From positions 1 through 49,480 of IMG/VR virus record IMGVR_UViG_3300021387_000130: DNA of 49,480 bases. One strand, 5' to 3'. The translations under genes were made by a program, and so were the position numbers. The notes under the pieces were generated by a model. That model was given only the letters and a program-made list of their open reading frames with translations, did no database searches and had not been told where the DNA came from. Every line of letters starts with the position of its first letter. Position 1 is the first letter of the stretch. The DNA is from a virus. Positions 1 to 49,480 of the stretch are shown piece after piece.

Positions 1-25
1 GTTTTTACGATACAATATCTCGCAC
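1..25. repeat. Terminal direct repeat, identical to 49456-49480. Interpreted as the assembly overlap of a circular or circularly permuted genome.
   Basis: gtttttacgatacaatatctcgcac occurs at both ends of the window. Gene order is continuous across the junction. Confidence 0.9.
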
Positions 26-38
26 ATATTGCATCCAC

Positions 39-1415
39 TTATATTATATCATATCCTAACTTTTTGTAAACAGATTCTCTCTTTTTTGCCCAACCTTTAT
101 ACATGCCGAAATCGTCAATAAAATCTATTACTATCCCCCGCTCTTTTCCTTCTGCTTTGCGACCCACCCTGCCAGAAGCCTGTTGTATTCGTGTCGGATC
201 TTTTTCAGGAGTGGCGAATACAACATACTTAAGATTCGGACAGTCGAGTCCTTCAGCGGCAAGTTGATATGTACAAAACACAGCATCCAATTCACAATTA
301 TTCAGCTTTCCTAATGCATCCTTGCGTTCCTCTTTTGCCGCCTTGCTGTGCCCCATAGATGACAAGCATCTGCTCTTCTTGGAATATGCTCTGTCCAAAC
401 GATCCAGATATTCTACCCTGTTTGCGAGAACAAGGATTGGTGAGTGTAGCTCCTCTATCGTCTCAAGCACAACCTTGAAACGTTTTTCGTTATGCACCAG
501 ATCATCCACAAGCCCTGCATAGTTTATTGTTCCATCTCCCGATAATGCCATATCCATGTCCGGCATATAATTAGTGTAAACAAGCTTAACTCTTACTTCA
601 CACGTTGTCTGTGAAACTTCAGCACGGGATACCTCGTGAATTATGCCGCCTAACAATGCAAACATACTTTTTTCGAGCCCATCTGCTCTTTTCGGTGTAG
701 CTGTTATTCCAAACTTGTATCTGCAGGAAAGATTGCTCAATACCTTGTAAAACTGCATGACCTTTGTCGGAGAGCCGATTGCTTTATGACATTCATCAAC
801 AATAATCACATCCCATGCATTCTTGTATTGAGTTAAATCAAGCTTGCACATCGTCTGTATTGTGGCGAAAGTTATTCCTGATCCTATATTAACTTTACCC
901 CCTGTGATCGTTCCATATAGGCTTGCAGAACAGTTAAGCACCGATTTAGCTCTGCCCAAGCTTTGATTGAGTAAATCCTGCGTATGCGTCAGCCACAGCG
1001 TCTTTCTGCCTAAGACAGACACAATCTCCAGTGCTGTCTGGGTTTTCCCTGCTCCACATGGCATCACGATAACCCCATTTTTCTGTTTCAGTGCCGCTCT
1101 TACAGCTTCTTCCTGATATGAATACATTTCTATGCCGGAAAAATACCTGACACTTTCATTATCGGTAAAGAGGCTGTAAAATCTGCTTTCAGGAAACTGT
1201 TTTCGAAGTTCATCGACACATCCGAATGGAATAATCAGGTCATTGCCATCCTTCTCATACAAGTAAATATGTTCCGGGATATTTCCGCACCACAGTCCCA
1301 TTCTTTGTTTTTTGTAATATTCAGGATTATCAAGCACCAGATTACTTTTGCACCATTCATTCAACTCTTTGCTTGCCTGTCTTGCGTATATCTTTGCTCC
1401 AACTTCAAAGTGCAT
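39..1415 (-). CDS. Superfamily-2 DNA helicase (DEAD/DEAH-box, Rad25/SNF2-like)
   Basis: Contains Walker A MPCGAGKTQTA, a DECH box, TATP and motif VI QQASGRVGR. The start is set at MHFEV, behind GAAGGTGG; the ORF track extends to 1433. Confidence 0.85.
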   Translation of the reverse strand: MHFEVGAKIYARQASKELNEWCKSNLVLDNPEYYKKQRMGLWCGNIPEHIYLYEKDGNDLIIPFGCVDELRKQFPESRFYSLFTDNESVRYFSGIEMYSYQEEAVRAALKQKNGVIVMPCGAGKTQTALEIVSVLGRKTLWLTHTQDLLNQSLGRAKSVLNCSASLYGTITGGKVNIGSGITFATIQTMCKLDLTQYKNAWDVIIVDECHKAIGSPTKVMQFYKVLSNLSCRYKFGITATPKRADGLEKSMFALLGGIIHEVSRAEVSQTTCEVRVKLVYTNYMPDMDMALSGDGTINYAGLVDDLVHNEKRFKVVLETIEELHSPILVLANRVEYLDRLDRAYSKKSRCLSSMGHSKAAKEERKDALGKLNNCELDAVFCTYQLAAEGLDCPNLKYVVFATPEKDPTRIQQASGRVGRKAEGKERGIVIDFIDDFGMYKGWAKKRESVYKKLGYDII

Positions 1416-1755
1416 CCAGATCCACCTTCCCATCCCTTTTCAGTCTGCTGTATTCTACAACTTTTATCTTGCGTCTGTACTGAATAAAAATAAGTGGCTC
1501 ACCATTCCCGCAGGCTATCCATTTTTCAAAAGCCATAACCTGATTTTCCTCCAACCTTCCAAGAGGGAAAAACCTGCTTTTTTCGTCCTGTGTCTTGCAT
1601 TCTACAGCAATCGCAAAACCATCCTTAACTGCAATGATGTCAAACGGCTGTGCGCCTCTTGAGTCAGGTGAAAGAAAATGCACCCATGCGCCCAGTTCCG
1701 AAAGCTTTTTTACCACCTGTTTTTCGAATGCTGTTCCTAGTTTTTTATTGTTCAT
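1405..1755 (-). CDS. Holliday-junction resolvase-like PD-(D/E)xK nuclease (Hjc type)
   Basis: Shows the Hjc-like pattern GTAFEKQVVKKLSELG...FDIIAVKDG...AVECKT (D...ExK). It sits in the recombination module. Confidence 0.6.
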   Translation of the reverse strand: MNNKKLGTAFEKQVVKKLSELGAWVHFLSPDSRGAQPFDIIAVKDGFAIAVECKTQDEKSRFFPLGRLEENQVMAFEKWIACGNGEPLIFIQYRRKIKVVEYSRLKRDGKVDLDAL

Positions 1756-1772
1756 GATCGCTCCTTAAGTCA

Positions 1773-1804
1773 GAAAAAGCAGTCTGGCACTATGACCAGA
1801 CTGC
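1773..1804 (-). terminator. Rho-independent terminator (minus strand)
   Basis: A 9-bp stem GCAGUCUGG/CCAGACUGC with an 8-nt loop is followed by UUUUU on the minus strand. Confidence 0.55.
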
Positions 1805-1818
1805 CATGCGTCTTTGTC

Positions 1819-2289
1819 TTATTCAAAATCAGGCAGATCACCCATGTCGCTTTCGCTTAACTGCATAAAGCCTTTATCATCAACTGTTGCTCCGTTCGCT
1901 TCCTTCCAAGGCGGCAGATCATCCTGCTTGTTCGCCGGGATGAAATAATGCAACTTTGCTGTTTGATTTCCGTTGTACTCATCATGTCTGATCTGACAAG
2001 CGCCAACCTTACCTATCCAATTCTTCATGTTGAAATCACCTTCAGGAATATCCTTGAAGCTGTCAAAGAACTGTGTCAGCATTCTGTTGGTAATCTCCGG
2101 CCGATCATCAAGAAATGTAATATAGTGGTACAAAGTCTGTGACTGACCTGATACATCAAACTGCAGGGCAAGCATATCATTTCCACTGTGCTTGGACATC
2201 GCCTTTTCCGCACTCTTAATGCGGATACGATATCTACCCTCCGGGATAACATCAAACTTTCTTTCTTCTCTCTTAAATTCCCAAGCCAT
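1819..2289 (-). CDS. DUF669-family phage protein
   Basis: FDVIPEGRYRIRIKSAEKAMSKHSGNDMLALQFDVSG matches the DUF669 signature. It has the usual position next to a Sak4-like ATPase. Confidence 0.6.
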   Translation of the reverse strand: MAWEFKREERKFDVIPEGRYRIRIKSAEKAMSKHSGNDMLALQFDVSGQSQTLYHYITFLDDRPEITNRMLTQFFDSFKDIPEGDFNMKNWIGKVGACQIRHDEYNGNQTAKLHYFIPANKQDDLPPWKEANGATVDDKGFMQLSESDMGDLPDFE

Positions 2290-2291
2290 TG

Positions 2292-2441
2292 TTATTCTTC
2301 CTCCTTAATCTTTCGTGCTGTCACGTTGGTTTCCTCATCGCCGCATTCAAGGCAGATATTGCAAAAGTTCAGCGCATCCGTAATCTCGTTGAACACGAAT
2401 TTTGTAAATCCATTGACCTGTATCACTCTCACTTCCCACAT
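2292..2441 (-). CDS. Small Cys-containing protein (49 aa), below the ORF-track size cutoff
   Basis: The ATG overlaps the upstream TAA (TAATG), with AGGAGGG 9 nt upstream. Translation: MWEVRVIQVNGFTKFVFNEITDALNFCNICLECGDEETNVTARKIKEEE. Confidence 0.4.
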   Translation of the reverse strand: MWEVRVIQVNGFTKFVFNEITDALNFCNICLECGDEETNVTARKIKEEE

Positions 2442-3187
2442 TACTGTTCGCCCTCCTTAAATTTTACGAAGTCCTCAATCTTACAAGCCTTACGGCTATC
2501 AATCTGGTTCTTGGCATAAATATTTTGCGTAGCCTCAAGCAGGATGCCGTGCTGACCATCCTTGTTAACAAATATCTTTCCTACCACATCGCAGAGCCCG
2601 CAGATGTTGTCTACAATCTTCGCACTGCATTTAGGATAAAGCCTGCTGTACTGCGATCCGTCAGGTGATGTAAACTGCTCTACGGTCTCCCATGCTGTCC
2701 AGACTATATTCACTCCAAGAGCTTTCATCTGCCTCAGGCTGTTAACAAGTTTAAACTGCATATACTGGTAGTCAGCCATTGCAGGAACGCCCTTGTTTTT
2801 GCCCTTCGAACCAAGATCACTCAGGATGCATCTTTCCAGTTCAGAAATATTGTCAACCGCAATCGTCCTGATATTTGCCGCCTTAAGCTGTCCTGCCTGA
2901 GCCATTTCCGTGAGGTCATTCATGACTGATGTCCAAGCATCAAACGTATTGATGTTGTCCACCTGCTTAATAAACACCCTGCTCGTGTCTTTTACAACCT
3001 CTTTTTTGGCAAGAGTCTTCATAATTGTTCTATCTACATCGAGCACTAATGTATTGCCTTCGGATGCCTCTGCAATCAGTCCGATTGCAGTGCTCTTGCC
3101 AACCCCCGGTGGGCAGTAAAGCAATGCAGTATAACAACTGTCTGCCTGCAATGCATCATCAAATTTACGGATTTCCATAATCACCAT
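2441..3187 (-). CDS. AAA_24 / Sak4-like RecA-type ATPase
   Basis: Walker A LLYCPPGVGKST is followed by TLVLDVDRT. The start is uncertain: 3187 or 3178, against 3253 in the track. Confidence 0.7.
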   Translation of the reverse strand: MVIMEIRKFDDALQADSCYTALLYCPPGVGKSTAIGLIAEASEGNTLVLDVDRTIMKTLAKKEVVKDTSRVFIKQVDNINTFDAWTSVMNDLTEMAQAGQLKAANIRTIAVDNISELERCILSDLGSKGKNKGVPAMADYQYMQFKLVNSLRQMKALGVNIVWTAWETVEQFTSPDGSQYSRLYPKCSAKIVDNICGLCDVVGKIFVNKDGQHGILLEATQNIYAKNQIDSRKACKIEDFVKFKEGEQ

Positions 3188-3941
3188 CCCTTCTTGCAAA
3201 TTCCACATATTCCTGATTTGGGTCATAGTGTAAGCATATCGAAGCATACTCACATATCCTGCCCCAGTGTCTACAGTATGCAGTGTTCCGGTAGAAATGA
3301 TCTGTAGAGTTCATTTCCTGAGCCATGTGTTCAAGAGCTTCGGAAAACTCCTGCACCTCCGCATCCGTGCGAGTAATAAGCATGACTCTGATTTTCGCTT
3401 CCGTATCTTCGTCATACCATTCCACCATTCTATTAAAGAACTCCTCATCCGACTCGTTTTTCTTCTGCCTGATTGTGGGCTTCCTGCAGACAGTGTAATA
3501 AATTTCTCTTACCCCGGTCATCAGCATATACGCTAATATCTGTTCATCCCACTGCAGATTGTATTCATATTCCTCAGTAATGTCAGAGCTTGTTGTCTTG
3601 TGTTCCACAAGCCTCCCATCCTCTGCTATTCCATCAAGCCTGCCCACCAGTTCGTCCCCAGTGCAAAGCTTGTAAGATTTCCATTCTTCACAAGCTCTGA
3701 CTCTGAATTTTGGATAGACATATTTTTGATATGCCGTTGCCATGGCAAGCTCTTTGGAATAGTTTCCATCATAAGCTGAAAGATTGCCATCTTTGTACAG
3801 TGTTTCAAGGATATCATGATACCGCAATCCTGTCTGAAGCGCATCCGCACTCTGTACTGGCTCCAAGCCCTCCACATACTTCAGCTCGTAAGCTCTGCGG
3901 CATGCCTTAAACAGCTTAATCCGGCTTATGCTGAATCTCAT
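3165..3941 (-). CDS. PD-(D/E)xK exonuclease, Cas4/RecB-like with a 4-Cys cluster
   Basis: Contains RLDGIAEDGRLVEHKTT (D...EhK). An N-terminal Cys (FKACRRAY) plus C-terminal CRHWGRICEYASIC resemble Cas4 Fe-S ligands. Confidence 0.7.
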   Translation of the reverse strand: MRFSISRIKLFKACRRAYELKYVEGLEPVQSADALQTGLRYHDILETLYKDGNLSAYDGNYSKELAMATAYQKYVYPKFRVRACEEWKSYKLCTGDELVGRLDGIAEDGRLVEHKTTSSDITEEYEYNLQWDEQILAYMLMTGVREIYYTVCRKPTIRQKKNESDEEFFNRMVEWYDEDTEAKIRVMLITRTDAEVQEFSEALEHMAQEMNSTDHFYRNTAYCRHWGRICEYASICLHYDPNQEYVEFARRDGDYGNP

Positions 3942-4204
3942 TTAGAGTCCTCCATGTCTTCACCAATGATTTCTTTTATCGCCTTAGTGAAAAGCTCCTC
4001 AATCTTGCTTTCATCAGCGATAACAATCTCTGGAAAAAGCTCTCTTAAGTACATATCGAATACCAGAAGGTCATCGTCATCGCCCTTCTCTTTTATGGTC
4101 TTGCGGATTTCTCGGCTGATAATGGAAAGCTCAGCACATATCTCACCGAGACTGCCCTTTATATTTGTTGCACAATTCCCATCGTTACATAATACGTTGA
4201 TCAT
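3938..4204 (-). CDS. Hypothetical protein
   Basis: 88-aa ORF, translationally coupled to its neighbours. No recognisable motif. Confidence 0.4.
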   Translation of the reverse strand: MINVLCNDGNCATNIKGSLGEICAELSIISREIRKTIKEKGDDDDLLVFDMYLRELFPEIVIADESKIEELFTKAIKEIIGEDMEDSK

Positions 4205-4380
4205 TTTTCCCCTCCGATTACCATTTCAATCTTCACTCTGGTTACCCGACTTGGCGTCTGGGTATCCGTCTCAATTGAATTAATCGTTTGCAAAGAGACT
4301 CCGCATCTCTTTGCAAGCTCTGCCTGCGAGATGCGCTCTTTTGCACGATAAATTACCATGCGTTCGCTAAGTTCCGACAT
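4201..4380 (-). CDS. XRE-family helix-turn-helix regulator
   Basis: Contains the HTH ISQAELAKRCGVSLQTINSIE. The start at MSELS follows GAGGAGGTGA. Confidence 0.7.
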   Translation of the reverse strand: MSELSERMVIYRAKERISQAELAKRCGVSLQTINSIETDTQTPSRVTRVKIEMVIGGEK

Positions 4381-4394
4381 TGTTTCACCTCCTC

Positions 4395-4757
4395 TCATTC
4401 GCACATGACTGCAACATTGCGGCCACCGTCTTTTTTGCAGATTATGACCATATTGGCTATAATTCTGTTTATATCATCATCAGACAGGTCTGTTGTTTCA
4501 CCTGCCTGATTGTGATTAGCAAAAACAAGATTGCCCACAAGCATTGGCTCTCCATTCGGGCCAATCGCACTGACAATCGGCTGTTCCCTCCACATCCCTA
4601 TATCATCACAAAAGATGTCATATGACTGTCCGCCTATCTTACGAACTGCGATGTCGAACGGATCGGCATCCAATTCCCGGTAGAAGTCATCGAGGCTCTC
4701 ACACTGAGCCTCTCTGACCTTCTTGTTTCTGACATCGAGCACCAGAACTCGTGCCAT
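4395..4757 (-). CDS. DUF3846-like protein (family associated with anti-restriction regions)
   Basis: VLVLDVRNKKVRE...LDDFYRELDADPFDIAV...DIFCDDIGMW...GNLVF resembles DUF3846. It is the first gene after promoter 4811-4839. Confidence 0.4.
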   Translation of the reverse strand: MARVLVLDVRNKKVREAQCESLDDFYRELDADPFDIAVRKIGGQSYDIFCDDIGMWREQPIVSAIGPNGEPMLVGNLVFANHNQAGETTDLSDDDINRIIANMVIICKKDGGRNVAVMCE

Positions 4758-4810
4758 TTATTCATCCTCCTTATCTTGGGCTCTTGCTTCATTTCGTGGT
4801 TTCTGTGTAT

Positions 4811-4839
4811 ACTATAGCACACTCCATAAAGCATGTCAA
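4811..4839 (-). promoter_or_regulatory. Sigma-A/sigma-70-type promoter, member of an 8-copy family
   Basis: Minus strand reads TTGACA-17 nt-TATAGT, with an A/T-rich stretch (AAAATATATA) upstream of the -35. Confidence 0.7.
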
Positions 4840-4845
4840 TATATA

Positions 4846-4985
4846 TTTTTATATATTTTTATTTTTCTTTTTATTCTACAAAAGAATATAAAGAAATAGT
4901 GTAGGATAAAGATGCATTTAGGAAAAGTCTCCTATAGAGTGGTCTCTATAGAAAAGTTTACCGAAATGTATGATAATCCTACACT
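4846..4985. repeat. Element A: AT-rich tract plus an 88-bp quasi-palindrome (core 4898-4985). An inverted copy lies at 27975-28108.
   Basis: The core is agtgtaggat...atcctacact, centred on CTATAGAG-tggt-CTCTATAG. Its arms are distinguishable (alpha ataaagat/gtctc, beta attatcat/ctttt) and occur in the opposite order in element B. Confidence 0.8.
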
Positions 4986-4992
4986 GTAAAAC

Positions 4993-5024
4993 CAAAAAAA
5001 AGATAGCGGATTACTCCGCTATCT
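4993..5024 (-). terminator. Rho-independent terminator (minus strand)
   Basis: A 10-bp stem AGAUAGCGGA/UCCGCUAUCU with a 4-nt loop is followed by UUUUUUUU. It overlaps the stop codon of 5011..5355. Confidence 0.8.
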
Positions 5025-5355
5025 TTCTCATAACGCCGTCATAAAGTTTTGGATTAATCACCTTCAGCGTAGACATAAGCTCATCCATGATGTCCCACAT
5101 ATCCCATGCATTTCTGCCTTTGATCGCTTGTGAAAATTCGGTCTCACCTCCGTATTCAACAACGCTGTCATTATAGGGAATACTTGGAGCCGCAGAAAAA
5201 GAATACGTTGGCTCTGCTTCCTGATCATTATTATCACCGAACAAGTGCTGTTGAATGATATAGAACGCCGCAAGCTTCATACATGTGTTAGCATTCGGAT
5301 TTCTCACGCCCTCGCATTCAGCAATGGCTTCCTGCAAGTCCTTCTCTGTAATCAC
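5011..5355 (-). CDS. Hypothetical protein (accessory cluster)
   Basis: 114-aa ORF with no recognised domain. Confidence 0.45.
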   Translation of the reverse strand: MITEKDLQEAIAECEGVRNPNANTCMKLAAFYIIQQHLFGDNNDQEAEPTYSFSAAPSIPYNDSVVEYGGETEFSQAIKGRNAWDMWDIMDELMSTLKVINPKLYDGVMRKIAE

Positions 5356-5370
5356 AAGAAGCCACCTCCA

Positions 5371-5781
5371 TTACATTTCCTGCATCAATTCACGCATCTT
5401 GCGCTTGATCTGTTCGTTCGGCGCGTCTTCCATAAGCTCTTCAAGATCCATGCGGAAATTGTTTTCAGCCATGGAATATCCGCGCTCCCGAGAGTAGCGT
5501 CCCATATTATCTCTGCGTACGTTCCCACCACGACCACGCGCATAGGAACCACCACGGTTACCTCTTCCGCCGCCTTCTTCAGCGTAGGAAGTCATCGGAT
5601 AGTACGCCATACTGTACTCGCCATACTCATCTTCCATCATCTCATCTGCTTTCATGAGGTTTTTCTTCAGATGAGCAAGTGTATCGGCATACTGAACTTC
5701 CTGCATAGACAGGTTGCCACGCTCTGCTTTCTTCTCAAGGCTCTTAAGCTCGTCACAGACATACTCATATAACTTATGCAT
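5371..5781 (-). CDS. Hypothetical coiled-coil / RGG-rich protein
   Basis: The start at MHKLYEY follows AAGGAGG. There is a central GGGRGNRGGSYARGRGGN low-complexity tract. Confidence 0.45.
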   Translation of the reverse strand: MHKLYEYVCDELKSLEKKAERGNLSMQEVQYADTLAHLKKNLMKADEMMEDEYGEYSMAYYPMTSYAEEGGGRGNRGGSYARGRGGNVRRDNMGRYSRERGYSMAENNFRMDLEELMEDAPNEQIKRKMRELMQEM

Positions 5782-5798
5782 CGCCTTTACCTCCTTTC

Positions 5799-6254
5799 TC
5801 AAGCGGTACGATCTACGGTCAACGAAGCGTTTCTCCGTACAAATATTGACGGAGTAGGTGTTACGCTTGCATCATCCTCTGTGGCGTCCACATAGGCGGC
5901 AGATATGGATACACAGCATCCACACGGAACCGTAATCGTAGCGGATGTATGAATATGCCATACATCCTCTGCCGCCGCAGGAGTCACAATCGCAACACTA
6001 TCAGGAATTGCTACACCATTCAGTGTGATGGCGAGAGCGATCGGTGTGATCGCCCCACCTTCCGGAATGGCGACATTCGCCTGAAGATCAACTTCGTATC
6101 TCGCAAATCTGTTTGATGTGTTGCCCTTCAAAGTAAGAACTCCAGTTGTAATAGGGATGACGCATCCCTTATTACACGGAATAGATACAATGTTGAACGG
6201 AATCGTATTGTTTAACGCAACATTCTGATCCGTGCTTGTAATATACTTTGCCAT
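5799..6254 (-). CDS. Beta-rich Cys-containing protein of unknown function
   Basis: 151 aa with Cys motifs IPCNKGC and VPCGCC. The composition resembles small jelly-roll fibre or exosporium-type subunits, but this is only a resemblance. Confidence 0.4.
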   Translation of the reverse strand: MAKYITSTDQNVALNNTIPFNIVSIPCNKGCVIPITTGVLTLKGNTSNRFARYEVDLQANVAIPEGGAITPIALAITLNGVAIPDSVAIVTPAAAEDVWHIHTSATITVPCGCCVSISAAYVDATEDDASVTPTPSIFVRRNASLTVDRTA

Positions 6255-6269
6255 GGCGCATCACCTCAT

Positions 6270-6691
6270 TCAGTTCACGAAACCGTTACCGCCGCATCCA
6301 CAGCCACACTGATTCTGACCGCACGTGAAGATCGGAGTGCGACCATACACAGGTGTAGTCGGGACAGGGCAGGAGTTCAGGCGGTTATACAGCGCATCAA
6401 CTTCGTTGGCAAAGCCCTGAGAAATAAAGGCATTCTGTGCCGTCTGAGACTCACGAAGAGCCGCCATATTGAGCTGATTCTGGAGTCCGACATTTTCTCT
6501 CTGAGCCGCCGCAAGCTGACCTTTAACACCGTCAAGCTCAAGAGCGCACAGCTTGTCGAGGATTGCCTGAGTGCCACGGTTCTGAGCATCGATGATGTCT
6601 CTCGTGTTCTGCATGGACTGAGTTCTGTCCGCGCAGTTCTCCGTGGCTATTGTGTACTTCAGATCAGCCGTGCCGAGTCTGTTTTCACAGC
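6270..6691 (-). CDS. Exon 2 of the intron-split Gly-rich membrane-protein gene
   Basis: The frame is open 26 codons upstream of the track's Met (..CENRLGTADLKYTIATENCADRTQS-MQNT..) with no start codon or RBS of its own. The boundary is good to about 3 nt. Confidence 0.6.
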
Positions 6692-7629
6692 CATTTTGTT
6701 ATCGTATAGGCTCTTTATCCTATACTTCTTATGGTTTCCCATAAGTTCAGACTATATCTTCACCCTCTCATAAAGAGTAGGGGTCGGGCACTCGTGTCGG
6801 GATTATTGGTAGTCGTCCTCACCCATTAGTCGTTGAGCCTTCCGTGGTACTTTCATCGACATTCCCACGGCTTGGGTGCTGATTGCCATGCATATTTTTA
6901 TGTTTATATTGTTTCTGAGGTTCTACAAAACAGATTTTTCCGTTTGGAGTCTTCCCTTTTTTGCTCCATGTAAGAATATTGCTATAAGAGATACCTAACT
7001 TCTCTTTCGCTTCTTTAATGGAATTATATGTAGTGTCGCCTATCGTTACTTTTCGCCTTTTCTGACCGTTTGTTTTTTCTGCAATATTAGGATCGCTCAT
7101 AGGATTAGAATCCTTCATTCGCTTTCTTTGGTTTTCAGACTTCATTACATTCTTTTCAGAATATTGATTTCTTAACTCGTCTGTCCACCAAGATTTCACT
7201 CCACCAGTTCCACCTTCGTAGATATTGCAGACACATTGTCCTATTTCTTTAAGTTCGTGTACTCTTATATATTCATAATCAAATGCATCTTGTTCATTTT
7301 CAAAATATTTGATTATTCTGCTTTCACAATCAAATCTTCTAACCATATCGTTAAAAAATCTGTTATGCTTTCGTACTTTGTAACGATTATTGCAACCTTT
7401 TCCTACGTAAATTATTTCTCCTGTTTCTTTAATGAACCATTCATAAACATAAAACATATTTACACCTCCGCATTGTTTTTATATATTATAACACAAAATC
7501 AATGCGAAAACAATATGTTTAGGTTTCCAGCAATTCACCCGATTGCCAGTGCGGATTACGCCGCACAACTGCCTACTGTGTATTTTGTAAATACAAGACT
7601 ATCTTTGGCTTTTTTGATAATCTTCTTTA
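6692..7629 (-). mobile_element. Group I intron carrying a GIY-YIG homing endonuclease ORF
   Basis: Minus-strand RNA hallmarks:
- AAGAUAUAGUC (6750-6760, J8/7-P7) with partner GACUA (6810-6814).
- P8 CCCUACUC/GAGAGGG.
- Hairpin CUUAUGG-GAAA-CCAUAAG (6728-6745).
- Hairpin GUAUAGG/CCUAUAC (6704-6725).
- A terminal G.
- Guide GGCAGUU (7567-7573), which pairs with the exon-1 end GACUGCU including a U-G wobble.
- CACAG (7576-7580), which pairs with exon-2 CUGUG. Confidence 0.7.
6819..7457 (-). CDS. GIY-YIG homing endonuclease (intron-encoded)
   Basis: N-terminal YVYEWFIKETGEIIYVGKG...NRY...R...N...E is the GIY-YIG module. NUMOD3-like repeats and a C-terminal HTH (YNSIKEAKEKLGISYSNILTW) follow. Confidence 0.85.
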   Translation of the reverse strand: MFYVYEWFIKETGEIIYVGKGCNNRYKVRKHNRFFNDMVRRFDCESRIIKYFENEQDAFDYEYIRVHELKEIGQCVCNIYEGGTGGVKSWWTDELRNQYSEKNVMKSENQRKRMKDSNPMSDPNIAEKTNGQKRRKVTIGDTTYNSIKEAKEKLGISYSNILTWSKKGKTPNGKICFVEPQKQYKHKNMHGNQHPSRGNVDESTTEGSTTNG

Positions 7630-8134
7630 AGCAGTCAGCAAACTGAGAACCAAGCTGATTAAAGCCCTGAGTCATAGCTGTCTGCCCTGCAAAGGCTGTC
7701 TGCATATTTGCCATCTGACGAGCATTTGCGGCAGTTTCAGCATTTGCAAACCCGGAATTGACTGTTGCATTAACCCCTGCAAAACCATTGCAAAGACTCT
7801 GCTGTACACCACCAAAACCATTGCAAAGCTGTGTAGAGATGTCACCAATGCTGTCTCTGATAGAGGTAACATTCGTGTTCATCATCTGGTCACGGAATCC
7901 ATCATTAATCTGATTGCTCTGGTTCATCCACGGATAAAGGACAGCACCATCTGCGGCAAAGTTTCCAACGCCGCCTCCAAAGCCTCCCCAACCGTTGTTG
8001 CCGATGAGAAGGAAAAGAAGCAAAACCCACCAACCGTCTGCACCGAAGCCGCTTCCGAAACCGTTGCCTGAGCCACCATACATGGGGGCAACTGGCATCA
8101 CCATTCCGTTTCCGCTTTCATCTGTAAGAGCCAT
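7630..8134 (-). CDS. Exon 1 of the intron-split Gly-rich membrane-protein gene (YjcZ-like N-terminal TM segment)
   Basis: GSGFGADGWWVLLLFLLIGNNGWGGFGGG resembles tiny YjcZ-type Gly-rich TM peptides. NGF/SGF repeats follow. The track ORF's last about 25 codons (to 7556) are read-through into the intron. Confidence 0.6.
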
Positions 8135-8236
8135 AGTTTTTCCTTTCTACCCATAACTATTTTGGGTGAGCGGCTACTCTCATACGAGTAGTCGGTTAAT
8201 AGTTTATCTCAAAGCCCTGCGCACTGACTCTGTGAC

Positions 8237-8431
8237 CTATACACCAAGCATTTTCTGCAGGGCTTTTGCCTGCTGAACAGCTTGATCATACTGTTGCTGT
8301 GTGATTTTCCCTGAATTTAACAACTGCTGAACCTGTTGCTGTGGATTACCATGAAAGGATTGTTTGAACTGCTGAAACCTTTGTAACAGGCTATTCTGGT
8401 TACCCATCATGTCATACAGCGGATTGCTCAT
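8237..8431 (-). CDS. Gln-rich small protein
   Basis: 64 aa and very Q-rich. It ends in TAG. Confidence 0.45.
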   Translation of the reverse strand: MSNPLYDMMGNQNSLLQRFQQFKQSFHGNPQQQVQQLLNSGKITQQQYDQAVQQAKALQKMLGV

Positions 8432-8834
8432 CTGTTGTTCCTCCCTTCACAATAGCGGAAATCTGCTCCCGGATTTGTTTCTCAAAAGCCGCAAGCTCTT
8501 CTCTGGTCACAAAATCTTTCTGAGCCTGTGGGTTTATTGCCTGACTTTGCTGTGCAGGCTGAACGGCATCCCTGATCTTGTAATCCAACACTTTCATGCT
8601 AGGCATCCCACTTGCATCTGCGGATTTGAGATAGATCACCTGATTTTCGCTGTCCCAAAGCTGAACAGTTGTGTTTGGCGCAACGAGATAAGATTTTGCT
8701 CCTGCCTCACCCTGCACCCAGATGATGCCATTTTGCTGTGGCTGAGATGCTCCCGACATCTGTGTCGGAGACATCTGCTGATATGATGGATAATACGGTT
8801 GGTATCCTACTGGAAAATTGTACGCCATGCTCAC
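8412..8834 (-). CDS. Hypothetical protein with a Q/P/Y-rich N-terminus
   Basis: 140 aa. The N-terminus is low-complexity YQPYYPSYQQMSPTQ, followed by a conserved-looking core IIWVQGEAGAKSYLVAPNTTVQLWD. Confidence 0.45.
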   Translation of the reverse strand: MSMAYNFPVGYQPYYPSYQQMSPTQMSGASQPQQNGIIWVQGEAGAKSYLVAPNTTVQLWDSENQVIYLKSADASGMPSMKVLDYKIRDAVQPAQQSQAINPQAQKDFVTREELAAFEKQIREQISAIVKGGTTDEQSAV

Positions 8835-9211
8835 TCATCCTTTCTGTACCATACATAGACTGGGATTTCCTGACTGCTATTCCAAGAGTCGTAAAGGTCA
8901 CCATTCACAACAGTGGCAACGTGCCCTCCGAAGCCTAGGACAAATGTTCCGTGAGGATTATCTTCCGCAAAGTTTTCCGCAGTGTAGCACTCAGGGCAAG
9001 TATTTGGTATCGCCCTGCGATAAAAGCCATTCTGCCGAAGCACGGAACCCCATACGCTGTCAGAGCTCGGCATATCACCCATGTAATAGCCGTTGGTAAC
9101 AATCAGCATATAGGCTGTTTCCCAGTCAATTTTCAGAGCTTTTGCTACGGCACGGACAGCGCAATCACCTACTGTTCGCCCGGTCGGATTTGGATTGTAT
9201 TTGATATACAT
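8831..9211 (-). CDS. Putative papain-like/C39-like cysteine peptidase-fold protein
   Basis: YNPNPTGRTVGDCAVRAVAKAL (candidate catalytic Cys) and GGHVATVV (candidate His). The start at MYIKY follows GAGGTGG. Confidence 0.4.
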   Translation of the reverse strand: MYIKYNPNPTGRTVGDCAVRAVAKALKIDWETAYMLIVTNGYYMGDMPSSDSVWGSVLRQNGFYRRAIPNTCPECYTAENFAEDNPHGTFVLGFGGHVATVVNGDLYDSWNSSQEIPVYVWYRKDE

Positions 9212-9285
9212 ATTGCCACCTCGCACAATAATCATATCGTCACAGGTGGCAATGAACCATGAAGCCAGTATGTAATTTATAGGCA

Positions 9286-9311
9286 ATAAAAAAGCACCCT
9301 TGCGAGTGCTT
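9286..9311 (-). terminator. Probable rho-independent terminator (minus strand)
   Basis: A 7-bp stem AAGCACU/GGUGCUU with a 6-nt loop runs into UUUUUU. Confidence 0.45.
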
Positions 9312-9417
9312 AATCTTTGAAAGCCCCTACAACGGCTTTATTTGCCGTTTTAAGGGACTTTATTTTCAAAGTTGATAATTTATATGTCTATGCGCATTGC
9401 GCTTGGAATTTGAGCGC

Positions 9418-9606
9418 TCAGCGTTGCTGTGAGATCAATCCTAGCATTTGTAAAGCTTCCTCAAAGCCTTTTGCTTTCAGATACCACTCTCTGTTGCCTT
9501 CGGTATCTGCCGCATCCCGGCAAAGCAGGGCAATATGTTTGAGTTCCTTTAACCTGTCACGAGCTTTGAAGACCTCTGCTTCTTCCAGTATATATTGCTT
9601 ACGCAT
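9418..9606 (-). CDS. Hypothetical protein
   Basis: The start at MRKQYILEE follows GAGGAGAGG. Confidence 0.4.
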   Translation of the reverse strand: MRKQYILEEAEVFKARDRLKELKHIALLCRDAADTEGNREWYLKAKGFEEALQMLGLISQQR

Positions 9607-9621
9607 CCATCCTCTCCTCAC

Positions 9622-9831
9622 TCACACATATTCTGCTGTTTCTAAATCCACGTCAAGCTCGGATGCTCCCATGAGCTCTCCGTTGCCTGCATTCCACTGG
9701 TCAATCCAATCTGCGAAAAATTGTTCCGGGTCTGTTATCACAATGTTTCCAAACTTATTAACCTTAACTGCGTCAGTCTCCATGCCTATAACATTCATGG
9801 AGATACTCAGTTTTGCATATCCGCTTATCAT
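9622..9831 (-). CDS. Hypothetical protein
   Basis: The start at MISGYAKL follows GGGGGTGA. The longer track ORF overlaps the next gene. Confidence 0.4.
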   Translation of the reverse strand: MISGYAKLSISMNVIGMETDAVKVNKFGNIVITDPEQFFADWIDQWNAGNGELMGASELDVDLETAEYV

Positions 9832-9838
9832 CACGCTA

Positions 9839-9991
9839 TCACCCCCTTTGTTCCCGGATTTCGTACCAAAAGTCCTCGTTTTCTTCATCCAATTCGGTTG
9901 CCACTCTATAGGCATCCTCTTCAGTCAGATAGCCACTGTAAATAGTGGAAACCCCACCTGTTGTCATGCTTCTCTCAACAATTTCATACAT
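9839..9991 (-). CDS. Small acidic protein (50 aa), below the ORF-track cutoff
   Basis: GAAGGAGGT lies 7 nt upstream of the ATG. Translation: MYEIVERSMTTGGVSTIYSGYLTEEDAYRVATELDEENEDFWYEIREQRG. Confidence 0.5.
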   Translation of the reverse strand: MYEIVERSMTTGGVSTIYSGYLTEEDAYRVATELDEENEDFWYEIREQRG

Positions 9992-10427
9992 ATCGTCCTA
10001 CCTCCTTCAGCTGTATTCTGCAGGCGTTTGCCCAACGCCTTGCACCACTATAATGTTTCGCCGCCTCAGCCTTGAAAAAGCTAATGCGTTCATTTGCCTC
10101 TGCCACAGAGCTTGCATGATCTTCTGCAGTGATCACGTCTTCAGGAGCGGCTGTTTCACCGATTTCCGCTCTAAGACGGCAGAAGAATTCTACCTGCTCC
10201 ACCGAAGTATTGTATGCCCGGAAATCAATGTAATCCGGATCGCTTTCCAAGGCATATTTTCGCTCCAGTTGCGGAACAGCTCTTTTTGCCATCTGCTCGT
10301 CAATAAAACCTTCCTTAACGAGCGTCCCATTGATATATACTCCGTATCCGTTTTCTGTTCTTCTGATCTCTGTCATCATGTAATCCTTTCTGCCATCGTA
10401 ACCTCCGTGGTTGGGAACATCAATCAT
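9984..10427 (-). CDS. Hypothetical protein
   Basis: 147-aa ORF whose ATG is coupled to the upstream stop (ATGATTGA). Confidence 0.45.
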   Translation of the reverse strand: MIDVPNHGGYDGRKDYMMTEIRRTENGYGVYINGTLVKEGFIDEQMAKRAVPQLERKYALESDPDYIDFRAYNTSVEQVEFFCRLRAEIGETAAPEDVITAEDHASSVAEANERISFFKAEAAKHYSGARRWANACRIQLKEVGRYV

Positions 10428-10587
10428 TTTCGCAATCTGGCTGTATTTCTATTTTGATTTCTTCAACTCCATCAATTCTCAGTACATCGTCGATTGTTTT
10501 ATACAGATTTTCATAGCGCACTATCTTGTAAATAAACCATCGTCTTCTTCCTAAACTGTATAAAATTTGATACCATTCAGAAATCAT
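10420..10587 (-). CDS. Small protein (55 aa), below the ORF-track cutoff
   Basis: AAGGAGG lies 7 nt upstream of the ATG. Translation: MISEWYQILYSLGRRRWFIYKIVRYENLYKTIDDVLRIDGVEEIKIEIQPDCEND. Confidence 0.5.
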   Translation of the reverse strand: MISEWYQILYSLGRRRWFIYKIVRYENLYKTIDDVLRIDGVEEIKIEIQPDCEND

Positions 10588-10634
10588 ATACTGCCTCCTT
10601 CTGCCCGGTTTACCCGCCGGGCTCGGGAATTTTT

Positions 10635-11075
10635 TTATTTTTCAATAACCGCCTTACCGTATTTTTCGATATACTTTGGTGCCCATTTCTTACCTTTTTC
10701 AGTGAGTCCGATATAAGTTGTGATCTTCTTTCCGGTTCCATCCTTTCCAAAAGACTTTTCATAAACTTTCTTCCAAAGGAAGCCCTCGGCTACAAGTTCA
10801 TCTCTAACTTTCCTTGCATTATCATCTGCAAGAATACTTGCCTCTGAAGTAACTACCCAATTAAAACTCTTTCTGTATTCTTCCCAAGTCCAAAGACCAT
10901 GGCTTTCCTTGAACCCTTCTCTTACCTTCTGCTCGCCTGCCTCGATAAAGAGATCCATATCCTGCTCAAATTCGGGAAAGAAATGCGTGCTTTTCTTGTT
11001 CTCAAGTTCCCCAATATAGTAAAGGAAAATCTGAACCTTTAAACTTGCTCCATGTATCTTCTTAACTGTTGTCAT
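10635..11075 (-). CDS. Hypothetical protein, possibly with a C-terminal winged helix
   Basis: The GFLWKKV...GKKITTYIGLTEKGKKW segment resembles PadR/MarR-type wHTH wings. It is the first gene after promoter 11123-11151. Confidence 0.35.
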   Translation of the reverse strand: MTTVKKIHGASLKVQIFLYYIGELENKKSTHFFPEFEQDMDLFIEAGEQKVREGFKESHGLWTWEEYRKSFNWVVTSEASILADDNARKVRDELVAEGFLWKKVYEKSFGKDGTGKKITTYIGLTEKGKKWAPKYIEKYGKAVIEK

Positions 11076-11122
11076 TTCTTTGTCCTCCTTTGTGGGATCA
11101 GGTTTTCTTTGTTTCTATAAAC

Positions 11123-11151
11123 AGTATAGCGCATCCCGTTCAATATGTCAA
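11123..11151 (-). promoter_or_regulatory. Sigma-A-type promoter (family member)
   Basis: Minus strand reads AAAATATATTGACA-17 nt-TATACT, with GCGC immediately before the -10. Confidence 0.7.
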
Positions 11152-11192
11152 TATATTTTTATAAAAAAACAACAAAAAAATATGCCACCGGA

Positions 11193-11408
11193 TTATTCCA
11201 GTGGCATATGCCTGAACAATATGTTTTGCCGCTTGTATACAATATTACTGATCTGCCTGACTGACATATCAAACTCTTCTGCCAGACGTTCATATGTCAG
11301 CCCATCAACAAGTCTGCGCTTAAGGATTGCCCTGTCTCGCTCTGCATTCCTGCCTACAATCCACTCATCAATCAGGATACAAATTTCGGTTCTTGACCAG
11401 TCTTTCAT
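11193..11408 (-). CDS. Sigma-70 region-4-like HTH protein (possible late-gene activator)
   Basis: LTYERLAEEFDMSVRQISNIVYK is a sigma region-4 type HTH. The protein is 71 aa. Confidence 0.5.
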   Translation of the reverse strand: MKDWSRTEICILIDEWIVGRNAERDRAILKRRLVDGLTYERLAEEFDMSVRQISNIVYKRQNILFRHMPLE

Positions 11409-11525
11409 CCCTTCTTACTCTTGTGCCAGTTCTTAATCCTGCCAGTACCTCCGCACATGTTGCAAGAGATATAACCGGAGTTGCCCCCGGTTTTTCTCTT
11501 TCTTGATTTGGTTGTTGTTTTAACC

Positions 11526-11792
11526 CTAGTTCTGACTCTCTGTTTCGCCATAATAATCTCCACCTATAAAGGTATTCGAGCCATTATCTGCGTCCTGTGA
11601 TACATCCTGATACGTTTCTGTAGTGGTGACTACTTCTTCAAATTGCGACTCATAAAATATCCATCCTGCGTTTGTTCCTACGAGAAGAACGACAAGCAGG
11701 ATGCTCAGTATCCACAGCCTCTTGTTCGTCCTCTCAAGCCTTGCCATATCGCCCTCATGGACGATATAAGGAACGTTGATTTTCTCTTCCAT
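11526..11792 (-). CDS. Small membrane protein
   Basis: The start at MEEKINV follows AAGGAGG. The TM helix is LWILSILLVVLLVGTNAGWIF. The gene ends in TAG. Confidence 0.5.
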   Translation of the reverse strand: MEEKINVPYIVHEGDMARLERTNKRLWILSILLVVLLVGTNAGWIFYESQFEEVVTTTETYQDVSQDADNGSNTFIGGDYYGETESQN

Positions 11793-11835
11793 TGCTTTCC
11801 TCCTTATGGGATACAAGGTTTATATTTACTCCTTA

Positions 11836-11864
11836 AATATACCATAAGTTGCTGTATATGTCAA
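11836..11864 (-). promoter_or_regulatory. Sigma-A-type promoter (family member)
   Basis: Minus strand reads TTTTTATTGACA-17 nt-TATATT. Confidence 0.65.
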
Positions 11865-11872
11865 TAAAAACC

Positions 11873-13222
11873 TTAAACGGCTTGGATATAAGCAGATGAA
11901 ACAAAGCCGTAATATTTACCTGCGATTCTGATGTAATACCAAGGTTTGCCATTCTTGGCTGTGACCTTATCGCACACATCTACAAGATTGCCATAAGCAA
12001 GCACAGGATATGATTTGATGTTAGGATACTCAGTTCCTGCCCAAGTCCGCACATTGAGATAATCCGCAGTAACTCTGCTGACCCACTGCGGCTCTTTGCT
12101 AAGCTCAGTATCGGCAGACTGCTGTTCAGGCTCAGGCTTTTCCACAGGCTTATCGGCAATGCTTCCTTCCGCATATTTTGGAGCCGCATAGCCCCTGATA
12201 TAACCCCATCCAACAGGAATGTGGCGTTTTCTTACTGCGTTACCATAGTTGCCTTCAATGACAGTAATGATATTGCCGGATGCTCCATGGGAAATGCTTT
12301 CCACTATGCCGATATGATCTGCATACCCATCATTCGGCTGAGTTACATCATCCCAATTGTAAGTGATGATATAGCCGGGCTTCGGAATGATATTTCCGTT
12401 TTCAATCCAGATGCCCTTTGCTTTGAAAATCTTAATGTGTTCCTCTACGCCGCATTCCACGTTACCAATCAAGCTCACTGCGCCTGCCTTGATAAATGCC
12501 GCTGAGATGGTAGTATCGCACCAAGCTACGCCATACGGAACTCTGTATCCCCTCGGATAGCCGTACTTTTCACCATAAGCATTGTAAATATCGATGATCT
12601 GCTTGTATTTGCCGTTAGACTCGGAAAAGCCAACCCAAGAGTCCATGATGCCTATGATGTCCTCTGCAGTGACATTGGTATCACTGGAGCTTGCCATCAT
12701 TTCATCATAAATTGCTTTGCCATAGCTGTATCTGATGCTTTGCACATAAGCGCTCTGGTCTGCAGGCATCTCAAACTTCATGAGCACAGCATTTGATGCG
12801 ACCATGATATCTTTTGTGGAAATAAGCGTGTTCAACACCGACTTATAATCGGTAGCAAGCTCACTAATCAGAAATTCAAGCTGTGCATTCAAGTCTCCGA
12901 TAGAAACACCTGCTTTTTTGCAGTAATCATACAATCTATGTTTTCTGCTTGGGCTTGTCCACTGAGCTAAGCCGTATCCGTACTGCTTAGCCATAGGGCG
13001 CAGAAATTCTGCTTCTGAGATTGTGCCGTTATCCACGGCTTCTGTGTAAGAAGCATCCGTATATACTTTTCCGATCTGTCTATATCTGTTTAAGCACAAG
13101 ATTTCCACACGATTTGCGATTAACCCGGATTCGGCCTGCAGATTGCCCATCAGCCCTGCCGCTCCCTGAGGCGTAAGCCCTGCGCCAGTCAGAAAATCCC
13201 ATATCACTTTTACGTCAGACAT
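11873..13222 (-). CDS. Endolysin: lysozyme-like N-terminal domain + CHAP + SH3
   Basis: LTPQGAAGLMGNLQAESGL is a phage tail-lysozyme-type motif. The CHAP domain is marked by Cys (VAWCDTTISAAF) and His (ADHIGIV). The C-terminus has SH3-like YLNVRTWAG...WYYIRIAGKYYGFV. Confidence 0.8.
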   Translation of the reverse strand: MSDVKVIWDFLTGAGLTPQGAAGLMGNLQAESGLIANRVEILCLNRYRQIGKVYTDASYTEAVDNGTISEAEFLRPMAKQYGYGLAQWTSPSRKHRLYDYCKKAGVSIGDLNAQLEFLISELATDYKSVLNTLISTKDIMVASNAVLMKFEMPADQSAYVQSIRYSYGKAIYDEMMASSSDTNVTAEDIIGIMDSWVGFSESNGKYKQIIDIYNAYGEKYGYPRGYRVPYGVAWCDTTISAAFIKAGAVSLIGNVECGVEEHIKIFKAKGIWIENGNIIPKPGYIITYNWDDVTQPNDGYADHIGIVESISHGASGNIITVIEGNYGNAVRKRHIPVGWGYIRGYAAPKYAEGSIADKPVEKPEPEQQSADTELSKEPQWVSRVTADYLNVRTWAGTEYPNIKSYPVLAYGNLVDVCDKVTAKNGKPWYYIRIAGKYYGFVSSAYIQAV

Positions 13223-13224
13223 CT

Positions 13225-13491
13225 TTACTCCTCCTGCCCTAACTGCTTAACAATCTGGTTAACTCCTGTAGACGCAAGCCCAGATGCAATTCCAACAGCG
13301 ATTGCATTGATCAAATCTTTTGCAGGAAAATCAGGCATAACACGCATCCCCACAGCCCCCAGAACTCCCCCGGCTACACCAACGATAACCGGGATAAACT
13401 TGTCGGGAATTGCCTCTGCCGCCTTACATCCCATGCCAATCAGATATGTGATTGCGATGATTGCCGGAACTGTTGCAATTAAACTATCCAT
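13225..13491 (-). CDS. Holin
   Basis: 88 aa with three hydrophobic segments and a charged C-terminus. It lies immediately upstream of the endolysin. Confidence 0.7.
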   Translation of the reverse strand: MDSLIATVPAIIAITYLIGMGCKAAEAIPDKFIPVIVGVAGGVLGAVGMRVMPDFPAKDLINAIAVGIASGLASTGVNQIVKQLGQEE

Positions 13492-13501
13492 ATTCTTCCC
13501 T

Positions 13502-13753
13502 CTAATCCCTTGTGATCGATTTGATTTGTTCGTCCATCATTCCCTGACGTTTTTCAAGCTCGTATACACGCTCGACAATATTGTTATGCTTGGAGACTTC
13601 CTTCTCCAAGCATTCCAATCGATATGATATGAGCACAATATTGTCTTCGTGCTTTTTTTCGCTCTCTTCATGCTGATAATAGTTGTTAATCAGGCACACA
13701 ATCAAAGTGATCACTCCTGATACAACGCCAGTAACAATGGCTGTATAGTCCAT
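13502..13753 (-). CDS. Lysis-associated membrane/coiled-coil protein (XhlA-like architecture)
   Basis: N-terminal TM AIVTGVVSGVITLIVCLI plus a coiled coil. The gene ends in TAG. Confidence 0.45.
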   Translation of the reverse strand: MDYTAIVTGVVSGVITLIVCLINNYYQHEESEKKHEDNIVLISYRLECLEKEVSKHNNIVERVYELEKRQGMMDEQIKSITRD

Positions 13754-13755
13754 GT

Positions 13756-14514
13756 TTACAATGACCTCTCGTTAATGATAGCGTTGACGCCTCTCTTTTT
13801 CAAGAGATTAACCTGCGCCTGCGCCTCCTGCATGGTACGATATGTTTTCTCAAGCAGTACCCGATAGAATTTTTCATCGTTCTCTACAACAGCTTTGAAC
13901 CCTTTGTCACCGATGATCTTCACCTGTCTATCGGAGTTTGTCTTGCGCTCAAATGCACCAAGCTGAACTCTGTATACGGTTATCTTTTTCGGCCTGAGAA
14001 CACTGCCGACTTTTTGCGAACCATATACCGTACTGCCGATCCACTTCTTGAATACTGCATTTTCGCCGGAGCCGTTGCAATAAGCGTGTCCGGTATCGAA
14101 CCACTCATTATCGCCTAAATACATATTGGTATGGTTCATGCTATAATAAGTGACAATATCTCCGAGCTTAATCGTACCATCCTTCAAGCACTGATTAACA
14201 GTCTTTTTGCCTTTAATCGGAACGAGAATGTAATGGTTCAGCATTTCCTCTTTGACAGCTTTAGTTTTGAATACCACATCGCCTCCCCTTTTGCCGTAAA
14301 AACCCCCGACAAAACCGGAAAGCACATCAGCTTCGATTAACGCCCAGATCACGCCCCTTGCACAGTTCGTTCTGCGCAGTGGCTTTTTCTCTGCCTGATC
14401 AAAGGTATCTGCTATTTTGAGCTTGTTCGTGTATGTCCACTTTTTACCGCCCTTAATATCAGCCACGACATCGGCATTCAATCGCTTTGCCGTCTGCACT
14501 GCATTGCTGACCAT
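13756..14514 (-). CDS. Cell-wall hydrolase-like protein with a C-terminal SPOR domain
   Basis: Candidate NlpC/P60-like Cys (RRTNCARGV) and His (MNHTNMY). The C-terminal YRVQLGAFERKTNSDRQV...GFKAVV...YRVLL is a SPOR repeat. Confidence 0.55.
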   Translation of the reverse strand: MVSNAVQTAKRLNADVVADIKGGKKWTYTNKLKIADTFDQAEKKPLRRTNCARGVIWALIEADVLSGFVGGFYGKRGGDVVFKTKAVKEEMLNHYILVPIKGKKTVNQCLKDGTIKLGDIVTYYSMNHTNMYLGDNEWFDTGHAYCNGSGENAVFKKWIGSTVYGSQKVGSVLRPKKITVYRVQLGAFERKTNSDRQVKIIGDKGFKAVVENDEKFYRVLLEKTYRTMQEAQAQVNLLKKRGVNAIINERSL

Positions 14515-14610
14515 ACTGCTTCTCCTTCCGTTTTAATTGAGTTAAAATTGAGTTAAACTCGAACTCCAACTCGATTATATTACATTGCCGATCAATCGTC
14601 CATATCATTT

Positions 14611-14632
14611 TTACTGCACTAAACTCCAACTT
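14611..14632. repeat. Left copy of a perfect 22-bp inverted repeat (partner 15468-15489)
   Basis: ttactgcactaaactccaactt is the exact reverse complement of 15468-15489. It abuts the TAG stop of 14633..15160. Confidence 0.95.
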
Positions 14633-15160
14633 CTATCGTATCCCTTTAAACGCTTTCATTATATTTTGAGCGTGATCGTCCATACACATATCCTCAGAAA
14701 TTTGTGTATTGACAAATATTTTATTATTAGTCGCTAATTCAGTCTGAATTAAAACATCCTGTTTTCTGCGGTATCCATCTTCAACACTAATGATAATTCT
14801 TTTATGCCAGTCAGCCTGGAACCTAGTCTGCATTCGCAGAATATTTCTGCCTAACTCATACATACAAATAGGCTGATCGCTCACTCCTGACGAAAAATAC
14901 ATCGAAAAGATATCGCATTTTTCTAGCATGTCATATTCCCACTTAATCTGCTGACGCGATGCCGATTTATCATTAATTGGGAAATTGTCACGGCGGGGAT
15001 TAAATAGGACAAGTGAGTCATTGACTACACTATAATCATTCTTAACAGTATCAATTACATATTTCTGCCAATCGGGGCAGTTCGTTATTCCTCCAGCCAA
15101 GAAGACGGTGACATCTTTATCATATGGATTGTAATGTTCTGGTGCTGTTATTACTCGCAC
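14633..15160 (-). CDS. Nucleoside 2-deoxyribosyltransferase-like protein (moron in the tail/lysis junction)
   Basis: VFLAGGITNCPDWQ...LFNPRR...QIKWEYDMLEKCD...MYELG matches the Nuc_deoxyrib_tr-like fold signature. It has a GTG start 6 nt after AGGAGG. Confidence 0.5.
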   Translation of the reverse strand: MRVITAPEHYNPYDKDVTVFLAGGITNCPDWQKYVIDTVKNDYSVVNDSLVLFNPRRDNFPINDKSASRQQIKWEYDMLEKCDIFSMYFSSGVSDQPICMYELGRNILRMQTRFQADWHKRIIISVEDGYRRKQDVLIQTELATNNKIFVNTQISEDMCMDDHAQNIMKAFKGIR

Positions 15161-15172
15161 AAATTCCTCCTA

Positions 15173-15793
15173 TTAGTTAGCCACAACATTCACTGTTACC
15201 ACTCTGACTACAGCAGCAAAATTGTCAACAGCATTCGAAGTCGCACGATAAACATTAAAATATATATTCTGATAGTTACCTGTTGCGCCAGAACAAAAAG
15301 CGAATGGAATCACAGCCGAAGAATTACTGGTATAAGCAATGAATATGGCCACAATATATTCGTTCGAAGGTATTGTGCTTTTATCCACGGCTTGAGCACC
15401 TCTCGTGCCGGGAGTTCCGGCAGAAAATGATATATTATCAAACCTTATATTACGCATTGTCAGTTTTAAGTTGGAGTTTAGTGCAGTAATCTGGTCTTGC
15501 AACACCTTGCCCTGCGATGCATCAAGCACCTTCCCCGCCGCTGATGTGGTAACGTTATTTATGATATCTGACTTGGGCACAAGGTCATCGTCAACGGAGT
15601 CCTGCAGTGCGTCAAGTGTAGCTTTCAGAGTGCGATTACTGCCTCCTAAAGAAGAAAGATTATACTGTTCAATGATTGCTTTGGCAAGCTTGGTATAATC
15701 AATCTTCTCCGTATCATTGCCATTATCCACAGGCAGAAAGTCTCCAAGCCCTAATGCCGTACTTCTTTCATTTAGCTCATGTATCTGCTTCAT
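15173..15793 (-). CDS. Tail fibre / receptor-binding-like protein
   Basis: It follows Tal. The N-terminal helical part ends ..QDQITALNSNL and is followed by a beta-rich C-terminal domain. The function is inferred from position. Confidence 0.4.
   Translation of the reverse strand: MKQIHELNERSTALGLGDFLPVDNGNDTEKIDYTKLAKAIIEQYNLSSLGGSNRTLKATLDALQDSVDDDLVPKSDIINNVTTSAAGKVLDASQGKVLQDQITALNSNLKLTMRNIRFDNISFSAGTPGTRGAQAVDKSTIPSNEYIVAIFIAYTSNSSAVIPFAFCSGATGNYQNIYFNVYRATSNAVDNFAAVVRVVTVNVVAN
15468..15489. repeat. Right copy of the perfect 22-bp inverted repeat, inside the fibre-like gene
   Basis: aagttggagtttagtgcagtaa. On the coding strand it encodes ITALNSNL, at the junction of the helical and beta-rich parts. 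Confidence 0.95.
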
Positions 15794-15796
15794 GCA

Positions 15797-15994
15797 TCAA
15801 TCCTCCATGCTCTGTGCGGCATATTCCATCAGCTCATCGATTTTGGTTTTGATTTCCGCATCGGTAACAACCCGGTCAAACCTGTTGTTATCGCTGATGA
15901 TCTTTCCTGTATTTTCATCAACCACGCTGTACGATGCGCTGAGCCTCTTTCCGATAGCATCGTTCCATACTGTAACAGATGTAATCACGTTCAT
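15797..15994 (-). CDS. Hypothetical small structural-module protein
   Basis: 65-aa ORF coupled to the Tal stop. Confidence 0.4.
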   Translation of the reverse strand: MNVITSVTVWNDAIGKRLSASYSVVDENTGKIISDNNRFDRVVTDAEIKTKIDELMEYAAQSMED

Positions 15995-18900
15995 GCTCCA
16001 ATTCTCCTTTCATTGTTTATATCTTCAATGTGTTGCAATCCGATTTCGCCGTAATTTGTCATTCCTTTATCTTCCGACTCATCTAACATCATATTGTAGT
16101 CCTTGAAGCGTAACTGGTCAAAGTCTTTCTGCTTCGCCTTAAGCTCCCATCCAAAAGAAAGTCCGGGAGTTCCGGTAACCACAAAATATCCGGGCTTACG
16201 CTCAGAGACATAGCATTTACCGTCTCCGTATACCTGCAGAAAAATCTGATAGCTATCTAGCGTTACCGTTTCGGCAAAAACAGGATCAACGAAAATTCGG
16301 CAGGTTTCATCTTTTCCAATAATACCTTCGCCAATATCGCCGAACATCGGAGACGGCGTTTCGTAGCAGTACAAGAGCCGTGTGCCATAATCTTTAGTGC
16401 TGACCGCCCTAGGCTTTCCTCCATGAGCAGTTACGGATGTAGTAGCAATCAGGTTCTTGCAATGAATGTTTCCGCCCACAAATAACTCTGATGCCATATT
16501 AACAGGAGTACCAAAACCAACACGCCCATTATCCGTACCGTGAACAGTCATAACCTGTCTGGTTACAGTTTGGCTTGTAGGGCTCGAAGCCATTGCAATT
16601 CTGAAGTCTGAGCCGTTATTTATTATCAAGTCAAGGCACGCCACATACATACCGACATAAGTTTCCCATGAATCGTCATCGGCATGATAATACGTTGGAG
16701 AATAATTGCGTGTAGTAATCCATCCTGCAGTGGGATTAATGTCATAACCAGATGCGGCACTTTTTGTCTTTGCTTCGGTATCCTCAAACCTGAGGTACGA
16801 AGCATCCATCTCAATTTTCCGTGTGTTGCTCTGACTGGTTACTTTTGTGCCAGTAATAGTAGAAGCAGAAATTGCAGATGCTGTAATATCTCCAGAATAC
16901 TGCCCATTTGTTGCTTCCATTGAACCATCAGTCAAAATTTTAAACCGATTATTCGCACTTACAACGCCATTAATGTTGATTTTACTGGCATTAATATTAA
17001 TCGATTCTGCTGATTGATTGATCGAAGATATAACCTCACTTTTTCCGACTTTCTGGGATACAGTGCTGTTTATTCCTGCGGCAGTTATTTGAATTTGCGT
17101 ATTTGCATAACTCTTTGCGTTATCCTCTGCATTGGTTGATGCTGTAGTAATTTCAGTCCTGATACTACTTGCAGTCTGCGTAATCTCCGAATGAGCATAA
17201 TCCTTAGCATTGGTTTCCGCATTGGTTGATGCTGTAGTGATCTCAGTTCTTAGCTGTGTTGCCGTTTGACTGACAAGAGAACGTGCTTCGTCATCGTTGA
17301 TTTTCCTGCCTACCTCTGCACGGATTTCTGTGTCAGTCATTTCCAGAGAAGCAAAGCGATTCTCTGTGTAGCCCTGCTGATAAAGCTCTGTTTCCAGAGT
17401 GATCGTTTCAGTCTTTGATACGAAATACAGCGGATCGCCGTCCTGATCACTAATAACATCTCCAGTATGATCAACCCAGTATTCGGGCTCACCAATGACT
17501 GCCATTTCACACACGACAGTCATTCCGTACTTTGCAGTATTGGTATCAACGCTGACGCTCTTTCCGGTGCCGATAAAATTCTTATCGGCATAATCTTCAC
17601 GCTTTATGTACCATTTAAACTGCGAGTCAAGATATTCGTCTGTTGCCTCAACCCCTGATTTATACACGACAGCATTAAAAGTGGCTACACTTCCGTTTTT
17701 GGTGTACGGAGTCTGGAGCAATATATTGCCGCTTGTAATAGATGATACTTCCTGCTTTGTCGCATAGGAACCCGCAACACTCGCCATGATATCGCCCTGA
17801 GTGACAGTTATAGTCGTTCTTAATGCAGACTCTATGTCATCAGCGTAATTTTTAGCATTGTTATATGCAGTATCAGCATACGTCTGAGCGTTATGCTCCA
17901 CTCTTGCAAGGTCAGCTTGTGTAACTTCACCCTCTTCGCCGGGTTCGATGCTTATGCTGATTTCTCCGGTTTCAAGGTTCCAGTAATTTCTACCCTGACG
18001 ATCTGAGATAATTCCTGCTTTAAGCAGGTTAGCATTGAGCGTTCCGGTATCAATAAAGTCAGCATTCAGATGCCCGTCAATTGTCCATGCATTGGTATAT
18101 GGCCCGTCAAATCCATTCCGGCTGAAGCCTATACCATTCATGTTGATGCGAAGCACATTGGTTGCAGTGGATTTATCGTCAGTATCCATCCAGTAGGCTT
18201 CGTTTGGCTGACCATCAGCGTTGGTGCCTATCACGAAATGACCGCCTGCACCACCTTTAATGAGCTCTGTTGCCGCATCGATTGCCGCCTGCATAACCGA
18301 AGCGGAAACGGCAAACCTTCTCACTGCAGAAAGTGTTGCCGCCTTGATTGTCGCTGACAGTGTAGTCCTCGGCGTTCCAAGCTCCATCCTTGTATATCGC
18401 TCAGCCAATGCATCGTATACAACCTTAACCACCTTTGCAGTGCGGTTAACGTTGAGCTTGGGATGAATGATCGTTACCGTATCGCACAATGCCACTCTTT
18501 GCAGTTCTGCAATAGATTTATATTCTTCTGTCTGCCACAGGGCAACAAAGTTTACCTTGATATTTTCGTTAGCTTCCCAAGGCGCACCATTATTCAGCCT
18601 GCGCAATGCTTCTGCCCTAAGCTGAGTAACTGTCGGTGCGGTATCCCACACTTCAGTCAGGTCAAGCGGAACAATCACAAGCTCTTCTCCGGGCTGTACT
18701 GCGCCGCCTGCTACATATCCTTCGGGCAGATAAACCGAAGTGTTGTCTTCGCTGTTACGCCAATAGGGAGCCACAGCATTATATACCTCGGACTCGTCAT
18801 ATTCCTGTGTGAACTCGCTCAGATTTTTACCATAGCGAATGGTTACGCCGCTGTTGGTTCCCCTGTTCTGATAAAGCTTAACCGTCCATTTATCCCACTC

Positions 18901-19398
18901 ATATTCGCCACCACCATACACATCAAGGATTGAACCTTGACTGCCTCCAAGCAGTTCTCTGATTGATGACGGCACAACAACAGTGAATGTTGCTACTGTA
19001 CTTTTGTCAGTCCAGAAACTGAAGGGATTATCGCTGATATTATTGGTCTTAAACCCTGCAAGGGCTTGCACAACGGTCTGCGCTCTATAAGGCTTGACAA
19101 TAATGTTGCCAAGCCTATAACTAATATGATGCGCATAAAACGTGACAAGCCCATTGAGCGGCGCTGAATGACGATAAATAATAAACGGCTGAATATCCTT
19201 CCGGTCATCATGGATGGTACCGATAATTCGCCCCTCAACGAGTTGTGAGAAATGCTTCCCATCCACAGGGTACTGGAATTCGCATTCATAGATGCCGTTC
19301 CGTTCTTCAGTAACTATGCATTTTGTTGCCTCTGCAAGCCTGCCAAGACCGTTTGTATCAAAGCTAACTTCGGCGCTATCGTATAAAATAGGTATCAT
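15991..19398 (-). CDS. Tail-associated lysin/tip protein (Tal; phage minor structural protein N-terminal family)
   Basis: MIPILYDSAEVSFDTNGLGRLAEATKCIVTEERNGIYECEFQYP is the typical prophage tail endopeptidase/Tal N-terminus. The protein is 1135 aa and contains a 90-bp internal duplication near 17128-17250. Confidence 0.7.
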   Translation of the reverse strand: MIPILYDSAEVSFDTNGLGRLAEATKCIVTEERNGIYECEFQYPVDGKHFSQLVEGRIIGTIHDDRKDIQPFIIYRHSAPLNGLVTFYAHHISYRLGNIIVKPYRAQTVVQALAGFKTNNISDNPFSFWTDKSTVATFTVVVPSSIRELLGGSQGSILDVYGGGEYEWDKWTVKLYQNRGTNSGVTIRYGKNLSEFTQEYDESEVYNAVAPYWRNSEDNTSVYLPEGYVAGGAVQPGEELVIVPLDLTEVWDTAPTVTQLRAEALRRLNNGAPWEANENIKVNFVALWQTEEYKSIAELQRVALCDTVTIIHPKLNVNRTAKVVKVVYDALAERYTRMELGTPRTTLSATIKAATLSAVRRFAVSASVMQAAIDAATELIKGGAGGHFVIGTNADGQPNEAYWMDTDDKSTATNVLRINMNGIGFSRNGFDGPYTNAWTIDGHLNADFIDTGTLNANLLKAGIISDRQGRNYWNLETGEISISIEPGEEGEVTQADLARVEHNAQTYADTAYNNAKNYADDIESALRTTITVTQGDIMASVAGSYATKQEVSSITSGNILLQTPYTKNGSVATFNAVVYKSGVEATDEYLDSQFKWYIKREDYADKNFIGTGKSVSVDTNTAKYGMTVVCEMAVIGEPEYWVDHTGDVISDQDGDPLYFVSKTETITLETELYQQGYTENRFASLEMTDTEIRAEVGRKINDDEARSLVSQTATQLRTEITTASTNAETNAKDYAHSEITQTASSIRTEITTASTNAEDNAKSYANTQIQITAAGINSTVSQKVGKSEVISSINQSAESININASKININGVVSANNRFKILTDGSMEATNGQYSGDITASAISASTITGTKVTSQSNTRKIEMDASYLRFEDTEAKTKSAASGYDINPTAGWITTRNYSPTYYHADDDSWETYVGMYVACLDLIINNGSDFRIAMASSPTSQTVTRQVMTVHGTDNGRVGFGTPVNMASELFVGGNIHCKNLIATTSVTAHGGKPRAVSTKDYGTRLLYCYETPSPMFGDIGEGIIGKDETCRIFVDPVFAETVTLDSYQIFLQVYGDGKCYVSERKPGYFVVTGTPGLSFGWELKAKQKDFDQLRFKDYNMMLDESEDKGMTNYGEIGLQHIEDINNERRIGA

Positions 19399-20099
19399 AG
19401 TTCATACCACCTCGGCGTGATATCGATTCTCGTTATCCCTGAGCCTAAAACAACATTATTATTTCCGGGCTTCAAAACTGGAAATGTTAATCCGGTAACC
19501 TGCACATATGCATTCTTGGATGTAGCCCCTTTATATGCCTCCATGATATCACAGTCAATATCAGTATAGGAGTCTGCTTCTGTGATTGTTACCGTGATAT
19601 TTCCGATGCCGAAGGAACCAGTTCCGTATACCCTGAGAAGTGGCTTCGCTTCCTGCAATGTGGGATTAGATACAACACCAGTCTCGGTCAAGCTAGTCAC
19701 ACTTTCGCCACTGACAAGAAACCTTTGTGGCTTTCGTGAGAACTCAATCACTGCTTTTGCCATGCTCCTGTCCGGCGTGAACTCAGGAACAATATCTCTG
19801 GATATATACGCCATGTAAAATTCATTCGGCTTAATGTCATCTGAAAGCCTTGCATACCCGATTATAGAGGACATATAAGAGCGAAAAGCGGTCATATTCG
19901 CCTCTGCATTTTCATGGATGATCACATCATAGGTATGCGAAACATTATTTCGATACCCCTGCGATGTGATCAACGCCCCGTTTCTGCCTGGAATATTTGA
20001 GGCTATATATTCATGCTTTGTGCTGTTGTCGATCTGCCGAAAAAAGCATTCTGCTCCAAAAGTGGATAACGCTCTTCCCGCAAAAGTCACGTTACTCAT
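19395..20099 (-). CDS. Distal tail protein (Dit)
   Basis: It lies between the tape measure and Tal. The MSNVTFAGR start overlaps the TMP stop (ATGA). The sequence looks like the phage tail family. Confidence 0.6.
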   Translation of the reverse strand: MSNVTFAGRALSTFGAECFFRQIDNSTKHEYIASNIPGRNGALITSQGYRNNVSHTYDVIIHENAEANMTAFRSYMSSIIGYARLSDDIKPNEFYMAYISRDIVPEFTPDRSMAKAVIEFSRKPQRFLVSGESVTSLTETGVVSNPTLQEAKPLLRVYGTGSFGIGNITVTITEADSYTDIDCDIMEAYKGATSKNAYVQVTGLTFPVLKPGNNNVVLGSGITRIDITPRWYEL

Positions 20100-22633
20100 A
20101 CATAAGCCGCCTTTCTCTGGGACTCCCAACGCAGGAATACATCCTGCACCTTTTCGGCGATTTCTTCCGCATCCTGCCCCGGCTGAGTATACAGATTGAT
20201 AGTTACGTTGTTCGTGTTATTATTGGTATCTCTTGCGGCTTCACGGATGTCTCGCATCAGATTTTCATGACCATATACGATTTCTCCGCCGGGTCTATCG
20301 CCAAACCCATACGGCCCCATTATCGTTGGCTTAGTAAACATATAAGGATTGTCATAAGCCTTTGCAAACCAATCAGTCACCGGAACCCAAGTCACGCCAA
20401 AGCCAGTAGGAATACTGCCAATAACCGGAATGTCAGTCCATCTCGTTACTGAGATTTTGGGAAGCTTGATAACGATGTTGGAAAAATCAAACAAGCCTGC
20501 AAAGAATGTTCCTACATCGAAAAATGCGCCTTTAATCGCTTCCCAGATTGATGTGCCAAGCTCTGCCCAATCAATCTCCTTGATTGCAGTAACAACTTCA
20601 TCAAACTTACCTTTGAACCAACCGCTTATCCCTGTTACTGTATCACCGAATGCACCAGTGATCCAAGCCCACACATCAGCACCAACCTGCGCCCAGTCAA
20701 TCTCTTTGATTGCCGTAACAGCCTGATTAAAATGTATTGTTGCCCAGTTGCCAAGAGCTTCAAAGATGCCAAGCAGAGTCGTCCAGACATATTCACCGAC
20801 TGCCGCCCAATCAATTTCCTTGATTGCAGTGATTGCCAGATTAAATGTCGTGGTTGCCCATGTGCCGATTGTTGAGAATGCCGCAACAATGAAATCCCAT
20901 ATGGTTGTGCCTACAGCCGCCCAGTCAATTTCTTCTATCGCAGTCACAGCCGCCTCAAAGGTTTCCTTTGCCCATGTTGCGATTGTCGCAAAAGCGGCGA
21001 TAATGAAGTTCCAGATAGTTGTACCAAGTCCTGCCCAGTCAATCTTTCCTATGGCAACCTTCGCCGCCTCGAATTTTGTTTTTGCCCAGATCAAAAGGTT
21101 ATTAAATGCAGATGTGATGAAATTCCAGATAGCAGTGCCAAGTCCTGCCCAGTCGATCTCTGAGATTGCAGTCCAGATATCACCAAATAGCGCCGTAAAG
21201 AACTCAATAGCGGCACTAAATGCGCTTTTGATGAACTCCCAGATTGCAGTACCTAAGCCCGCCCAGTCAATGTTCTCAATCGCACCCTTAACGCCTTCTT
21301 CGTCACCTTCGCCACCGCCGAACAGACTTTTGAACCACGAAACCACGGCAGAAAATGCGCTCTGAATTGAGCTCCATACGTTATGCCCCACTTCTGCCCA
21401 GTCAATAGACTTTATTGTTTCAGCGGCATTGTTAAACAAGTCAGTAAACCAACTGACCAATCCCGCAAAAGCTCCAGTAATTCTGTTCAGCACTTCTGTG
21501 CCGACGGCTTGCCAGTCAACTTTCGATGCTTCTTCTTTAATCTTGTTATACACGCTAATGATGACCTGCGGCACTTCGTTAATTACTGTAGCCACGAGTG
21601 TCCACGCAGACTCTAGCAATTTCGGGGCAAGGTCTGCAATGATACCCGGCAGTTTCTCAATAATGATCGGCACAATCTCTTTGATTGCGACACCGATATT
21701 CTGCAGGATGCCCCCGATAATTGGAACAATGTTACCAATATATGTTCCCGCAGTCTCTACCAAATCTCCGACAGCAGTCTTGGTTTCTTCGCTTCCTCTA
21801 CCAAAGGCAATAGTCAGGTTATCCCAAGCGGCTCCAACAGCACTTAAAGAACCTTGAATAGTTCCATCAGCCTCATGCATCGTTGTTCCGGTAATGCCCA
21901 TTTCAGTCTGGACAACATGAATAGCCTCAACGATGTCGGAATAGCTCGAAATATCGTACTTGTACCCGGAAATTTCTTCCGCCTTGTCAAGCAATTGTTG
22001 CATACCTTCTTTTGTGCCCGCGAAACCAAGAGCCAGATTATCAAGCATCGTAAAGTTGCCACGACTGAAACCCCTGTATGCATCCTGCACAGACTGCATA
22101 TTGGTGCCCATCTTGTTGACGTTATCCGACATATCCGTGATGGACATATCCATCAGGTCAGCCGCTTTTTCCTGATCACCCCCAAGGGAATTAATCAAAG
22201 CCGCCGCCGACTGAATAGATGTCTCCATGTATGCATTTGCGCTTATTCCTGCAGTCTTGAAGGCTTTTTCGGAGTTTTTCAGGACAGTTGACTCTGCCTT
22301 TTTCAGCTTATCATATTCGCTTTGAGCTTCGGAAACACTCTTTCCTACGCTTTTCGCATATTCCTCAAGACTCATGCCGCCTGTGCCGAAAAGCGTTTCT
22401 ACACCACCGACCAACTGCTCATAGTTTCCGTAACTATCTACGGCTTTCTTTGCAAGCACACCAACAGCGGCACCTGCGGCACCAACCCCTGTGGCTACGC
22501 CTTTCGCCGCAGTGCCGAAAGCCCCTTTTAATTTCTCACCTAGTCCTTTTCCCTCAGACTCGGCTTCTTCAACACCTTTCTCATATTCGCTCTTGTCCAA
22601 GGTGATCTTGGCAACGAGATTAAATAAATCCAT
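20096..22633 (-). CDS. Tape measure protein
   Basis: 845 aa, helical and Ala/Gly-rich, with internal repeats. It follows the chaperone pair. Confidence 0.85.
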   Translation of the reverse strand: MDLFNLVAKITLDKSEYEKGVEEAESEGKGLGEKLKGAFGTAAKGVATGVGAAGAAVGVLAKKAVDSYGNYEQLVGGVETLFGTGGMSLEEYAKSVGKSVSEAQSEYDKLKKAESTVLKNSEKAFKTAGISANAYMETSIQSAAALINSLGGDQEKAADLMDMSITDMSDNVNKMGTNMQSVQDAYRGFSRGNFTMLDNLALGFAGTKEGMQQLLDKAEEISGYKYDISSYSDIVEAIHVVQTEMGITGTTMHEADGTIQGSLSAVGAAWDNLTIAFGRGSEETKTAVGDLVETAGTYIGNIVPIIGGILQNIGVAIKEIVPIIIEKLPGIIADLAPKLLESAWTLVATVINEVPQVIISVYNKIKEEASKVDWQAVGTEVLNRITGAFAGLVSWFTDLFNNAAETIKSIDWAEVGHNVWSSIQSAFSAVVSWFKSLFGGGEGDEEGVKGAIENIDWAGLGTAIWEFIKSAFSAAIEFFTALFGDIWTAISEIDWAGLGTAIWNFITSAFNNLLIWAKTKFEAAKVAIGKIDWAGLGTTIWNFIIAAFATIATWAKETFEAAVTAIEEIDWAAVGTTIWDFIVAAFSTIGTWATTTFNLAITAIKEIDWAAVGEYVWTTLLGIFEALGNWATIHFNQAVTAIKEIDWAQVGADVWAWITGAFGDTVTGISGWFKGKFDEVVTAIKEIDWAELGTSIWEAIKGAFFDVGTFFAGLFDFSNIVIKLPKISVTRWTDIPVIGSIPTGFGVTWVPVTDWFAKAYDNPYMFTKPTIMGPYGFGDRPGGEIVYGHENLMRDIREAARDTNNNTNNVTINLYTQPGQDAEEIAEKVQDVFLRWESQRKAAYV
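20490..21520 (-). repeat. About 9 tandem coding repeats of about 37 aa within the tape measure gene
   Basis: The recurring unit is (I/V)DWAxxGTxIWxFIxxAFxxxxxW. Boundaries are approximate. Confidence 0.7.
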
Positions 22634-22824
22634 TACTTACCTCCAAGCTTATTGCGTATGCCATCGATGATCTCCTCCGAAGTACGTTTATCTTCGGGCT
22701 TGAAGATATCAGCATACCTCTGCGCATTACGCCCCAATAGGCTTGCCTTTAAAGCATCAGTAACATAAATGCGGTATGCGTACTCACGCTGAATCTCTTC
22801 ATTGCGTGCCATCACATACCGCAC
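22633..22824 (-). CDS. Tail assembly chaperone, distal ORF (possible frameshift extension)
   Basis: It is in the -1 frame relative to 22833..23192, and that frame is open across the junction. No canonical slippery heptamer was recognised. Confidence 0.4.
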   Translation of the reverse strand: MRYVMARNEEIQREYAYRIYVTDALKASLLGRNAQRYADIFKPEDKRTSEEIIDGIRNKLGGK

Positions 22825-22832
22825 AAAGCTTT

Positions 22833-23192
22833 TTATCTTCCGCTGTCCTCTGTATTCTCCGTAGCAGAGCCAGAAGATGTGTGTTCCTCGTTCTGACCCT
22901 GCAAGGAAAAAACCTGCTGAAGTTGCGGATCATTCATAATTTCAAGCACATCGCTTGCCAATGTGATAGCATTGAACCTGACTTTATCAGGGCTCTGCCT
23001 GTGCATTGCCGCAACAATCTCGATTGCTGATTTTTTGTGGTTTCTCAGAATTTCGGCAACGGCAAAGATGACGGGCTTTCCGCTTCTAAAAATGCTGACG
23101 ATTTTCTGATCTGTCATGATTTCTGAAGCAGGTTCAATAATGTCAGCCAGTAAATCAAGAGCATCCTCATTTTCAAAATCCGACAGCCTCAT
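22833..23192 (-). CDS. Tail assembly chaperone
   Basis: Acidic 119-aa protein between the major tail and tape measure genes. Confidence 0.55.
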   Translation of the reverse strand: MRLSDFENEDALDLLADIIEPASEIMTDQKIVSIFRSGKPVIFAVAEILRNHKKSAIEIVAAMHRQSPDKVRFNAITLASDVLEIMNDPQLQQVFSLQGQNEEHTSSGSATENTEDSGR

Positions 23193-23209
23193 TGTTCATC
23201 CCTCCTCAA

Positions 23210-23773
23210 TTAAGCATCCATGCTGTAAAATACCATCGGCACAACATCCTGTGCGTTAATAGACACATGACCAGTCAGTGTAAAGGAAATCTGACCTTTA
23301 CCATTTTTCGTGGTCTGCAGACTGAACCCTTCCGTAGACAGCGCATTTTTGAGCTGAATAGCAACAAGTCCACCATCAGCCCTGTCGCCTACCCACCAAA
23401 CATCAGCAAAGTCAGTCTGTGCTAAATCTCTTCTTGGAACAATCATGGATGTATTCGTTCCGTCAATATCAGCGGCACCAAGAGCCATCTTAATCAAATC
23501 AGGAGATGTACCCAGTGCAGTACCAGAAATTGAGCAGTCCCAACCATCAAGATGCTTCAGTTCTTTTGTGTTATTGGGCGCATTGTCCACATCCTCGCCA
23601 AAGTCAGAATAAGTCGGTACACAAGATGCAGTAATGCCGCCAGTGGTTGCTGTGATAATGTCAGCATCTGCGGGAGCCGCAGGGCTTGCCGGGTTAAATG
23701 TTTTCAAGAGTACGCCTGCGTCCAACTGCAGGCCATTAAATGTATCTGTAGGAATAACCGTAAATCTTCCCAT
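23210..23773 (-). CDS. Major tail protein
   Basis: The start at MGRFTVIPTDTF follows AAAGGAG. The call rests on position and on sequence typical of siphovirus tail-tube proteins. Confidence 0.6.
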   Translation of the reverse strand: MGRFTVIPTDTFNGLQLDAGVLLKTFNPASPAAPADADIITATTGGITASCVPTYSDFGEDVDNAPNNTKELKHLDGWDCSISGTALGTSPDLIKMALGAADIDGTNTSMIVPRRDLAQTDFADVWWVGDRADGGLVAIQLKNALSTEGFSLQTTKNGKGQISFTLTGHVSINAQDVVPMVFYSMDA

Positions 23774-23787
23774 GATCTTTCTCCTTT

Positions 23788-24156
23788 TCAATATGCTGTC
23801 AGGAACTCCGCATTCAGGTTAATCAATATACGCCTGATTGCGTCATCTTCATCTGCGACTCTCTGTGCAAACGGCGTCCCCTGAGTAATCCATAGATACC
23901 CGCCATCCACTGTCTGAATACAGTATCCGGTACTGCCTACCTCTTCAGCTATTTCATCAGCTTTCTTCGATATTTCAGCCCAAGATAACGAATGATACCA
24001 CAAAGAGCCAGTCAGCAATAAAACATCGTCCATCCTCCCGGTAGCCACATCATAAGTGATGTATGGCATCTGAGCGTCATCAGGAACGGTATTTTGATCG
24101 TAAGCAGTCAGTCCGAAACTTGACCAAAAAGCGTGTATTGCCTGCGCCTTATCCAT
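23788..24156 (-). CDS. Putative tail completion/terminator protein
   Basis: Called from its position immediately upstream of the major tail protein. Confidence 0.35.
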   Translation of the reverse strand: MDKAQAIHAFWSSFGLTAYDQNTVPDDAQMPYITYDVATGRMDDVLLLTGSLWYHSLSWAEISKKADEIAEEVGSTGYCIQTVDGGYLWITQGTPFAQRVADEDDAIRRILINLNAEFLTAY

Positions 24157-24505
24157 TCGGCAACCTCCATTCTTCTGCAGTCACCTGCCGCATGTCAAGC
24201 GTTGCGCTTTTTGGTGTATACAAGTCATCGCCATCTGATGTCACACGGAACAGCTTTCCATCTCTTTCTCTCTTGAATACCTCGTGATATTCAAGAGTAA
24301 TGCCTCGCCCGGTTGTGACTGTGTACAAGCTTGTCACTCCCTCTGCTTCTGCACGCCTTGCTTCGATGGAAGTATTAAAAACAATGGCCGCAGAAAAGTT
24401 AAAGTCACTTTCGACCCAAACTTCCGTGCGACCACCATATCCGTCTGGAACGCTCTGTTTGTTCAGCATTATGCAATTTTCCATTGCGTCACTCAGTAAA
24501 CTCAT
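24149..24505 (-). CDS. Putative head-tail adaptor/head closure protein
   Basis: The start at MSLLSD follows GGAGGAAAAT and overlaps the upstream stop (ATGA). The sequence looks like an SPP1 gp16-type adaptor. Confidence 0.45.
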   Translation of the reverse strand: MSLLSDAMENCIMLNKQSVPDGYGGRTEVWVESDFNFSAAIVFNTSIEARRAEAEGVTSLYTVTTGRGITLEYHEVFKRERDGKLFRVTSDGDDLYTPKSATLDMRQVTAEEWRLPNG

Positions 24506-24948
24506 ATTTTCCTCCATCTGTTCAAGCGTGATGCAAAAGTCCCCTGCCAAGTACCTGTGAGCGATGTTCCATCACTCGCTCCTCCGCCTGACTTACTGTA
24601 TGAATACCCTCCGAAGCTTTCGCTCTGATAAGGACTCATCAGCTGACTGTCAATACCGCCGTACTTATCTTGCCAATCCTGAATTTCTCCTGCAAGAGCA
24701 ATGACTGCGGGAGGAACAGCCATTGCCCAAACAGAACCCTCAAAAGTTTCGTCAACCAGAGTCTCGTCATACGGATATACATGAACTCCATCATTGAACA
24801 CACTGCCAATTATCCGGTAGTACTGCCCCTCTTTTAAAGGGATAGTATCCGCAAGCCTGCCATCGCTCAATGTGAAAGTACCATAGTATTTTGGCATACT
24901 TCGATCAAACCAATTCCTGATCTCCTGACAAATCTCCGTTAACATCAT
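24502..24948 (-). CDS. Putative head-tail connector protein
   Basis: Called from its position after the capsid genes. The N-terminus is gp6-like (EICQEIRNWF). Confidence 0.45.
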   Translation of the reverse strand: MMLTEICQEIRNWFDRSMPKYYGTFTLSDGRLADTIPLKEGQYYRIIGSVFNDGVHVYPYDETLVDETFEGSVWAMAVPPAVIALAGEIQDWQDKYGGIDSQLMSPYQSESFGGYSYSKSGGGASDGTSLTGTWQGTFASRLNRWRKI

Positions 24949-25135
24949 CTTTTGCTACCTCAATCTTGACCTTTTCGATAAGTGGCTTGCCCCGCCTGTT
25001 TTTGTCAGAGGCAAGCTCACCGATCCTCTTCTTACTCGGACGATATCCGGCACGGGGATATTCATCCCCTATGCCGTATACATGATTTTTGTCCTGCAGG
25101 TCTGTAAATCTCACGATTACTTTATACATGATCAC
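24905..25135 (-). CDS. Hypothetical small head-module protein
   Basis: 76-aa ORF directly after the major capsid gene. Confidence 0.4.
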   Translation of the reverse strand: MIMYKVIVRFTDLQDKNHVYGIGDEYPRAGYRPSKKRIGELASDKNRRGKPLIEKVKIEVAKDDVNGDLSGDQELV

Positions 25136-26217
25136 ACTCCATCATCCGTTTCTATTGCAGTAGCAATGAACAGGCTTGTCGGATTGTAAAGCACAGGCAT
25201 AAACAGGGCGCTTGCCTTAGTCCACAGAACAGCAGGATCTGTCTCTGCCCACTGAGTGATGTATACAAACGGCGATACCGTGCTCTGGGATACGTTCAGG
25301 AACTGAGCAACATCGGCTTCCGGCGAGTCACCCCACAGACCTACGCCAAGTCTGCCGCCCTGATTTCCTGCAAAGAATGTGACTTTATCCTTCGGGAAAT
25401 AACGAGCTGTAGTGATGGACGGTCTGCCGTCAGCACCGATTGCGGCGCTTGCGCCATAAGTCAGGTCATTTGTGATGATCTGATTGATGCCGAAGTTTTC
25501 AGACAGATAGTTCTCCAGTTCGCCGTTGCTGATAACGGCACCTACACCTGCTGAACCTCTGATTGCAATCTGAATAGCCGCATTGTTTTTCAGCCTGCTG
25601 ATAATCTTTCGGGATGTCACCATGCCGGAAATGATCGCACCCTGATCTGCGGCATCGCTCACAATCTTTTCAAGCTGACTGGGAATATCTGCGGCGGCAT
25701 CTGCGCCAAAGTCAAGGGTCAGGTTTTTATTCCCTGCAGGTACACCATAGTCAACAGTCAGGTTAAGATTGTTCTCGTGAATAGTTACCTGCCCAGTGGC
25801 AAGCAGTTCATTCTTTGCAACTTTCGTTCTGGTGACAACCTGTTCTGCCAGTCTCACTCCGTCATTAATGACGTAGTCATACATGGCTTCATCGCCCTGC
25901 ACGCCGCTTCTGAGAAGCGCACGCATACGCTCGGACTGGTTAATCTTAACCTTGATAAGCCCCTTCTCGATATTGTGAGTATCGATCGGAATACGGAACG
26001 TTGTCTGAGACTCAGTATCAAAACCATGGAACTGAGCCATCACCGGAATCTGGTACTCAGATGCGATGCTCTCCCACTCAGCCACAAGATTGGGGGTCTT
26101 CTGATCACCAAAAAGCATATCAACAGGATCGCCGGGTCTGGTAATCTGGAACGGAACGTCAAGCCAGTCTGTTCTCGGCACAAAGCCAAGGATATTATTT
26201 TCCCACTTAATCGGCAT
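25132..26217 (-). CDS. Major capsid protein (E-family-like)
   Basis: 361 aa, positioned after the scaffold and decoration-like genes. The sequence resembles lambda gpE-type capsid proteins. Confidence 0.7.
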   Translation of the reverse strand: MPIKWENNILGFVPRTDWLDVPFQITRPGDPVDMLFGDQKTPNLVAEWESIASEYQIPVMAQFHGFDTESQTTFRIPIDTHNIEKGLIKVKINQSERMRALLRSGVQGDEAMYDYVINDGVRLAEQVVTRTKVAKNELLATGQVTIHENNLNLTVDYGVPAGNKNLTLDFGADAAADIPSQLEKIVSDAADQGAIISGMVTSRKIISRLKNNAAIQIAIRGSAGVGAVISNGELENYLSENFGINQIITNDLTYGASAAIGADGRPSITTARYFPKDKVTFFAGNQGGRLGVGLWGDSPEADVAQFLNVSQSTVSPFVYITQWAETDPAVLWTKASALFMPVLYNPTSLFIATAIETDDGV

Positions 26218-26220
26218 TAA

Positions 26221-26754
26221 TTATTCCCCCTCTCCGCTGAAATCAGGTCTTACAACTTCGGGAACCGCACTTACAAAGGTAAAGCCTTTTGCCGTAAGCG
26301 CTGTCTTTGCCGCAGAAGCAATCTTCTTTCCGTCATAGCTGTAATAGGTCTTGCCATCACCTGCAGTAGTGTCAGTCGTAAGAGTGTATACATAGTTCGG
26401 AGAAGAACCGCTTCTCTCATACAACCCAAGCTCTTTCGGATTACCGCCAGTCGGTACAGTTGCAGAGCTGTAGGTATCTACTGCTTCCGGAAGCCTGTCC
26501 TCATATACAACACCCTTCAGCACAACAGAACCCGGCATATTTCCTGAAGTCACATCCACATCCTCGTAGACAATGCCCTCTGCCGTTGAACCGTTTGCAG
26601 GGAATACTGTACCCATTTTTACATATTTCTTTTCGCCAACCGTTGTGGCGAGAGACTGCGGGATTTCTCTTGTCTTTCTTTCACATTCCTCATGTGCAAG
26701 GAACCATCCCGGGGCATAAACCTTGCCCTGCTCTACAGAACCAATGAAACTCAT
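26221..26754 (-). CDS. Putative head decoration/capsid-associated protein
   Basis: Called from its position between the scaffold and capsid genes. The protein is Gly/Thr/Val-rich. Confidence 0.35.
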   Translation of the reverse strand: MSFIGSVEQGKVYAPGWFLAHEECERKTREIPQSLATTVGEKKYVKMGTVFPANGSTAEGIVYEDVDVTSGNMPGSVVLKGVVYEDRLPEAVDTYSSATVPTGGNPKELGLYERSGSSPNYVYTLTTDTTAGDGKTYYSYDGKKIASAAKTALTAKGFTFVSAVPEVVRPDFSGEGE

Positions 26755-27345
26755 TTAGTTCTCTCCTTTCCTTCCGTAAATTGACTCATAGTGTTTCTGT
26801 GCAACAATAGCCGCTCTACTAGGCGTCCTGCCACCGCCTGAGCTACCCTCAGGAGGCGTATTCGTGTCTGCGCCCTTCACACCTTCAGTCACAATAAAGT
26901 CTTTCCATTCTTCTTTTGCTTCTTTTTCCAGAGCATCGGCATTTTTGATGTTTCCATCCTTATCAAGCTCGATTGTGTCAAACTTGCTGACCCGGATGAT
27001 TGTACCGATTCTCTTCTCTGACACTCCTGCCTTTTTCAGCAATTCGGCGTATGCGTCTTTCTTCTTGCGCATAAGCTCTCTCGCATCCACATCGGCCTTG
27101 TAGTCATCGTACTCTTTCCGCAAATCCTCATACTGTTTCTTATAAGGGTTTTCGCCATTCTGTTCTGCCGCTTTTTTCAGGTCATCCAGTTCCTTCTGGA
27201 CAGCAGGCAGAGCATCATGTGCCTCTTTGTATTTATCTCGCTCTTCCTTCAGCGCATTTACAGTATCGGTATGTGCTTCGATGATCTCATCAATCTTTTC
27301 CGCTTCAACCCCCAGAGCGGATAGAAATTTTCTTGTCAGTGCGAT
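26755..27345 (-). CDS. Scaffolding protein with no canonical start codon (candidate ATC 27345 or CTG 27339)
   Basis: The coiled-coil frame ..LTRKFLSALGVEAEKIDEIIEAHTDTVNALKEERDKY.. is open from 27348. There is no ATG, GTG or TTG before the TTG at 27123. The N-terminus looks like a typical scaffold start (M-x-RKFL..LG). Confidence 0.6.
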   Translation of the reverse strand: MALTRKFLSALGVEAEKIDEIIEAHTDTVNALKEERDKYKEAHDALPAVQKELDDLKKAAEQNGENPYKKQYEDLRKEYDDYKADVDARELMRKKKDAYAELLKKAGVSEKRIGTIIRVSKFDTIELDKDGNIKNADALEKEAKEEWKDFIVTEGVKGADTNTPPEGSSGGGRTPSRAAIVAQKHYESIYGRKGEN

Positions 27346-27875
27346 AAGTCATCACTCCCTTCTTCATATCGCCATACATAACCACCTGCTGTTTTACTCC
27401 ATCCGGTCAAACAATTATTGATTGCCGTTCGTGAAATTCCAGTCAGGTTACTTGCATATACAATACTTTTATACTCAGCAATTTTTTTGCCATTTACTTT
27501 ATATTGGCTAATATGCTTTCCTTTGCTGTATTCAACATTGTATTGCCGAGAACACCATTCAAGATTTTCCACATGATTATTTAAAGAATTTTCGTCCTTA
27601 TGATTTACTTCCGGATAATCATTTAGATTTTGTATAAAAGCTTTTGCAACGAGTCGATGTACAGATTCATGATGAATATTTCCCTCATTATCTGTAAGGA
27701 TCACAAATTCATATTGTGGCTGTCCTTTATATCCTCTTTTGCCTTTTTTAAGCTTTTTCCCTCTCCTATGCTGTTCCCATGCGCCATGTACGGTTTTTGG
27801 AAGTGAAAATACTTCGCCTTCGTCACTCACAAGATACCGCCCTTCGTATCCCGGAATTTCCTTCCAGAGTGCCAT
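27336..27875 (-). CDS. HNH homing endonuclease (NUMOD4 + HNH + C-terminal HTH)
   Basis: WKEIPGYEGRYLVSDEGEVFSL is a NUMOD4 motif. VNHKDENSLNNHVENLEWC is the HNH motif. The C-terminus has SIVYASNLTGISRTAINNCL. Confidence 0.85.
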   Translation of the reverse strand: MALWKEIPGYEGRYLVSDEGEVFSLPKTVHGAWEQHRRGKKLKKGKRGYKGQPQYEFVILTDNEGNIHHESVHRLVAKAFIQNLNDYPEVNHKDENSLNNHVENLEWCSRQYNVEYSKGKHISQYKVNGKKIAEYKSIVYASNLTGISRTAINNCLTGWSKTAGGYVWRYEEGSDDLSH

Positions 27876-27974
27876 ATATATCTCCTCTTCTTCGGTGACA
27901 GTTCTTCGTCATTAGATACCATAAATGTAACATATTCATATCTCTTTTTCAAGCTTTAAATTTTCTGACAATTT

Positions 27975-28108
27975 AGTGTAGTATTATCATGCATTTAGGA
28001 AAACTTTTCTATAGAAAAACTCTCTATAGAGACTTTCCTATAATGTATCTTTATACTACATTTTTTCATGCAGAAAATAAAGAAAAATAAAAGAAATATA
28101 AAGAATAT
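27975..28108. repeat. Element B: 87-bp quasi-palindrome (27975-28061) plus AT-rich tract; inverted copy of element A
   Basis: The core is agtgtagtat...atactacat, with two TCTATAGA octamers (28008-28015 and 28023-28030). Its reverse complement aligns to 4846-4985 at roughly 85 percent identity in the core, by eye. Confidence 0.8.
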
Positions 28109-28140
28109 TAAAAAAGCCTGTTAGTCACTTCTAACAGGCT
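28109..28140 (-). terminator. Rho-independent terminator (minus strand)
   Basis: A 10-bp stem AGCCUGUUAG/CUAACAGGCU with a 6-nt loop is followed by UUUUUU. Confidence 0.75.
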
Positions 28141-28188
28141 TCATTTTTGCATCATCATATATTGTTTTAAATTGTATGGAATTGTGTC

Positions 28189-28557
28189 TCAGGCGTTTTC
28201 CAGACTTTCTTTGACAAGGTTTCTGTATTCCTCAGTATGCTGTGTTGCCGCCTTGGTTAAAAACCTTGCAGGTCTTATTCCTCTTGATGTGCCAAGCTCC
28301 TGATATGGAGCGTATTCCACATCAGTACCAATAGCCACAAAATCTTCGCCCTGAGCATGACCAATGCTGTTCATCATAGTTCCGGTGTCAACACGTCCTT
28401 CCCTGATGATTACATCCATGGCATGACCAACAGCACTTTCGCCTATTGCGTCCAATGATCTGTCAATGGCATTCTTCAAAGCGTCAAGCACCTCAGGGGC
28501 GTTTGACTCCAGTGTGATTTTTGCACCAAGTCCTTTACTGACAACTTTTGTACTCAT
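28189..28557 (-). CDS. HK97 gp10-family protein
   Basis: VDTGTMMNSIGH...VAIGTDVEYAPYQELGTS...PARFLTKA matches the gp10-family signature. Confidence 0.6.
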   Translation of the reverse strand: MSTKVVSKGLGAKITLESNAPEVLDALKNAIDRSLDAIGESAVGHAMDVIIREGRVDTGTMMNSIGHAQGEDFVAIGTDVEYAPYQELGTSRGIRPARFLTKAATQHTEEYRNLVKESLENA

Positions 28558-29507
28558 CCAAAACTCACCTTTATCTTTCCCTGCAGATGCTCCGGGAGTA
28601 TTGATTTAAAGCCTACTGGGATATTCTTCCTGCCGCATCTGCAGTTGTAAATATTGTTCGGACTTGCTCCAAGACTGGTATCGCCCGGATACATAAGCTT
28701 TTCTCCGTTTACAATAAATGGCTCGTCAATAGGGATTGCTTTCTGAACATCGCCGTAATCAATTCCTGCCTGAATATGCCAGTCTCTGGTGCGATGATCG
28801 CCTATGGTAACCCAACACTTTTTCAGGATTACACCTTTTTTCTCTGCCGCTTTTGCCGAGTCATCCTTAGCCTTGTTTTCAACAGTGGTTACAATAGTTC
28901 TTGCTGATCTGATTGCGCTCTTGTAATTCATGTTCTCCACATTCATAAGACGCAATGCCATCTTCTTAACACTTTCTCCCTGATAAATACCCTGCAAGAT
29001 TTCGGCGTTAATCATTTTCATATTCCAAGGGATATCTTTCTTTGGGTCTAGTATTTTTCTCGGCAGAAAAAAGTGATCGTCATGCAAGACAAGATTTTGG
29101 ATTGCCCTCTGATTCGCCATCTCAAAAGAAATCTTATGGCTCATTCCTGCTTCAATATCCTTTGCGCTGTAATTGTAATTCAACATATAGATATCCGGGA
29201 TTTGGTCATTGATATAAGCAGTGGCAATCTTATTCACATTATGGATATCCATTGCCGCCTGCTCTTTCATGGCAGTCCAGTGCTTGCCCATGGCAATTTT
29301 GCCTTTGCGCCATTTTTTATATTCGCTCTGAGACATCAGCCCTCTGGAAACAAGCTCTCTTTTCTTTTCATCCGCTTTATTGAATTTCTCGAAATACTCT
29401 TTGTGCTTCTCGGATAGCTCTTTGCCTGCACGTTTGTAAACCTTAGAAAGATGACGCTCCATCTCCTTCAGCTTCCTGTCCGTTTCCTTCCTCGCCAGAT
29501 CCGGCAT
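28554..29507 (-). CDS. Head morphogenesis protein (SPP1 gp7 / Mu F family)
   Basis: It follows the portal. The C-terminal NIYNCRCGRKNIP is the MuF-type CRC motif. Confidence 0.7.
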   Translation of the reverse strand: MPDLARKETDRKLKEMERHLSKVYKRAGKELSEKHKEYFEKFNKADEKKRELVSRGLMSQSEYKKWRKGKIAMGKHWTAMKEQAAMDIHNVNKIATAYINDQIPDIYMLNYNYSAKDIEAGMSHKISFEMANQRAIQNLVLHDDHFFLPRKILDPKKDIPWNMKMINAEILQGIYQGESVKKMALRLMNVENMNYKSAIRSARTIVTTVENKAKDDSAKAAEKKGVILKKCWVTIGDHRTRDWHIQAGIDYGDVQKAIPIDEPFIVNGEKLMYPGDTSLGASPNNIYNCRCGRKNIPVGFKSILPEHLQGKIKVSFG

Positions 29508-30840
29508 TTACATCACCATACCTTCCCGCCTCATCAGCAACAAGCTCCTTCATGACTTCTTCCGTCTTATCTCCATCGCCAAGCAGTTCAAGGATTTTTT
29601 GCGTAATATAGTCAGTGGAAAGATACTGCGAAGACTGTAACAGCAGTTCTATGCTTTCCTGAGCATTAACGATAACAGAGCGTGTATAACTGGGCTCATC
29701 ATCAATCCCTGCAAGCTCAAGTATCCCGGAAATAAAGTCGGTCACGCAATACTCAAACATATCAGTCTTATTGTTCAGTGGTTCATACGCCGCCTTGATC
29801 TGTGTGGCAGTTACTGCGCCCCCGGCAATCTCTTTCGTGTCAAGAGCCATAAAATCGTCATAGAGGTCTGAACGCAGTCTGTCAAGCAATGCCTCCCTGC
29901 TTGCATAGGGCACATCCAAAGTGTGGCTTTCTGCCCTTGCTCCGTCATCATCAACGACAGCCGCCTTGACGGTTTTCATGCGCTGAACAAATTTGACTAG
30001 GTCTATGTCATCCATGCCGCCTGCATTCTGGATTGTCCAGTAAATCTGCGAAGCATCATCAAGGTCATTGGCAAAGCCACTCTTTATTAGGTCATAAGCG
30101 TCAATCGCTTCACGGATGCCAACAAGCTCGCTCTGCTTCTGCTGATTTGCCCAGAGCGGGATGATCGGGAAGCTCGGATAGTTTTCACCATCATAGATTT
30201 CCACACCATCTGAAAGCGTAAAACGGATTTTCAGTTTGTATGGACGTTTAGGCCGTATTTCAACTTCTTGACCGCTTCTCCAGATGTAATTTGTGTATCC
30301 GTCAATCTCGTACAAAGTAGCCCTGAGCGGCTTAACCGGGTCAATCTGCCAGAACCTGACTCCTGCTTTTAATGCGCCATCTTCTTCGTCCCACAGCGGA
30401 GCAAACTCTTTCAGCCGGAATGTTTCCAGATGGTCGTAATTCCAGAAACCGAAGGAAACTTTATCCACAAGCGCATAATGTGCAAGCTGTTGGACTTTCG
30501 TGTCAAAGTCCTTGCCCAGTTTTTCAGGCGTGCTCTTCTCGTTCCAACTTACACCATTGCCAAGCAGGTATTGCACCTGCTGAGTGACGAACCTGTTGAA
30601 AAAGCTCGAAGTAATTTTATAATTTGCGCTGTAATTATCCGGTACAGACTCTCCTGAGATGGTATAGAGCAACTTCCGGTATTCACTGATTGTGACATTC
30701 TGCTTGCAGTCATATGCTTCTGCAGTGATTGCCATCTCGTATTCGTCAGATGCCTTGTGAGTAGAAATAAAGCTTCGAACAAACTCCGATCTGAGCTTCT
30801 CGTCCTCACCGACTGCCAATAAGTCTTGATAAGTAATCAA
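29443..30840 (-). CDS. Portal protein (SPP1 gp6-like)
   Basis: 465 aa, immediately after terL, with an acidic C-terminal tail. Confidence 0.75.
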   Translation of the reverse strand: MITYQDLLAVGEDEKLRSEFVRSFISTHKASDEYEMAITAEAYDCKQNVTISEYRKLLYTISGESVPDNYSANYKITSSFFNRFVTQQVQYLLGNGVSWNEKSTPEKLGKDFDTKVQQLAHYALVDKVSFGFWNYDHLETFRLKEFAPLWDEEDGALKAGVRFWQIDPVKPLRATLYEIDGYTNYIWRSGQEVEIRPKRPYKLKIRFTLSDGVEIYDGENYPSFPIIPLWANQQKQSELVGIREAIDAYDLIKSGFANDLDDASQIYWTIQNAGGMDDIDLVKFVQRMKTVKAAVVDDDGARAESHTLDVPYASREALLDRLRSDLYDDFMALDTKEIAGGAVTATQIKAAYEPLNNKTDMFEYCVTDFISGILELAGIDDEPSYTRSVIVNAQESIELLLQSSQYLSTDYITQKILELLGDGDKTEEVMKELVADEAGRYGDVNAGSGEEGNGQEAEGDGASSF

Positions 30841-32134
30841 TGTTTTCTATACCATCCTTTCTTATCGCTTTTTTAATTACGTGTTTTGTCTTTACAAAAT
30901 ATCTCATGGCATCCATAAGATGATCATTTTCTTTTACAGGTCGATCATCCAAAGTGTCTTTATCCCAGACATAACCTGCCGCTTCTTCCTGCCAGTTTTT
31001 GCAATTCATGCAGATTTTAATATAGCTGTTATCCAATGCGTTAGCCGTCTCTCTAATGCCATCTAGCACAGCATTATCAGCTTTGATTACCTTGTATCTA
31101 TGATTTCTTTTTCGTAGCAGGGCGATAAACGAAGCGGCAGACGGGTCAATAATAGTTTCGATTTTTTGATCTGGCGCAATGTCCATCAGCCATGCATCCA
31201 AATCCTGTGCATATTGTTCGTCAGTCTTTTGGATTCCTTCGTTGCGCCCGCTGTAATAATACTCACGAACAGCATACCATGTTCTGCCTATTTTCGCAAA
31301 CAAAAGGGCGGCGAAAGCGTTCATGGTTCCATAATCCACGCTCAGACAATACGCTTCCGGTTCTCCGTCAGGATACGGACATATTGCCTTCTCATACATA
31401 GGGAAGATCAAACCCTCTGCAATACACCTTTCGCCGTCAATATCCCGGCGATACCACACAGAGCCTACGATGTATTGACTTTTGATTTCTTCAAGTCTCT
31501 GCGGCGTTATAGCGAGGTTGTCAGCAATGGTAAAATGTTGATATTGATAACCGCCTTTGTATTTATCGACATAAGCATCTATATAATTCTTATAAATGCT
31601 GTGACCGGGATTGCATGGATTCAAATCCCACAGGATCAGCGGCTTCTCTGCGGCAACCTGACGACCAAAAGCGACTTTTATAAAAGAGGTTCGAGAATCT
31701 TCACAGTCGTAATGCTCGTTAATTTCCGTAGCTATCCACATTCCGTACGAGTTACCAAGGATCCGTTTATAACTGTCTGACTTTGCCGCACCTGTGAAAA
31801 TAACGATCTTCTCACCTGTCTGCGTGTAAATATATAATGCTTCGTTATCCTTGAATTTCCCCCATTTACAACGACCACGGAAAAGGTTTTCAAGCCCAAA
31901 GCCGTTGCATACTCCAATGTTCAGTTTGGCATTACCGATTGTCGAACCGGATGCTAAATGTATTTTGTCTGGGCAGGTTTCCAGATACATTGCCGCAATA
32001 ATGCAGTTATCTATTGTTTTGCCTGAACGAATAGCACCCTCCGCAACATTCATTTTGTTGCGAAGGGCGTTCTTAATATAGGTTTTATGTTTTTGAGAAA
32101 AAGGTTTCCATTCAATCGTTTGTTTTTTATTCAT
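30806..32134 (-). CDS. terL: Terminase large subunit
   Basis: Walker A GAIRSGKT, a PBSX/Terminase_3-like organisation and a C-terminal nuclease region (DHLMDAMRY). Confidence 0.85.
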   Translation of the reverse strand: MNKKQTIEWKPFSQKHKTYIKNALRNKMNVAEGAIRSGKTIDNCIIAAMYLETCPDKIHLASGSTIGNAKLNIGVCNGFGLENLFRGRCKWGKFKDNEALYIYTQTGEKIVIFTGAAKSDSYKRILGNSYGMWIATEINEHYDCEDSRTSFIKVAFGRQVAAEKPLILWDLNPCNPGHSIYKNYIDAYVDKYKGGYQYQHFTIADNLAITPQRLEEIKSQYIVGSVWYRRDIDGERCIAEGLIFPMYEKAICPYPDGEPEAYCLSVDYGTMNAFAALLFAKIGRTWYAVREYYYSGRNEGIQKTDEQYAQDLDAWLMDIAPDQKIETIIDPSAASFIALLRKRNHRYKVIKADNAVLDGIRETANALDNSYIKICMNCKNWQEEAAGYVWDKDTLDDRPVKENDHLMDAMRYFVKTKHVIKKAIRKDGIENIDYLSRLIGSR

Positions 32135-32468
32135 CTTTCAACATCTCCGCAAGACCCGAAAGATCTTCAACCTCAGTAATGGTCTGTTCAACTTTATCAG
32201 TTTGTCCAAGCCAATTCTTGCCAAGAAAAATAGCCATTGCTACATTATGCTCTGCCATCTTAAACTGCCATCTGCGCAGGCTGATTTTACCCGCCGAAGA
32301 ATGTTTTTTAAATGCCTCCGCAAAACTCATTTTCAGCTCTCGTTTACACCATCTTTCAATGGTGTCTTCGGAGCAACTAAAAAATGATGCGATTTCAGAC
32401 AATGTGCATTGCAAACCACATAATTTTTTGAAATTATCAAAATCAATTTCAATTCTTGGTCTCGCCAT
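32127..32468 (-). CDS. terS: Terminase small subunit
   Basis: 113 aa with an N-terminal HTH (CTLSEIASFFSCSEDTIERW). It lies directly upstream of terL. Confidence 0.6.
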   Translation of the reverse strand: MARPRIEIDFDNFKKLCGLQCTLSEIASFFSCSEDTIERWCKRELKMSFAEAFKKHSSAGKISLRRWQFKMAEHNVAMAIFLGKNWLGQTDKVEQTITEVEDLSGLAEMLKDE

Positions 32469-32616
32469 ATTTATACCGCCTATATTCTGAAAGCTCCTTT
32501 TTCAAGCGCAAAAGATATTTATTATAATCACGTTTTAAAGTTTTACTTTCTGTCCGTTTTAATGCATCTTCGACTCGATTAATCTCAGTTATTTGATTTA
32601 ATTCGGCTTTATCCAT
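32449..32616 (-). CDS. Small coiled-coil protein (55 aa), below the ORF-track cutoff
   Basis: GGAG lies 8 nt upstream of the ATG. Translation: MDKAELNQITEINRVEDALKRTESKTLKRDYNKYLLRLKKELSEYRRYKYGETKN. Confidence 0.4.
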   Translation of the reverse strand: MDKAELNQITEINRVEDALKRTESKTLKRDYNKYLLRLKKELSEYRRYKYGETKN

Positions 32617-32621
32617 AGATT

Positions 32622-33941
32622 TTACTCCAATACATCAGCAAATCCATCTTTTGTTTTTCCTATAATTCCAGAATATCCCGGCATAAATGTCTTGCTTTCG
32701 TCATAAATATATACGATATCGCCGTTTTCATCAAGACCATTTGGCTTCATAACTCCACCAAACATAACAAATGGATTTTGTCCTGCCCTTGGATTATTCC
32801 AAAGATAATGCAGATAATCTTTCATGGTTGAATTATAAAATCTTGCTCTTTTCTCACTTGAATTTGTATTAAACCCTTCAGCCTTATTGAACATGATTTT
32901 ATCAAGATAATGCATATCACTCTCGATTTCGCTCCAATGCACAACGCCGTTTCTCCGGCATAATTGCAATGCATAAGAAAAATTCCCTCTGGAGTAATTA
33001 TAATCAGGATTTAAACCACAGCAACAGCCATTTGCGCAGAGCTCTTTAAAATGCGCATCAGAGACGTAAAATCTCATACCGAACTTATCACAAAGCTCTT
33101 TCATTTCATACATGTATCGCTCTTTTATTTTGCGATTAAGCCGGAGATACCCACTGCCTCTTGAATGCTTCTTATAAAAGTCCACAATGTCAAAGCCACA
33201 GCATTCACTTAAAACGTTATAATGTTCTCTTGCGTTATTTATCGATCGGGCTTCAAGACAAAAGAACTCCGTTGTTACTGCATCCGCACCTGCATCATGA
33301 GCGGCAACAATCAGATCCTTATAATCTTTCGAGGAAACGCCAATAATAAACGGTCTGAGCCGCAATGTTGCGCCGCCCTTGTTTAATGTTGTGTATTCAT
33401 GTATGGCATTAATCCGCTCCTGCGGAGAAGGAACTCCGACTTCGATCTTCTTCGCTTTTTCTGCATCAAGAGTAATGATACTGAATTTTACATTCCAATT
33501 ATCCTGTCCTCTGAACAGCTCTCGATACCGTTCATCATGAACCCACCAAGTACTTTTTGTGGAAAAACAAATTGGATAATTAATTTCCTTGAAAAACTTC
33601 AACAATTCAAGTGTAACGCCGTACTTTCGTTCAAATTCATCAAACTGATCCGAAAGCCCGCCCCATTGAAAAACTTTTCTTGCACGAACATAATCACCAA
33701 ACTGACTGCTGTCAGGATCAGTAAAAATGGCTTTTACTTTTTCCGGGTTTACACTCTTTACAACCTTTGCAAGATAATCATCTTTTGAACTGCCAATCCC
33801 ACGCTGATACTGTGAGAAGCAATATACACAGCCGAAAGAGCAGTTGCTGTATGTATCAAAGGTCATTGGCATTGTACAGTCTGCGATTTCTCCAGACCAA
33901 CGTGGACTGCCATAATTTTGCTTTAGTTTTTTATCGCTCAT
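32622..33941 (-). CDS. Radical SAM enzyme, spore-photoproduct-lyase/DNA-photolyase-like (COG1533-like)
   Basis: Carries the CxxxCxxC motif NCSFGCVYCF near the N-terminus and a second Cys cluster CANGCCCG. The protein is 439 aa. Confidence 0.65.
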   Translation of the reverse strand: MSDKKLKQNYGSPRWSGEIADCTMPMTFDTYSNCSFGCVYCFSQYQRGIGSSKDDYLAKVVKSVNPEKVKAIFTDPDSSQFGDYVRARKVFQWGGLSDQFDEFERKYGVTLELLKFFKEINYPICFSTKSTWWVHDERYRELFRGQDNWNVKFSIITLDAEKAKKIEVGVPSPQERINAIHEYTTLNKGGATLRLRPFIIGVSSKDYKDLIVAAHDAGADAVTTEFFCLEARSINNAREHYNVLSECCGFDIVDFYKKHSRGSGYLRLNRKIKERYMYEMKELCDKFGMRFYVSDAHFKELCANGCCCGLNPDYNYSRGNFSYALQLCRRNGVVHWSEIESDMHYLDKIMFNKAEGFNTNSSEKRARFYNSTMKDYLHYLWNNPRAGQNPFVMFGGVMKPNGLDENGDIVYIYDESKTFMPGYSGIIGKTKDGFADVLE

Positions 33942-34711
33942 ATTATTTGAATAACTCCACTGTAATCAGGCTTTACTTTCACATAACGGCTGTATTCTGC
34001 GCAAAGCCTATCGAGATCGTTTCTTATTGCATCTGTTTGATACGTTTCAAACAATCCGCCTTTGTAATTTCTGTTTGGCTTTTTGCTTGTTGCGATATCA
34101 TTTTTTCTTATCGTCAATCCTCCAGAAGATATGATTCTCAGCTGAATCTCATAATCTTCAACAGTACGATACGTTTCGTTATAATATGTTTTCTTGTCAA
34201 TTATATGACCGACTAATCCTCCCTGAAATAGCTTGTTTACGCTAAACTCTCCATCCACAGAAAGCCTAGTCTTTGCAAACATTGCATTTCCAGTGGGAGA
34301 ACAGCCCCATATAACGCTTCCAATCTGTTCCGTTTCGGAGAAAGACTTTATTACATCCTCTTCAAAAACCTTCTTGTCGTATATCTTTCTTGATGTTGCC
34401 TTTGTCTGACCTTTTTCCGCAAACAGCTTCATTTTTGTAAAGCTCAGCACATCATCATCAAGCATACACACCCAGTCTCCGACAGAGTACCCATCGTACC
34501 GAAGAACGTTATTCCTGTTTACGGAGCAACCCTTTCCTTCAACAAGAACAAAGTTTATCTCAGGATGAAGCACTTTATATGCTTCGCAATCGTTTCTGTC
34601 TTGCAGAAAAACAGTAATGTCGCTCCTTTCAATTCCAAGCTCAAGAAGCGTTCTTATCGTGACGCATTCCGGGCGATGATAACTTATGATCGCATAATTT
34701 ATTTTCTTCAT
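33938..34711 (-). CDS. GT-A-fold glycosyltransferase-like protein
   Basis: N-terminal YAIISYHRPE is a Rossmann-like strand. A DxD-type motif occurs in CMLDDDVLSF. Confidence 0.45.
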   Translation of the reverse strand: MKKINYAIISYHRPECVTIRTLLELGIERSDITVFLQDRNDCEAYKVLHPEINFVLVEGKGCSVNRNNVLRYDGYSVGDWVCMLDDDVLSFTKMKLFAEKGQTKATSRKIYDKKVFEEDVIKSFSETEQIGSVIWGCSPTGNAMFAKTRLSVDGEFSVNKLFQGGLVGHIIDKKTYYNETYRTVEDYEIQLRIISSGGLTIRKNDIATSKKPNRNYKGGLFETYQTDAIRNDLDRLCAEYSRYVKVKPDYSGVIQII

Positions 34712-35436
34712 GATTCTTCCGCCGCTTTAATGTCGCTTGCGATATAGATCACTTTCAGCTTCTCTTCCTGCGGAACTCCGAGCAGGTCTTTCACGATCTT
34801 TTCTTCTTCGTCATTCCGATAGATGATGATGACGCGCCTTGTCACCAATTCAGCGGCATGCTTCGCATACGCCGCCAAATCCTCTTTTGCGGCTTCTTTA
34901 GGAATATACGGAGGAGTTTCCGCCTGACCGCCAAAAACGCCTTGTTGCCCATTATACGGACTTACAGGCACATATTCGCCGCTGTCTGCCTGCTCAACAG
35001 GACGAACTGCTTCCGCCTGCGGAGTGTACTGAGGGATTTCAGGCGAATCATCGATCTGAAGCTCAAGAATTTCCGCTTCATTAAAACCAAAATCAGTCAT
35101 ATCTAAGCCCGGAAGATCACCAATTTCTTCTACAAGAAGCTCAATATCCCAATCACTTTCATTGGTTTTATTATCTGCAATTCTAAATGCTTTTACCTGT
35201 TCCTCCGTAAGATCATCAGCCATAACCACAGGCACAACAGTCATTCCCAAGAGCTTTGCCGCCGCAAGTCTGCCATGCCCGACAATAATCTCCATATTCT
35301 TGTCCAGTACAAGCGGCTGACGAAAACCAAATTCCTTAATGCTGTTCGCAATCGCCTTTACCTGATCTTCAGGATGCTTTTTCGCATTCTTTTTATAAGC
35401 CTTGATTTCACTTATTTTTACCTGTTTTACGTCCAT
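34708..35436 (-). CDS. ParB/Srx N-terminal-domain protein with an uncharacterised C-terminal half
   Basis: KISEIKAYKKNAKKHPEDQV...GFRQPLVL...IVGHGRLAAAKLLG is a ParB-like nuclease/NTPase domain. Confidence 0.65.
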   Translation of the reverse strand: MDVKQVKISEIKAYKKNAKKHPEDQVKAIANSIKEFGFRQPLVLDKNMEIIVGHGRLAAAKLLGMTVVPVVMADDLTEEQVKAFRIADNKTNESDWDIELLVEEIGDLPGLDMTDFGFNEAEILELQIDDSPEIPQYTPQAEAVRPVEQADSGEYVPVSPYNGQQGVFGGQAETPPYIPKEAAKEDLAAYAKHAAELVTRRVIIIYRNDEEEKIVKDLLGVPQEEKLKVIYIASDIKAAEES

Positions 35437-35488
35437 TTAATACTCCTTAAAAATAGTTTATTTATAGAAACAAATATTTTACGTGTAA

Positions 35489-35517
35489 ATAATACCATGT
35501 ATAAATAATTTACGCAA
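35489..35517 (-). promoter_or_regulatory. Candidate promoter of a different class
   Basis: Minus strand reads TTGCGT-17 nt-TATTAT, between terminator 35549-35571 and the ParB-like gene. Confidence 0.4.
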
Positions 35518-35548
35518 TGAAAACAGCTTAAAAAGAGCAGATCTGCAT

Positions 35549-35571
35549 GAAAAAACCGCCCCTGAGGGCGG
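35549..35571 (-). terminator. Rho-independent terminator (minus strand)
   Basis: Stem CCGCCC/GGGCGG with a 4-nt loop is followed by UUUUUU. Confidence 0.7.
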
Positions 35572-35582
35572 ATTATTATCAG

Positions 35583-35861
35583 TTATGCCGTAAGCATATG
35601 CCAGATACGCTTTTCCTGATCCCGGTTATCAGGGATATAATAATCGTATCCGTCAGCCGCATCAGAGAAGCGATTGACTGTCATGAGCCATTTGCCATCC
35701 GGGAGGCTGATCTCCATTGCCACAGCATTGTCGAGTTTAAGACTGCCAGTGAACATTGTGCGAATATAATGCTCGAGCCCCTGCCGAGTCCATGTTTTGC
35801 TGTTAAGCATATGCCCTACAGCCAGATCATAAAGCTGAGTTGAAATTTCACGGATTGTCAT
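35583..35861 (-). CDS. Hypothetical protein
   Basis: 92-aa ORF with an upstream AGGAGG-like RBS (CAGGAGGTTTCTTATG). Confidence 0.45.
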   Translation of the reverse strand: MTIREISTQLYDLAVGHMLNSKTWTRQGLEHYIRTMFTGSLKLDNAVAMEISLPDGKWLMTVNRFSDAADGYDYYIPDNRDQEKRIWHMLTA

Positions 35862-35903
35862 AAGAAACCTCCTGTGCCCTCGTAACCTCCGGGGCGGGCT
35901 GGT

Positions 35904-36164
35904 TTATTCAAAAAACGAAAATATTTCGTCCAGATCAAACGGTTTCACTTCTTTCACTTGCGCCTCTTGCTCAATTAAGCGATCAATTCGCCTTTGCTCA
36001 TCTTGATGCTGAACCTTCGCCGGGGTTACACAGTACGTCCAGCAATTAGAATATTCCACATCGTATTCATGCCCCCGGTATTCATAAGTTATCGTAGTAG
36101 AGTACTTGTCTCTAATCGTGAATAATTTTTTTGCCACCATAATTGTATCTCTTTCCCTTGCCAT
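35904..36164 (-). CDS. Hypothetical protein
   Basis: 86-aa ORF preceded by the conserved leader GAACCCATAAGGAGGTCAAGG. Confidence 0.45.
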   Translation of the reverse strand: MARERDTIMVAKKLFTIRDKYSTTITYEYRGHEYDVEYSNCWTYCVTPAKVQHQDEQRRIDRLIEQEAQVKEVKPFDLDEIFSFFE

Positions 36165-36395
36165 TTCCTTGACCTCCTTATGGGTTCTTCGTAGCTATTT
36201 GTGTTTTAGTATCAGGGAACACCGTCTACGGCTCTTTAATACGTTTCGTCGTCCTGCATCCTGTGATGGACAGCGCATCCACCAAACTCAGTTCGCGCCC
36301 TTTCGGTAAACCTTCGCCCGGTCGGTGCTTTTCAACTCGACCGCTTGTACCTTGTATCCACGTCCCCGGTTCTTTCTTCGGGTGTTCCTTTCCTT
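36165..36395 (-). ncRNA. Structured G+C-rich 5' leader or candidate cis-regulatory/non-coding RNA of unknown class
   Basis: About 230 nt lie between promoter 36402-36430 and the RBS at about 36175, and contain no credible ORF. Long-range helix: GGAACACC (36381-36388) pairs with GGUGUUCC (36216-36223). Internal hairpin: CGGUCG/CGACCG (36319-36343). Sister promoters have leaders of only 33-37 nt. Confidence 0.35.
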
Positions 36396-36401
36396 GACTA
36401 T

Positions 36402-36430
36402 AATATAGCGCACCTTCATATATATGTCAA
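36402..36430 (-). promoter_or_regulatory. Sigma-A-type promoter (family member)
   Basis: Minus strand reads AAAAAATATATTGACA-17 nt-TATATT, with GCGC before the -10. Confidence 0.7.
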
Positions 36431-36451
36431 TATATTTTTTTAATTTTAAGC

Positions 36452-36480
36452 AAAAAAAATAAGGGCTCCCGCCCTTATTT
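36452..36480 (-). terminator. Rho-independent terminator (minus strand)
   Basis: Stem AUAAGGGC/GCCCUUAU with loop GGGA is followed by UUUUUUU. Confidence 0.8.
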
Positions 36481-36657
36481 TTCAATCCTGTCGAGCTCGT
36501 AATCTCTGAGCTCCTTCTCCGTCAGTTCTCTGCCGTAATACAGGATGTCATAGTATTTGCCGCTCCTGTCCGGTTCATACTCGATCAGCCCCTTCAGCGG
36601 CTGACATCCAATCGAGAACCCTCTCATCCTCATTCCGTATGCGTATAACTTTGTCAT
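36475..36657 (-). CDS. Hypothetical small protein
   Basis: 60 aa. The motif YGMRMRGFSIGCQP recalls small proteins of Firmicutes mobile elements, but no family could be assigned. Confidence 0.4.
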   Translation of the reverse strand: MTKLYAYGMRMRGFSIGCQPLKGLIEYEPDRSGKYYDILYYGRELTEKELRDYELDRIEK

Positions 36658-36660
36658 CTC

Positions 36661-37026
36661 TCAGCTCTCCTTTCTTTCCATCTGTTTAACCTGATCCATC
36701 GTAAAGAAGAATGCTACCTTCTTGTAAAAGCCCTTTGCTTTCATTTCAGCATCTTCTCCGGTTCCTTCTTTATCTGCATCAGCCTCTTCCTTCTTCTTAT
36801 CTTTTTTAGGCATCCAGATCTGGAACCTTGCCACCGCATGTTCGCCTTTTCTGACGATATATCCTTCACGCTTCCATGCGTCGAAGGTTTTGATTTCTTC
36901 CGGCATCATCATCTCACGTTCACCGTCCTCATCATTGAACGTGATTGATGTTCCTTCAATGCCTTTGATCACTCCCTGCTCCATCAGGAAGACTCTGTTT
37001 CTAAAAATAATTTCTGCGTTTGTCAT
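36661..37026 (-). CDS. ArdC-N-terminal-like (DUF1738-like) ssDNA-binding-domain protein
   Basis: KTFDAWKREGYIVRKGEHAVARFQIW and FYKKVAFFFTMDQV resemble the ArdC N-domain motifs. The start at MTNAEII follows the CCCAAGGAGGTCAAG leader. Confidence 0.45.
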   Translation of the reverse strand: MTNAEIIFRNRVFLMEQGVIKGIEGTSITFNDEDGEREMMMPEEIKTFDAWKREGYIVRKGEHAVARFQIWMPKKDKKKEEADADKEGTGEDAEMKAKGFYKKVAFFFTMDQVKQMERKES

Positions 37027-37065
37027 GATCTTGACCTCCTTGGGTTCCTTATTTGTTCTGCCATT

Positions 37066-37094
37066 ACTATAGCTCATTTGATTATATATGTCAA
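37066..37094 (-). promoter_or_regulatory. Sigma-A-type promoter (family member)
   Basis: Minus strand reads TTTTTATTGACA-17 nt-TATAGT. Confidence 0.65.
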
Positions 37095-37116
37095 TAAAAA
37101 CTTTAAATTTACAAGC

Positions 37117-37146
37117 ATAAAAATGAGCGGTTATACGATACCGCTC
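37117..37146 (-). terminator. Rho-independent terminator (minus strand)
   Basis: A 7-bp stem GAGCGGU/ACCGCUC is followed by AUUUUUAU. Confidence 0.6.
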
Positions 37147-37194
37147 GAAACGTCTGTGTGGTAGGAGGTGAATGAAGAAGCAGAACCCTGATGC

Positions 37195-37611
37195 TCATGT
37201 TCCGGTACTACCGAAGCCATTGTTTCCACGTTCAGTCTCATCCATTGTATAAACGACATGGGGAATTGGGGTAATAATCGGAAGAATAACAAGCTGTGAT
37301 ATCTTGTCACCCTTCTCAACCATCATATCACATTTTCCGTGATTATACAACTTAATTATAATCGAACCTGTGTAGCCGGAATCAATCACTCCTTCGCTCA
37401 GCAAGCTGTACTTTACATTTAAGCCGCTCTTGCTTTTGAGCATACCAACATATCCTTCTGGTATCTCTATATGCACTCCAGTGTCGATTACAGCCGCTTC
37501 ACCTGCCTTTATAATAACTTCTATAGTGCTTCTCAAATCAAGCCCTGCATCGTCCTTGTGGGCTCTCTCAGGCATATATGCGCCAACGTCAAGCACAATA
37601 TTGATATTCAT
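37195..37611 (-). CDS. dut: dUTP diphosphatase
   Basis: Trimeric dUTPase motifs are present: DAGLDLRS, IDSGYTGSI, GDKISQLV and C-terminal RGNNGFGSTG. Confidence 0.9.
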   Translation of the reverse strand: MNINIVLDVGAYMPERAHKDDAGLDLRSTIEVIIKAGEAAVIDTGVHIEIPEGYVGMLKSKSGLNVKYSLLSEGVIDSGYTGSIIIKLYNHGKCDMMVEKGDKISQLVILPIITPIPHVVYTMDETERGNNGFGSTGT

Positions 37612-38150
37612 TGCCGCCCTCCGTTCACATCCAGATTTATCAACGAACCAGTTGCGCCAATCTGCTTTTGGTATTTGCCGGAATACGGATTTTCCACACG
37701 CTCTCCTGTCTTTGCAAACACAAGCTGAGCTACCCTTGTTCCTGCAGTCAGTTCTATGGCATATCGCCCTGCATTGTAAAGCTCCAAGGTGATCTGCCCT
37801 TCAAAGCCCGGATCGACCCATCCCGCATTCTGCACAAAAAGCCCCAACCTACCGATAGATGATCTGCCCTCTACAAATGCTGTCAGGTTACTTGGCAGTT
37901 TAATATACTCCATCGTTGTTGCCAGAACAAAATCCCCGGGAGCAATTGTGAATTTGTCCGCAACGATATCCGTATACTTAGCTCCTTCTGAAAATCTGAT
38001 GACTGGTTCGAAAGAATGTGAAAGCATACAGAATGTGTTGCCGATTCTGACATCCACGCTTGCAGGCTCTATTTGACTCTCTTCCATCGGCGAAATACAA
38101 AGCTCGCCTGTTTCAATCAACTTCTTGATTTCTCCATCTGATAAAATCAT
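37608..38150 (-). CDS. dcd: dCTP deaminase
   Basis: MILSDGEIKKLI..., VDVRIGN, GRSSIGRLGLFVQNAGWVDPGFEGQITLELYN. Confidence 0.9.
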   Translation of the reverse strand: MILSDGEIKKLIETGELCISPMEESQIEPASVDVRIGNTFCMLSHSFEPVIRFSEGAKYTDIVADKFTIAPGDFVLATTMEYIKLPSNLTAFVEGRSSIGRLGLFVQNAGWVDPGFEGQITLELYNAGRYAIELTAGTRVAQLVFAKTGERVENPYSGKYQKQIGATGSLINLDVNGGRQ

Positions 38151-38476
38151 GCGTTCAGTGTCTCCTCTTTTTTCCAGACAAACTGTATTCCTGTTTTATC
38201 CTTAAGCTCTTTTTGCAAAGCAGGAAAGTCAACATTCGGGTCAGCCAATGACATCAGCCTGTTGCAAAACTGCGTGACAATCCTGTTAACCCTTTTTGGC
38301 ATATAACCGTAAAGGTCATATACCGCAAGCCCCATGCAGGTAGTATAGATTTCCACCGTTCTATCATCAACCCTGTCCTGCCGATCTTCTATTGCTTTGC
38401 TGTATTTCTGTTCAAACGACCTTTGTTTCTTTATCTCTCGTTCAATGCGCCTTCGCTCCTGCCTGCTTTTCCCCAT
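38147..38476 (-). CDS. Hypothetical protein with a basic N-terminus
   Basis: The ATG overlaps the upstream TGA. No domain was recognised. Confidence 0.4.
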   Translation of the reverse strand: MGKSRQERRRIEREIKKQRSFEQKYSKAIEDRQDRVDDRTVEIYTTCMGLAVYDLYGYMPKRVNRIVTQFCNRLMSLADPNVDFPALQKELKDKTGIQFVWKKEETLNA

Positions 38477-38763
38477 CACTCATCCCTCGCATTCATGATT
38501 ATCGTTGCTACACAAAATCCTGCAGATGCTCCAAGAAATAATCCCAACAGAAACCACATATCTGCATTACTCCTCCTCTTAAGCTTTATTTTCGGCGGTA
38601 TCATTCCATAAATCTCAGCAACAGAGTCAAGCACACCACCTATCCAATCATTCTCTCTCCCGGTACTTGTGACATACTCGTACAACTCGTGCCCGCTTTC
38701 ACATCCTGCCATCTCAAGCAATCTGTTCATTGCATCTTTTTTGCTTATCAGAGTGTCTTTCAT
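38476..38763 (-). CDS. Membrane-anchored protein with a degenerate DLIS-type N-terminus
   Basis: The start MKDTLISKKDAMNRL is coupled to the upstream stop by ATGA. The C-terminal TM is MWFLLGLFLGASAGFCVATIIM. Confidence 0.45.
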   Translation of the reverse strand: MKDTLISKKDAMNRLLEMAGCESGHELYEYVTSTGRENDWIGGVLDSVAEIYGMIPPKIKLKRRSNADMWFLLGLFLGASAGFCVATIIMNARDE

Positions 38764-39113
38764 CCTTGTTTGTCCTCCATGTAAGCTCCACATTCCGGGC
38801 AAAATCTCGACTGTGTATTCTGTCGTTTGCCGCACCTACTGCACATCAGCGGAAACATGGAACCCTCTACGCTTATAATCCAATTTCCTGACTCGCAATC
38901 AGATTTGGGAAACCTGCCGCCGCCCAAAGAGGTATCCTTTATAACATGCTTATTGATCAATTTATGCATATGATCATATGATGTCTTTGCGGCTGTTTCG
39001 CCTTCGTGATAGCAGACAAAGGCCCCGTCCTCTCGCAAGCTTGTAATTCTGCCTAACTCGTATTTTTCACCGTTACGATAGATTATATATTCACCCTCGC
39101 AAAACCCATTCAT
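38760..39113 (-). CDS. Zinc-ribbon protein
   Basis: C-terminal CSRCGKRQNTQSRFCPECG. Confidence 0.45.
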   Translation of the reverse strand: MNGFCEGEYIIYRNGEKYELGRITSLREDGAFVCYHEGETAAKTSYDHMHKLINKHVIKDTSLGGGRFPKSDCESGNWIISVEGSMFPLMCSRCGKRQNTQSRFCPECGAYMEDKQG

Positions 39114-39417
39114 CCTGTCCACCTCGCATATCTGCTCCGCAGTGCGGGCAGAAGCTCCATTTTTTCTGAGAAGCTTTGCCGCCTATAAATTGAAATGGCG
39201 CGCCATAGCCGCACATATTACATGAGTACGAAAAGTCAGCATCGCCATGAACGTAAGTATTCCACTTCCCCTTCTTCCTCTTCACAAACTCAACCTCTCT
39301 GCCATGCTTTGTGTGGAACATAATTCTGTCTGTGTGGTCAAAATCAACATCCATTATGCCATCCCACTGCTCTTCTGTAATCGGGCTATTAAGTGTTAAA
39401 GTCAGTTCGTCCTGCAT
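39091..39417 (-). CDS. Zinc-ribbon protein
   Basis: CNMCGYG...FCPHCGADM. The start at MQDELTL follows GAGAGGTGA. Confidence 0.45.
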   Translation of the reverse strand: MQDELTLTLNSPITEEQWDGIMDVDFDHTDRIMFHTKHGREVEFVKRKKGKWNTYVHGDADFSYSCNMCGYGAPFQFIGGKASQKKWSFCPHCGADMRGGQDEWVLRG

Positions 39418-39691
39418 CCCGTTCACCTCTCCTGTCTCTTTCTGCAATCAACAGCTCTCGCCACCTGATCCAACCCATCATATCAATCTGCGGATCACCA
39501 CAAAGCGGTGCAGTCGCTAGAAAATCACAATCATCAATAAGGACAGTTAAGCCCTTATCTGATATTTCCGGCAGATGAGGTATTACGATGCTACGTATAA
39601 GGCTAGGCATGTATGACTGCCTGCCTTGGCAGTATCGTATTGCACAGATAGCAAGTATGCTGAAATCTTCCTGAGCAAGATTTTTAATCAT
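39389..39691 (-). CDS. Conserved phage protein of unknown function
   Basis: The AICAIRYCQGRQSYMPS motif is common in phage early regions. The start is coupled by ATGA. Confidence 0.4.
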   Translation of the reverse strand: MIKNLAQEDFSILAICAIRYCQGRQSYMPSLIRSIVIPHLPEISDKGLTVLIDDCDFLATAPLCGDPQIDMMGWIRWRELLIAERDRRGERDAGRTDFNT

Positions 39692-39861
39692 TTCTGCGCT
39701 TCTTTCTGCACGTCCACAGCATAAGTTTCTTGTTTCGTGTATCCCATCCACTGTGACGTGCAACTCTCAATCCAATCTGAATGCTGTGTTTTAAACTTTT
39801 CTGACAGCGTATATTCATCTGGAAGGTGGAAAGAGACTGTTGTCTTGGTTGTGATCATCAT
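39688..39861 (-). CDS. Hypothetical small protein (57 aa)
   Basis: The start at MMITTK follows GGAAGGAG. Confidence 0.4.
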   Translation of the reverse strand: MMITTKTTVSFHLPDEYTLSEKFKTQHSDWIESCTSQWMGYTKQETYAVDVQKEAQK

Positions 39862-40283
39862 GGTTGCACTCCTTCCTTGTATGGTTCCGGAAGTTGCATC
39901 CATGCTGTAATCTTTAATGGGTCTAATGCCGCATCAAAAATACAATCATACCATGTGCCCCGACCATAGTTAACCGGAATAATTCTCGTTTCTTCTCCAT
40001 CAACATATGTAACAAGAATATCAGTATTTTCTTCTGGCGACCTCTCACTGCACGGAATCCACCGTTGCTGTGTCTCTGCTTTACCACGCTCATAAGCCGC
40101 TTTCCACAGCTTGTCAGAGTATTCGCTCATGTCTAGCTGTGCGGATGGCAGGTTTTTTATGATGTCTATTGCATCCCACTTCCCGTCTACATATCCATCG
40201 TGGTATAAATCAGTGTAGTCATTGTCCTGATCCTGAGACAAGGACTCAATGGCTTTTTTCCTGCTGATTAAATCACTCATCAT
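39858..40283 (-). CDS. DLIS...LPSAQ-module protein with a DUF551-like C-terminal domain
   Basis: MMSDLISRKKAIESL...NLPSAQLD, then RWIPCSERSPEENTDILV...ITAWMQLPEPYK (DUF551-like). Confidence 0.55.
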   Translation of the reverse strand: MMSDLISRKKAIESLSQDQDNDYTDLYHDGYVDGKWDAIDIIKNLPSAQLDMSEYSDKLWKAAYERGKAETQQRWIPCSERSPEENTDILVTYVDGEETRIIPVNYGRGTWYDCIFDAALDPLKITAWMQLPEPYKEGVQP

Positions 40284-40554
40284 CTTCGCTCCAATCAATA
40301 TGTTGCCCACATATCATGCAATAGCATTGCCCCGTTGTTACGTCCGCATTACACTGCGGACAATGCGGGAATACCGCAAATCTGTTTTTTACATACCTAT
40401 CTTCCGCAACCCACTTTGGAGGTTTTGCCTCCTGCTGTGCGGATGGCAACTGCATCAACCACATCTCAATCCACTTAATATCAAGTTGTGCATCTTTTGG
40501 AATCATGGTGCGAATATCTTCAATCGCCGCCTGTCTGCTGATTAAATCATTCAT
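40273..40554 (-). CDS. DLISRQAAI...LPSAQ-module protein with a C-terminal zinc ribbon
   Basis: MNDLISRQAAIEDI...QLPSAQQE, then CPQCNADV...CYCMICG. Confidence 0.55.
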   Translation of the reverse strand: MNDLISRQAAIEDIRTMIPKDAQLDIKWIEMWLMQLPSAQQEAKPPKWVAEDRYVKNRFAVFPHCPQCNADVTTGQCYCMICGQHIDWSEDDE

Positions 40555-40559
40555 CCTGT

Positions 40560-41267
40560 TTACCCCCATTGTTCAGCCATAGCCTTTGCTATGCCGGAGA
40601 AAGTTTTGCTCCTAGCTTTTGCACGTTCAGCTTGACCGCCTTTGATGTTTCTCATTCCTTCGCACCAACCAATCTTTTTCCCCTTACCTTTCTCACCTTG
40701 CAAAATGTACATTGGCGGTGGAGGCGGTAAGAAGCTACTTCTTTCAAGCTGTGGAAGTCCTTTGAGCCATAGACACGTTCTCTTTTCGTAGTAATTTTCA
40801 GCATCATCCTCACTTTCTGCGAAAAAGTAAGGGTGAATAATCTGGTCTGGCTTTCTGTATGAAGAGTTCATAAAGCCGACCGGATTTTCTACTGCGATAC
40901 GGTCACAGTCAGCTAGGGCAAATCGCATGAAGAAAACAGCGGCTCTTGCTCTTTCTTCCCACCTGGCTATGACCTTCTCTGCCGTACAACACTTCAAAGA
41001 GTATTGCCTTGTGGCTACGTTACTTAAATAGGTGCAAGGCGGATGTGCAATTATTAAATCCCATCTGTCTGTCTGTCTGTCTGTCTTGCCATTCTGCAAT
41101 GTAAACTCACAATGTCCGTTTAACAATGGCAATACATCTCCCAATATATGCCACTCAGGATGTCCACCCGAGCATTCTTGAATATCACAGCTGTACGCTT
41201 CGTGTCCACGCTCTCTGAATGCCGTGCAGACCCTTTGCGATTCTTCGCAAGCAATTAAAACTCTCAT
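40560..41267 (-). CDS. Orphan DNA (cytosine-5) methyltransferase-like protein
   Basis: MRVLIACEESQRVCTAFRERGHEAYSCD...WDLIIAHPPCTYLS...IAVENP resembles the short phage-type cytosine methyltransferase family (PC catalytic motif, ENP). Confidence 0.55.
   Translation of the reverse strand: MRVLIACEESQRVCTAFRERGHEAYSCDIQECSGGHPEWHILGDVLPLLNGHCEFTLQNGKTDRQTDRWDLIIAHPPCTYLSNVATRQYSLKCCTAEKVIARWEERARAAVFFMRFALADCDRIAVENPVGFMNSSYRKPDQIIHPYFFAESEDDAENYYEKRTCLWLKGLPQLERSSFLPPPPPMYILQGEKGKGKKIGWCEGMRNIKGGQAERAKARSKTFSGIAKAMAEQWG
41064..41086 (-). repeat. Tetranucleotide microsatellite (AGAC)5.75 on the coding strand, inside the methyltransferase-like gene
   Basis: The plus strand reads tctgtctgtctgtctgtctgtct. 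It encodes KTDRQTDR upstream of the HPPC motif. Confidence 0.95.
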
Positions 41268-41338
41268 TTTGCCACATCCTTTGTATTTTCAAGCGCATCA
41301 ATCGCCGCCTGTCTGTAAATCAGATCGTTTTTTTGCAT
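41264..41338 (-). pseudogene. Truncated 24-aa copy of the DLI-RQAAI module abutting the methyltransferase start
   Basis: Translation is MQKNDLIYRQAAIDALENTKDVAK. Its TGA overlaps the methyltransferase ATG. Confidence 0.45.
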
Positions 41339-41625
41339 ATCACAAACCCCTGCCTCTCCATTAACTCTAAAGCTACACCATGCCATGCCATAAAATTGTA
41401 TAGTGTATTCTCCGACATTATTTTTGCAAAATCTTCTGCGGTTACTGGCTCATACTGCGGCTGTGCGGATGGCAACGCATTTATTACTTCCAATGCTTTA
41501 TTGCTATTAATTATTTTTATTTCCCTTGTATCTTCTGAAAGATACTCTCCAAATTCGAACCAATACGAAAAGCTAATCCCTTTCAGCTTATCAATTGCCG
41601 CCTGCCTGTCAATCAAGTCTTTCAT
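41320..41625 (-). CDS. DLIDRQAAI...LPSAQP-module protein
   Basis: MKDLIDRQAAIDKL...NALPSAQPQ, with an unrelated C-terminal part. Confidence 0.55.
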   Translation of the reverse strand: MKDLIDRQAAIDKLKGISFSYWFEFGEYLSEDTREIKIINSNKALEVINALPSAQPQYEPVTAEDFAKIMSENTLYNFMAWHGVALELMERQGFVICKKTI

Positions 41626-41869
41626 CAGCTCTCCTCTCTGCCCAATGTGTATTTAATTTGTCCATGATGCGGGAATACTCACCATCTGTTAACACATTGT
41701 CAATCCACATCTTCAACATTGCATTGGCGCAATCTGTATAACCAATTTCTTGCGGTTCCGGCTGTGCGGAGGGTAAAGCATGAATGTTTGAAGCAACTGG
41801 ATACACGCCTGACTTCCATCCTTTATCTAGCAGTTTAATAACATCATCTTCATATATTGCTCGTCTCAT
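41609..41869 (-). CDS. LPSAQP-module protein (variant N-terminus)
   Basis: ..NIHALPSAQPEPQE.., followed by a variable C-terminus. Confidence 0.5.
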   Translation of the reverse strand: MRRAIYEDDVIKLLDKGWKSGVYPVASNIHALPSAQPEPQEIGYTDCANAMLKMWIDNVLTDGEYSRIMDKLNTHWAERRADERLD

Positions 41870-42249
41870 CCCCTAGTATCTCCCTTCCATGGTTCTGGCA
41901 GAGGCATCCATGCAACTGCTTCTGTACCTATCTCATACCCACTATCCAGATAACTTCCATCGTCCGTATAAAATTCGTCATACTGAACACTTTCATGCCC
42001 ACGGACGCTAACGCTTACTAATATCCGCTGTCCGTCATCTGGCAGTTTGCAATCGAGAATGCCGTCCCACTCGGGATGCTCTTCTTTTTCTTCTTCCGTC
42101 AGCGGTCTTGTTATAAACCGGATCCACCGCTGTTCGTGTTGTACAGATGGCAAGGCTTCAATCACATGAAATGCTTGGTCTGTCTCTGCTGTACCATTGA
42201 TGCTATTCAATGCCTCTAGTGCCGCTTGTCTGCTAATCAAGTCATCCAT
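41866..42249 (-). CDS. DLISRQAAL...LPSVQ-module protein with a DUF551-like C-terminal domain
   Basis: MDDLISRQAALEAL...EALPSVQHE, then RWIRFITRPLTEEE...AVAWMPLPEPWK. Confidence 0.55.
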   Translation of the reverse strand: MDDLISRQAALEALNSINGTAETDQAFHVIEALPSVQHEQRWIRFITRPLTEEEKEEHPEWDGILDCKLPDDGQRILVSVSVRGHESVQYDEFYTDDGSYLDSGYEIGTEAVAWMPLPEPWKGDTRG

Positions 42250-42538
42250 TGTCTTTCCTTTCTGCATAGTTGCAATAGCCATCCTCAAATACGTCTATCC
42301 CTGTTTCATGCCACAAGAAACATCTTCCCTTATCTGCATACCAATGTTCGCAGTATTTGCAATCCTTGCACCTTATGATTTCTGGCTATGCGGATGGCTG
42401 ATTCCTCACCGCTTCCTCGCACAGATGCATACCAGTCATAACGATTCCTGCTCTGTGTGTATCATCCATCATCTGCATGCCCTGTCGTATCTTTTCGATA
42501 TGTTTCAGTACCGCCTGTCTGCTGATTAAATCAGCCAT
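42242..42538 (-). pseudogene. DLISRQAV...PSA(TAG)PE-module gene interrupted by an in-frame amber codon at 42386-42388
   Basis: MADLISRQAVLKHI...NQPSA-TAG-PEIIRCKDCKYCEHW...CNYAERKDNG. The TAG replaces the CAG (Gln) of the LPSAQPE motif conserved in the paralogues. Confidence 0.55.
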
Positions 42539-42707
42539 TTTGTTTTACCCCTCCTCCTATCATCACATAATTCAGCGTTTTGCAACTATGGCATTTCATT
42601 TCGAAAGCAGGCATCGCCTGTTTTTCCGGCCACACGCCTATCATTTTCCCTAGCTTGTGACCGCAGTTCCCACATCTCACCCATTCATTATCTCTTCTTG
42701 CTGTCAT
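42531..42707 (-). CDS. Small zinc-ribbon protein (58 aa), below the ORF-track cutoff
   Basis: AAGGAGG lies 8 nt upstream of the ATG. Translation: MTARRDNEWVRCGNCGHKLGKMIGVWPEKQAMPAFEMKCHSCKTLNYVMIGGGVKQNG. Confidence 0.55.
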   Translation of the reverse strand: MTARRDNEWVRCGNCGHKLGKMIGVWPEKQAMPAFEMKCHSCKTLNYVMIGGGVKQNG

Positions 42708-43527
42708 TTTCCAACGCCTCCTTTACATAATCCCTACCATTGTCTACAACCTTCGCAGTTGTAAGATAGACTGCGTTTCTTCCAAATAGCTGTTCGGCTG
42801 TTTTTCTTAGCTGTTCCTCTGTTGAGCCATAAGCAATCGCTCTGCCATAACCGCTTCTGTACTTGCCCCCCGGCACCCTGCTGTACCAATCAAAACCGAT
42901 TACTCGGAAAAAGGCTGTATGTGTCAGAGGAAAGCTAATCCGCTTTAAATCTATTGGCTGTGTTGCGTCCTTGACCTTGACCACCATCATGTCACAGCCT
43001 TTTTCGTCAGAATAAGTCTGGCAAGTGTATAGGTTAAATCTGTATCCCTGCTGTTCCATCTCAATGATGACTCCAAGGATACTCTGCCCTGCTTTGATAA
43101 TGTCACTGCTTTCAATCCTGCAGGCAACCGTCATGTCGCAATAGACATCGATCACCTTGGATTTGATTGGCCTCATGCTCATGTCGAGCATTGAGTTTGG
43201 TACATTTTTCAGTGCAAGCGGAACTATCGGAGCGAACCCCTGCACATTATTCTGAAATGTGAATCTCTTCCGCTCCCCGGTTCTGGACATCTTAAAGATG
43301 CCTCTCATGCTGTCAACTGTGGGCTGATAGCCTCCTGCCATCAGCTTCAGAGCTTCGTCAAAGGACTTGACTCCCTCAAATTTTCCAAGCGGCTGTTTTG
43401 TCTTGTCTTCAAATGCGGAACTGGTGATCTTTCTGGTTCTGCTTTTCTCTACCACTTCTATTGCGCTGTCGAAGCGCTCGATGTGGAAAGCTCTATCCAA
43501 TGCTTTTTTGTTTAAAATTGTACTCAT
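42688..43527 (-). CDS. Unknown protein paired with the AAA+ ATPase
   Basis: The start at MSTILNKK follows GGAGGGA. It has an alpha/beta-like core (VIDVYCDMTVACRIES) without a DxSxS MIDAS motif. Confidence 0.45.
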   Translation of the reverse strand: MSTILNKKALDRAFHIERFDSAIEVVEKSRTRKITSSAFEDKTKQPLGKFEGVKSFDEALKLMAGGYQPTVDSMRGIFKMSRTGERKRFTFQNNVQGFAPIVPLALKNVPNSMLDMSMRPIKSKVIDVYCDMTVACRIESSDIIKAGQSILGVIIEMEQQGYRFNLYTCQTYSDEKGCDMMVVKVKDATQPIDLKRISFPLTHTAFFRVIGFDWYSRVPGGKYRSGYGRAIAYGSTEEQLRKTAEQLFGRNAVYLTTAKVVDNGRDYVKEALENDSKKR

Positions 43528-43576
43528 GGTATCCCTCCATAGGCAAGTTGTAGGCAAGTTATTTATTCCTGTCACT

Positions 43577-43605
43577 ATTGTATCGCAACCGCCATTATAT
43601 GTCAA
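43577..43605 (-). promoter_or_regulatory. Sigma-A-type promoter (family member)
   Basis: Minus strand reads AAAATATATTGACA-17 nt-TACAAT. Confidence 0.65.
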
Positions 43606-43633
43606 TATATTTTAGAAACATAATCAGCAGGAT

Positions 43634-44890
43634 TTACATCCTGCTAATGATGTTTCTCAGGGCTCTTTTATATTTACTGTCAAGAATAATACCGTTGCAG
43701 ATGATGTTCAGGTCATCCTTTTCCAAGCCCTTGACCAAGCAAGTTTCCAGAGCCTCTTCAATATCCAAAATCTGAAGCATCTTGGCAAGCCTTCCGATTG
43801 CCCGGTAGCTTACGATAACCTGCTGTCCTGCCTTGTGAGCGGCGTTGCGGAACTCTCTACAGAACTGTGCAAGCTCGTGATCACCTGCAATCGAGTTTTC
43901 GATGGCTTCGGAATAGCCAATCTTCACGATTGCGAAGCGATCAAGGGAAGCGGCGTCAAGCTGATTGCGCCCTACATATTCGTAAGACGCTCCCTGTCCC
44001 ACTGTGTTACCTGCGGCGATTACCCGAAAATCGGAATGCGCTTCTCTGTATCCGATCGGTGCAGGGAAATCAAAGTACCTGTTTGCGATTGCCGCATTCA
44101 GGATCACTAGAACCTCGGGAATAGAAGCATCCATCTCGTCAAGCATGAATACCCCACCCTGCGTGAATGCTTTGTAAAACTGGGTTTCCTGATAGTTCCC
44201 CATGGCATCTGTGAAGCCTGTGAGCTTGTATTCCTGCGTGACGGCATTCGTGAAATAAAACTTCAGTCCAAGCGCTTCCGCAACCTGCTTACACAGGACA
44301 TTCTTACCGGAACCTGCGGGGCCAGTCAGGAAAACTGGTTCATTATTGCTGACAAACTTCAGCACGGTTTCAAACTTCTCATGCTGAATGCCCTGCATTG
44401 GAACCTTTTTACCATCGACCACCGTGATGATCTTCCGTTCGATGGTTCCATATTCCTCTTTGATGAATTCCCGAACCTTGTCCTCGACCTGCCCCATGAT
44501 CTCGGATTCGATTTTTTCAGCCTGCGTTTTGGAAATCAGCTGAATGACTGCCTGTTCGAGTATTCCCATAGAATACTGAACCTGCTTTTCTGTAACTTGC
44601 GACTGAGGCTCCGGCTCTGCCGCCTGCTGAGGCTCTGCCGCCCCTTTTACTTCACACATACACTCGAAAAAAGAGCATTTATCGTACGCAGTGTTTGCGG
44701 CGTAATCCCGGATATAATCTTTTAATGTTTTAACATCGCCCCGCAAAGCTTCAAGAGCTTCTAAAGCCAAATTAATATTACTTGTCGGGTTCTCTTCACT
44801 CCCAGATCTGAGAGCATATCCGGTCTGCATGTTATAGAACCGGATAATCATTTTAGCCGCGGCCTTTTCGTTTTCACTATAATGTTTCAT
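43634..44890 (-). CDS. AAA+ ATPase (AAA_5; MoxR/CbbQ/CobS-like) with a 170-aa unknown N-terminal region
   Basis: Walker A FLTGPAGSGKN and Walker B VFMLDEMD. The start at MKHYSEN follows the CCCAAGGAGGTCAAAC leader. Confidence 0.7.
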   Translation of the reverse strand: MKHYSENEKAAAKMIIRFYNMQTGYALRSGSEENPTSNINLALEALEALRGDVKTLKDYIRDYAANTAYDKCSFFECMCEVKGAAEPQQAAEPEPQSQVTEKQVQYSMGILEQAVIQLISKTQAEKIESEIMGQVEDKVREFIKEEYGTIERKIITVVDGKKVPMQGIQHEKFETVLKFVSNNEPVFLTGPAGSGKNVLCKQVAEALGLKFYFTNAVTQEYKLTGFTDAMGNYQETQFYKAFTQGGVFMLDEMDASIPEVLVILNAAIANRYFDFPAPIGYREAHSDFRVIAAGNTVGQGASYEYVGRNQLDAASLDRFAIVKIGYSEAIENSIAGDHELAQFCREFRNAAHKAGQQVIVSYRAIGRLAKMLQILDIEEALETCLVKGLEKDDLNIICNGIILDSKYKRALRNIISRM

Positions 44891-44933
44891 GTTTGACCTC
44901 CTTGGGTTCAAGTTAATTTCTTCATCTGTAAAC

Positions 44934-44962
44934 AATATAGCGCTTACTAATAATTATGTCAA
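44934..44962 (-). promoter_or_regulatory. Sigma-A-type promoter (family member)
   Basis: Minus strand reads AAAAAATATATTGACA-17 nt-TATATT, with GCGC before the -10. Confidence 0.7.
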
Positions 44963-44971
44963 TATATTTTT

Positions 44972-45373
44972 TCAAAATCTTTCATTCCAATATCTTACAG
45001 CTGTTTCTCTGGAGGGAAAGTCAGGCGTAATACAATATGAATTATAACAACTTCCCATGCAAAGCACCTTCCACTGCTTGCTGTGTCCTATAGTGCTTAT
45101 CTCGTATATTACAGCATTGCTCCCACAAAAAGGACACTTCTTAAGCCTGTCCAGTTCCTTTTTGACAGTTATATCCTCATCAATCTTGCTTTTCCGTGAG
45201 TTGGCATATCCAAAAGCAAGTATCCACAGGCAACACAAGATTGTCGCAAGTAATGCCGGGATGAAAAATGCATCAATCAAGCATCCTGATACTACCGCAA
45301 GAAAAACTGCGGCATAAGTTATTGCGATTAACACTTTGTCATGAGTCGTTTTTGTGTTCCATTTTGCCATCAT
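44972..45373 (-). CDS. Membrane-anchored Lar-family (restriction alleviation-like) zinc-ribbon protein
   Basis: Two N-terminal TM helices are followed by LKKCPFCGSNAV...CMGSCYNSYC...ETAVRYWNERF, a Lar-family pattern. The start at MMAKW follows CAGGAGGGG. Confidence 0.5.
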   Translation of the reverse strand: MMAKWNTKTTHDKVLIAITYAAVFLAVVSGCLIDAFFIPALLATILCCLWILAFGYANSRKSKIDEDITVKKELDRLKKCPFCGSNAVIYEISTIGHSKQWKVLCMGSCYNSYCITPDFPSRETAVRYWNERF

Positions 45374-45395
45374 TTCTTTCCCCTCCTGCCATAAA

Positions 45396-47681
45396 TCAAT
45401 CAATAAAGTCACTGAACTTATACTGTTTTGGCTCATTATGGGCAATAATTCGTATGTTTTTGTAGAAAATCCCAGAACTATTTCTGCCTTTTTCCGGTAA
45501 TTTCTTGCTGATTTCCGAGAAAAACTTCTTGGAGCTCATCTCATACTCGTTGTTTTCTTTCGCCCATCTAATATATGTCCTAAACAATTCTGTTGCAGGA
45601 ACTCTTTCGTCACAGTCATAATCAATCTCGATGCATTGCTCCAAGAACCCCGCAAGCAAATCCATTTCCTGCTTATATTCCTTAACTGCATCTGTGACGC
45701 ACTGCGGCTCTTCTATGCCGTATTTTCTCCATTTTATGCATCCCTCAACTGCCCACTTAAGTATCTGTGGGAATTCCTTTTTGAGTTTCTGTTTAAGATT
45801 TTTATCCACCTTTTCCTTCGGAATATTAACCTCAAACGGAATAAGCTTAATTCGCCTCCATATACCCAAATCAGTTCCTCTGATTACTGGTTTGTGGTTT
45901 GTGGCAATCCAGATTTTAAACTCGGGTGTGTACTCAAACTCATCACCATAGAGAAACCTACAAGTGACTTTTGAGCCACCTGTTAACTGTTTCAATAATC
46001 CCTCATTCAGTCTTACACCTTCTGTCGGTTCTTCACTGGTCACAAACCTTGCACCCTTCAGTCTGGCAACATCAGAATTTGCGCTGTCACTTCCCCACTT
46101 TTTCATCATGATCGTTTCCGGCTGAGTGTTTGCAGAATACCCTCCAAGTAAATCAGCCATTGTATCCAGAAAAGTTGATTTACCGTTGTTGCCTATACCA
46201 TAAAGAAAATAAGCGCACTGCTCAGCGGTACTGCCTGTCAGGGAATAGCCCACACAGCGCTGAATGTATTCCTGCAGTTTTGCATCGCCATTCGTCACAT
46301 CCTGCAGAAATGAAAGCCATAGCTCAGGTTGTTTTCCCGAAGTATCATAATCAGCATTGCACATCTTAGTCATCAGAAAATTGCTGTCGTGTGGGATTAA
46401 CTCACCGTTTCGCAGATTGACTATGCCGTTCTTGCAGTTTATATAATCCACATAAGAGTCAAGCTCATCCTGCATGATTGGTATTCCCGGAAGATGCTGA
46501 CACTCTTTGATCATCGCTTCCTTACCTTTGGAGCTCGCTGTCTTAATCGACCATTTTAAAAGGTCTACTTGAGTTTTTTCATCCTCTTCCATGATCGCTT
46601 CTTTTTTGATGTCATCACATATCATATCAGCAAGCTTTTTGACTTCGCCGGAGTTGTCAGCTTCCCAAACTTTACCATCCCAGAAAAACCATTTCTTGCG
46701 ATTGTAGGAATATCGAATGATCGTTCCGAACCTGTCCTGCAGTCTGTGAGCGTTTCCGGTATCGGTCATGTCATAGCGCTTCTTCTGTTCAACTCCTACC
46801 TTCCCATCACCGAAAAGAGCGAACGCCAATTCCTTATCATCGTCATAACGTTTCGGCTCGTATACATCAACACAATTAATGCAAGCTTTGCTTATGGTTA
46901 TCGCTCCATAAGTTGTTTCTCCTCTTTTCTGATCCCATTTCGGACGCATCAATCCGCTCGTTCGAAATATCCTGTCCATCTGCGCTTCATTGCGCTGTGT
47001 CCAAAAGGCAAGCTGATTACATAAAGCGAGATCGGCCTCAGACTGCGAAGAATATACGCCCTGCCAGTTTCCCTGATACAACATATTAAAAAGATACCCA
47101 CTTTTACAGGTTCTGGCTTTATCAATCACCTCCTGATCGTCCATATTGACAACTTCTACCCGCTGTCTGTTAACAACCTTCTGGCTATCTGAACTCAGAT
47201 ACTTTTCATGCAGTGGTTTAATACGTTCAGTGCATTCTTCAATAGTAAGATAGTTAGGATTGTACACATTGCCTGTGCAAATAAAGTACCTGCCGGAGCT
47301 GTACATCTCAACGTTTCCTCTGCGTCTTGCTCCCTTTGGAAGCTCTCCCCTGCAGATAATGTGGATGCCGTTGCCGCTCTTGGAATACTCTGCATAGCTC
47401 TGGAGTGTATCCACAAATTCATCGCAGAAATCAAGATCATCGGAGCAATGATCAAGATCAACTCCAAAGTATCCATTGGCAAACATGAAACCCACACCAT
47501 CAAAGTGATATTTATCGCAAGCCTCCACAGCCTGTTCAAAGCTTGCCCAAGTGCTTGAGTCATTTGACTTTGCACTTCGCCCGGTATATGGGTTTTTGGG
47601 TATTTTATCCGCTCCGCTCCAACATACCCACTGAGGAACATCTTGTAATTCCTTAGGGATATTTTCAATTCTTGTGACCAT
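45396..47681 (-). CDS. Bifunctional primase-polymerase / D5-type SF3 helicase
   Basis: The N-terminal prim-pol domain has GVGFMFANGYFGVDLDHC. The C-terminal P4/D5 helicase has Walker A YGIGNNGKST. The start is at MVTRIEN. Confidence 0.85.
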   Translation of the reverse strand: MVTRIENIPKELQDVPQWVCWSGADKIPKNPYTGRSAKSNDSSTWASFEQAVEACDKYHFDGVGFMFANGYFGVDLDHCSDDLDFCDEFVDTLQSYAEYSKSGNGIHIICRGELPKGARRRGNVEMYSSGRYFICTGNVYNPNYLTIEECTERIKPLHEKYLSSDSQKVVNRQRVEVVNMDDQEVIDKARTCKSGYLFNMLYQGNWQGVYSSQSEADLALCNQLAFWTQRNEAQMDRIFRTSGLMRPKWDQKRGETTYGAITISKACINCVDVYEPKRYDDDKELAFALFGDGKVGVEQKKRYDMTDTGNAHRLQDRFGTIIRYSYNRKKWFFWDGKVWEADNSGEVKKLADMICDDIKKEAIMEEDEKTQVDLLKWSIKTASSKGKEAMIKECQHLPGIPIMQDELDSYVDYINCKNGIVNLRNGELIPHDSNFLMTKMCNADYDTSGKQPELWLSFLQDVTNGDAKLQEYIQRCVGYSLTGSTAEQCAYFLYGIGNNGKSTFLDTMADLLGGYSANTQPETIMMKKWGSDSANSDVARLKGARFVTSEEPTEGVRLNEGLLKQLTGGSKVTCRFLYGDEFEYTPEFKIWIATNHKPVIRGTDLGIWRRIKLIPFEVNIPKEKVDKNLKQKLKKEFPQILKWAVEGCIKWRKYGIEEPQCVTDAVKEYKQEMDLLAGFLEQCIEIDYDCDERVPATELFRTYIRWAKENNEYEMSSKKFFSEISKKLPEKGRNSSGIFYKNIRIIAHNEPKQYKFSDFID

Positions 47682-47835
47682 TTTGCACCCTCTTGATTTC
47701 TTCATCAGAAATGAACCACCTGTTACTCACATCATATTTTACTGCCTTTAATTTTCCAGTTTTAATCCATTCTCTTACTGTTCTTACTTTGATACCAAGC
47801 AGTTCGCTTGTCTGCCTTACGCTGTAATAACTCAT
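47665..47835 (-). CDS. Excisionase/MerR-type HTH DNA-binding protein (56 aa), below the ORF-track cutoff
   Basis: AAGGAGGG lies 6 nt upstream of the ATG. Translation: MSYYSVRQTSELLGIKVRTVREWIKTGKLKAVKYDVSNRWFISDEEIKRVQNGHKN. Confidence 0.6.
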   Translation of the reverse strand: MSYYSVRQTSELLGIKVRTVREWIKTGKLKAVKYDVSNRWFISDEEIKRVQNGHKN

Positions 47836-48061
47836 TAAATCCCTCCTTAAAATTTATCCATCATGTATTTTATTAACGCTTCTGATCTTCCGCTTCCGAG
47901 CTTCATGTCTACAAGCTCATCGAACGCTTTTTTCTTGTAAGCACGATACTCACTTCCGTTCCACTTTAATATTATATTTGTGCCGGAATCAGTAACAAAA
48001 TCTATATTCTTTTGCTCTTTTAAATTGCCTTTATTTATATTTCAGACCCCCTTTCTTATCA

Positions 48062-48090
48062 ATGATACTATATATGTAAATATATGTCAA
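48062..48090 (-). promoter_or_regulatory. Sigma-A-type promoter (family member, weaker -10)
   Basis: Minus strand reads TAATATATTGACA-17 nt-TATCAT. The -35 overlaps the stop codon of the helicase remnant. Confidence 0.5.
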
Positions 48091-48239
48091 TATATTACTG
48101 TATAACCAAGCTTTTTGTAATACCCCTTGCGCTTCTTTGCCCATCCGTTATACATCCCAAAGTCATCGATGAAATCGATTACTGTTCCAAATTCTTTGCC
48201 CTCTGCTTTTCGCCCAACTCTTCCTGCTGACTGAGCCAT
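48087..48239 (-). pseudogene. Displaced remnant of a helicase 3' end (50 codons, from motif VI to the stop)
   Basis: MAQSAGRVGRKAEGKEFGTVIDFIDDFGMYNGWAKKRKGYYKKLGYTVIY aligns with the C-terminus of 39..1415 (QQASGRVGRKAEGKERGIVIDFIDDFGMYKGWAKKRESVYKKLGYDII). By eye, identity is roughly 80 percent at the amino-acid level and about 70 percent at the nucleotide level. Confidence 0.8.
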
Positions 48240-48676
48240 CAATCATTTATCGGTTCTTCATCATCGAGTATCCTTGCTATATTATCAGCATTCATAAATG
48301 CTCTCATTATCGGAGTTGGCTTTTTTCTACATTTATCCATATTCCACTTTGCAGGTTTTATCATTGAAACACCGTCTTCTTCAATCATTAAAACTCCACT
48401 ATGCTCCATACCACACAAATACAAATATCCTATTGTTTGACATAAAAGATTTCGTGGACAAGCAACATATCCATATTCAAAGTTTTCCTGATTTAATCCA
48501 TTACCAGATTTCAAATCCCCAATACTTGATTTTATTTCTATGCCATAAACCCCATCTTGCGTTCCTAAATCAATGCGCCCTTTGCCAACCTTTAGTTCAG
48601 GCACAAATGGAATATCCTTAAAAACTTTCATTAAACCATTGGAATAATATCGTTGAAAATCACTCCTTATAATCAT
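48239..48676 (-). CDS. MmcB-like PD-(D/E)xK nuclease-fold protein
   Basis: GRIDLGTQDGVYGIEIKSSIGDL gives the D...ExK pattern. The start at MIIRSDF follows AAAGGAG. Confidence 0.5.
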   Translation of the reverse strand: MIIRSDFQRYYSNGLMKVFKDIPFVPELKVGKGRIDLGTQDGVYGIEIKSSIGDLKSGNGLNQENFEYGYVACPRNLLCQTIGYLYLCGMEHSGVLMIEEDGVSMIKPAKWNMDKCRKKPTPIMRAFMNADNIARILDDEEPIND

Positions 48677-48678
48677 CC

Positions 48679-49380
48679 TTAACTCCTTTCTGCATATTGC
48701 CATTTTTGCTTTTTTAATGTTCCGTTACAGTGTCGTATTATTGTTGACCTATTAAGACCAGTATCTTCACAAGCCGCTTTTATTGATGGATAAACAACGC
48801 CTGTCTGCATATTTTCAACAGGATGATATTTTGCTTCGCTTGCTTTTTGAATAGAATATTCAGATGGTTTCCTTCCCTTTAATTTTTGAGATGCTTTTGC
48901 TCTCGCCTCTGGAGAATGCATAGCATTGTTTCCATTAGCAAAAGACTTTTTTTGAGCAATACTCATGTTGTGTTTCTCTTTTTCCGTTCTTTTTCGCTCT
49001 TTTTGGAATACAGATATTTTCTTTTTTGCTTCTTCAGACATTATCTTACCAAGATTGGCTTGTCTTAATTTTCCTTTTGTTTCTTCAGAGCAAATTTTGT
49101 TATCGATACCGCCTAAAGAAATATTATATCCATATTTACGATCGGCAGAATTATATTTTTGTATTAATTCTTTTTCCATTTTGGATGCTTCATCAATAGT
49201 TAATCCTTCTGCCACTATTTCATGAATAATATTATTCCATCCATATTTTTTAATCGCATTTTTCATATATGGATTTCTATAATTGCCACCATTTGAACCC
49301 CAACGCAATTTTGGTTTCCAACTTGTAACTCCAATATATTTTTTCCCATTAGGGAAAGTATGAATATAAACACTATACAT
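48679..49380 (-). CDS. GIY-YIG homing endonuclease (free-standing) with NUMOD3 repeats and a C-terminal HTH
   Basis: YSVYIHTFPNGKKYIGVTS...R...N...E...YNISLGG, then SEETKGKLRQANLGK / SEEAKKKIS. No Shine-Dalgarno sequence was seen upstream. Confidence 0.85.
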   Translation of the reverse strand: MYSVYIHTFPNGKKYIGVTSWKPKLRWGSNGGNYRNPYMKNAIKKYGWNNIIHEIVAEGLTIDEASKMEKELIQKYNSADRKYGYNISLGGIDNKICSEETKGKLRQANLGKIMSEEAKKKISVFQKERKRTEKEKHNMSIAQKKSFANGNNAMHSPEARAKASQKLKGRKPSEYSIQKASEAKYHPVENMQTGVVYPSIKAACEDTGLNRSTIIRHCNGTLKKQKWQYAERS

Positions 49381-49389
49381 ATTTTTATT

Positions 49390-49436
49390 AATAAAAATCC
49401 CTGTTAAAAGATAGTGCGAGTATCTCCTAACAGGGA
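49390..49436 (-). terminator. Hairpin/terminator after the helicase gene (across the circular junction)
   Basis: A 9-bp stem UCCCUGUUA/UAACAGGGA with a 21-nt loop is followed by UUUUUAUU. A second 10-bp inverted repeat, gatgcaatat (49443-49452) / atattgcatc (26-35), spans the junction. Confidence 0.45.
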
Positions 49437-49455
49437 CTTATAGATGCAATATGAA

Positions 49456-49480
49456 GTTTTTACGATACAATATCTCGCAC
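49456..49480. repeat. Terminal direct repeat (copy of 1-25)
   Basis: Identical 25-mer at both ends of the window. Confidence 0.9.

Follow-up and report, generated by a model that had tools for sequence, protein, structure and literature searches.

A probable homing endonuclease cassette towards the 3′ end of a phage helicase gene, with the resident gene end retained downstream

Why should a phage genome with an intact helicase gene hold a second copy of that gene's 3′ end further along the same strand, behind an endonuclease gene? The question is raised by the window, namely, the whole stretch of 49,480 nucleotides analysed here, a circular assembly whose last 25 nt repeat the first 25 nt (49456–49480 = 1–25), so that reading the minus strand across the junction is legitimate. 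In this reading, a UvsW-like SF2 helicase gene is followed by a spacer, a GIY-YIG homing endonuclease gene (HEG), an ORF encoding a 145-aa protein (hereafter, the cargo ORF) and a 50-codon copy of the helicase C-terminus (the remnant), an order proposed in the first-pass annotation and with which both the ORF calls and the end repeat agree. The GC content is 32.7% in the cassette and 43.5% genome-wide. The explanation that we favour, with a probability of about three in four, is that a free-standing GIY-YIG cassette lies in the 3′ part of this phage helicase gene, where it has supplied a replacement end and left the resident end downstream.

The intact helicase gene of the ORF list (39..1415, minus strand) codes for 458 aa, or 464 aa from an alternative upstream ATG at 1433, and matches the Pfam families ResIII (7e-28), Helicase_C (2e-13) and DEAD. 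The protein is identical to P0001, its homologues number 4,633, and the closest helicases of isolate phages, annotated as helicase or UvsW, are about 27% identical in tblastn; as megablast of both window ends against isolate phages gave no match either, no annotated relative was usable. The last 220 to 240 nt of the gene are about 95% identical to those of the HEG-bearing locus L063. In 60-nt windows, this identity amounts to 92–100% in 39..281 and to 50–75% further upstream, with a step at about 281, and at the protein level the last 84 residues are 94% identical but the body only 72%. Since this tract (39..281, minus strand, with motif VI at about 170–190) is so close to L063 although the helicase body is not, the replacement 3′ end appears to travel with the HEG. 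With regard to a further HEG-bearing locus, L005, identity to the window rises to 0.8–0.9 from about position 72, through the spacer and into the HEG. The window has its spacer and HEG in common with L005, L063 and others, which, together with the L063 tract, bears out the earlier proposal that the cassette brought its own helicase 3′ end. However, the tract is closer to its L063 counterpart (about 95%) than is the HEG itself (about 80%), which suggests that the most recent exchange was more complex than a transfer of the complete cassette in a single step.

The helicase gene ends with a TAA codon and the HEG starts 114 nt downstream, past a terminator-like hairpin, hence without in-phase fusion of the HEG. 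The spacer of about 115 nt, which is conserved and terminator-like in an alignment of seven loci, is split in the window by the circular junction, its 5′ part (hairpin 1) lying at 1..38 and its 3′ part, with the rest of hairpin 1, the terminator-like hairpin 2 and a U-run, at 49381..49455, both on the minus strand. Both parts are delineated by the alignment, by a consensus fold with compensatory pairs and by a covariance-model match, and at four pairs of the terminator-like hairpin both bases differ between HEG subtypes. A pattern scan finds the terminator-like hairpin, of 19 pairs followed by a T-run, at 49439->49395 (49395..49439, minus strand), where a hairpin or terminator after the helicase had already been noted. 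In L060, where the spacer is contiguous, its fold has an energy of -44.6 kcal/mol (z -7.6). A group I or II intron or an intein was considered and rejected, since no Rfam intron family was found in L060 (2500–5400), L063, L005 or L090, and the helicase ORF is complete without splicing. Inteins do occur in other members of the helicase family, at motifs I and II.

The HEG (48679..49380, minus strand) encodes a free-standing protein of 233 aa that matches Pfam GIY-YIG (PF01541; 26.5 bits for a cut-off of 22.6) and phrog_314 'homing endonuclease' (3.5e-41), and TIGR01453 over its full length at 41 bits, below the 56-bit cut-off. Residues Y5, Y15, G17, R26, E69 and N86 are invariant among seven family members, the window's included. 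The layout appears to be I-TevI-like, with a GIY-YIG domain, a putative NUMOD3-type linker and a putative C-terminal HTH, and close homologues in L063 and L075 give matches to NUMOD3 and I-HmuI_NUMOD-like/HTH. No Shine–Dalgarno (SD) sequence precedes the HEG start (TTAATAAAAATATG), as first annotated, whereas relatives have GAGGTA; judging from this loss, the window's HEG may be weakly expressed or decaying.

The cargo ORF (48676->48239, i.e. 48239..48676 on the minus strand) is preceded by a strong AGGAG SD and encodes a member of a rare phage-specific family with only seven homologues in 5.8 billion proteins; a search of IMG/VR gave no match. In these eight sequences D36, E47 and K49 are invariant, forming a D...ExK pattern, and the predicted order of secondary structures, taken from a low-confidence model (pLDDT 62), is alpha-beta-beta-beta-alpha-beta. 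Searches for known families returned no Pfam match at E<=5 except SfsA at 0.11 in two of the eight members, no NCBIfam match and no relevant PDB sequence match, and the best Foldseek match of the pLDDT-62 model was 3dnx (E 0.21, TM 0.20). The label 'MmcB-like' (PF06319) initially given to this PD-(D/E)xK candidate was consequently dropped, the family, solved-structure and fold searches offering no usable match, and we retain the designation of putative PD-(D/E)xK-type protein. Homologues occur directly 3′ of intact helicases, with neither HEG nor remnant, in L069–L072 and L074, and another adjoins an HNH endonuclease in L076; the second ORF of L063 codes for an unrelated 221-aa nuclease-like protein. 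From its presence after helicases devoid of HEG and remnant, the cargo ORF is best regarded as an exchangeable module of its own.

The duplication itself is found at 48087..48242 (minus strand), where 50 codons and a stop repeat the helicase end. In BLASTP, the 51-aa ORF shares 37 of 49 residues (76%) with helicase residues 416–464 (E 1e-24), and nucleotide alignment of the two helicase ends gives 70% identity over 129 codon-aligned nt. An earlier estimate by eye of about 70% at the nucleotide level is thus matched, while that of about 80% for the amino acids was somewhat too high. The remnant was also said to begin exactly at motif VI (QxxGRxxR); the region is correct, but the actual start lies two to three codons before the Q. 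Its ATG overlaps the stop of the cargo ORF (TGATG) and has no SD. An extension of the homology upstream, into the tail of the cargo ORF (MAFFT match TGAAGAACCGA), was rejected because the 'EEPIND' tail is part of the cargo ORF in a 98% identical homologue (P0121), with a similar tail in P0123.

What identifies the remnant is its surroundings. It is collinear with the helicase 3′ ends of the cassette-free L065, L066 and L067 through motif VI, the stop, a TTGACA box, a small ORF and an HTH gene and on to the primase gene, the L065/L067-type 3′ region reading …ACAACGGTCATGCAGGCGGCAGGGCGC…. In the window, the best promoter-like site of the region is 48090->48062 (48062..48090, minus strand; TTGACA-17-TATCAT, 11/12 in a pattern scan) and the TGA stop of the remnant does lie within its TTGACA, as had been pointed out for the -35 box; the TATTGACATA box at the helicase stop is kept in L065, L066, L067, L075 and L157. 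Beyond it come, all on the minus strand, a small ORF (47847..48041) recognised by alignment and translation as a homologue of the 60–84-aa ORFs 3′ of the helicase in relatives, with no ATG, GTG or TTG start in the window, an excisionase-like HTH_17 gene (47665..47835; Pfam 5.7e-12) and a primase-polymerase/D5-like helicase gene (45396..47705; Pfam D5_N, NrS1-1_pol-like_HBD and DUF5906), the latter two belonging to the downstream resident context. Both flanks of the locus have their nearest relatives in L065–L067, to which identity is 73–75% for the helicase body, 69–72% for Hjc, 73–74% for the HTH gene and 74–75% for the primase, so that against flanks of 69–75% the last 84 helicase residues alone switch partner, to L063. 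The collinearity with cassette-free relatives through the stop and TTGACA supports the view that the 50-codon ORF is the resident helicase 3′ end, namely, the original gene end as the first-pass annotation had it.

The nucleotide identities point in the same direction: the remnant is 74% identical to L065, 75% to L003 and 71% to L067, the intact end 96% to L063, 67% to L065 and 68% to L067. The native segment thus resembles element-free relatives and the inserted one is foreign, with a sequence margin between remnant and intact end towards L065/L067 that is small because there is no close element-free relative. The cassette-free variants anticipated earlier exist in so far as the helicase ends of L065–L067 run directly into the TTGACA box, but no such variant of the window phage itself was found; three other assemblies carrying the cassette are 100% identical.

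The arrangement recurs. The same part order, with a remnant downstream of the same HEG family, is present in L063, L075, L090 and L157. The HEG occupies this position in the window, L005, L063, L075, L090, L157, L159, L161 and L163, and the site is empty in L065–L067, L158 and about 55 others, amounting to a presence/absence polymorphism at one position among related phages, with co-inherited flanks. Several HEG-bearing loci (L005, L159, L162 and L163) have no remnant. A scan of JGI metagenomes with the HEG profile returned mostly unrelated contexts; L161–L163 alone were informative, and none of them contains a remnant. The helicase allele also covaries with the HEG, in that Q or E at -4 before the motif VI glycine is found in 8/11 HEG-adjacent and 3/59 HEG-less loci, kinship being ignored in these counts (exceptions: L087, L124, L158 and L163). 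When the I-Q/E-Q signature was used to predict the presence of the HEG, two of three predictions were borne out, and that for P0034/L158 failed.

In the window, L063, L075, L090 and L157, no remnant reaches further upstream than the V/M codon that precedes motif VI, and the two longest independent junctions (L090 and window/L075), which lie immediately 5′ of this motif, are no more than one codon apart. Mosaic boundaries lie on the same motif VI codons in the comparisons of the window with L075 and of L090 with L163, where the identity step is exactly at motif VI. The window and L075 share an identical cargo/remnant junction, with remnants that differ beyond about 20 nt; their block of about 99% identity (48222..48725, minus strand; pairwise alignment) covers the final 15 codons of the HEG, all of the cargo ORF and roughly the first seven codons of the remnant, and identity collapses on both sides. 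Remnants range from 14 to about 50 codons, some of them in the frames of other ORFs (L063 and L157), and in L090 about the last 50 residues of a 68-aa ORF are helicase-derived. The junction of L063 at +15 codons and the remnant of L157, which consists of the last 14 codons, are both off motif VI; such shorter remnants fit end resection. The coincidence of junctions and boundaries at motif VI points to a predicted cleavage site there, in line with the target proposed from the window alone.

From these patterns we infer the cleavage position, the activity of the window's HEG and the repair route as follows. The travelling unit would consist of a cleavage-resistant replacement helicase 3′ end (about 240 nt), the spacer of about 115 nt, the HEG and, here, the 145-aa cargo. 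In a mixed infection, helicase alleles devoid of the HEG would be cut by the endonuclease where the motif VI codons begin (…ACN ACN GTN ATG CAG GCN GCA GG…). The left break end would then be repaired by homologous recombination with the HEG-bearing genome, within the helicase body, whereby the donor 3′ end, spacer, HEG and cargo would be copied; the right break end, starting at motif VI, would be attached behind the cargo, whether by illegitimate joining or because it paired with a remnant that the donor already carried. The resident 3′ end would thereby be cut off from its own gene where the incoming DNA joined, and the recipient's own end and promoter would survive, the former as a non-functional duplicate. 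The helicase would remain functional, because the cassette supplies the missing end. A more tentative idea, which we consider possible but doubtful, is that the remnant is the element's built-in downstream homology arm, in a self-propagating unit made of end, spacer, HEG, cargo and truncated target. Were this true, such a unit would home into any helicase allele via helicase homology on both sides, like an exon-flanked intron but with no need for splicing, arbitrary cargo could be swapped by recombination between the conserved HEG 3′ end and the remnant, and the 99% cargo block of the window and L075, bounded by just these two, would be the trace of a swap.

Other histories could be imagined for the same locus. 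Instead of cassette insertion, one illegitimate crossover during co-infection by two phages might have brought everything left of the junction, the whole helicase included, from a HEG-bearing parent and everything from the remnant rightwards from a HEG-less one, whose DNA, broken at motif VI, became attached 3′ of the HEG without homology. L090, with 2.8 kb between HEG and remnant including a second HTH_17 gene, looks like a donor 'helicase-end-to-HTH' module in tandem with the resident one, and all remnants are at loci with additional DNA behind the HEG. We nevertheless hold this to be unlikely, as both flanks of the window are equally related to L065–L067 and only the last 84 helicase residues change partner, the step at about 281 against L063 placing the left boundary inside the helicase. 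It is also quite unlikely that the second ORF (the PD-(D/E)xK candidate in the window, the 221-aa protein in L063) made the motif VI junction, with the GIY-YIG HEG as an independent hotspot neighbour. The gene abutting the remnant is indeed nuclease-like in the window, L075 and L063, the L076 homologue adjoins an HNH endonuclease, loci with the HEG alone lack a remnant, and the window and L075 reach about 99% identity only in the cargo ORF and the junctions on either side of it. Yet the 145-aa protein has no nuclease family or fold match, its homologues follow intact helicases without remnant in L069–L072 and L074, the remnants of L090 and L157 have no such ORF adjoining, and the motif VI boundary of L090 versus L163 involves only the helicase end, the spacer and the GIY-YIG HEG.

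The two remaining alternatives concern the remnant itself. Its retention as a functional small gene, for instance one coding for a translationally coupled C-terminal peptide of the helicase, would agree with the overlap of its ATG and the cargo stop, with a frame open to its natural stop in the window, L075 and L090, and with the retention of nearly all family-conserved residues; this conservation can be explained by recent capture from functional genes, and the missing SD, the replacement of ATG by ATA in L075, the variable lengths and the differing frames in L063 and L157 make the proposal very improbable. Furthermore, no independent small-gene family exists apart from helicase ends; the first-pass annotation had named an independent conserved gene, unrelated to helicases, as what would speak against its own reading. 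That the helicase 3′ end was duplicated in tandem in this genome long ago, the copies then diverging and the endonuclease genes inserting later, is hardly credible. The two copies do have the same orientation and are both open reading frames, but the intact copy is 96% identical to L063 at the nucleotide level and only 70% to the remnant, which is itself as close or closer to other phages (74–75%); moreover, a HEG-linked spacer follows the intact stop and the resident promoter region follows the remnant, and the same cargo junction is combined with a different remnant in L075.

The insertion of a cassette that supplies a replacement gene end may be compared with several known systems. Free-standing GIY-YIG and HNH HEGs of T4-type phages (Seg and Mob) carry out 'intronless homing' with co-conversion or marker exclusion. 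They share with the present locus an intergenic free-standing I-TevI-like GIY-YIG gene beside an essential DNA-metabolism gene, a presence/absence polymorphism between related phages and flanks co-inherited with the HEG. To our knowledge, however, the T4 cases replace flanking markers cleanly, and no retained displaced duplicate of the target gene end has been described for them. In Aeromonas phage Aeh1, insertion of mobE reportedly splits nrdA into 'genes in pieces', both halves of which are functional and reassemble as protein. There, too, an essential phage gene keeps its function with a free-standing HEG amid its coding sequence; the downstream piece of the window differs in that the complete replacement end brought by the cassette makes it redundant. 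The analogy to orphan modules of polymorphic toxin loci, put forward at the outset, rests on displaced 3′ fragments lying downstream with a 5′ edge homologous to the active gene. Those orphans serve as functional alternatives for switching, each with its own immunity gene, whereas the window has no immunity gene and its fragment represents the conserved terminus of a housekeeping enzyme, followed by a promoter, a small ORF and an HTH gene common to relatives; a polymorphic toxin locus was therefore rejected, and the gene hybrids made by mobile endonuclease ORFs (mORFs) in mitochondria fit better.

These 'gene hybrids' have been documented in fungal mitochondria, with a biochemically active endonuclease, in atp6 of Allomyces macrogynus, atp6, atp9, cox2 and nad3 of Glomus sp., atp9 of Rhizopus and cox2 of Mortierella (PMC3630166). 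As in the window, a core gene is followed by an in-frame foreign C-terminal segment, an endonuclease ORF and, downstream, the native C-terminal segment, the native copy resembling element-free relatives and the inserted one being divergent, and the element is absent from close relatives (PMC3630166). By this analogy, the phage helicase cassette may be seen as a new instance of the mORF-type gene hybrid, now in a phage. It differs in its host, a dsDNA phage, and in its target, a replication or recombination helicase; in its HEG, which is not fused in frame but separated by a conserved, structured, terminator-like spacer (in-phase fusion is frequent in mitochondria, not universal); in its exchangeable cargo genes; and in a remnant that keeps the resident promoter for the downstream operon. 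In ICP1 and other phages, nuclease genes have also been associated with boundaries of genetic exchange, HEGs coinciding with sharp steps in nucleotide identity like those at about 281, about 72, 48725 and 48222 in the window; a search of that report by terms yielded no duplicated ends of flanking genes, and the duplications mentioned lie within HEG DNA-binding domains (PMC10448857). Our search of the literature yielded no report of a gene-end-replacing endonuclease layout in phages, the known cases being those of fungal mitochondria.

If the preferred reading holds, endonuclease-mediated replacement of gene ends would extend from fungal mitochondria to bacteriophages, in a family with thousands of metagenomic members. 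The stranded ends would represent natural footprints, whose upstream limit, together with the two boundaries, predicts the target within a few nucleotides, at the start of motif VI. Three selfish elements, namely, two inteins and the HEG cassette, would make use of coding sequence in this helicase family, at motifs I, II and VI. With regard to annotation, short ORFs adjoining HEGs can be displaced gene ends and not genes, and helicase phylogenies in the family would need to have the HEG-linked 3′ tract removed. Finally, the gap between helicase and primase would constitute a hotspot of cargo exchange in these phages.

The window is circular, its first 25 nt being identical to its last 25 nt, and when the minus strand is read through the junction the ORF calls give the order of parts described in the first-pass annotation. 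A helicase ORF (1433/1415→39), with the Pfam domains ResIII, Helicase_C and DEAD, is followed across the circular junction by a spacer of 114 nt that contains a terminator-like hairpin of 19 pairs (49439→49395), then by a 233-aa ORF (49380→48679) assigned to Pfam GIY-YIG and to the PHROGs homing endonucleases (phrog_314, 3.5e-41), hereafter the HEG. Next come a 145-aa cargo ORF (48676→48239), preceded by a strong AGGAG Shine-Dalgarno (SD), and a 51-codon ORF (48242→48087), the remnant, which is a second copy of the helicase C-terminus from motif VI onwards; all lie on the minus strand. About 250 nt further 3' lie an HTH_17 gene and then a primase-polymerase/D5-type gene. The homing-endonuclease cassette is AT-rich, with a GC content of 32.7% vs 43.5% for the genome. 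The TGA stop of the remnant falls, as annotated, inside TTGACA-17-TATCAT (48090→48062), the promoter-like site that scores best in this region.

The remnant shares 37 of 49 residues with helicase residues 416-464 (E 1e-24) and 70% of 129 codon-aligned nucleotide positions with the intact copy, close to what had been estimated by eye. Isolate phages gave no megablast match to the window ends, and their best helicase matches, of UvsW type, are only ~27% identical; metagenomes provided 4,633 helicase homologues at E<=1e-50. The closest cassette-free relatives, the metagenomic phage loci L065/L066 and L067, encode helicases 73-75% identical to that of the window, in the order helicase, 60-73-aa ORF, HTH, primase. 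Aligned to these loci, the remnant is collinear from motif VI through the gene end, the TATTGACATA box, the small ORF and the HTH gene; the box, conserved in the window and in the cassette-free relatives, contains or touches the helicase stop codon. The remnant thus stands at the exact place of the resident helicase end, which bears out the proposal that it is the original one. Identities of the flanks to L065-L067 agree with this alignment, at 73-75% for the helicase body, 69-72% for the Hjc-like gene upstream of it, 73-74% for the HTH and 74-75% for the primase. The small ORF of the window (47847-48041, minus), 3' of the promoter-like site and ahead of the HTH gene, has homologues of 60-84 aa in L065, L067 and L075. 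It opens directly after a TGA; none of the start codons ATG, GTG and TTG occurs close to its 5' end, but an in-frame ATA lies 7 nt past the SD-like run GGGGGT. It is either a pseudogene or a gene with an unusual start codon.

The intact helicase end has other affinities. Its last 84 residues are 94% identical to those of L063, a locus with the same type of HEG, whereas the helicase bodies of the two share only 72% identity. At the nucleotide level, identity to L063 is 0.5-0.75 in the helicase body, jumps to 0.92-1.0 from window ~281 to ~60, is about 0.8 in the spacer and HEG, reaches 0.95-0.98 in the C-terminal DNA-binding part of the HEG (48837-48760), and falls to random level past 48720. 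Compared with L005, which has a HEG but neither cargo nor remnant, identity is about 0.6 up to the last 40 nt of the helicase and 0.8-0.9 from there on, across the spacer and into the HEG. In an independent pair, L090 and L163, it steps from about 0.5 to >0.8 exactly at the motif VI codons ACA GGA AGG, and is 0.95 in the spacer. As judged from these identity steps, which support the earlier proposal that the cassette brought its own helicase 3' end, the functional end travels with the endonuclease. Helicase alleles adjacent to a HEG of this family usually read I-(Q/E)-Q-(A/S)-x-G ahead of GRVGR, whereas HEG-less alleles read V-(M/T/I/V)-Q-… at the same spot; Q/E occupies the signature position in 8/11 HEG-adjacent vs 3/59 HEG-less loci (Fisher 2.5e-6, a value that ignores shared ancestry). 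For three unseen helicases, this signature predicted HEG presence correctly in two (P0009/L157 and P0039/L159) and wrongly in one (P0034/L158). The HEGs are themselves mosaic (window 48679-48840, minus; L075 827-892; L063 2420-2500): that of the window shows only 48% amino-acid identity to the L075 HEG, yet shares its last 15 codons nearly perfectly, and the 95-98% patch shared with L063 contrasts with about 80% elsewhere.

Remnants were found 3' of the same HEG family in four further phages. In L075, a different GIY-YIG subtype precedes the same cargo ORF (98% amino-acid identity) and a 50-codon remnant whose first codon corresponds to that of the window remnant. In L090, the HEG and 2.7 kb of other ORFs precede a remnant reading '…VMQAAGRVGRK…'; in L063, the HEG is followed by an unrelated 221-aa nuclease-like ORF and by a remnant whose start lies about 15 codons further into the helicase sequence; in L157, a HEG, an IS110 transposase and other ORFs precede the last 14 helicase codons, again with a TTGAC box behind. 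The L090 remnant starts exactly at GTC ATG CAA GCC GCA GG, at most one codon from the starts in the window and L075, and none of the remnants found reaches further upstream; the shorter ones are consistent with end resection. Between the window and L075, a ~99% identical block begins 45 nt before the end of the HEG, spans the cargo ORF and extends ~20 nt into the remnant; at the GRVGR codons, only about 65% identity is left, so that the same cargo junction is joined to two different resident ends. The point at which motif VI begins is thus marked by two independent junctions and by two recombination boundaries, and it is the predicted site of the double-strand break. No remnant was found in the HEG-only loci L005, L159, L162 and L163; clean two-sided homologous repair would thus evidently be the commoner outcome.

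Co-conversion around free-standing HEGs is known in phages, and homing by a free-standing GIY-YIG endonuclease is the best-supported reading of the locus. Helicase alleles that lack the HEG would be cut by the enzyme where motif VI begins, and repair on the left would proceed through helicase homology, the 3' end being co-converted over a variable length, which would account for the different boundary positions (~281, ~72 and motif VI). The right end, starting at the break, would sometimes be joined behind the HEG and cargo rather than replaced, stranding the resident helicase end with its promoter. In later transfers, an existing remnant might serve as right-hand homology arm, a hypothesis that would explain the identical junction with different remnants in the window and L075. 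A single illegitimate crossover between genomes is a viable explanation for some loci, such as L090, but fits the window less well, given its flank identities to L065-L067. A minor rival reading is that the cargo ORF protein, and not the GIY-YIG enzyme, made the remnant junction. Intragenomic duplication is excluded by the identity pattern of the two helicase ends, in agreement with the initial view that the second copy is no recent self-duplication, and introns and inteins at the insertion are excluded by Rfam scans and the complete helicase ORF. Endonuclease-mediated replacement of the gene end is well supported as an evolutionary reconstruction (probability about three in four), in line with the initial interpretation; where the enzyme cuts and how the break is repaired are inferred.

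With regard to the cargo ORF, the label 'MmcB-like PD-(D/E)xK' is the only part of the first-pass annotation that was not confirmed: Pfam, NCBIfam and PDB sequence searches gave nothing significant, nor did Foldseek (best E 0.21) with an AlphaFold model of mean pLDDT 62. The family is rare (7 homologues in 5.8 billion proteins), with D36, E47 and K49 invariant. All homologues with usable context occupy the same genomic spot, directly 3' of the helicase without HEG or remnant (L069-L071, L072, L074), behind an HNH endonuclease (L076) or behind a GIY-YIG HEG (L075). The protein is regarded here as an exchangeable cargo whose fold may be PD-(D/E)xK. More broadly, the helicase-primase interval is a hotspot of hypervariable cargo in this phage family: across 60+ related loci (L001-L160), helicase stop and primase start are 5 nt to 3.6 kb apart, and what lies between them is very diverse. 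The 2.7 kb between HEG and remnant in L090 hold a 188-aa ORF (6142-6708) with an N-terminus GIY-YIG-like by eye and a second HTH_17-like gene (7471-7653), a duplicate of the resident module; in L157, the IS110-family transposase (5443-6702) lies on the opposite strand and a second GIY-YIG HEG (8220-8936) directly precedes the primase gene.

The spacer between helicase stop and HEG start (window 1-38 and 49381-49455, minus; contiguous in L060, 3340-3458) is a conserved two-hairpin element without Rfam match. At five pairs, both partners differ between loci; the folding energy of the window copy is -44.6 kcal/mol (z -7.6). Hairpin 1 contains an invariant GUGCGAG that is exactly complementary to CUCGCAC, likewise invariant, in the hairpin 2 loop, making a kissing interaction possible. 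A covariance model also located the element behind HEG-less helicases (L104, L118), in L107, L126 and L162, and in L225, ahead of a related HEG whose context is unrelated. Of note, the GAGGTA SD found ahead of the HEG start in six other loci is lost in the window, which reads TTAATAAAAAT (49381-49395, minus); its HEG may be weakly translated or beginning to decay.

Inteins of 317-346 aa occur in the same helicase family at motif I, with a LAGLIDADG domain (P0047 and P0094, after window helicase residue 130, GK|T), and at motif II (P0029, P0053 and P0067, after residue 214, DE|CH); together with the HEG at motif VI, three conserved helicase motifs are thus used by three different selfish elements.

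The same architecture, namely a core gene, an inserted foreign C-terminus, an endonuclease ORF and the native C-terminus, defines the fungal mitochondrial 'mORF gene hybrids', of which Allomyces macrogynus atp6 was the first case described, followed by Glomus atp6/atp9/cox2/nad3, Rhizopus atp9 and Mortierella cox2 (PMC3630166). Unlike these, the HEG of the window is not fused in frame but lies behind a structured and conserved spacer, the cargo of the cassette is swappable, and the remnant keeps the promoter of the downstream operon. In phages, HEGs at boundaries of genetic exchange are mentioned in PMC10448857, and full-text searches of a limited literature found no report of a displaced duplicate gene end. 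The locus is therefore a phage case of an already known process, endonuclease-mediated gene-end replacement, and not categorically new; as a natural system, it is clean and recurrent, and its predicted target site can be tested directly.
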